A DNA stretch of 26,703 nt, taken from positions 1 to 26,703 of the IMG/VR virus record IMGVR_UViG_3300035200_000037. One strand, given 5' to 3'. Both the position numbers and the translations under genes were made by a program. Numbering within the stretch: the stretch's first letter is position 1; each line of letters opens with the position of its first letter. The notes below the pieces were generated by a model, which saw only the letters and a list, made by a program, of their open reading frames with translations, was not told the DNA's origin and made no database searches. The DNA is from a virus. Its lineage: Duplodnaviria > Caudoviricetes. This document shows positions 1 through 26,703 of the stretch, piece after piece.

Positions 1-83
1 CCCCGTCAAGAACATCTCCTGTCGGGCATTGGAACTCTTACACACACGGCGTCTGAAAGTTCTCTGATCAGCGGGTTTGCTTT

Positions 84-92
84 TGCTATGGT
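84..92 (+). promoter_or_regulatory. Possible extended -10 promoter element for the leftmost operon
   Basis: TGCTATGGT (TGn-TAnnnT) about 33 nt upstream of ATG 126; the -35 position (CTGATC) is weak. Confidence 0.3.
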
Positions 93-125
93 GTATCCAC
101 TCGTCCCTACCGTGAGGAACCATCT

Positions 126-656
126 ATGACCAGTAACGAAGTCTCGTCAGCATCTCTCGGTACAGTTCGTCGTGTCCCGGTGGAGTCCCTGCATCTTGTG
201 GAGGGCAACCCGAGGCGCGGCCAGATTGAGGTCATTGCTGACTCACTCAAGGTGAACGGCCAGTACCGCCCCATCGTTGTGAACGAGGGATCGTTGACCG
301 GACGACCGATGGAAGTGCTGGCCGGGAACCACACTCTCCGGGCTGCTGTCCTGTTGGAGTGGGATGAGTTGGATGCGTTCATTGTCGATGTGGACGATGA
401 AGCAGCCAAGAGGATTGTCGCGGTGGATAACCGTTCCACCGACCTCGCCACCTACGACAACCAAGCGTTGCTCGACTTGTTGGAGTCCCTGCCCGACCTC
501 GGCGGCACCGGATACACGGACACAGACATCACCGCCCTGCAAGCATCAACCGCCGACCCGATTGTGCCCGACGACTTCCCCGGTTTCGACGAGGACATTG
601 ACACCAAATACTGCTGCCCGAAGTGCAACTATGAGTGGTCGGGTAAACCGAACTGA
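126..656 (+). CDS. ParB/sulfiredoxin-like N-terminal domain protein with C-terminal CxxC knuckle
   Basis: NPR, 'SLKVNGQYRPIVVN', 'VLAGNHTLRAA' and 'VDNR' match the ParB_N/Srx pattern; C-terminal 'CCPKCNYEW'; GAGGA RBS upstream. Confidence 0.85.
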   Translation: MTSNEVSSASLGTVRRVPVESLHLVEGNPRRGQIEVIADSLKVNGQYRPIVVNEGSLTGRPMEVLAGNHTLRAAVLLEWDELDAFIVDVDDEAAKRIVAVDNRSTDLATYDNQALLDLLESLPDLGGTGYTDTDITALQASTADPIVPDDFPGFDEDIDTKYCCPKCNYEWSGKPN

Positions 657-814
657 TGCCGGATGGTCAATGGGGCCCGGTCATCAACTGTGGAGTGTAT
701 CGGCGTTGTTCCTGCGGCCACTACCTCTTGAAACATGAGCCGTCCGGTCGCTGCGCTGCCACAGATGCGCTGGTCAGATGTTCATGCAAAGAGTTAGACC
801 TTGTTGATGAGTAA
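656..814 (+). CDS. Small Cys/His-rich putative zinc-binding protein (52 aa), absent from the ORF track
   Basis: Hand translation: MPDGQWGPVINCGVYRRCSCGHYLLKHEPSGRCAATDALVRCSCKELDLVDE*. Starts in a TGATG overlap with the ParB stop and ends overlapping the MTase start (ATGAGTAA), filling the gap exactly. Motif CxCGHx4Hx5Cx8CxC. Confidence 0.75.
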   Translation: MPDGQWGPVINCGVYRRCSCGHYLLKHEPSGRCAATDALVRCSCKELDLVDE

Positions 815-1988
815 ACCCCCGTACCACGTTCCCACCATGGACGAGATACGGGCGGTGGACAAACCGGGACTGATCGCGGCTTCCACCTTCTCCGGGTGCG
901 GCGGCTCATCACTCGGCTATCGCATGGCCGGGTTTGAGGTCAGGTACGCCAACGAGTTCATCGAAGCAGCTAGGGACACCTACGCAGCGAACATGGAACC
1001 GTACACCTACCTCGACGGCAGAGACATTCGTGACGTGAAAGGCACGGAGATACTTGAACATTGCGGAGGCGACGTTGACCTACTTGACGGTTCACCCCCA
1101 TGTTCCGACTTCTCCACCAGCGGCAAACGCGAAGCCGGATGGGGCAAGGTCAAGGAATACTCGGACGGCTCGCAACGTGTCGATGATCTGTTCTTTGAGT
1201 TTGCTCGTCTGGTTCGTGAAGTACAGCCCAAAACCTTCGTGGCCGAAAACGTGTCCGGGCTGGTCAAGGGCACAGCCAAAGGTTACTTCAAGTGGATACT
1301 GCGAGCGTTGCGCCAATCCGGGTACAGAGTCGAAGCGAAACTCTTGAACGCCGCATGGCTCGGCGTACCCCAAGCACGCCAACGACTAATCTTCGTCGGA
1401 GTACGCGAGGATCAACCATTCAACCCAATCCACCCAACCCCACTGCCCTACCAGTACACCTGTCGTGAAGTGATCGGTAACGATGCACCGCTACTCATCA
1501 TCCACGATCCACGCGGCATCTATCCAGTGCGGAACATGACCGACGTTCCTGCGATGACGTTGACGACGCAGACGGCAGCCCATGTTCAGGTGTGGGGTGA
1601 GGACAATGTTGAGGTTGACCCGGAAACCGGGGAGTCCATCGTGTTCCGCAGCTACGGCTTGTATGAAACGTGGAAACGGTTGAAGGTTGGTACAGGGGCG
1701 CAGGAGTCCAGGTTCAACCTGAAACGCACTTCACCGGACAAACCGTGTTTGACCATCTTGCAGACGGGTGGGCATCCTGGTGCCGCGTCGGTGACGCATT
1801 GGGATCAACCACGCAAGTTCACTTTGGCAGAGCTACGCAGACTGTCGGCGTTCCCTGACGACTTCGTGTTGACCGGAACGTATGAACAGAGGTACGAACG
1901 TATCGGTCGCGCTGTACCCCCGGTGATGATGTACCACGTCGCCGCAGGGATACGAGACAAACTGGTGGAGGCACGAAACAATGCCTGA
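807..1988 (+). CDS. DNA cytosine-C5 methyltransferase-fold enzyme; predicted cytosine C5-carboxymethyltransferase
   Basis: Motif I FSGCGG, motif IV GSPPCSDFS (catalytic Cys intact), motif VI ENV, motif VIII PQARQR, motif IX 'RKFTLAELRRLSAFPDDF', and motif X 'IGRAVPP' where 'GNAV/GNSV' is canonical. ATG 807 preferred over TTG 801 because of the 8-nt overlap with the upstream ORF. Confidence 0.92.
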   Translation: MSKPPYHVPTMDEIRAVDKPGLIAASTFSGCGGSSLGYRMAGFEVRYANEFIEAARDTYAANMEPYTYLDGRDIRDVKGTEILEHCGGDVDLLDGSPPCSDFSTSGKREAGWGKVKEYSDGSQRVDDLFFEFARLVREVQPKTFVAENVSGLVKGTAKGYFKWILRALRQSGYRVEAKLLNAAWLGVPQARQRLIFVGVREDQPFNPIHPTPLPYQYTCREVIGNDAPLLIIHDPRGIYPVRNMTDVPAMTLTTQTAAHVQVWGEDNVEVDPETGESIVFRSYGLYETWKRLKVGTGAQESRFNLKRTSPDKPCLTILQTGGHPGAASVTHWDQPRKFTLAELRRLSAFPDDFVLTGTYEQRYERIGRAVPPVMMYHVAAGIRDKLVEARNNA

Positions 1989-2769
1989 CGTGCGGAAAGT
2001 GTTACTAGCAGAGGTAGGACAAATCCCTGGTGATGAGGTTGCTGTTCTTCTATCTGGTGGCATTGACAGCTTGGCCTGTGGACTGGCTGCGAGACAGCTT
2101 GGAAAGAAAGTGGTTTCGTACAGTTTCACGTTAAACGGTCACGTTTCGACCGACTTCCAGGGTGCCCGGATGGTGTCTCGTGAGTTCGGGTTTGAGTTCC
2201 GTCCGGTCATCTTGCCCACTGATATGCCGTCGCTGGTGCGCGATCTGATGGACTTGGCTGACCTGGGCGCAAAGTCGAAAACAGATTATGAGTGTGGCTG
2301 GCCTGTTCTCCGGGCGATACGCCAGGTCGGTGAGCCAGCGATCATCACCGGGCATGGGGCAGACGGACACTTCTGCATATCGAAGAAGGGCATGATCCAC
2401 TACAAGGACACCCGGATAGACGAGTTCCGGCAAGGCTTGTTCAGCAACCCCCGCTACGCCCAACAAGAGTTGCTGCGTGCGGAAACCTCGAGGTTGGGCA
2501 AGTCCCTGTGCTTGCCGTTCCTGTCTGATGCGATGGTGAAAGAGTTTGCTGGCACGTCCTGGTCTGATGTGAACAAGCCGAAACAGAAACAACCGATCCT
2601 TGATGCGTTCCCGAAAGAGTTCGCCCGAGTGAAAGTGCGCCCCCACGTCAACTTGCAGCTTGGTGACTCCGGTATCGCCCAACACTTCTACAAGTTGTTG
2701 GACACCGACCTCAACACAGGTGGCTTCAAGACCCCGGTGGGGGTTTACAACAGGTTGACCAATGCCTGA
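1981..2769 (+). CDS. Asparagine-synthetase-like ATP pyrophosphatase (synthetase domain only); predicted amide ligase
   Basis: PP-loop 'VLLSGGIDS', 'ITGHGADGHF' (cf. AsnB SGEGADE.F) and 'LPFLS' (cf. vPFLD). At 262 aa it has no N-terminal Ntn glutaminase domain. Confidence 0.82.
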   Translation: MPDVRKVLLAEVGQIPGDEVAVLLSGGIDSLACGLAARQLGKKVVSYSFTLNGHVSTDFQGARMVSREFGFEFRPVILPTDMPSLVRDLMDLADLGAKSKTDYECGWPVLRAIRQVGEPAIITGHGADGHFCISKKGMIHYKDTRIDEFRQGLFSNPRYAQQELLRAETSRLGKSLCLPFLSDAMVKEFAGTSWSDVNKPKQKQPILDAFPKEFARVKVRPHVNLQLGDSGIAQHFYKLLDTDLNTGGFKTPVGVYNRLTNA

Positions 2770-3475
2770 CATTGCCGACAGCTTCAACACTGGTGGTTGG
2801 GAGTTCACCCCCGAAGTTACTGCGGTGTTCGATGACCACGTTCGGGCTTCGGTGCCCTACTACGACGACATACAGCAGATGGTTGCTGAGTTCTCGGACT
2901 GGCTGCTACCCGATAACAGTCTGTTCGTTGACCTGGGTGCATCAACGTGCACCACCTTGGAAACCATTTGTGCCCGACACCCCGGCAGAAGGTTCCGTGC
3001 CGAACTGTACGACGAGGAACCTTCCATGCTCGACAAAGCAAAAGACAAGGTGGCGGGGCTGAATGTCCTGTCAACCTTCCATGTGCAACGCCTACAGCAG
3101 CCGTTCAAGCACAAAGACGCAGACCTCACGGTCTCCCTGTTCACGTTGCAGTTCCTACGAGAACCAGACCGCTTGGCTGTACTCACCGAAGCCCGACGCT
3201 GCGCCGCACCCAACGGGGCGATCATCCTCGCAGAGAAGATACGACCGGAACACCCCTTGCTCGCTGAGATAGCAATGGACGCATCACACGACTTCAAGGC
3301 CAAGTGCGGCCTGAACGACACCGCTATCCGGTCGAAAGCTCGTGCGTTGCGCGGTGTACTGATGCCCCAACCACTGCCTACACTGATGGCAGAGCTATTC
3401 AAGGCCGGGTGGAACAACGCAGACGTGGTGTTCCGCTGGCACCAATGGGTGATTGTGATTGGGTTCGCTAGATGA
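2762..3475 (+). CDS. cmoA: CmoA-like carboxy-S-adenosyl-L-methionine synthase (class I SAM-MTase fold)
   Basis: Collinear with E. coli CmoA motifs as I recall them: WEFTPEVTAVFDDHVRASVPYY ([22 protein letters not shown]), DLGAS (DLGCS), FTLQFL (identical), ILAEK (VLSEK), HDFK (identical), KAGW (NAGF). Confidence 0.85.
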   Translation: MPDIADSFNTGGWEFTPEVTAVFDDHVRASVPYYDDIQQMVAEFSDWLLPDNSLFVDLGASTCTTLETICARHPGRRFRAELYDEEPSMLDKAKDKVAGLNVLSTFHVQRLQQPFKHKDADLTVSLFTLQFLREPDRLAVLTEARRCAAPNGAIILAEKIRPEHPLLAEIAMDASHDFKAKCGLNDTAIRSKARALRGVLMPQPLPTLMAELFKAGWNNADVVFRWHQWVIVIGFAR

Positions 3476-3849
3476 CAGACGACAAGGGACACAAAGCCCT
3501 ACAGCTGTTCCTCGCTGGGGTGACGTATTCACAGATCGCGGAAACCATCGACGTTCCGTTAGCCCAGGTAGACGAGTTAGTGGCTGCCGAGTTCGCGGTG
3601 ACACAGCAACGCCGAAAGGCGTTGATAGAAGAAGCATCTGCGGTTCACCAGGAACGTACTGAGGCGTTGTTTCGGGCGCATTGGGGGCCAGCACTCCGGG
3701 GTGACCACAAGAGCGCAGAGATATGTCGCCGCATCCTTGACCGTCAGGGTGCCCAACTGTTCTACGGTGAAGCCCCAACAATGGAAGGTGATGCGGTCGA
3801 TGAGATTGCGACACGGAGGGCTGCTCGCCGTGCGGGGCGTGCCGGGTAG
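3472..3849 (+). CDS. terS: Terminase small subunit (HTH-containing)
   Basis: N-terminal HTH 'ALQLFLAGVTYSQIAETIDV'; C-terminal 'DAVDEIATRRAARRA' typical of actinophage TerS; directly upstream of TerL; ATGA overlap with cmoA. Confidence 0.75.
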   Translation: MTDDKGHKALQLFLAGVTYSQIAETIDVPLAQVDELVAAEFAVTQQRRKALIEEASAVHQERTEALFRAHWGPALRGDHKSAEICRRILDRQGAQLFYGEAPTMEGDAVDEIATRRAARRAGRAG

Positions 3850-3851
3850 TA

Positions 3852-5282
3852 ATGGCTAGGAAACCGTCAGCGACTCTCGTCAAGCAAGCACCACCAAGGG
3901 TTCGCCACGCACCAAGCGTCCGGTCTAACGCCTGGGAAGATGTTGTCGATCTGTCGAAGTCGTTCGGCATGGTTCTTGACCCCTGGCAGGAGAATGTTCT
4001 GCAAGCCGCCATGGGTGAACGCACCGATGGAACGTGGGCTGCACGCCAGATCGCCGTATCCACCCCACGCCAAAACGGTAAAAGCCAACTTATCGTCGCT
4101 CGGGCGTTAGCCGGAGTCCTCCTGTTCAGTGAGCAGACCATCATCGTGTCAGCCCACCAAAAGGACACAGCCCGGGAAGTGTTCAACCGCATCCTCGACC
4201 TCGTAGATGCGTTCCCATCGCTGCAACGCCGCGTTGACCAAGTGATGAAAGCCGCCAACCGTGAGTTCATCCGGTTCTCGTCCGGGCAGACCATCCGGTT
4301 CAAGGCGCGGTCGGCTGGCGGCGGTCGCGGTTTCTCCTGCGACTGTCTCCTGCTGGACGAAGCGCAGATACTTAACGCCGCCGCATGGTCAGCGATCCTG
4401 CCCACAATGTCAGCCCGACCCAACCCCCAGGCTTGGCTGCTCGGCACCCCACCCACCGAGAACGATGACGGTGAAGTGTTTGAGCGCATGAGAACCCTCG
4501 GCATGGAAGGCACAGAACCCCGGATCGCCTACCTGGAATGGTCAGCAGACCGGGATGATCCGATTGATGACCCGGAGACTTGGGCCAAAGCCAACCCAGC
4601 GTTCGGCACACGTATCAGCCATGAAGCGGTACAGAACGAACTCGTTTCAATGTCCGATGAGCAGTTCGCCAAGGAACGTCTGGGCATTTGGGATGAGGTT
4701 GCACGCCACAAACCGCTGGTCACCATCCAACAGTGGCGCAACATGGCTGATCCTGGCCCGGAGGACGGTGAACGCCCCAACGCACTCGGCGTCGATATGA
4801 GCCACGGCAGGGACATCTCCATCGCTGCGTGCTGGATTCGCGGCGACAAAGCCCACATCGAACAAGTCTGGTCGGGCCTAGACCCGAAAATGGCTATCGA
4901 CTGGCTACAGGAACGAACAAAACGCCGCATACCTATAGTTGTTGATCAAGTTTCGCCAGCGTCGTCCCTGGTACCAGAACTAAAAGGTAGGAAGTGCAGA
5001 GTGACAGTGACGACCGCACCCATGATGGGTCAAGCATGTGGAGTGTTAGAGAACAGAATCAACACCGGAACCCTCACGCACGCTTCACAACCCGAGTTGA
5101 CCGACGCAATCCTCGGCGCACGCCGCCGCCCAATCCGCGATGCAGGAGGTTGGGGCTTGGACCGACGTGACCCAACTGCCGCTATCTACCCCATCGTTGC
5201 CGCTACGCTTGCCCTGTTCGGTGCGACGGAGAACCCCCGCCCGTCAGCCCCCGCCAAGAGAAGGGTTCAGGTGTTCGGATGA
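3852..5282 (+). CDS. terL: Terminase large subunit
   Basis: LDPWQ, Walker A 'PRQNGKS', Walker B 'LLLDEAQ', coupling motif 'GTPP', 'ANPAFG', nuclease-domain 'LGVD'. Confidence 0.95.
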   Translation: MARKPSATLVKQAPPRVRHAPSVRSNAWEDVVDLSKSFGMVLDPWQENVLQAAMGERTDGTWAARQIAVSTPRQNGKSQLIVARALAGVLLFSEQTIIVSAHQKDTAREVFNRILDLVDAFPSLQRRVDQVMKAANREFIRFSSGQTIRFKARSAGGGRGFSCDCLLLDEAQILNAAAWSAILPTMSARPNPQAWLLGTPPTENDDGEVFERMRTLGMEGTEPRIAYLEWSADRDDPIDDPETWAKANPAFGTRISHEAVQNELVSMSDEQFAKERLGIWDEVARHKPLVTIQQWRNMADPGPEDGERPNALGVDMSHGRDISIAACWIRGDKAHIEQVWSGLDPKMAIDWLQERTKRRIPIVVDQVSPASSLVPELKGRKCRVTVTTAPMMGQACGVLENRINTGTLTHASQPELTDAILGARRRPIRDAGGWGLDRRDPTAAIYPIVAATLALFGATENPRPSAPAKRRVQVFG

Positions 5283-6688
5283 TCATTGTTCCCGGCTTGG
5301 ACGAGTACGACCAGTACAACCTGAACCAACTGCTGGAACAGTTGGAACGCAAAGCCCGCAGGAACGCACTCCGCAACCAGTATTACGAAGCGAAATACAG
5401 CCTGCGTGACCTGAACATTGCGATCCCACCCAAGTTCCGCAACTTTGATGCGGTGCTGGGCTGGCCTGCCAAAGCGGTTGACGTTCTATCGAAACGCTGC
5501 AACATCGACGGCTTCGTGGTTCCCGGCATACAGGACGCAGCGGAGAACCTGGGCATCAACGATGTGTGGCAGGACAACAGATTGACCATGGAGTCCACCA
5601 TGGCCCACTCGTCAGCCATGATCCACTCCTGTTCGTTCCTCTGCACCGTCCTCGGTGACACCACTATCGGTGAACCCCCTGTCCTCATGCTGGTCAAGTC
5701 AGCCCTCGACGCAACCGGAATATGGGACGAACGGCTCCGGGCACTCCGGTCGGCACTGTCGGTCATTGACCGCGATATGGACGGCCACCCAACCTCCGTT
5801 GTCATGTACTACCCGGATCGGGCTGTCATGATGCAACGCGATTGGGCGAACTCCACGAACTGGCAGATCAACGAGATTCAGCACGACCTCGGTCGGGTTC
5901 CGGTCGAACCGCTCATCTTCAACCCGACCCCGATGCGCCCGTTCGGTTCCTCACGCATCTCAAGGGCGGTTATGTCCCTTACAGATTCAGCCCTACGAAC
6001 CGTTGTCCGCGCCGAGATTAGCGCCGAGTTCTACACCGCCCCGCAGCGTTGGGCGTTGAACCTTCCCACCGAAGCGTTCGCAGACGGCGGCTGGTCGGCA
6101 ATCCTTGGCCGGATTCTCGCCATTGAACCCCCCGGCCTGGATGATGACGCAGACCCATCATTCCAGCCGCAGCTAGGCCAGTTCCCGCAAATGAGTATGC
6201 AACCCCACACGGAACAGCTACGCATGTGGGCGACCATGTTCTCCGGTGAGACTGCTATCCCGGTCGGCAGCTTGGGCATCGTGCAGGACAACCCGAGCAG
6301 CGCAGAAGCTATCTACGCAGCCAAAGAGGAACTGGTCATCGAAGCCGAGAGCGCAAACCGTGTGTTCAGCTTGGGTTGGGTTCGTTCCATGCAGAACGCC
6401 CTGATGCTGCGTGACGGCCTGACGGAACTCCCTGCCGAGTGGCGCAACATGAAAGCGGTATGGCGTGACCCCTCAACACCGTCCAAGGCATCGGCGGCAG
6501 ACGCTATGGCAAAGACGGTCGCTGTCCTGCCGTGGGTGGCCGAGTCTGAGGTTGTGTTGGAGAAGATGGGGTGGGATCGCACCGACATTGAACGAGCCAA
6601 AGCCGACAGACGACGATCCACGGTCGGCCAAGCGGTAACAGCGTTACGAGCAGCGAGGGTGGCTGGTGTCCAAAGTCCGGGCGTCTGA
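5279..6688 (+). CDS. Portal protein (SPP1 gp6-like)
   Basis: Follows TerL; 469 aa; 'GWPAKAVD', 'RPFGSSRISR', 'AEFYTAPQRW', 'NPSSAEAI' and 'WRDPSTPS' are actinophage portal motifs. Confidence 0.93.
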   Translation: MIIVPGLDEYDQYNLNQLLEQLERKARRNALRNQYYEAKYSLRDLNIAIPPKFRNFDAVLGWPAKAVDVLSKRCNIDGFVVPGIQDAAENLGINDVWQDNRLTMESTMAHSSAMIHSCSFLCTVLGDTTIGEPPVLMLVKSALDATGIWDERLRALRSALSVIDRDMDGHPTSVVMYYPDRAVMMQRDWANSTNWQINEIQHDLGRVPVEPLIFNPTPMRPFGSSRISRAVMSLTDSALRTVVRAEISAEFYTAPQRWALNLPTEAFADGGWSAILGRILAIEPPGLDDDADPSFQPQLGQFPQMSMQPHTEQLRMWATMFSGETAIPVGSLGIVQDNPSSAEAIYAAKEELVIEAESANRVFSLGWVRSMQNALMLRDGLTELPAEWRNMKAVWRDPSTPSKASAADAMAKTVAVLPWVAESEVVLEKMGWDRTDIERAKADRRRSTVGQAVTALRAARVAGVQSPGV

Positions 6689-7208
6689 ACGCCGCTGGCT
6701 GCTGAATCGCCTGAACGGTGAAGCGCAGAAAGACCTAGATGATCTGTGGCATCTTGCCGAACAGAGTGATGACTTCCGGCAGACCTTGATGGACGGCTAC
6801 CCGGAAATTGTGGACCCCTACCATGAACTAGCTGCGGAAATGGCAGCCGAATGGTTCGATGAAGCCGACGAAGAATCGGACTACACCGCAGAAACCGCTG
6901 AACCGTTGGACGAAGAACAACTCACCAACTCACTTGAATGGGCCTTGAACGTCGGCACCGCCGTCACAGGACTGGCTCTCCTGTCCGGTTCCCTGCAACG
7001 CTCTGTGTGGTCAGGGGCAAGGAACACCACAATCCTCAACACCCGTAACACCAGATCAAAATGGTCTGTTGAGGCGGCACCTGACTGCTGCGACTTCTGC
7101 ACAATGTTAGGTTCACGAGGCGCGGTCTACGCATCACAGGAGTCAGCCGAAGCAGCTATCGCTGGCTGGCATGACAATTGCAATTGCGTAGCCGTGGAAG
7201 AACGATAG
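6666..7208 (+). CDS. MuF-like minor head / capsid maturation protein
   Basis: Between portal and scaffold; 'CCDFCTMLGSRGAVY' and 'HDNCNC' motifs. Confidence 0.8.
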   Translation: MSKVRASERRWLLNRLNGEAQKDLDDLWHLAEQSDDFRQTLMDGYPEIVDPYHELAAEMAAEWFDEADEESDYTAETAEPLDEEQLTNSLEWALNVGTAVTGLALLSGSLQRSVWSGARNTTILNTRNTRSKWSVEAAPDCCDFCTMLGSRGAVYASQESAEAAIAGWHDNCNCVAVEER

Positions 7209-7211
7209 ACT

Positions 7212-7361
7212 CACCACTGATCGTGGTGTGAAACCGCTTGACCCGAAACGGGTTCAAGCAGACCCGAAACGGGAGAAGTATGGCCGACGAAGAAGGCACA
7301 ACCGAGGCGACCGAAACGGACGCCCCGGAACAGCCCGACGTGACCAAACCGACCGAAACGG
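7212..7361 (+). promoter_or_regulatory. Hairpin array around the scaffold translation start (four CCGAAACGG copies)
   Basis: CCGAAACGG at 7243, 7264, 7311 and 7353; hairpins at 7212-7228 and 7236-7259; the second copy overlaps the GGGAG Shine-Dalgarno. Confidence 0.55.
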
Positions 7362-7762
7362 TGGAGTTCTGGAAGCAGAAGGCGCGGGAACAGGAAAAGA
7401 AGGCCAAAGAGAACGTCGCAGCCCGTATGGAACTCGACCAACTCAAGGCCGCTCAACTGACCACCGAGGAACGACTAACCGCAGAACTTCAATCGGCTTG
7501 CACGGAACGTGACCAAGCCCTGACAGACCTTCTGCGGTGGAAGGTAGCGACCCGATTCGGCATCGCCGACGAGGACGTTGACCTGTTCCTCACCGGAACG
7601 GACGAGGAAACCCTGATCAAGCAAGCCGAGCGATTAGCAGAGCGAACGCCCTCCACTAACGGTGGGCTGTATGTGCCGCAAGAAGGCCGCAACCCGAGTG
7701 GGCCTGCGTTGAACAGTGATGACCTGGAAGGCGCACTGAAACGCAAACTCGGTATCCGCTAA
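7280..7762 (+). CDS. Capsid scaffolding protein
   Basis: Acidic N-terminus, 'FWKQKAREQEKKAKEN' coiled coil, 'LTGTDEETLIKQAERL'; upstream of MCP; GGGAG RBS favours ATG 7280 over TTG 7238. Confidence 0.88.
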   Translation: MADEEGTTEATETDAPEQPDVTKPTETVEFWKQKAREQEKKAKENVAARMELDQLKAAQLTTEERLTAELQSACTERDQALTDLLRWKVATRFGIADEDVDLFLTGTDEETLIKQAERLAERTPSTNGGLYVPQEGRNPSGPALNSDDLEGALKRKLGIR

Positions 7763-7789
7763 CCAGAACACACTGAAAGGCTGCCACCA

Positions 7790-8752
7790 ATGGCACAAGC
7801 AACAGCAACGAATACGGCTGACTTCTCGGGCTTCCTGCGCCCGGAGATTGCTCAGGCGTACTTCGCCCAGACCCGTAAGCTCTCGACCGTGCAGCAGCTT
7901 GCACGCGAGATTCCGCTGGGTATCAACGGCCAGGAGATTCCGGTCTCCACCACCAAGGCGACCGCCGCCTGGGTTTCGGAAGGCGCGCAGAAGCCTGCCA
8001 CCAACTCCGGCCTCGCCCTCAAGTCGATCAAGCCGCACAAGATCGCCGCTATCAGCGTCGTGTCTGCCGAGGTCGTCCGCGCCAATCCGGGCAACTACAT
8101 GCAGATTCTCCGCGATGACATTGCCGAGGCGTTCGCTATCGCCTTCGACAACGCGGTCCTGCACGGAACCAACAGCCCGTTCGGTGCCGGGAACAACGTC
8201 GATGCCACCACCAACAGTGTCGCTATCGGCACCGCCACCCAGGAGAAGGGCGGGGTGTTCGGTGACATTGTGGAGGGTCTGGTTTCCCTCGTCGCCACTG
8301 GCAAGAAGCTGACCGGGTTCGCGTTCGACCGGATCGCGGAGCCGCTTCTGCTGGGTGCCACCGACAAGAATGGCCGACCGCTGTTCGTGGAGACTCCGCT
8401 GGCTGAAACCACTGCTGCTGTCACTCCGGGTCGTCTGATCGGTCGTCCGGCGTTCCTCGGTGACAACGTGTTCTCCGGCAGCGTCATCGGCTACGGCGGC
8501 GACTGGTCGCAGATCGTGTGGGGTGCCGTTGGTGGTATCTCGTACAAGGTGTCCACCGAGTCTGCCGTCACCATCGGCGGCGAACTGGTGTCGCTGTTCG
8601 AGAACAACCTGGTGGCGATCCTCGCGGAAGCCGAGTACGGCTGCCTGGTCAACGATCCGGCTGCGTTCGTCAAGTACACGTCTACGCCCCCGGCGCAGAC
8701 TGGTGCCGACGCTGGCGACAAGGCCACTTCTGCTCGCGTGACGGTCAAGTAA
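7790..8752 (+). CDS. Major capsid protein (HK97 fold)
   Basis: 'AAWVSEGAQKP', 'KPHKIAAISVVSAEVV', 'FDNAVLHG', 'GDWSQ', 'SLFENNLVAILAE'; strong C/G third-position bias; GAAAGG RBS. Confidence 0.95.
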   Translation: MAQATATNTADFSGFLRPEIAQAYFAQTRKLSTVQQLAREIPLGINGQEIPVSTTKATAAWVSEGAQKPATNSGLALKSIKPHKIAAISVVSAEVVRANPGNYMQILRDDIAEAFAIAFDNAVLHGTNSPFGAGNNVDATTNSVAIGTATQEKGGVFGDIVEGLVSLVATGKKLTGFAFDRIAEPLLLGATDKNGRPLFVETPLAETTAAVTPGRLIGRPAFLGDNVFSGSVIGYGGDWSQIVWGAVGGISYKVSTESAVTIGGELVSLFENNLVAILAEAEYGCLVNDPAAFVKYTSTPPAQTGADAGDKATSARVTVK

Positions 8753-8758
8753 CGCCAC

Positions 8759-9241
8759 ATGACCGCGTTGGCCACAGCAAGCGATGTTGAGGTCGCTTTG
8801 GCTGCGTCGGGTAGAGCCCCGACCACCAAGGACGCCGCAACTATCGACTACTTGCTGGAAACCGCATCTGATCTGGTAGCCGCCTATCTTGGTGGCCGAC
8901 CCGATCCGGTTCCGGTTGAGGTCGTGCGCGTGGTTGCCGATGTGGTGGTGGCGGTGCTGACAAAGCCCGCCACCACTACAGCGGACTACCAAGCTGGCGG
9001 TTACTACCAACAGCGTGAGGTCACTGCGACCACAATCAACACGGAGGCACCCGTCACCACGACGGGTCCGTGGTTGTCGAAGTCGCAGAAGGCACGCCTA
9101 CGTCAGTTCCGCATGGTGTACTCCGGGCGTTTGGCGTACCAGATTGACCTCTCCGGTGACGACTACTACCTGGAACCGCTTGATCCCCAAGAGGTTTCGC
9201 TGACAACGCTTACGGGCCGCGTCATCAACGGTAGAACGTAA
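8759..9241 (+). CDS. Head-to-tail adaptor
   Basis: Directly after MCP; 'LATASDV', 'LLETASDLVAAYL', 'DPVP..V..VVA', 'GPWLSK' pattern. Confidence 0.78.
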   Translation: MTALATASDVEVALAASGRAPTTKDAATIDYLLETASDLVAAYLGGRPDPVPVEVVRVVADVVVAVLTKPATTTADYQAGGYYQQREVTATTINTEAPVTTTGPWLSKSQKARLRQFRMVYSGRLAYQIDLSGDDYYLEPLDPQEVSLTTLTGRVINGRT

Positions 9242-9516
9242 TGGCTAGGGGCAGGTCGGGGTACAAACTTGACCGGGATGCTCTGTCCGCTGTCTTGACG
9301 AACGACGTTGTTCAAGGCGAGATTGAAGCCGCCACGAAACGTATCCACGATGCAGCCAACGACACGTTGCGTGAGGGCTGGGGCTACAACTACGACGTTC
9401 ATGTGGTGCGTAAACGGCGCAAGCGTGGCTATGTCATTGGCCGCATTTGGACGTTCACCCAGCACGCCAAGAACAGCAACGCCAAGTACGACACGTTAGT
9501 TAGGTTGGTCGGGTGA
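9241..9516 (+). CDS. Neck/tail-completion protein (HK97 gp10-like)
   Basis: Basic 91-aa protein ending 'AKNSNAKYDTLVRLVG', typical of the gene preceding the tail terminator; TAATG overlap. Confidence 0.62.
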   Translation: MARGRSGYKLDRDALSAVLTNDVVQGEIEAATKRIHDAANDTLREGWGYNYDVHVVRKRRKRGYVIGRIWTFTQHAKNSNAKYDTLVRLVG

Positions 9517-9989
9517 GGCTGGAAACGAAAGAGTGGCTGACTCCCAAGCCAGCACTGTTGGGTGCCGTCACGATCCTGCACAATGCGTTCGCGTCGGTCA
9601 CTCCACCCGTCCCGGTGTCCACGAAACTCCCGGCTCACGTCAGACCGGAGTGGTTCATCAAGGTATCGCGTATCGGTGGAGGCCAGAACGATCCGGCCAC
9701 CGACGTTGCACGGTTCCTCGTTGATTGTTATGGCCGGGACTCTGCAACGTGTGAGGCGATGTGTAATACCTCCCGCGCTGCCTTGCATAACGCGGTGTCA
9801 ACGTGGGTGATCCCAGCCGCCAGGGACGGGTCACCCGACGAAGCTAACCGCATGTTCATCCGGTGGTGCGGCAACGAGTCCGGGCCTTACGATCTAGCTC
9901 ACCCCGACATTCTTGACTACGAAAGGTGGCAGTTCAGCATTGATCTGTGGATTGCCGCTAATGTGAAACCGTTCGCGCCGTCTACATAA
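9513..9989 (+). CDS. Tail terminator
   Basis: 'FIKVSRIGG', 'FLVDCYG', 'GPYDLAHPD', 'RWQF'; directly upstream of the major tail gene; GTGA overlap. Confidence 0.8.
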   Translation: MRLETKEWLTPKPALLGAVTILHNAFASVTPPVPVSTKLPAHVRPEWFIKVSRIGGGQNDPATDVARFLVDCYGRDSATCEAMCNTSRAALHNAVSTWVIPAARDGSPDEANRMFIRWCGNESGPYDLAHPDILDYERWQFSIDLWIAANVKPFAPST

Positions 9990-10060
9990 CAACTGAACAC
10001 CACAACTGAATACCAACCCAATCCAGGCCGTCCCGCAATGCCTTGGAAGGGGCACACATC

Positions 10061-10714
10061 ATGGCTGACGCAACAAACATCATTGCGGCCACTATCAGTT
10101 CGGACGGCGCAAGTATCTACTGTGCCCCGACTGGTACCGCTGCACCCAACGCACCGACCGTGGAGCCGGATGCCGCGTGGATCGAACTCGGCTGGGTCAG
10201 CGAGGACGGTGTCACCAACGGCATCCAGCGCGACACCACCAAGCACTACGCCTGGGGTGGTTCCGTGGTCAAGACCACGCAGGACAAGTACACCGAAACC
10301 TTCAAGTTCGCGCTGTTGGAGTCCAGCCGTGAGGTTCTGGAACTCGTTTTCGGCAAGGACAACGTGACCGGGACGGGCGACAACATCCTGGTGGATCACA
10401 CCGAGAAGATGCTGGATCGCCAGTCATTCCTCATCGACTTCGTGGACGGTGACCGCATCGGTCGCCACTACATCAAGGACGGCATGGTCACCGAGGTCGG
10501 CGATCTGGTCTACACCCACAAGGGTCTGCTGCAGTATGAGCTGACCGTGGACGTTTACAAGCCTGCCGATGGTACGGCTGCGGTGGAAACCTCCTTCGCT
10601 AAGGCTCCTGCTTCTGGCGGCACCGCCCAGCAGGGAGCCACTGGTGGTGGGGCTGACGCCGGATACCAGGCACCGACCACCGCCAACGTCCAGGTCAAGG
10701 CCAAAGGCGCATAA
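10061..10714 (+). CDS. Major tail (tube) protein
   Basis: 'APTGT', 'LGWVSEDGV', 'AWGG.VV', 'F.LLES', 'VTEVGDLVY', 'YELTV'; GGAAGGGG RBS favours ATG 10061. Confidence 0.92.
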   Translation: MADATNIIAATISSDGASIYCAPTGTAAPNAPTVEPDAAWIELGWVSEDGVTNGIQRDTTKHYAWGGSVVKTTQDKYTETFKFALLESSREVLELVFGKDNVTGTGDNILVDHTEKMLDRQSFLIDFVDGDRIGRHYIKDGMVTEVGDLVYTHKGLLQYELTVDVYKPADGTAAVETSFAKAPASGGTAQQGATGGGADAGYQAPTTANVQVKAKGA

Positions 10715-10719
10715 GAGTC

Positions 10720-10768
10720 CTCCCTGGTAGGTGGTTGTACCTGGGACGGCCTGCCACCTACCAGGGAG
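10720..10768 (+). promoter_or_regulatory. 15-bp perfect hairpin with a 19-nt loop between the major tail and chaperone genes
   Basis: CTCCCTGGTAGGTGG (10720-10734) pairs with CCACCTACCAGGGAG (10754-10768); no U-tract follows. Confidence 0.7.
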
Positions 10769-10819
10769 CCTCACGCTCTCGGCTGTCCCACCCAACAAAG
10801 ATGAAAGGCCGTCCAGCCC

Positions 10820-11209
10820 ATGAAGATTCAAGTACCTAGCACTGACGACCCCCGCATGTTGATCGAAATGGAGGTGGAGGGCATCACTATCTCCGTGCCG
10901 CGTTTCGACTTCATCAGCGAGGACGAGATCGACGCAATACAGGAACAGATCGACGCTATCGACGCTGATCTGCCAGCCCATCGGCAGCAACGCGAGATGA
11001 TCGTCATCCACCTGAACCACTTTTGCGACGAGGAACAGCAAGCTGTTGTTGCTGGTCTAGCCCTCGGTCAGTTGCGGTTCATGATGGACACTTGGACTGA
11101 ACAGTCGAGCATCAGCCTGGGAAAATATTTGGCATCCGAGCCGTCCTCGACGGAGACCACGGTGAAGCGATCCTCGCGGACCTCCTCAAACAAGGGTGGC
11201 GGCGGCTAG
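10820..11209 (+). CDS. Tail assembly chaperone (gpG-like)
   Basis: Between major tail and tape measure; contains slippery heptamer G-GGA-AAA at 11119-11125. Confidence 0.85.
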   Translation: MKIQVPSTDDPRMLIEMEVEGITISVPRFDFISEDEIDAIQEQIDAIDADLPAHRQQREMIVIHLNHFCDEEQQAVVAGLALGQLRFMMDTWTEQSSISLGKYLASEPSSTETTVKRSSRTSSNKGGGG

Positions 11210-11505
11210 ACATTGGTCGCGGCTTGTCATGGCAGGAGGTTCGCATCATCATCGAACATCTACCTCCTACTGGCGAGTCGGCCTACTTCCGGTCGCGGTA
11301 CCCGAGGTCGTGGTGGTGGACACCAGATGTGGACTTCCAGGCTTCGCTGCTCCTTGCTATTCAGGCCGGGAACTGGCAGCGGAGCGGCGGTAAGGGTGAC
11401 AAACCGAAACGCATCAACCGACCCAAAGAGGTCAAGCAGAACATGACTGCTGCTGATGTTGAACAACGCAAGAAACGATTGAAGGCGGCACGCTATGGCA
11501 ACTGA
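10820..11505 (+). CDS. Tail assembly chaperone gpGT-like, -1 programmed frameshift product (~228 aa)
   Basis: GGGAAAA at 11119-11125 is in X-XXY-YYZ register; the -1 frame is open from 11125 (IFGIRAVLDGDHGEAILADLLKQGW...) into the 11224..11505 ORF. Confidence 0.85.
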
Positions 11506-14254
11506 GGTCGGTACCGCTTACGTCAGTGTTCTCGCCAAAACCACTGAGGCTGAGAAGGGTATTAAGGCTTCGCTTGATAAGTCGGTGAAAGAGGCCGACA
11601 AAGCTGGCAAGACCATGGGCGACAAGCTTTCGGCTGGCTTGACGAAGAACATGGACAAGACGGGGGCCAAGACTGGCACCGCCTTCAACAAGGGGTTTGC
11701 CCCGAAGGTCACGTCATCGGGCAAGAACGCCATGCAAGGTCTGTCGCAAGCCATGATGGGTGGCGCGGAAGGCCTTGGAGGAAACCTTGGTGGCGGCATC
11801 ATGGGTTCCCTCGTTGGAGCCTTGAACAAGGGCGCGTCTAACGCGATTGGTGCGCTGGACGATATTGGTGCCAAGGGTGGCTCGGCCATGCAAAGCAAGG
11901 TCATGGCGGCTGCTTCTGTCGCTGCTGGCGGGGTTGCGTTGATCACTGCTGCCGCTGTTGTTGCAGGTAAGGCGTTGTATGACATTGGCGACCAGTGGGA
12001 TGCCGTATCGGACGGGATTCTGTTCAAGACCGGGAAGGTTGGTGCGGAACTCGACAAGATAGTTGCCAGCGTGAAGAAGGTTGGCGGTGACTCGTTCGCC
12101 CCGATAGCCGACATTAGCTCTGTCGCTACGGGTTTAGTGAAGGGGTTGAAGCTATCCGGCGCAGAGCTTGAACTGATGACGAACAAGATCGCCAACTACA
12201 ACAGCATGGCTCAGGAGAACGGTGTGGACCCGATCAACCTGACAGAGTTTATGAAGGCCATGAAGCGGTTCAAGATGGACGGCGACGTGGATGCCATGAG
12301 CGAGATGTTGGACGCTCTGTTCGTCACGTCGCAGGACACGAACATTCCGTTGAACACGTTGATCACCACCATGAAGAATGTTGGCACCCAGGCTCAAGGT
12401 TTCAAGATTCCTGCGGAGAAGGTCGTGCAGATACTTGCCGCCTTCGATGACGCTGGTATGGATGCCGCTACAGCAATGGTCGGGTTCAAGTTCGCCATGA
12501 AGAACCTCGCCGGGGAGATGGACCCCGCTGGGGCGTTACGCCAACAAGTGCAGACCATCCAAGACCTCGCTAACTCCACCGATGAAGTGGCGCAAGCCAA
12601 AGCACGCGAGATGACGCAAACCCTGTTCGGCAAGAAGGCATGGGAAACCTACTTCGAGTTGATCAAGGACGGCAAGATCGACATTGACAACCTCAACACC
12701 ACCACCAGGGATAGCAAGGACGCAATCAACGAAGCCAGGGATGCGACCGCCGACTTCTCGCAGCAGTGGCAGCGGTTCAAGAACTTCCTGTCCACCGAAC
12801 TTGAACCCATTGCGACCAGGGTGTTCACAAGCATCAATGACTTCCTCGACACGTTCGTCACGAAGCTGCGTGGAGCGATTGACGATCTCAAGGCAGACGG
12901 TGGACTGTTCGGGCCGAACTCTGCCTTTGGCCGCTTGTACCGTGGGATCACTGGTGGCGGTTGGGAAGATGCCCCTCCGGGTGGTTGGGGTGGCAACCTT
13001 GGTGAGAACGGCGGCGCAAACCGTAGCGCATACGGGTTGCAGTCGGGTGCCGCCGACTTGCAGGAGCGGATTGCCCAAGCGTTCCCAGCGGTCAAGGACA
13101 TTGGCGGGTTCCGGGCTAATGACAAGTACCCGGATCACCCGTCCGGTAAAGCCATTGACGTGATGATCCCACCGGAGTTGGTGGGCACACCGATGGGCAA
13201 GTTCCTCGGTGACTCCATCAACAAGTACGCCTTGCAGAACGGTGCCGCTTATACGATGTGGGGTCAAACCCAGTACATGAGTGACGGCACGGTCAAGGGT
13301 ATGGAAGATCGTGGTTCACCCACCCAAAACCACATGGATCATGTGCATATCCTCACCAGGGATACGGGTGGTGTTCTCCCTCCGGGCATTTCGGTCATTC
13401 GGAACGGCACTGGCCGGGATGAGTTGATCCTGAACCCGGAACAGCAGAAGTTCCTTGCCGAGCAGGGGATAGATGTGAACGCCCTGCTGAATGGTTCACA
13501 GCCGCCGTTGGAGGATGAGCCAGGATGGAACTGGCGCACCCAAGGAAACAAAACCGCAGGCCCAGGGGTTGCTGGGCAGCCGTTGGAGGATGAACCCGGT
13601 TGGGATTCAGCCACTATGGGCAACAGGAGCGGTGCCGTTCATGGCGCATCTAACGGTGCCCTTCCCGGCCCGACCGCATCTAACCGGACGGAAGGGTTCA
13701 TCCCTGTCGCTGCCAGCAGTGGAGGGGTGGCAGGGACGGGCATGTTCGCCAAGTTCCTGAACATGGGTGGTGAGGCTGCGTCGGGTGCCATTGACCTCGC
13801 TGCTCAGGGCGCGTCGATGGGCGCGACTGCTATGGCTCCTGGCTCTGCTATGGGTATTCAGATGGGTGCTGCTGTCGCCAAACGCGGCGTGCAGTATGGG
13901 TTCCAGATGGCCGGGATCGTCGGTGACGCACTGATCGAACAGCTGTTCCCATTCGGTGCCCCCCGGTGGCTTGGATACGACTACACGGACTTCGCCCCCG
14001 GTAGCGGCGGTCAACCGTTGGGTATCACCACTGGTGAGCAAGCCACCAACGAAGTGTTAGGCCTAGATGGGGCGCAGCAACCCGACCCCGGACTAGCCTC
14101 CACCGACGCTATTGATGTGAACAGTCTGCAACCCCAAGCCAGCCCACCACTCGTCAACATTGGGTCCATCAACGGGGTCAACCCGGATGACGTGGGCAAG
14201 ATCATCACAGACCGCCAGAGGCTCGCACAGATGCAATATGGTGGAAGGCCATGA
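11495..14254 (+). CDS. Tape measure protein with a C-terminal putative peptidoglycan peptidase motif
   Basis: 'MATEVGTAYVSV' start; Ala/Gly-rich helical 919 aa; 'DHPSGKAIDVM...NHMDHVHI' Zn-peptidase-like motif; 'DTGGVLPPG.....NGTGRDE'. Confidence 0.93.
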   Translation: MATEVGTAYVSVLAKTTEAEKGIKASLDKSVKEADKAGKTMGDKLSAGLTKNMDKTGAKTGTAFNKGFAPKVTSSGKNAMQGLSQAMMGGAEGLGGNLGGGIMGSLVGALNKGASNAIGALDDIGAKGGSAMQSKVMAAASVAAGGVALITAAAVVAGKALYDIGDQWDAVSDGILFKTGKVGAELDKIVASVKKVGGDSFAPIADISSVATGLVKGLKLSGAELELMTNKIANYNSMAQENGVDPINLTEFMKAMKRFKMDGDVDAMSEMLDALFVTSQDTNIPLNTLITTMKNVGTQAQGFKIPAEKVVQILAAFDDAGMDAATAMVGFKFAMKNLAGEMDPAGALRQQVQTIQDLANSTDEVAQAKAREMTQTLFGKKAWETYFELIKDGKIDIDNLNTTTRDSKDAINEARDATADFSQQWQRFKNFLSTELEPIATRVFTSINDFLDTFVTKLRGAIDDLKADGGLFGPNSAFGRLYRGITGGGWEDAPPGGWGGNLGENGGANRSAYGLQSGAADLQERIAQAFPAVKDIGGFRANDKYPDHPSGKAIDVMIPPELVGTPMGKFLGDSINKYALQNGAAYTMWGQTQYMSDGTVKGMEDRGSPTQNHMDHVHILTRDTGGVLPPGISVIRNGTGRDELILNPEQQKFLAEQGIDVNALLNGSQPPLEDEPGWNWRTQGNKTAGPGVAGQPLEDEPGWDSATMGNRSGAVHGASNGALPGPTASNRTEGFIPVAASSGGVAGTGMFAKFLNMGGEAASGAIDLAAQGASMGATAMAPGSAMGIQMGAAVAKRGVQYGFQMAGIVGDALIEQLFPFGAPRWLGYDYTDFAPGSGGQPLGITTGEQATNEVLGLDGAQQPDPGLASTDAIDVNSLQPQASPPLVNIGSINGVNPDDVGKIITDRQRLAQMQYGGRP
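13504..13627 (+). repeat. Two-copy intragenic repeat in the tape measure gene (PLEDEPGW.....GN)
   Basis: GCCGTTGGAGGATGA at 13504 and 13579 (75-nt spacing); peptides PLEDEPGWNWRTQGNK and PLEDEPGWDSATMGNR. Confidence 0.8.
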
Positions 14255-15216
14255 CCACCATCAAGAGCATCAAGATACGGAAGGCCAACAAGAACTTCCA
14301 TGTGTACGGCGAGAACGCCGGAAAGGAAGGTGTTTGGCTTGCTCATGGTCAGGTCAACGGCATCTACGACGCACCCGTAACCTCAACATGGAAGGCCGGA
14401 GCCTTCCAAGAGGGTTCCTCGCAGAAGTCCACCAAATACATGCCCCGCGATATGCTGCTGGGCTTCCACATCGTTGACACCGCAACCCCTTGGGAGTTCA
14501 ACGATTCAGAGTTCCGGCTGATGTTCGACTACGAACCCGACCGCTGGTGGGGTGCCGACTACGAACCAACCCACATCATTGTGGAAACAGAACAGTCCGG
14601 TGTCCGCAAACTTGAAGTGCTGATGACTGAGGCACCCGAGTTCGATATGCCGACAGACCCGTCCATGCAGAAACACGGCAACGTGATTATGAAGCTGCGC
14701 GCCGGGAAACCCTTCTGGACAACCGATGATTATGTGAGTGAGTTCAACGGAACCCAAGCATCCGGCACCGGAACCGTCACAGTGACGAATCCAACCGATA
14801 GGGTCGCCTACCAGAAAATGGTTCTCACGCAGGGAACATGGGTGATACCCGACTACGAGTTCGTCGGCCCTCCCGGTCAACGCACCATCGGCTACCAACG
14901 CACCGTCACCATCCCTGTCACCGCAGCTAACGGCGGCGCGGTGGTCGATTGGGACAAGCAGGAACTCATGTTCCGAGACAGCAACAACACCAACATGCTT
15001 GGGCAGCTTGCCGGGGTGTTCGTGGAGTTCCCGATCCCGCCCTATACGCCGCCGACACAGTTCCCGGTGTCTTACACGGACGCCCCTGCCGGGGGTGCAA
15101 CGTGTCATCTGCGTATCCCGCAGCGTTGGTCAAGGCCGTGGGGGTTGGAGTTGAACCCTGTATCGGCTCCTGCCGGGGCTACTGGTCCCGCCCATGATCC
15201 TGCTGCGGGGGGCTGA
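14251..15216 (+). CDS. Minor tail protein (distal tail, Dit-like)
   Basis: First gene after TMP; 'GVWLA...V.GIYDAPV', 'NPTD', 'PIPPYTPPT', 'WSRPWG'. Confidence 0.85.
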   Translation: MTTIKSIKIRKANKNFHVYGENAGKEGVWLAHGQVNGIYDAPVTSTWKAGAFQEGSSQKSTKYMPRDMLLGFHIVDTATPWEFNDSEFRLMFDYEPDRWWGADYEPTHIIVETEQSGVRKLEVLMTEAPEFDMPTDPSMQKHGNVIMKLRAGKPFWTTDDYVSEFNGTQASGTGTVTVTNPTDRVAYQKMVLTQGTWVIPDYEFVGPPGQRTIGYQRTVTIPVTAANGGAVVDWDKQELMFRDSNNTNMLGQLAGVFVEFPIPPYTPPTQFPVSYTDAPAGGATCHLRIPQRWSRPWGLELNPVSAPAGATGPAHDPAAGG

Positions 15217-16862
15217 TGAACCCCGACCGCATCTGGAAAGCCACCCGGAAGCATATTGCTGACGAGGACAAGATTCGTCGCACCCGACCGTTGATCCGGC
15301 TGTGGAACGCCGAGTGGCAGCTACAGCATGTTGTCGGTGACGAGTATTCGGCTGAGTTTGCGTTCATCTCAAACGACACCGGGCCGGGACGGTTGGAGTT
15401 ACCAGCCACTTCTCACGCCGCCCAGTGGATACACGACTACGAGGGGCGGCTGGCGAGCGGTGAAGGGCGCGGGGTGTTCATCACCGTGGACTACTGCGGT
15501 GCCCGATGGTCGGGGTCGTTAGACAAGTACAGCCTTGAACAGCGGTCTGACGGTGATATGGCGTTGGTGTGTGACTGGCTCCATGACTATGAAACCCTCA
15601 AGTGGTATCAGCTGTGGAGCAATCCGTGGCTTCCTGCGCTGTTCCAGATGCCGAGGGCGTGGGTGTCGGCTGGCCCTGTGCCGTGGATACTGAAACTGGC
15701 TCTCCTGGTGAACATCGTTCGTGAGCACAACCCGATCATCACTTGGCCGGATGACCCACTAGACCTCAACTCTTGGTTCAACACCCTGGACTGTTCACAG
15801 TGGCCCGTCGTTGTGAAGCCCCAATCGTTCCTAGAAGCCGCGCAGTCCGGGGTGACGTGGGGTGTTCTCATCTCGCGTTGGGCGACGTGGCATGACGCAG
15901 CCCACATCATGTTGGAGGATGCGGAACTGTCGGTGCGGTGTGACCGCTGGCTTCCGGGTGACCCGGAGCCGTGGCCGGGAGCCAACCTCCGTGCTGGGGC
16001 TTTGGTGATTGACATTGTGGACAAGTCCGGTGTCTACATTGGTACGTCACATGGAGGCACCATCTTCGATGGGTTGATTCGGACGGCAGCAGAGTTCACC
16101 GATGACTTCATGGAGTCCAGCCTGACAATAGTTGCTGACGCTGACACTCCCACCGACTACTGGACTGTCGGGCACCGTTACACAGACAAAGCGAAACCGT
16201 ATGTGGTGTTCCAAGAAGGCGACAACTCACCCATTGAAACCGCGTCGTGGATCAACAGCCCAGCCAAGGGTGTGCAGATCAACGTGGGTGGTCACTCCAT
16301 GCCGGGGGTCAATGAGGCGATCAGTGCCTCCATCCAGGCATCGTTCGATATTCTCGGGTCACTAGCGCAGATCGGTTCACTTGGCGGCACCGTTGATACT
16401 TTGCTGAAACCGCTGTACGAGGACACCGTGCTGGCGTGGCACTCGACCAAGCTGCATCTTCGGGCACAGAACCAGGGCTGGTCGCGGCTGTTTGAGTATT
16501 TCCAGGGCGGCGCAGATAAGGCGTACACCATCGCAAGTTTGATGGTGTTGCGTGCTGGGGCGTGGGCCACCAAGACCACCATTTCGTGGAAGGTGGAAGT
16601 GTCGAACGCCCGACCGTTCATGGTGGGTGACCGGGGAGTCGGGCACGTATTCCTAGACGACAGAGTGGGTTTGAGGCTCAAAGGTGACCCCCGTATCCAC
16701 ATGGACCGCTGCCGGAAGATTGACCTAGCCTGGGATGACGGCAACTACCCGGAGTGGACGATGACGATTGGGGACGAGAGAGTGTTCCAAGACCCAGCCC
16801 AGCGTGCGTGGGGCAAGATTGAACAACTGGTGTCCGGGCTGCGTGACCTGGGGGTATGGTGA
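15216..16862 (+). CDS. Minor tail protein (baseplate hub/Tal-like)
   Basis: 'PLIRLWN', 'NDTG', 'GARWSG', 'WSNPWLP', 'GGHSMPGVNE', 'GHVFLDDRVG' mycobacteriophage minor tail motifs. Confidence 0.88.
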   Translation: MNPDRIWKATRKHIADEDKIRRTRPLIRLWNAEWQLQHVVGDEYSAEFAFISNDTGPGRLELPATSHAAQWIHDYEGRLASGEGRGVFITVDYCGARWSGSLDKYSLEQRSDGDMALVCDWLHDYETLKWYQLWSNPWLPALFQMPRAWVSAGPVPWILKLALLVNIVREHNPIITWPDDPLDLNSWFNTLDCSQWPVVVKPQSFLEAAQSGVTWGVLISRWATWHDAAHIMLEDAELSVRCDRWLPGDPEPWPGANLRAGALVIDIVDKSGVYIGTSHGGTIFDGLIRTAAEFTDDFMESSLTIVADADTPTDYWTVGHRYTDKAKPYVVFQEGDNSPIETASWINSPAKGVQINVGGHSMPGVNEAISASIQASFDILGSLAQIGSLGGTVDTLLKPLYEDTVLAWHSTKLHLRAQNQGWSRLFEYFQGGADKAYTIASLMVLRAGAWATKTTISWKVEVSNARPFMVGDRGVGHVFLDDRVGLRLKGDPRIHMDRCRKIDLAWDDGNYPEWTMTIGDERVFQDPAQRAWGKIEQLVSGLRDLGVW

Positions 16863-17209
16863 CGTTCCCTCTGCGTGAGAACTGCAACCCGAACAACCCG
16901 GATGAGGCGTTCCTGTGGATGCTGGTTGCCCTTCCGTACCAGGAGGGCGGTCAACTGGTGATGCCCATTCCCTACTTGAAGATGGTGTCACGCCGTCTGT
17001 GGGAGTGCGGTGCCCGTCCTGTGGAGTCACCGACCATCCGGTATGAGCCGCCAACTGGTGTTGAACCCAACTGGATGACCGCCCCCGGCACTTGGGTTCC
17101 TGCTGATACTCCACCGCTGCCCAGGTTCACCGCGAAAGATGTGGTCAAGGGGCTGAACTCGCAGCAGAAAGCTGAAATGGTGGAGGCGTTGCTGGGTGAT
17201 GACCAATGA
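16856..17209 (+). CDS. Minor tail-region protein (DUF2744-like)
   Basis: 'FPLRENCNPNNPDEAFLWMLVALP', 'SRRLWECG', 'PGTWV' and conserved position after the hub gene. Confidence 0.78.
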   Translation: MVTFPLRENCNPNNPDEAFLWMLVALPYQEGGQLVMPIPYLKMVSRRLWECGARPVESPTIRYEPPTGVEPNWMTAPGTWVPADTPPLPRFTAKDVVKGLNSQQKAEMVEALLGDDQ

Positions 17210-18729
17210 CAACACCTGACAAGGGCGTACCGCCGATCTTCGGTGCTATCACCAACCAGGGTTTGTCCATGTGGGCTGCGTTGACGCAAGAGCAGTGGAT
17301 TGAACTCATGCGTGAGGACATGCGGGAACACATCGACCCGTTGACCGGGTTCTTCGATGGGGTGAACAAAGGGCTCGCTGACCTGGGTGAACTCATCAAG
17401 GGCATCATTGAGGTCTTGGGTGGTGACGGGTCTGGTGTCACTGCCGCTGTGAAGGCGTTGCAGAAACTTGTCGGGTGGATCGCAGAGATCGCTTCCACGC
17501 TGCAAGAGTTGTTAGACGGCATTGCCGGGGTTGCCGGGGCTACGGTCGGTCAGGCTGTTGCCCTCATCGCCGGGATCATCCGAGAGTTTTGGGCTTTCAT
17601 ACACGGACTGGTCGGCGGTAACGGCACGGTCGCGCAAGCTATTGCGCTTATCAACGGGTTGAAGTCAACGCTGCAAGAGTTCATTGACGGTTTGGCTGGC
17701 ACCGCCAACGCCACCGTCGCCGCCGCTATTGCCGCGCTGAACAAACTCAAGGCTGACGTGCTGGCTGTTGTTGGCAACTTCCAATCGTTCCTCGACGGTT
17801 TGGCTGGCACCGCCAACGCCACTGTTGCTGCTGCGTTGGCGGCGTTGAACAAGGTCAAAACCGATCTGCAATCGTTGATTGACGGTATCTGGAAGGCGTT
17901 CACCGGGGGCACAAGTATCGGCCATTCGGTGACGGAGGCTGTCACGTCGATCACCAACTGGTTGCTGAACTCGTTTCAGACGTTGGTGGACGGTATTGCT
18001 AACGTGTTCATCCCCGGTGCTGGCCGACCAATCGCTGACGCCATCGCCTCCATCGGCAACATCTTCACCACCGCTTCCAACGCCGATAGTTCAGCGGCTA
18101 ATGCTCACGCCGAAATCGAAGCGATCAAGGCGCAGCAGGCGTCCGGGTTCGCGGACGTGTTCGAGATACCGAACGCACCAGCGTTGCTTGCGCCGTGGGT
18201 TAAGAAGTCAACAATCGCTGACACATACGGCCCGGATGGAAACGGTTCAGCTGTTGGGAAGATGTCAGGTACGGGTCTTGGAATGATCTGGTATGTCAAC
18301 ACCCAATCAGTTCCGGGTGCCGATATTAAGGTGACCGCTACGCTGTCGCGGAATCCGTGGTGGGATTTGTTGGTCAAGTCATCATGGTTCTTGATGGTGC
18401 AAGGCAGCGCCTCTGACTCCACTTGCTACGGCGTGGAGATTAAGAACACAACATGCACGTTCTTCCAGATGGACGCCGCAGGCACAAGAACCACCCTCGG
18501 TGCCGCTGATCGGCAGATCGCCGCCAACGCAGTCGGTGTCCCGTATACGTTGGAGATTAAGGGCACCACGTTGTCTCTGTACCGTAACCACATTTTGCAG
18601 CACAACGCGCCAATCTCTGCGCCGTTATCAGGGCGGCTCATCGGGTTCGGTGGAAGCAAAGTGGCCTACACCAACGTAAACGACAACCCGTTGGCCCAGT
18701 TCGCTGGTATTAGCTGGCAGCCAGCCTAG
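17206..18729 (+). CDS. Minor tail protein: amphipathic helical repeats plus C-terminal beta-sandwich (lectin-like) domain
   Basis: Repeats such as LQEFIDGLAGTANATVAAAIAALN; C-terminal ~190 aa beta-rich ending 'GRLIGFGG'. Confidence 0.75.
   Translation: MTTPDKGVPPIFGAITNQGLSMWAALTQEQWIELMREDMREHIDPLTGFFDGVNKGLADLGELIKGIIEVLGGDGSGVTAAVKALQKLVGWIAEIASTLQELLDGIAGVAGATVGQAVALIAGIIREFWAFIHGLVGGNGTVAQAIALINGLKSTLQEFIDGLAGTANATVAAAIAALNKLKADVLAVVGNFQSFLDGLAGTANATVAAALAALNKVKTDLQSLIDGIWKAFTGGTSIGHSVTEAVTSITNWLLNSFQTLVDGIANVFIPGAGRPIADAIASIGNIFTTASNADSSAANAHAEIEAIKAQQASGFADVFEIPNAPALLAPWVKKSTIADTYGPDGNGSAVGKMSGTGLGMIWYVNTQSVPGADIKVTATLSRNPWWDLLVKSSWFLMVQGSASDSTCYGVEIKNTTCTFFQMDAAGTRTTLGAADRQIAANAVGVPYTLEIKGTTLSLYRNHILQHNAPISAPLSGRLIGFGGSKVAYTNVNDNPLAQFAGISWQPA
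17686..17822 (+). repeat. 29-nt exact intragenic direct repeat
   Basis: GACGGTTTGGCTGGCACCGCCAACGCCAC at 17686-17714 and 17794-17822 (108-nt spacing). Confidence 0.85.
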
Positions 18730-18757
18730 ACTCATAACGCAAACAAGGAGGCCAAAC

Positions 18758-20707
18758 GTGACCCGACCCCGCCAAACGCGGCACGCACCACTACTACATC
18801 AACCGTTGGTGTACTTCGGGGTGACGTTACATCTGGCTCCCATCGTTGCTGACAGCCCGGACGTTGACTATGACCCGGACTACGGAACCATCACCGCTGA
18901 CGTTCGGTTCACCCCCAAGCTGACCGATGGGTCGGTCATCAAGGCCACAACAGCTATTCCCCCAACGGGGTTCATCCCCATGCCCGTTGACGCAATCATC
19001 GACAAGGATGGTCTGCTCAAAATGCGGGTGGACCCGGATGTGAACTCTCCGGGCACCTACGCCCCTGTCCGGTTGTTGGGTAACTCCCCGGCGTTGGGTT
19101 TGGTGGAACCCCTCTGGTACGACTTCACAATCTTCAATGTCCGCATTGATGACAAGCCCTCAACGGTTCGGATTGACGGCGGCAGCTTCCAGGCACCGAA
19201 CGGTGACGCAACGGTTGACCTTCTGTTCCACATGAAGGAAACCGGGCAGACGGCGGTTGCTATCACCCGTATCGCCCCGGATGCGATCCGGCAGGAGGGC
19301 GCGAACCTCATCTTCTCGTTTGATGGTGAGGACATTCCCGATCCGGTTGCGTTGACTGTGGTGAACGGGCCAGCGGGACCGCCCGGACCTGCGGGGCCAC
19401 GCGGCGAGATGGGTCACCAGGGTCCGCAAGGCCCAGCACCGACGATTGCTGTCGGCACGGTTATTGGTGGTGATACGGCTGCTGTGGTCAACAGCGGTAC
19501 ACCGTCTGCTGCTGTTCTGAACTTCACTCTGCCGCGTGGTGCGACTGGTGCTGACGGCAGTCACGGCGCGCAGGGACCGCAAGGCCCAGCCGGAACTATC
19601 ACCATCGGCACCGTCGCCACTGTCGGGTCTGATGAGAGTGCAATCGTCAGGAATGTCGGAACGCCGACTAACGCTGTCCTCGACTTCGATGTTCCTCGCG
19701 GCCCAACCGGGGCTGCTGGCCCAGCGGGTGCTGTTGGACCGAAAGGTGATCCTGGGGCGGGACTGTCCATCACCGGGACGGTGGACACTTACGCCGAGCT
19801 ACCCCAAGACCTGACCGCCGATGATGCGGGTGCAGCGTTCTTTGTGGCGGCTGACGGTCAACTGTATGTGTGGACTGGTACGGCTTGGCCTGCCGATGGT
19901 GCGGGTGCCAACTTCCAAGGCCCCAAGGGTGACACCGGGGCTACCGGACCCGCTGGCGTTGATGGAACGTCGGGCACTGACGGTGTTGACGGTGCTGCCG
20001 CTACGGTTCTGGTTGGCACTGTCACTACCGGGGTTCCTGGTACGGCTGTCGCTATCACGAACAGTGGTACACCCAACGCTGCTGTTCTTGACTTCACCAT
20101 TCCGCAGGGGGCTACGGGGGCGCAAGGGGCTGCGGGAACTCCGGGTAGTCAAGGCCCAGCGGGTACAGCGGCGACGGTCACGGTAGGTACGGTTGCTACC
20201 GGGCCTGCGGGTTCCGCTGTCTCTGTCACGAACAGTGGTGACGCGACTACTGCTGTCTTGAACTTCACCATCCCCAAGGGTGATGCCGGGACAACGGATT
20301 GGGCTGGTATCTCCAACAAGCCGAACTTCGTTGTTGCTGATGGTGCGGGACAAATCTCTGATGTGTCGCTGATCGGGTTTGGCGGTAAGACCGTCCGGGC
20401 TGTCGGGTATGGCGACAACCCTATGGGTATCCGGTTGATGCGTAACGTGGCTTTCACCAACGTCTACTTCCGGTGCGCCACTGCTGATGATGCTGCTGGC
20501 GCGGACCTCATTGTCGAGCTTCGCAAGAACGGTGTAGCTCTTGCTAACTCCCAGGTGACGCTTGCTCAGGCGCAGCAGCTATCGGGTGGTCAAGCGAACG
20601 GTTCCTGGTCGTTTGTGGCGGGAGATGTGTTGACGCTGTACGTGTCTCAGGTGGGGGCTTCTCCGGGTAAGGGGTTGGTTGCTGACGTTCGGGGTAGAAC
20701 AACGTGA
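18758..20707 (+). CDS. Collagen-like tail fibre / minor tail protein
   Basis: AAGGAGG RBS; Gly-X-Y tracts alternating with four 'T.AVGTV....A.V.NSGT...AVL(N/D)FT.P.G' modules; 'GQLYVWTGTAWPADG' module. Confidence 0.85.
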   Translation: MTRPRQTRHAPLLHQPLVYFGVTLHLAPIVADSPDVDYDPDYGTITADVRFTPKLTDGSVIKATTAIPPTGFIPMPVDAIIDKDGLLKMRVDPDVNSPGTYAPVRLLGNSPALGLVEPLWYDFTIFNVRIDDKPSTVRIDGGSFQAPNGDATVDLLFHMKETGQTAVAITRIAPDAIRQEGANLIFSFDGEDIPDPVALTVVNGPAGPPGPAGPRGEMGHQGPQGPAPTIAVGTVIGGDTAAVVNSGTPSAAVLNFTLPRGATGADGSHGAQGPQGPAGTITIGTVATVGSDESAIVRNVGTPTNAVLDFDVPRGPTGAAGPAGAVGPKGDPGAGLSITGTVDTYAELPQDLTADDAGAAFFVAADGQLYVWTGTAWPADGAGANFQGPKGDTGATGPAGVDGTSGTDGVDGAAATVLVGTVTTGVPGTAVAITNSGTPNAAVLDFTIPQGATGAQGAAGTPGSQGPAGTAATVTVGTVATGPAGSAVSVTNSGDATTAVLNFTIPKGDAGTTDWAGISNKPNFVVADGAGQISDVSLIGFGGKTVRAVGYGDNPMGIRLMRNVAFTNVYFRCATADDAAGADLIVELRKNGVALANSQVTLAQAQQLSGGQANGSWSFVAGDVLTLYVSQVGASPGKGLVADVRGRTT

Positions 20708-22503
20708 TCATCACGTCGCAAACCCCTCCGGGTGCTGGCAATAAGGTCAAGACCCGTTCGTCGCAGTCGTGGCCGGGGTTGGCGTATGAGCCGGGGGTTA
20801 GCAAGCCGATCACGGTGCCCCATCAGCCGGGAGACATCCTGGTGTTGTTTGTCTCGGACTACTCGTTCCCGGCAGGAGCAGCGACAATCGCGTCTGGTGC
20901 TGGTGTTCCGGTGTGGAACTTCATCGAAGGTATCGCTGGCGCGGGTGGCACGTTTTGGGCTAGGGCTACGTCATCAGCGCATAGCATCGGCGTGCTTGAT
21001 TGGGGTGGAACGTGGTTTGCCACCGTTGCGGTGTTCGGCGGGTCGGGTGCCGTCAACCCGATTGGCGGTCATATGTATGCCCGTACTTCCGGGCCGGATG
21101 CGGAGGCCCCGGCGATCACACTTGCTGACTCGTCGGGTAACTCACAAATCTTCTCTGCGTTTCACGGCTACGGTGTCCTACCTACGTCGGGTGGTGCGCC
21201 CGGATACACCACCTTGGAATACCGGGCATGGACGGCACCGAACACGTCGCAGCATGGGATTGGTGCGTTCGTGAAGGGTGACACCACATCGGACGGTGCC
21301 GTTGTTGTCGCGCATACGGATGCTGCGTGGCAGTACATCAACGCTTGCACCGTGGAGATTATCGGCGGTGACGGTCCACCCACGTCCACCGTGGACAGTG
21401 ACACGATAGCGACAGACGGCTCGTTCACCCCATCGTGGACTCCACCCGTTCAGCAGCCGCCTACGGAGCCGCCTCCTGTGGTGGACCCGCCCCCGGTTGT
21501 TGACCCCAACCCGACACCAACACCCATCACCATCACGTCGGTTACGAACGCTTCGGGTGTTGCACCGCTCTGGTCTGATCGGCTTTGGTACATCAACGGT
21601 GCCGGATTGGGTTCGGTGAATCTGGTGCGGTACGGGTTCAACCCGTCTAACACGTATGGGGATGCGACGATTCAGTCGGTGACTGCAACCCAGGTGATTG
21701 TGCAGCACAACCTTCCGCTGACAGCGACCTCCACCAGTGCCGCGTTGTACGCCAACTCTGACAGCGGCAGTTCCGGCTGGTTCACCTTCCAGATCACTCC
21801 TGCCCCTGTTGATCCTGGTGGCGGCAATACGGGTGGTACTCCACCACCGGACGTTCCGACTCGTCCCTCACATGATCCTGTGACCACCGAGTTCACCCGA
21901 CCTGGGGTGATGAACGTGACCGCGTACACGATCCCCGATTGGGCTGACGCGATTGACATTGTGGCTATCGGCGGCGGGGGCGGCGGTCAGGGTGGCGGCG
22001 CACTGAACTCATACGGTGAACACGGTGATGCGGGAACGTGGTCGGGCAGGACGTTCATCATCGACTCGTCAACACCCAAGACGCTGCACGTAGCTGTTGG
22101 TTCTGGCGGTGAGGCTGGGCGTGGCCCGTTGAAAGATGTTGGAACTGCTGGGGGTGCATCAGTGGTGTCTAACAGCGCATCTGAAACCCTCATCACAGCT
22201 AGTGGTGGCGCGGAGGGTGGTACTGGCGTGTTGGGTGGGATAGCTGAATCCCCTGCCGTTCCCTCGTTCACCTACAACGGGATCACCTATCCGGGTTCTC
22301 CCGCTATGACCGCGCATGATCCTGCCCCGGCACCGTCTGGTCCCGGCATCGGCGGGGTTGGTGGAGTCGGCAAGGCGGTTGGTGGTGTGGACGGTGGTGC
22401 TGGCGGTCCGGGCAAGGTGTGGATACGGGCCTACCAGTTGGCGGTGCGGTCCACGTCTGCCGGGAACTTCGTCACAGGGCCGGGATCGCCGCTAGGCGGG
22501 TGA
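20704..22503 (+). CDS. Multidomain minor tail protein (Pro-rich linkers, IPT/TIG-like domain, glycine-rich C-terminal domain)
   Basis: 'HQPGDILVLF' N-domain; PPVVDPPPVVDP linker; 'ITSVTNASG...INGAGLGSVNLVRYG'; 'YTIPDWADAIDIVAIGGGGGG...GGAGGPGKVWIRAY'. Confidence 0.72.
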   Translation: MIITSQTPPGAGNKVKTRSSQSWPGLAYEPGVSKPITVPHQPGDILVLFVSDYSFPAGAATIASGAGVPVWNFIEGIAGAGGTFWARATSSAHSIGVLDWGGTWFATVAVFGGSGAVNPIGGHMYARTSGPDAEAPAITLADSSGNSQIFSAFHGYGVLPTSGGAPGYTTLEYRAWTAPNTSQHGIGAFVKGDTTSDGAVVVAHTDAAWQYINACTVEIIGGDGPPTSTVDSDTIATDGSFTPSWTPPVQQPPTEPPPVVDPPPVVDPNPTPTPITITSVTNASGVAPLWSDRLWYINGAGLGSVNLVRYGFNPSNTYGDATIQSVTATQVIVQHNLPLTATSTSAALYANSDSGSSGWFTFQITPAPVDPGGGNTGGTPPPDVPTRPSHDPVTTEFTRPGVMNVTAYTIPDWADAIDIVAIGGGGGGQGGGALNSYGEHGDAGTWSGRTFIIDSSTPKTLHVAVGSGGEAGRGPLKDVGTAGGASVVSNSASETLITASGGAEGGTGVLGGIAESPAVPSFTYNGITYPGSPAMTAHDPAPAPSGPGIGGVGGVGKAVGGVDGGAGGPGKVWIRAYQLAVRSTSAGNFVTGPGSPLGG

Positions 22504-22506
22504 GTT

Positions 22507-23376
22507 ATGGCATCTGAAAACGGCTGGAACCCAGGATGGGTAGGGCAGGACGCCCTACAGTGGGTTGACGTTCCCGGCTGTAGCCCTCGGGTGTCATTGC
22601 AGATTCAGAAGGGTCAACCGCTACAGATACTTCGGGCGTTGGTGGCTGACTACAACGCCTTCATCGAACCCGTTCGTGATGCCGACTGTGCGTGCTACAC
22701 CCCAACGAACTCTGTCGCCACATCAAACCATCTGAACGGTACTGCTGTAGACATTCGGTGGGACTCACACCCGTTCCGGGTTCGGGGCACGTTCACCGCC
22801 GACCAGATGAGAACCATCCGAGAGTTGTTGGAGTTCTACGAGGGAACAGTGTTTTGGGCCGGGGACTGGACTGACCCGATAGACGAGATGCACTGGCAGA
22901 TGGGGTATGACACGTTCAACAACCCCCACACCGCCGACTTCATTCGGCGCAAGATCAGACCGGACGGCTTCTCAACATTCCGGCGCGGTGGCATTGCTGC
23001 ACCCACCCCACCTGTTGACACCGCTGTACTTGCAGGAGCTAGACACGCGGCTGACGGCGGCTACGAATCACGGTCGGGGTATCGGACTCCGGGCGAGGGT
23101 GCGTTGGGTGGGCTTGATGTTTTCGCGGTGTCTGATGACGCGATGATCCACACGATGTTTGTGGAGTGGTCGGCTATCGGTTTGGGTGATGGTGATGCGA
23201 TCTACCGGATTGTGCGGTCGGCTGCAGGGAGGGGTGCAGACACGAATCCTGCGTTTGTTCATCGGGCGCAAGCGGTGTTAGGGAAGGTGCCACGTCAGGC
23301 GTTGGCCGATACGTTGGTGAGGATTGAACGGTCGGAGCCTGAACTGTTACGGGCGTTGACGGCAGGGATGACGTGA
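22507..23376 (+). CDS. lysA: Endolysin (lysin A), M15-type Zn peptidase plus C-terminal domain
   Basis: 'SENGW', 'SNHLNGTAVD', 'WAGDW..PIDEMHWQ' M15 motifs; C-terminal 'SRSGYRTPGEG'. Confidence 0.9.
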   Translation: MASENGWNPGWVGQDALQWVDVPGCSPRVSLQIQKGQPLQILRALVADYNAFIEPVRDADCACYTPTNSVATSNHLNGTAVDIRWDSHPFRVRGTFTADQMRTIRELLEFYEGTVFWAGDWTDPIDEMHWQMGYDTFNNPHTADFIRRKIRPDGFSTFRRGGIAAPTPPVDTAVLAGARHAADGGYESRSGYRTPGEGALGGLDVFAVSDDAMIHTMFVEWSAIGLGDGDAIYRIVRSAAGRGADTNPAFVHRAQAVLGKVPRQALADTLVRIERSEPELLRALTAGMT

Positions 23377-23768
23377 TGGCTAGTGCTTCTACGCGGCGTT
23401 GGTTCTATCTGGTGTCCGGGCTTCTTGCTGCGTTGATACCGATTGGGTTGCAGGTCGGGTTGATTGACACGGGGCAGACAGAGAACCTGACGACCCTTCT
23501 GGTGACTGTTGGTTCCATGTTGGGTGCTGGTGGTGCGTTGACGGCGAGCGCGGTGACTCATAAGCAGATCAAAGAGGGTTTGCATGATCAGCAAGACCCG
23601 ACCGCTCTGGTGCTGAATAACATTCCTCGGGTGTTGGATGAGGCTGCTACCGCCCAAGCGAACGTTGAGAAGATGCGGCAGATCACCGATGAACTGTTCA
23701 AGGGTGGTCAAGCCAGTACGGTTCCGGTGGGGTCGTTGACGCAGCAAGTGTTGGACAAGTTGCACTGA
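23373..23768 (+). CDS. Holin
   Basis: Directly after the lysin; 'RRWFYLV' then two hydrophobic segments; start may be ATG 23376. Confidence 0.75.
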   Translation: MMASASTRRWFYLVSGLLAALIPIGLQVGLIDTGQTENLTTLLVTVGSMLGAGGALTASAVTHKQIKEGLHDQQDPTALVLNNIPRVLDEAATAQANVEKMRQITDELFKGGQASTVPVGSLTQQVLDKLH

Positions 23769-23995
23769 TGGATAGGAGTACGGCCATGCCCCCTGTGGTT
23801 CCGGTGATTGACAGGACGCGCAACTTCCAGGCGTTTGTGGTTGTGGTTCTTGGGTTGGTGTATGCGGTGATCATCTTCCGGCATGAGACTCCACCGCCGA
23901 TGTTGAGTCAGGCGTTTGTTGCAGCGTTGGGTACGTTCGTCGCTGGCCGTGGGTACAGCGCATCACAGAAGGGCAGCAGCCATGAGCAGGCTTGA
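23768..23995 (+). CDS. Small two-TM membrane protein (lysis cassette)
   Basis: TGATG overlap with holin; hydrophobic 'AFVVVVLGLVYAVIIF' and 'AFVAALGTFVAG'. Confidence 0.65.
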   Translation: MDRSTAMPPVVPVIDRTRNFQAFVVVVLGLVYAVIIFRHETPPPMLSQAFVAALGTFVAGRGYSASQKGSSHEQA

Positions 23996-24398
23996 CCGTG
24001 GAATGTATACCGTCCCGATATGGGTGGGGTTGTTCCTGACCGGAATCTATGTGATGACCCATGAACATGTGGTGAGGGCGTTCCCCGAGAGCATGGAGAA
24101 CAAGCTGGCTGCGCTGTTGTTGTTTGGGTCTACGTTGTGTCTGGTTGGTGCGTCGTTGGGTACGCGGTGGGTGATGCCGACTGCGAAGCTGGCTACGTCG
24201 TACTGGTTGGAGATAGTGGGGCTTGTCTGTATTTGTGTGGCGTTGGGTGCGGAGGCTGTCCGTGTTGATCTGACGTTGGCGCAGCAGTTCACTATGGCCG
24301 GGAGTTTGGGTGCGATCTTGCAGATCGGTTCATTGCGGTTCATTGTGATGTTGCTGTTGGCGTTACGTCATGGCCGTCATCCCGCAATAAATGCGTAA
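23982..24398 (+). CDS. Four-TM membrane protein (lysis cassette)
   Basis: Four hydrophobic segments; ATG 23982 (MSRLDRG) with GAAGGG RBS is more plausible than TTG 23916. Confidence 0.68.
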   Translation: MSRLDRGMYTVPIWVGLFLTGIYVMTHEHVVRAFPESMENKLAALLLFGSTLCLVGASLGTRWVMPTAKLATSYWLEIVGLVCICVALGAEAVRVDLTLAQQFTMAGSLGAILQIGSLRFIVMLLLALRHGRHPAINA

Positions 24399-24516
24399 TC
24401 TGTTGTTCCCTACCGTCTTTGGTTGAAGTGCGGTAGAACTGTTGTAACGGCGCGACCTGTCCTCGCGCTAGTAGTCGTCCCTTGCTGTTGTTGTTGTGCG
24501 AAGGGACAGGTTCGCC

Positions 24517-24813
24517 ATGAGACTCATCGCCGCCGCTTGTGTCGCTGCCTCCATGTTGGTGTCTGCCCCTACTGCTTCCGCTGACCCTTTCCTCGTCATC
24601 AACGTGACGGTGGTTGTTGCCCCCTCATACAACCCGACATTGAACCAGTACCAGATAACGAAGGTGACGGTCACGCAGACCAACTACGCACCAAACAACA
24701 CCAACGGTGATGTGACTGTCACTGTTACGAACAACAGACTTACACCGCAGAGTCGTGGTGTGAGGCCGGGGCCTAAAGCTCCGGTCAGGTCAACGAGAGG
24801 ACAGGTTCGTTGA
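24517..24813 (+). CDS. Secreted Thr/Val/Asn-rich small protein
   Basis: Sec-type signal MRLIAAACVAASMLVSAPTASA|DP; mature part has alternating V/T strands; AAGGGACAGG RBS region. Confidence 0.7.
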   Translation: MRLIAAACVAASMLVSAPTASADPFLVINVTVVVAPSYNPTLNQYQITKVTVTQTNYAPNNTNGDVTVTVTNNRLTPQSRGVRPGPKAPVRSTRGQVR

Positions 24814-25139
24814 AGAAGGTTATTGCAGTGATGGTGTTGTCGGGTGTGGCTGTTTTCGGTTCCGCTGGTATTGCGGCGGCTGACGGCGGTTCATCCAGCA
24901 AAAGCACGAACAAGACGGCGATCAAGGCTGCGGCTCGCGGTAACGCGACCACCGCCGCTAATGGTTCGTCGGCCAACTCGACGGTCACCGGGCCGTCTGT
25001 GTCGGGGCAGAACGCCAAGGTGCAGAGCACCAAGGTCAAGGTTGCTCAGACCAACGTGGCTGGCAACGCTAACGGTGATACCGCTGGTGGTGTTCAGACC
25101 AACGGCAACGTGACGGTGACGATCAAGGGCAAGCAGTAG
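24810..25139 (+). CDS. Secreted Thr/Asn/Ala/Gly-rich small protein, apparent paralogue of the upstream gene
   Basis: Signal MKKVIAVMVLSGVAVFGSAGIAAA|DG; TTG start with GAGAGG RBS and TTGA overlap; shares TKVxVxQTN and NGxVTVT motifs. Confidence 0.72.
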   Translation: MKKVIAVMVLSGVAVFGSAGIAAADGGSSSKSTNKTAIKAAARGNATTAANGSSANSTVTGPSVSGQNAKVQSTKVKVAQTNVAGNANGDTAGGVQTNGNVTVTIKGKQ

Positions 25140-25152
25140 CCCTTACAGCCTT

Positions 25153-25191
25153 GAACCGCCCCAAGCATGGACAGGATGCTTGGGGCGGTTC
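25153..25191 (+). terminator. 16-bp hairpin, probable terminator after the secreted-protein pair
   Basis: GAACCGCCCCAAGCAT / ATGCTTGGGGCGGTTC with loop GGACAGG; weak U-tract. Confidence 0.7.
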
Positions 25192-25258
25192 CTGCTATCT
25201 AACCTTTCATGGTTCTTTGGTCGGCGCATAGGGACCTAAGTCAGCAGGGGTTTCCGGC

Positions 25259-25492
25259 ATGATGAACGGTGTGGACGAAGTTAGGGCTGCGATCCAACGT
25301 GTACTCGACGCTGCTGATGACGGCTGGCAGCTTGGGGCGAGCTTCGTCATCATCATGGGTATTGAACGGGTCACTGACCAGGGGATTGAGGCTACTTCCT
25401 GGTATTTGCATCCACCGGAGCAGCCGAATTGGGCTACTGACGGGTTGTTGAACGCTGCTATTCAGGCGAGGGAGTTCGCTGACGAGGACTGA
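25259..25492 (+). CDS. Hypothetical acidic phage protein
   Basis: 77 aa; 'VRAAIQ..LD...DGW' and 'PPEQPNWATDGLL' resemble small mycobacteriophage proteins found after tail modules (recognition from memory). Confidence 0.65.
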   Translation: MMNGVDEVRAAIQRVLDAADDGWQLGASFVIIMGIERVTDQGIEATSWYLHPPEQPNWATDGLLNAAIQAREFADED

Positions 25493-25692
25493 GGGGCCTT
25501 TCCTTGTCCTTTGCGGGGGTGTGGGGGTTTGTTCCGTTTGGTCATCCATGCGTCGATGGTGGTTTGTTTCCAGCCCTGGTTACGTCCTACGAGTACGTCG
25601 GGTGGTGGGAACGTCTTGTATTGCTTGACTGTGGTGAGTGAAACCCCCAGATAGGCGGCTATTTGTGGGCGTGACAGGTACTTGACGGTCAT
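25462..25692 (-). CDS. Helix-turn-helix DNA-binding protein (excisionase/AlpA-like)
   Basis: 'YLSRPQIAAYLGVSLTTV....FPPPDV.VG...GW...TIDAW'; probably leaderless, with a minus-strand TAGGAT -10 box 7 nt before the ATG. Confidence 0.8.
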   Translation of the reverse strand: MTVKYLSRPQIAAYLGVSLTTVKQYKTFPPPDVLVGRNQGWKQTTIDAWMTKRNKPPHPRKGQGKAPQSSSANSLA

Positions 25693-25699
25693 ACCCGGA

Positions 25700-25714
25700 A
25701 TCCTACCTTATGGG
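25700..25714 (-). promoter_or_regulatory. Leftward leaderless promoter -10 box with adjacent CCCATAAGG box
   Basis: Minus strand reads CCCATAAGG-TAGGAT-7 nt-ATG(25692). Confidence 0.5.
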
Positions 25715-25825
25715 GTGAAACCCGTTCCAGCCCAACGTGATTGAAATGCGTTGGGAGAGAACGGGCCTCATAAGCCTATTTTGGCTTCAAGTCTCTGAAC
25801 TGGGAAAACCCCCCCGGATTCGACT

Positions 25826-25851
25826 AAACCCCCAGCTCAGAGGGGGTTTTT
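25826..25851 (+). terminator. Intrinsic terminator-like hairpin immediately upstream of the rightward promoter
   Basis: AAACCCCC-AGCTCAGA-GGGGGTTTTT. Confidence 0.6.
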
Positions 25852-25856
25852 GGTGG

Positions 25857-25885
25857 TTGATATGACTCCCATAAGGACGTAGACT
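25857..25885 (+). promoter_or_regulatory. SigA-type rightward promoter
   Basis: TTGATA (25857-25862), 17 nt, TAGACT (25880-25885); predicted start near 25892. Confidence 0.72.
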
Positions 25886-25891
25886 TGTGGG

Positions 25892-26330
25892 AGAAGAACC
25901 GGGACGCCTCAGAGTCCCTCCACCTCAGTACCTTGACAACTACATACGCACGGAGCATCACCGGAGCTAGGTGAACGCGCAGGGCCAATTACGGCTCGTG
26001 ACCGATGGCCGTTTCCACTAGGCATCAAGACCCTGACCTGACTAGCCACCCACGATGCACCGCTCGTATGGACATAGAGAATCGCAGAACGCCAAGCCAC
26101 AACAAGCGGGTTTCCGAACCATGAGAACCCAGGCAAGCTACTACCACCGGGCGGTTTCCCTAACTGACAGGAAACCTTCAACGCTACGAGAGACCGGGGA
26201 GTCTGGAACCGCAGAGGACAACTTGGATATACGTTCTGCAACCTTTCTACTCTCATTCATCTGTGTACGACCTTCACCCAGGAGCCTCCGGGTTCCTGGG
26301 TGCTAGGCCGAGTACAGATGCTCGGGTTCA
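25892..26330 (+). ncRNA. Candidate large structured non-coding RNA or leader
   Basis: No convincing ORF; three nested pairing domains found by eye at 25943-26070, 26075-26249 and 26258-26320; lies directly behind a near-consensus promoter. Confidence 0.45.
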
Positions 26331-26353
26331 ACACAAGAGATTAGGAAACAACC

Positions 26354-26703
26354 ATGATGGACAAGTTCAACCGCTGCGCGGCTGCTGACTGCAATCTCCT
26401 GTCACTGAATCACGCTTTGTGTGTGGCTCACCGTGACTACGAGAACGAGCAGACGTTCTTGTTCGGTCAGTGGGTGTGGCTTCAACCCCGCCCCCACCAT
26501 CCGAACATGGAGCCGCGCAAAGCAACGTTCCTCGGTTACGACAAGAACGGGTACGCCTTCTTCGCAGACGGCTGGCTGGACGTTCGTGCTACCGAAGCCG
26601 AGAACATGACCGACCTCGTGGGACGTTGCAAACATGGCTATGACCAGTGCCGCCCAGCGGCTCTGTGCCACGGCTGCTGCAGCGACTTGATAGATGCAAT
26701 CAA
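26354..26703 (+). CDS. Cys/His-rich hypothetical protein, truncated by the window end
   Basis: AGGAAA RBS; hand translation MMDKFNRCAAADCNLLSLNHALCVAH...GRCKHGYDQCRPAALCHGCCSDLIDAI with no stop before the window end, so it is missing from the ORF track. Confidence 0.65.
   Translation, partial: MMDKFNRCAAADCNLLSLNHALCVAHRDYENEQTFLFGQWVWLQPRPHHPNMEPRKATFLGYDKNGYAFFADGWLDVRATEAENMTDLVGRCKHGYDQCRPAALCHGCCSDLIDAI

What the first reader, a model, noticed from the sequence alone, without database searches (positions are those of the whole stretch)
126..3475. Predicted carboxy-SAM-dependent DNA hypermodification operon (5-carboxymethylcytosine, then amide) in an actinophage
Seen: five overlapping genes encoding ParB-like, small Zn protein, C5-MTase fold, AsnB-like synthetase domain and CmoA-like proteins. 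Established: CmoA converts SAM plus prephenate to carboxy-SAM, normally for tRNA cmo5U via CmoB; C5-MTases can transfer carboxymethyl from Cx-SAM when a basic residue sits in the cofactor pocket; AsnB-type synthetases adenylate a carboxylate and form an amide. Inference: CmoA makes Cx-SAM, the MTase writes 5-carboxymethyl-C on DNA, and the ligase amidates it with ammonia or an amine, giving a bulky anti-restriction base. No CmoB or tRNA is in the window, so DNA is the likely sink. I recall a recent report of a CmoA plus carboxymethyltransferase plus amide ligase system in a cyanophage; that is unverified memory, so the novelty may lie in the host lineage, ligase type and end product rather than the core chemistry.
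Basis: partly seen in the sequence, partly recalled or inferred. Interest (0 to 1): 0.93.

Follow-up and report, generated by a model that had tools for sequence, protein, structure and literature searches.

The report
Mycobacteriophage-like carboxymethylcytosine DNA-modification cassette
This phage carries three overlapping genes matching an enzyme set published in December 2025, so it likely adds a carboxymethyl group to cytosines in its own DNA and likely caps it with glycine or a similar amino acid; the system is already known, and the only local novelty is that close relatives hold a different capping enzyme, or none, in the same slot.

Summary

- The C5 enzyme's best solved relative is CmoX (8YF3, E 1.9e-63). 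It keeps SPPC and the carboxylate-binding Arg (R368 = R350).
- The ligase is a short CmoY-type protein (37% identity, no glutaminase domain).
- The CmoA homologue lacks E. coli Arg199, but so does the verified phage enzyme.
- The predicted base is 5-(glycyl)carboxymethylcytosine. The amine and the target motif are untested.

Corrections: ammonia is the less likely amine, and the 52-aa Cys/His gene is a passenger.

Local points:
- The virion genes are mycobacteriophage-like, and the cassette runs straight into the terminase genes.
- Among 43 related loci the ligase slot holds a glutaminase-fused ligase (24), nothing (15), a non-C5 transferase arrangement (3) or is cut off (1). None has this short ligase.
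- Six-base palindromes are avoided very strongly (51 observed, 424 expected).

This scan has noted the same system before on other DNA. Verdict: a new member of a known kind.

The parts
126..656 (+). ParB-N domain protein, 176 aa, ending in a CxxC knuckle (YCCPKCNY). Common companion of CmoX; role unknown, possibly steers the enzymes to DNA being packaged (literature proposal, untested).
   Evidence: Pfam PF02195 E 6e-07; PHROG 723 E 1.2e-46; 66-68% identical orthologues lead the cassette in L011-L013
656..814 (+). 52-aa Cys/His-rich small protein; a passenger in a variable slot, not part of the conserved system
   Evidence: Four homologues of 52-58 aa, 43-85% identical; no match in 50,697 phage records; absent from L011-L013; strain contigs turn unlike the window at 674 and 813 (loose ends)
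807..1988 (+). CmoX-type cytosine-C5 carboxymethyltransferase, 393 aa: F28, E50, F51, D73, S96-P-P-C99, R368
   Evidence: Best PDB hit 8YF3, E 1.9e-63; next best M.HaeIII, E 8e-25; residues map to SpCmoX F25, E47, F48, D69, C98, R350
1981..2769 (+). Short CmoY-type ATP-dependent amide ligase, 262 aa, SGGIDS loop, no glutaminase domain
   Evidence: 37% identical to SpCmoY over 243 aa, E 1e-48; model pLDDT 95.5, nearest folds beta-lactam synthetase and AsnB synthetase domains; 33 conserved columns shared with the SpCmoY group, 4 residue differences
2762..3475 (+). CmoA-type carboxy-SAM synthase, 237 aa
   Evidence: TIGR00740 E 1.3e-30; PDB 4GEK E 1.4e-20; top six fold hits are CmoA/YecO chains, TM 0.84-0.87; Y34, D57, G59, S61, D84, F131, E158, K159, K179, K192 kept; R199 replaced as in SpCmoA
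3472..3849 (+). HTH protein, small terminase by position (inferred); its start overlaps the cmoA stop
   Evidence: Pfam HTH_23 E 0.005, under cut-off; 54-58% orthologues in the same place in L011-L014
3852..5282 (+). Large terminase, start of the head and tail gene block (context)
   Evidence: Pfam TerL_ATPase; PHROG 9 E 7.7e-79; 44-46% to Brevibacterium and Mycobacterium phages

Best explanation
The locus encodes homologues of the three CmoA-CmoX-CmoY enzymes, and it likely converts some cytosines of the phage DNA to 5-carboxymethylcytosine and then likely to its glycine amide. Predicted steps, each shown for the S-B43 enzymes and inferred here: (1) CmoA makes carboxy-SAM from host SAM and prephenate. 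(2) CmoX uses Cys99 to attack C6 of a cytosine in double-stranded DNA, and Arg368 holds the carboxylate while the carboxymethyl group moves to C5. [quoted passage not shown] Protection from restriction is the likely purpose. The target motif is not known; GC is shown only for S-B43.
For: CmoX meets both criteria the paper used to call a CmoX, SPPC and the R350-equivalent Arg. All 107 loci whose MTase C-terminus aligned to this one (window included) have Arg there. Of 79 loci found through the short ligase, 62 hold both CmoX- and CmoA-like genes, 10 CmoA only, 5 CmoX only and 2 neither. The ligase joins SpCmoY in one network up to alignment score 54, and none of 23 glutaminase-fused ligases joins at any threshold tried. 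The CmoA homologue folds like E. coli CmoA. Verified SpCmoA also lacks R199 and N132, also has Arg four residues later, and also scores under the TIGR00740 cut-off (115.6 bits). Of 16 listed strain differences in the three enzyme genes, 15 are synonymous (only the 40 best-supported of 180 rows were shown). CmoB passed its cut-off in 0 of 5 actinobacterial genomes that carry related loci.
Against: No activity was measured. The CmoA homologue is only 26% identical to SpCmoA, lacks the Arg199 that binds the carboxylate in E. coli CmoA, and is under the family cut-off. The ligase and SpCmoY fall into separate groups at score 56, the paper's threshold, in samples of 227 and 347 sequences. The two groups differ at conserved positions Q161/G, D229/gap, G137/A and S-or-T251/R, so the amine may differ. 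Six-base palindromes are avoided more strongly than in all 100 comparison loci, including those containing GC (18 of 196 expected) or CG (7 of 224), which sits badly with blanket protection. S-B43 also avoids GC-containing palindromes (0.56), which weakens this objection. Late expression rests on gene layout alone; no promoter-like site was found.
Confidence: 0.68

Rival explanations
1. The first two steps are the same, but this ligase subfamily joins a different amine (another amino acid or a small amine), giving a base not yet described.
For: Only 37% identity to SpCmoY. Separate groups at scores 56 and above, with fixed differences Q161/G and D229/gap, and a long, fully supported branch between them. 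Q161 maps, through the L011 ligase, to the Asp of AsnB 'YDC'; that this position lies next to the incoming amine is recalled, and a search for a source found none. The paper itself expects other amines in other clusters.
Against: 33 strongly conserved columns are shared by both groups, including K100, T101, E104, C105, D128, S134, K135, K136, R150, N198, K203, H222, N224 and Q226. The groups link at score 54, just under the paper's threshold, in a sample much smaller than its 2,251 ligases. [quoted passage not shown]
Confidence: 0.2
2. The ligase uses free ammonia and makes 5-carbamoylmethylcytosine (about m/z 285, computed).
For: Its fold is the AsnB synthetase domain. The closest complete relative has a glutaminase-fused ligase in the same slot.
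Against: There is no glutaminase domain, and no glutaminase gene among the 30 window ORFs scanned. It clusters with SpCmoY and never with the 23 fused ligases. It has the SKK-H motif of the short family where the fused ligases have a different segment.
Confidence: 0.04
3. The cassette is inactive or only partly active here, for example the CmoA makes no Cx-SAM, and the phage relies on avoiding restriction sites.
For: CmoA lacks E. coli R199. Palindrome avoidance is extreme, 0.12 against 0.81 in the relative G001.
Against: All frames are intact and overlapping. Of 16 listed variants, 15 are synonymous. The A193/R197 pair is the commonest pair among 134 aligned CmoA proteins (55 rows), and verified SpCmoA has the E/R form. 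SpCmoX with Arg at this position did not accept SAM, so plain methylation is unlikely.
Confidence: 0.08

Closest known systems
CmoA-CmoX-CmoY system of Synechococcus phage S-B43 (Yang et al., Nat Commun 2025, PMC12783734; CmoX structure 8YF3)
   Same: The same three enzyme types in one overlapping cluster. CmoX 37-41% identical with all named cofactor residues; short ligase 37% identical without glutaminase; CmoA with the same departures from E. coli CmoA.
   Different: Order is ParB-X-Y-A here and A-Y-X in S-B43. The cassette lies directly before the terminase genes here, and near a primase-helicase gene in S-B43. Virion genes here are mycobacteriophage-like. The CmoX variable region differs, so the GC target may not carry over. 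The ligase belongs to a different subgroup.
Glutaminase-fused ligase cassettes of actinophages (Streptomyces phage TurkishDelight genes 122-125; uncultured temperate phage G001/L011; the paper's second ligase cluster, predicted to use ammonia and not obtained soluble)
   Same: Order ParB-CmoX-ligase-CmoA next to the terminase genes. CmoX 58-63% and CmoA 54-78% identical.
   Different: Their ligase is 458-466 aa with a GATase domain and matches this one over at most 126 aa at 29%. That TurkishDelight gp124 is the paper's A0A7T0Q3R0 was not established.
E. coli CmoA/CmoB tRNA cmo5U pathway
   Same: CmoA fold and most SAM-binding residues.
   Different: Arg199 and Asn132 are replaced. No CmoB in the window; the partner is a DNA C5 enzyme.
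ParB-terminase DNA-modification loci of phages (passages in PMC4738411 and PMC8256090)
   Same: A ParB gene plus a DNA-modifying enzyme beside the terminase, proposed to modify DNA during packaging.
   Different: Those passages concern adenine methylases and C5-MT/TET clusters, and the link to packaging is a proposal there too.

Membership tests
CmoX (cytosine-C5 carboxymethyltransferase) | C5-MTase homologue with the SPPC motif | tested here: met
   S96-P97-P98-C99 = SpCmoX S95-C98
CmoX (cytosine-C5 carboxymethyltransferase) | Arg at the R350 position (Asn in SAM-using enzymes) | tested here: met
   GRAVPP, R368, against GRMVPP in 8YF3 and GNAVP in M.HaeIII
CmoX (cytosine-C5 carboxymethyltransferase) | Transfers carboxymethyl from Cx-SAM to DNA cytosine and does not use SAM | not testable with these tools
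   Needs LC-MS
CmoX (cytosine-C5 carboxymethyltransferase) | GC target motif, as in S-B43 | tested here: inconclusive
   Word counts spare no class of palindrome; GC odds ratio 0.89, CG 0.99
Phage CmoA (Cx-SAM synthase) | CmoA fold, nearest to CmoA among solved structures | tested here: met
   Top six Foldseek hits are CmoA/YecO chains, TM 0.84-0.87; top three sequence hits likewise
Bacterial CmoA (TIGR00740 equivalog) | Arg199 salt bridge to the carboxylate, and a score over the curated cut-off | tested here: not met
   Ala193; 106.9 of 193.3 bits. Verified SpCmoA fails both as well (Glu188, 115.6 bits). It is therefore not filed as a bacterial CmoA, and this does not count against activity.
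Phage CmoA (Cx-SAM synthase) | Makes Cx-SAM from SAM and prephenate | not testable with these tools
   Needs an enzyme assay
CmoY (short ATP-dependent glycine ligase) | Synthetase domain only, no glutamine amidotransferase domain | tested here: met
   262 aa, PF00733 without GATase_6/7; contrast L011 and TurkishDelight
CmoY (short ATP-dependent glycine ligase) | Same similarity-network cluster as SpCmoY at the paper's threshold (1e-56) | tested here: inconclusive
   Linked at my alignment scores 40-54, split at 56, among 347 sequences; the paper used 2,251 and its exact scoring was not reproduced
CmoY (short ATP-dependent glycine ligase) | Glycine-pocket residues of the paper's Supplementary Fig. 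8 | tested here: inconclusive
   The figure is a picture and the residues are not named in the text held. As a proxy, 33 conserved columns are shared and 4 residues differ.
CmoA-CmoX-CmoY system | The three genes co-occur, without cmoB | tested here: met
   Adjacent and overlapping here; 62 of 79 short-ligase loci hold both partners; no CmoB among the window ORFs scanned
CmoA-CmoX-CmoY system | Modified base present in virion DNA | not testable with these tools
   Uncultured phage; only assembled contigs were listed

The most novel reading that the evidence does not exclude
This ligase subfamily (Q161, D229) joins an amine other than glycine, so the phage DNA holds an undescribed cytosine amide. 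Together with its close relatives, which share the same CmoX/CmoA/terminase backbone but carry a glutaminase-fused ligase (L011) or no ligase (L012, L013), it would form a natural swap series. Exchanging one gene would switch the base between an acid, a primary amide and an aminoacyl amide in mycobacteriophage-like phages, in a cassette coupled to DNA packaging.
Probability: 0.2. Interest if true: 0.55.

Novelty: new member of a known kind. Interest (0 to 1): 0.24.

Why it matters
The core chemistry is published, so the discovery value is low. Three things remain useful. (1) Among 50,697 phage records the short ligase matched 58, none from an actinophage, so this extends the CmoY-type branch to a mycobacteriophage-like phage. 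(2) Close relatives with three states of the ligase slot give a ready set for testing how the cap changes the base and the protection. L011 also supplies another candidate for the glutaminase-fused class, which the authors could not obtain soluble. (3) If CmoX here reads a motif other than GC, or the ligase takes another amine, it adds a tool for enzymatic DNA labelling.

Tried and rejected
Inferring the target motif from word counts: no class of palindrome is spared, so no inference was possible.

Recent arrival of the ligase: its GC3 (0.68) matches its neighbours (0.66, 0.68) and it holds 1 palindrome in 789 bp, like the rest. There is no sign of a recent transfer.

Direction of the swap: the CmoA tree puts the window with L011-L014 (support 100) inside a 44-row group that has no other short ligase (quick tree; the careful search did not finish). 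The CmoX tree has two short-ligase loci as a weakly supported sister group (0.83). Direction is left open; no clade test was run.

The small Cys/His gene as a subunit: rejected.

Loss of CmoA R199 as a sign of a dead enzyme: rejected with the SpCmoA control.

Promoter and terminator scans: at chance level. Rfam and repeat searches: nothing bearing on the cassette.

No RNA holder listed among sequencing runs. The metagenome scan returned one locus, a duplicate.

Literature: searches returned PMC12783734 as the only listed paper on the natural system. One search (mycobacteriophage, DNA modification, cytosine, hypermodif) listed one general review, not read. One search found no source for the beta-lactam synthetase residue roles. 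Subscription journals are largely not covered. A term search of the paper's four supplements gave no hit for TurkishDelight, Streptomyces, actino, ParB or A0A7T0Q3R0, but the held source-data file is cut before the Fig. 8 sheets. No complex prediction was run.
Full report
OBSERVATION. The window is a 26,703-base virus record and is the whole of its assembly. Five + strand genes lie at 126-656, 656-814, 807-1988, 1981-2769 and 2762-3475. They overlap by 1, 8, 8 and 8 bases, and the last overlaps a 125-aa HTH gene by 4 bases; the large terminase, portal, capsid and tail genes follow. Family scans give ParB_N, no family, C5 DNA methylase, an asparagine-synthase domain without glutaminase, and CmoA-like. 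The layout is not an assembly error. An IMG/VR contig matches 9.4 kb at 99.6%. Contigs from runs of three studies bridge the CmoX/CmoY junction, and two runs of one study bridge CmoY/CmoA; one of these may be the source sample.

THE KNOWN SYSTEM. Yang et al. 2025 (PMC12783734) describe this pathway in Synechococcus phage S-B43. I read parts 1-5 of 8 of the main text (abstract to methods), part 1 of 2 of supplement 1 and the first part of the source-data file, and term-searched all four supplements. SpCmoA makes carboxy-SAM. SpCmoX writes 5-carboxymethyl-C at GC, uses Arg350 to bind the carboxylate, and does not accept SAM. SpCmoY ligates glycine, and the glycine amide (m/z 343.1) was found in virion DNA. 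The authors list 5,615 CmoX candidates, with 4,257 CmoA, 2,251 ligases and 1,660 ParB genes. They describe a second ligase cluster with a glutaminase domain, predicted to use ammonia. Figures 8 and S8 are pictures that I could not see, so I do not know which residues they call the glycine pocket or whether this phage is among their nodes. They searched IMG/VR, which holds a near-identical contig, so it may well be (inference).

THE C5 ENZYME. Its best solved relative is SpCmoX (8YF3, E 1.9e-63; next best M.HaeIII, 8e-25). F28, E50, F51, D73, C99 and R368 correspond to the paper's F25, E47, F48, D69, C98 and R350. Both published criteria for a CmoX are met. Arg stands at this position in 107 of 107 loci whose C-terminus aligned to the window's, the window included. 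Loci that did not align were not counted; one of them, Staphylococcus phage vB-SscS-F1, has Gly there. The variable region differs from SpCmoX and also among close relatives, so the target motif is open.

THE CmoA HOMOLOGUE. The model (pLDDT 93.4) matches E. coli CmoA and H. influenzae YecO best (TM 0.84-0.87). Passages of PMC3663124 name Arg199 as the key carboxylate-binding residue, and here it is Ala193. This looked like a failed test. The control removes most of its force: verified SpCmoA has Glu at that position, shares Leu for Asn132 and an Arg four residues on (R197 here, R192 there), and also falls under the TIGR00740 cut-off (115.6 against 106.9 here; cut-off 193.3). That the shifted Arg takes over the role is an inference. 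CmoB reached its cut-off in 0 of 5 actinobacterial genomes that carry related loci and in 1 of 14 control genomes, so a tRNA sink is unlikely in such hosts.

THE LIGASE. It has 262 residues and is 37% identical to SpCmoY. Its model (pLDDT 95.5) resembles the synthetase domains of beta-lactam synthetase and AsnB. In a network of 347 ligases it is linked to SpCmoY at alignment scores 40-54 and separate at 56 and above; none of the 23 glutaminase-fused ligases joins at any of these scores (the smaller set linked at 50 and split at 56). The window's group (154 sequences) and SpCmoY's group (132) share 33 columns conserved at 90% or more. They differ at four residue positions: G137/A, Q161/G, D229/gap and 251/R. 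Glycine is my best guess. Another amine is a real alternative, because Q161 maps to the AsnB 'YDC' aspartate, which I recall, without a source, as lying near the incoming amine.

CO-OCCURRENCE AND THE LIGASE SLOT. Of 79 loci fetched through the short ligase (L009 and L069-L146; one search kept the best 80 of 156, one being this phage), 62 hold both CmoX- and CmoA-like genes, 10 CmoA only, 5 CmoX only and 2 neither. I then took the loci whose CmoA is at least 40% identical, dropping the window, three copies of its twin contig and three duplicates, which left 43. Of these, 24 have a glutaminase-fused ligase, 15 have CmoX and CmoA with no ligase in the fetched flank, 3 have a non-C5 ParB-fused protein instead of CmoX, 1 is cut off, and none has a short ligase. 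These loci are not independent; several are related Nonomuraea and Streptosporangium loci. The closest four (CmoA 78-79%, terminase 65-67%) share the backbone. L011, in a complete 42.9-kb phage with a tyrosine integrase, has a 458-aa fused ligase. In L012 and L013 the CmoX frame runs straight into CmoA, and L014 is cut off. The best short-ligase matches with known context (55-56%) sit beside CmoA genes only 23-26% identical, where one is seen. The slot is therefore exchangeable. The direction is not settled, and composition shows no recent transfer. Two sister ligases exist (P0002 87%, P0003 71%). P0003 and a CmoA 81% identical to this one (P0122) both list a longest contig of 38,920 bases, which suggests a second member of this type, though I could not see that DNA.

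HOST AND TIMING. A minor tail protein is 64-67% identical to those of mycobacteriophages. The lysin is 73% identical over 58% of its length to that of Mycobacterium phage DarthPhader. The capsid is closest to an Arthrobacter phage (62%), and the terminase to Brevibacterium and Mycobacterium phages. A Mycobacterium-like host is likely but not shown. The same link to the terminase genes is seen in TurkishDelight, where the cassette ends the genome and gene 1 is an HTH protein followed by the terminase. Passages of PMC4738411 and PMC8256090 propose that ParB-terminase loci modify DNA during packaging. Late action on progeny DNA is inferred from layout only.

SELECTION AND THE SMALL GENE. Of 16 listed strain differences in the three enzyme genes, 15 are synonymous (40 of 180 rows were shown). 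The 52-aa gene has four small homologues but occurs in no fetched locus other than copies of this phage, and strain contigs diverge at its edges. It is a passenger.

A RESULT AGAINST SIMPLE PROTECTION. The window holds 51 six-base palindromes where 424 are expected (0.12), and 20 of the 35 types expected five or more times never occur. Five comparison phages give 0.52-0.88, and all 100 fetched loci of 7 kb or more give 0.20 or higher, median 0.69. Palindromes containing GC or CG are not spared. Passages of PMC4841201 tie palindrome avoidance to restriction. Modification may be partial or aimed at other defences. S-B43, where modification is proven, also avoids GC-containing palindromes (0.56), so the two measures can coexist.

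VERDICT. Earlier notes of this scan reached the same conclusion on six other windows, and a seventh note describes the non-C5 variant that I met in Gordonia phage Evaa. These are unchecked AI notes and were not used as support. This is a new member of a known kind, interest 0.24. The open questions worth a bench test are the amine and the motif.

Noticed in passing
L002:702-2237 with L002:3236-3952 (Gordonia phage Evaa genes 2 and 5); also L015, L021, L047, L048: CmoA sits beside a 511-aa ParB-fused protein that is annotated as a methyltransferase but lacks C5 motifs (it has DFGAG and SSVLNSVP), and no CmoX or ligase is nearby. It could be a second kind of carboxymethyltransferase; the 2025 paper says it found no N6/N4 candidates.
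   Followed up: partly
window:1-26703: Six-base palindromes are avoided very strongly, 51 observed against 424 expected, evenly along the window (0.15, 0.11, 0.10) and lower than in all 100 comparison loci. TGATCA is the main survivor (10 sites). Palindromes with a one-base gap are also low (0.65). Unexplained.
   Followed up: partly
L012:547-2374, L013:575-2405: Close relatives in which CmoX overlaps CmoA directly with no ligase; they would be predicted to leave the free acid 5-carboxymethyl-C unless a ligase lies elsewhere.
   Followed up: partly
L011:3632-5008 (G001): Glutaminase-fused ligase in the same slot, in a complete 42.9-kb phage with a tyrosine integrase; a candidate for the untested ammonia-using class.
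   Followed up: partly
L004:4816-5823 (Staphylococcus phage vB-SscS-F1): CmoA and a short ligase lie beside a C5 enzyme with Gly, neither Arg nor Asn, at the motif-X position (GGVIN). It would be missed by the paper's filter.
   Followed up: no
L105, L107, L108, L115, L116, L120; L006: Loci of about 260-kb phages with CmoA and a short ligase but no CmoX-like gene within 5 kb. Salmonella phage Sen-NF (L006) has the short ligase beside an oxygenase with neither partner in 4 kb. The carboxyl donor or substrate there is unclear.
   Followed up: no
L076, L078-L081, L083, L085, L086, L089, L096: A group of C5 enzymes with GGFPC in place of GSPPC, next to a short ligase and CmoA. The three C-termini printed (L076, L078, L085) carry the motif-X Arg, so the SPPC filter would miss them.
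   Followed up: no
L046:1093-3318; L135: The stop-to-stop frame holding CmoA in L046 is about 740 codons long, and the one holding the ligase in L135 about 590, so these may be fusions.
   Followed up: no
L060, L061, L063-L066, L068: CmoA-like genes (33-38%) in bacterial genomes (Thermoleophilia, Solirubrobacterales, others) with no CmoX or ligase detected in the flank; partner not examined.
   Followed up: no
window:24496-25139, 25153-25191: Two small Thr/Asn/Ala-rich genes of no Pfam family with hydrophobic N-termini follow the lysis genes, then a perfect 16-bp inverted repeat with a 7-base loop, terminator-like.
   Followed up: no
window:25462-25692 (-): 76-aa ORF that reads like an excisionase-type HTH protein by eye (recalled resemblance, not scanned); no integrase was seen among the ORFs scanned.
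   Followed up: no
window:10038-10714: Overlapping ORFs in two frames (10038-10367 and 10043-10714) upstream of the tape measure gene, where a tail chaperone frameshift is common; not checked.
   Followed up: no

Follow-up and report, generated by a model that had tools for sequence, protein, structure and literature searches.

A motif-X arginine in a phage protein with the C5-cytosine methyltransferase fold, encoded beside a CmoA homologue

Genomic setting of the cassette

The window, by which we mean the whole stretch of DNA that was analysed, is a 26.7-kb virus record (26,703 nucleotides) that is 39% complete and contains terminase, capsid, tape-measure and endolysin genes. A cassette with the gene order parB-cmoX-cmoY-cmoA was found on the forward strand directly ahead of the packaging genes, and overlaps of 8, 8 and 4 bases run along the cassette genes into the packaging genes. 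The first gene encodes a ParB_N-domain protein (positions 126-656; PF02195, E 6e-07). It is followed by cmoX (801-1988; PF00145, E 3.9e-56), which encodes a protein with the C5-cytosine methyltransferase fold and a predicted carboxy-SAM-dependent carboxymethyltransferase activity, and by cmoY (1981-2769; PF00733, E 9.9e-10), which encodes a CmoY-type ATP-dependent amide ligase of 262 residues without a glutaminase domain. The last gene (2762-3475) encodes a homologue of the CmoA-type carboxy-SAM synthases, whose best PDB match was E. coli CmoA (EcCmoA; 4GEK, E 1.4e-20).

The gene for the terminase large subunit (3852-5282, forward strand; PF03354) has the cassette directly upstream, and the closest named phages of its product were Brevibacterium phage Rousseau and Mycobacterium phages (44-46%). 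The phage is an actinophage-like siphovirus, and the likeness of its terminase suggests an actinobacterial host. A host-cmoA family search scored above the cut-off in one of 14 control genomes and singled out no host for the phage. Scans of window positions 1-4000 revealed no sigma-70-like promoter sites, and terminators at chance level only. After the lysis genes, we also observed two small forward-strand ORFs (24496-24813 and 24810-25139) whose products are rich in Val, Thr and Asn, have hydrophobic N-termini and gave no Pfam match.

Motif X of the cmoX product

Motif X, YERIGRAVPP, is the translation of bases 1893-1922 on the forward strand (TAC GAA CGT ATC GGT CGC GCT GTA CCC CCG). An earlier note on this DNA had placed an Arg codon at 1908-1910 in motif X of a C5-methyltransferase, and we found this codon, CGC, to be in frame with the ORF 801-1988, where it specifies Arg370. 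Residues are numbered here from the TTG at 801; the ATG at 807, from which the residue would be Arg368, is the likelier start because a T802C change in an independent contig destroys the TTG and a 91%-identical homologue (P0001) begins at ATG 807. In alignments, Arg370 was located opposite the Asn in the GN of M.HaeIII (YKMIGNAVP), opposite M.HhaI Asn304 (YKQFGNSVV; position counted along the alignment), as the earlier note had expected, and opposite Arg350 of SpCmoX, the enzyme of Synechococcus phage S-B43 (ERVGRMVPP; PDB 8YF3).

The window enzyme thus has Arg370 in place of the motif-X Asn that marks canonical SAM-dependent C5 methyltransferases. This Asn had been described as near-invariant, but it varies even among near relatives, as the sister clade described below carries Met (GMSVPP). 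Motifs I, IV (SPPC), VI (ENV) and VIII (Q-R-R) are all complete, as had been noted earlier. Structure 4DKJ of M.MpeI matched the window enzyme in its N-terminal part only.

The arginine recurs in related sequences: it is the motif-X residue in 119 of the best 120 homologues, and the remaining one has Asn. An independent contig (run X2, record 11, 1104-2396; 1,293 bases) covers the codon and shows 7 differences, all outside it. Among the 40 differences listed out of 55, all 20 variant sites in cmoX, counted from ATG 807, were synonymous, and 36 synonymous changes versus two changed codons were present across the three enzyme genes. A sequencing error or pseudogene was rejected on the basis of the homologues, the agreement of the second contig and the synonymous cmoX variants. 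A change from Asn to the codon CGC takes at least two base changes.

Structural comparison with SpCmoX

According to Yang et al. (Nat Commun 2025, PMC12783734), carboxy-SAM is the product of CmoA in phage S-B43; CmoX of this phage converts cytosine at GC sites to 5-carboxymethylcytosine, and its CmoY acts as a glycine ligase. The 1.9-Å structure of SpCmoX revealed that Arg350 stands at the place of HhaI Asn304 and touches the carboxymethyl group (PMC12783734, PDB 8YF3). Wild-type SpCmoX uses carboxy-SAM only, and R350N is inactive with both cofactors (PMC12783734). The same paper used SPPC together with R350 as a search criterion, obtaining 5,615 CmoX candidates, and pointed out the likeness of R350 to M.MpeI N374K, on which the equivalence of N374 rests here. 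The Arg signature is therefore already published as the CmoX hallmark, and the window gene is a further member of the CmoX family. The contig that encodes an identical protein did not appear in the source data of that paper up to the Fig. 8 sheets.

The top PDB sequence match of the cmoX product was 8YF3 (E 2e-63, versus 8e-25 for M.HaeIII), with 43% identity to SpCmoX, and the same structure was the top Foldseek match of the cmoX model (E 3.8e-26, TM 0.71/0.83; mean pLDDT 80). The motif IV SPPC (1092-1103, forward strand) contains the catalytic Cys101, which corresponds to SpCmoX Cys98 in the alignment. Upon comparison with the cofactor contacts listed for SpCmoX in PMC12783734, we found that F25, E47, F48, D69, S95-C98 and R350 correspond to F30, E52, F53, D75, S98-C101 and R370. 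Because each listed contact is conserved in the window enzyme, we propose that Arg370 has a role in holding the cofactor carboxylate. Additionally, wherever at least 90% of 124 Arg rows agree in a column, the window enzyme agrees with them. The earlier proposal that the arginine signals altered cofactor specificity rather than decay agrees with the biochemistry and crystal structure of this 43%-identical enzyme (PMC12783734).

After the catalytic Cys, a loop of residues 120-129 (1158-1187, forward strand) with the pattern Y-S-D-x-x-x-R-x-D-D co-varies with the motif-X Arg. S121 and D129 were present in 124 of 124 Arg rows and altered in all six Asn-revertant rows; S121, D122, R126, D128, D129, Y162 and H333, besides the Arg itself, were conserved in the Arg rows and altered in the Asn rows. 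The loop was modelled at low confidence (pLDDT <50). The corresponding region of M.HhaI also contacts DNA. The loop changes in the Asn clade, which is one lineage, may represent a new target site and not cofactor choice.

The target-recognition region contains an insert of about 40 residues (226-265; 1476-1595, forward strand) that repeats a T-D-x-P-x-x-T-L module. As evident from the homologue comparison, the insert is present in P0001, P0003 and P0004 and missing from SpCmoX, P0007 and P0002, the last of which is 93% identical elsewhere. With a loose pattern, 0-3 such modules per protein were found among 120 homologues, and three proteins (P0018, P0020 and P0039) have an additional C-terminal half in front. 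In the window, the observed/expected ratios of GpC and CpG were 0.89 and 0.99, respectively. The GpC ratio of the window was low versus GC-matched loci, but it was 0.94 in an actinophage locus without CmoX (Evaa) and 1.03-1.10 in the three nearest relatives of the window. Word counts showed that GGCC, GAGC/GCTC, GATC and CGCG are rarer than expected in the window.

The ligase and the CmoA homologue

The window ligase is 35-37% identical to SpCmoY and shares with it the motifs SGGxDS, K-T-x-x-EC, GxGADG-x-x-x-x-SKK and H-x-NLQLG. A set of 18 other CmoY-type rows has 32 columns with at least 85% conservation, and the window ligase keeps every one of them; it is of the CmoY type, having an asparagine-synthetase ATP domain without a glutaminase and a conserved core. 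The slot between cmoX and cmoA is variable: in the group formed by the window with the three closest relatives (support 100), it holds a CmoY-type ligase in the window, a glutaminase-fused AsnB in L016 and nothing in L017 and L320. Of the 128 Arg rows whose downstream sequence extended for at least 2.5 kb, 79 had no ligase, 34 the glutaminase type and 15 the CmoY type; these counts come from two profiles that divergent ligases could escape. An 11-base direct repeat, CAATGCCTGAC, flanks cmoY (1979-1989 and 2760-2770) and has no other copy in the window; it is partly due to the start/stop overlap.

The window CmoA homologue is 29% identical to SpCmoA and 54-56% identical to gp125 of Streptomyces phage TurkishDelight. 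Its TIGR00740 score was 106.9 bits and that of the active SpCmoA was 115.6 bits, both below the curated cut-off of 193.3. EcCmoA Arg199, with numbering taken from the alignment with the tagged 4GEK protein, is the carboxylate-binding residue (PMC3663124). The window homologue has Ala193 at this position and SpCmoA has Glu, and both have an Arg four residues past it. Of 231 phage-linked rows, only 22 have Arg at the position of Arg199, and 107 have the downstream Arg. SpCmoA thus shows the same departures from the bacterial equivalog, namely a score below the TIGR00740 cut-off and the absence of Arg199, and on its sequence the window homologue is assigned to the phage CmoA type only, not to the bacterial equivalog.

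We also found that Cys63 (codon 2948-2950) replaces the last Gly of G-x-S-x-G, which is EcCmoA G68. This Gly-to-Cys change in motif I was present in 10 of 231 rows, four of which are the window or identical copies, and it is common to the closest relatives. Residues Y34, K179 and K192 agree with 226, 230 and 230 of the 231 rows, respectively. Judging from the active SpCmoA and the close relatives, the missing Arg199 and the Gly-to-Cys change are probably tolerated. Homologues of cmoA were also observed in Staphylococcus phages (KT429160.1, MT880872.1 and MW589261.1), in one of which the gene adjoins a CmoY-type ligase.

Co-occurrence of the arginine and cmoA

The co-occurrence of Arg-type enzymes with cmoA, which the earlier note had suggested looking for across phages, was clear. 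In viral loci fetched by methyltransferase queries, cmoA lay on the fetched stretch in 80 of 83 Arg rows, including the identical twin of the window (L005), versus none of 124 non-Arg rows (0/74 with Asn, 0/49 with Met; the remaining row has Glu). When at least 2.5 kb was available on both sides, the viral counts were 26 of 26 versus 0 of 79. The genome loci gave 65 of 68 Arg rows versus 0 of 8 non-Arg rows, and the loci seeded with cmoA contained 64 complete C5 enzymes, every one with Arg. A locus was kept in these sets when motif X and the catalytic part shared a reading frame, which retained 85/85, 49/57, 73/80 and 76/80. Each of the three viral exceptions has less than 1.5 kb downstream, and the genome exception whose flanks are complete carries cmoA at another place in the genome. 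The small P value of this association overstates the evidence because the rows are relatives, and the tree needs three changes in all.

A ParB gene was near the Arg enzyme in 70 of 83 viral rows, and ParB(c) genes often neighbour CmoX candidates (PMC12783734). Several Verrucomicrobiota assemblies (L121-L161) each contain 3-6 separate parB-cmoX-cmoA loci, which may mean that the cassette is repetitive there.

Phylogeny of the motif-X residue

A quick LG+G4 tree was built from 162 of 357 rows, from which near-copies had been removed and in which the Met and distant Asn rows were subsampled; the outgroup contains long branches. The Arg rows, the window and SpCmoX among them, formed one clade together with a small Asn group (SH-aLRT 99), and the Met group was its sister. 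This sister clade (GMSVPP) consists of C5 methyltransferases of Bacteroidota phages (L012:3001-4056, L013:2920-3987, L235:3001-4080 and L175-L231). The six Asn rows (GNSVPP) formed one clade (99) nested within Arg sets with support values of 95 and 96. Asn-bearing GNSVPP loci comprise L087:4674-5705 (reverse strand), L080, L127, L129, L142, L154, L156, L159, L162 and L163, and the nine genomes or records that hold these ten loci, which are possibly incomplete, gave no cmoA match at E 1e-10, while the positive control (G010) was detected.

On this tree, Arg is the ancestral state of a large clade and not a substitution of the window phage. A fresh lineage-specific change was rejected on these grounds, and the Asn-to-Arg substitution that the earlier note had read from the motif is to be taken as a clade-wide state. 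The note had also taken the Arg as independent support for the neighbouring cmoA; the two were inherited together, so neither independently confirms the other. The simplest reading of the sequences is that Arg was gained once and reverted to Asn once, together with the loss of cmoA, and the nested Asn clade is likely a natural return to SAM use. No report of such a natural reversal was found in the literature searched, which scarcely covered subscription journals.

In the nested Asn lineage, the loop is rewritten to E, H, Q, N and E. We tentatively consider, as a possibility that we hold to be rather doubtful, that the Arg is half of a cofactor switch, that loop residues S121-D122...D129 are a second determinant tuned to carboxy-SAM, and that the Asn lineage would again be a SAM methyltransferase. 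If true, a two-part switch would account for the inactivity of SpCmoX R350N, and the Asn lineage would serve as a natural model for turning methyl- into carboxymethyl-transferases and back. A revertant of Arg370 to Asn, which the earlier note had put forward for assay, may not restore SAM use because SpCmoX R350N is dead with both cofactors (PMC12783734); the window revertant would probably likewise be dead rather than SAM-using.

Proposed function of the cassette

From sequence comparison, we consider it very probable that the window enzyme is a CmoX, which would put a carboxymethyl and not a methyl group on DNA cytosines with the cofactor supplied by the predicted cmoA. By analogy with SpCmoA and EcCmoA, the CmoA homologue would use prephenate to convert SAM of the host to carboxy-SAM. 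Cys101 would then attack C6 of the flipped cytosine while Arg370 holds the cofactor carboxylate, as suggested by 8YF3, and 5-carboxymethylcytosine would be formed. The CmoY-type ligase would adenylate the carboxyl group and couple it with an amine (most probably glycine), and the modified base would shield the phage DNA against host restriction enzymes. ParB probably helps to load the machinery onto phage DNA, which is the weakest step. The sequence, its alignment, the order of the genes, their co-occurrence and their intactness are direct observations, from which we infer the chemistry, the amine, the role of ParB and the target site, for which GC is the site of SpCmoX. The low identity to SpCmoX (43%) weighs against the assignment, as do the departures of the CmoA homologue described above.

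Two other explanations were weighed against carboxymethylation. An ordinary or dual-use SAM methyltransferase that tolerates the Arg and still writes 5-methylcytosine, at least partly, would be in keeping with the Met tolerated at motif X in the cmoA-free sister clade and with the engineered M.MedI N377K and M.MpeI N374K, which carboxymethylate yet still methylate with SAM (PMC12015181). The earlier note had cited M.MpeI N374K as turning a methyltransferase into a carboxymethyltransferase; the gain of carboxymethylation stands, but the implied loss of SAM methylation does not. We regard this explanation as improbable, since wild-type SpCmoX takes carboxy-SAM only (PMC12783734), the linkage of Arg with cmoA is near-perfect and the sole lineage that lost cmoA reverted to Asn. 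Still less credible, and in our judgement very remote, is a decaying cassette in which CmoA is inactive and the Arg enzyme is left without a cofactor in an actinobacterial host. The CmoA replacements A193 (EcCmoA R199) and C63 (G68), the TIGR00740 score below the cut-off and the different or absent ligase of the nearest relatives would fit such decay. However, the active SpCmoA likewise lacks R199 and scores below the cut-off, Y34, K179 and K192 of the window CmoA are the prevailing residues, and the excess of synonymous changes across the three genes (36 versus two changed codons among the 40 differences listed out of 55) argues for functional genes.

Within the carboxymethylation reading itself, an amine other than glycine, a site other than GC, or both, is possible but somewhat unlikely. 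The window ligase is just 35-37% identical to SpCmoY, ligase clusters with other pocket residues exist (PMC12783734), and the variable region of the window enzyme is unlike that of SpCmoX and has an extra module; on the other side, the ligase shares its motifs with SpCmoY and has no glutaminase domain, and the window GpC ratio of 0.89 is compatible with a GC site without settling it.

Comparison with related systems

The window and S-B43 systems are similar in the equivalence of R370 and R350, the SPPC motif, all listed cofactor contacts and the presence of cmoA and a glutaminase-free cmoY as neighbours. They differ in sequence (43%, 37% and 29% identity for CmoX, CmoY and CmoA, respectively) and in gene order, which is cmoA-cmoY-cmoX in S-B43. 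In addition, the window cassette includes ParB and adjoins the terminase of an actinophage-like siphovirus, and its CmoX has the 40-residue insert. M.HhaI and M.HaeIII (PF00145) share the fold and motifs I, IV, VI, VIII and IX with the window enzyme, whereas their motif-X residue is Asn (HhaI N304) and their donor is SAM. In M.MpeI N374K and M.MedI N377K, a basic residue at the motif-X Asn similarly permits the use of carboxy-SAM; in contrast to the window enzyme, these are engineered Lys variants that are CpG-specific, still use SAM and have no gene for cofactor synthesis.

Streptomyces phage TurkishDelight (MW291017.1), a cultured phage, encodes in gp122-gp125 a ParB, an Arg-type C5 enzyme (58-59%), a ligase and a CmoA homologue in the same order as the window; its locus (L002:2341-7369) contains two ParB genes. 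The TurkishDelight ligase is of the glutaminase-fused AsnB type, which predicts ammonia and not glycine as the amine, and the product of an ammonia-type ligase was beyond what the authors of PMC12783734 could test. The phage therefore offers such a ligase for study. The main text of PMC12783734 names no actinobacterial phages, and our literature search, with scarce coverage of subscription journals, returned no report of CmoX in actinophages; the present analysis adds an actinophage-like virus to the carriers of the full glycine-type cassette. The natural Arg-to-Asn reversal could reveal other determinants of SAM versus carboxy-SAM use, which is relevant to enzymes for carboxymethylation-based sequencing.

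We also observed a second kind of cassette, in which CmoX is replaced by a ParB-fused methyltransferase of another kind (DFGAG, SSVLNSVPF) next to cmoA, in the cultured Gordonia phage Evaa (OP434461.1; L003:702-3952) and in L317, L326, L348 and L397-L475. The ParB-fused enzyme has 737 homologues, and cmoA was present in 78 of 80 loci seeded by it; none of these loci matched motif X of the C5 enzymes or contained a ligase. Adenine-N6 and cytosine-N4 carboxymethyltransferases are stated in PMC12783734 not to have been found, and the ParB-fused enzyme is a candidate for one or the other.
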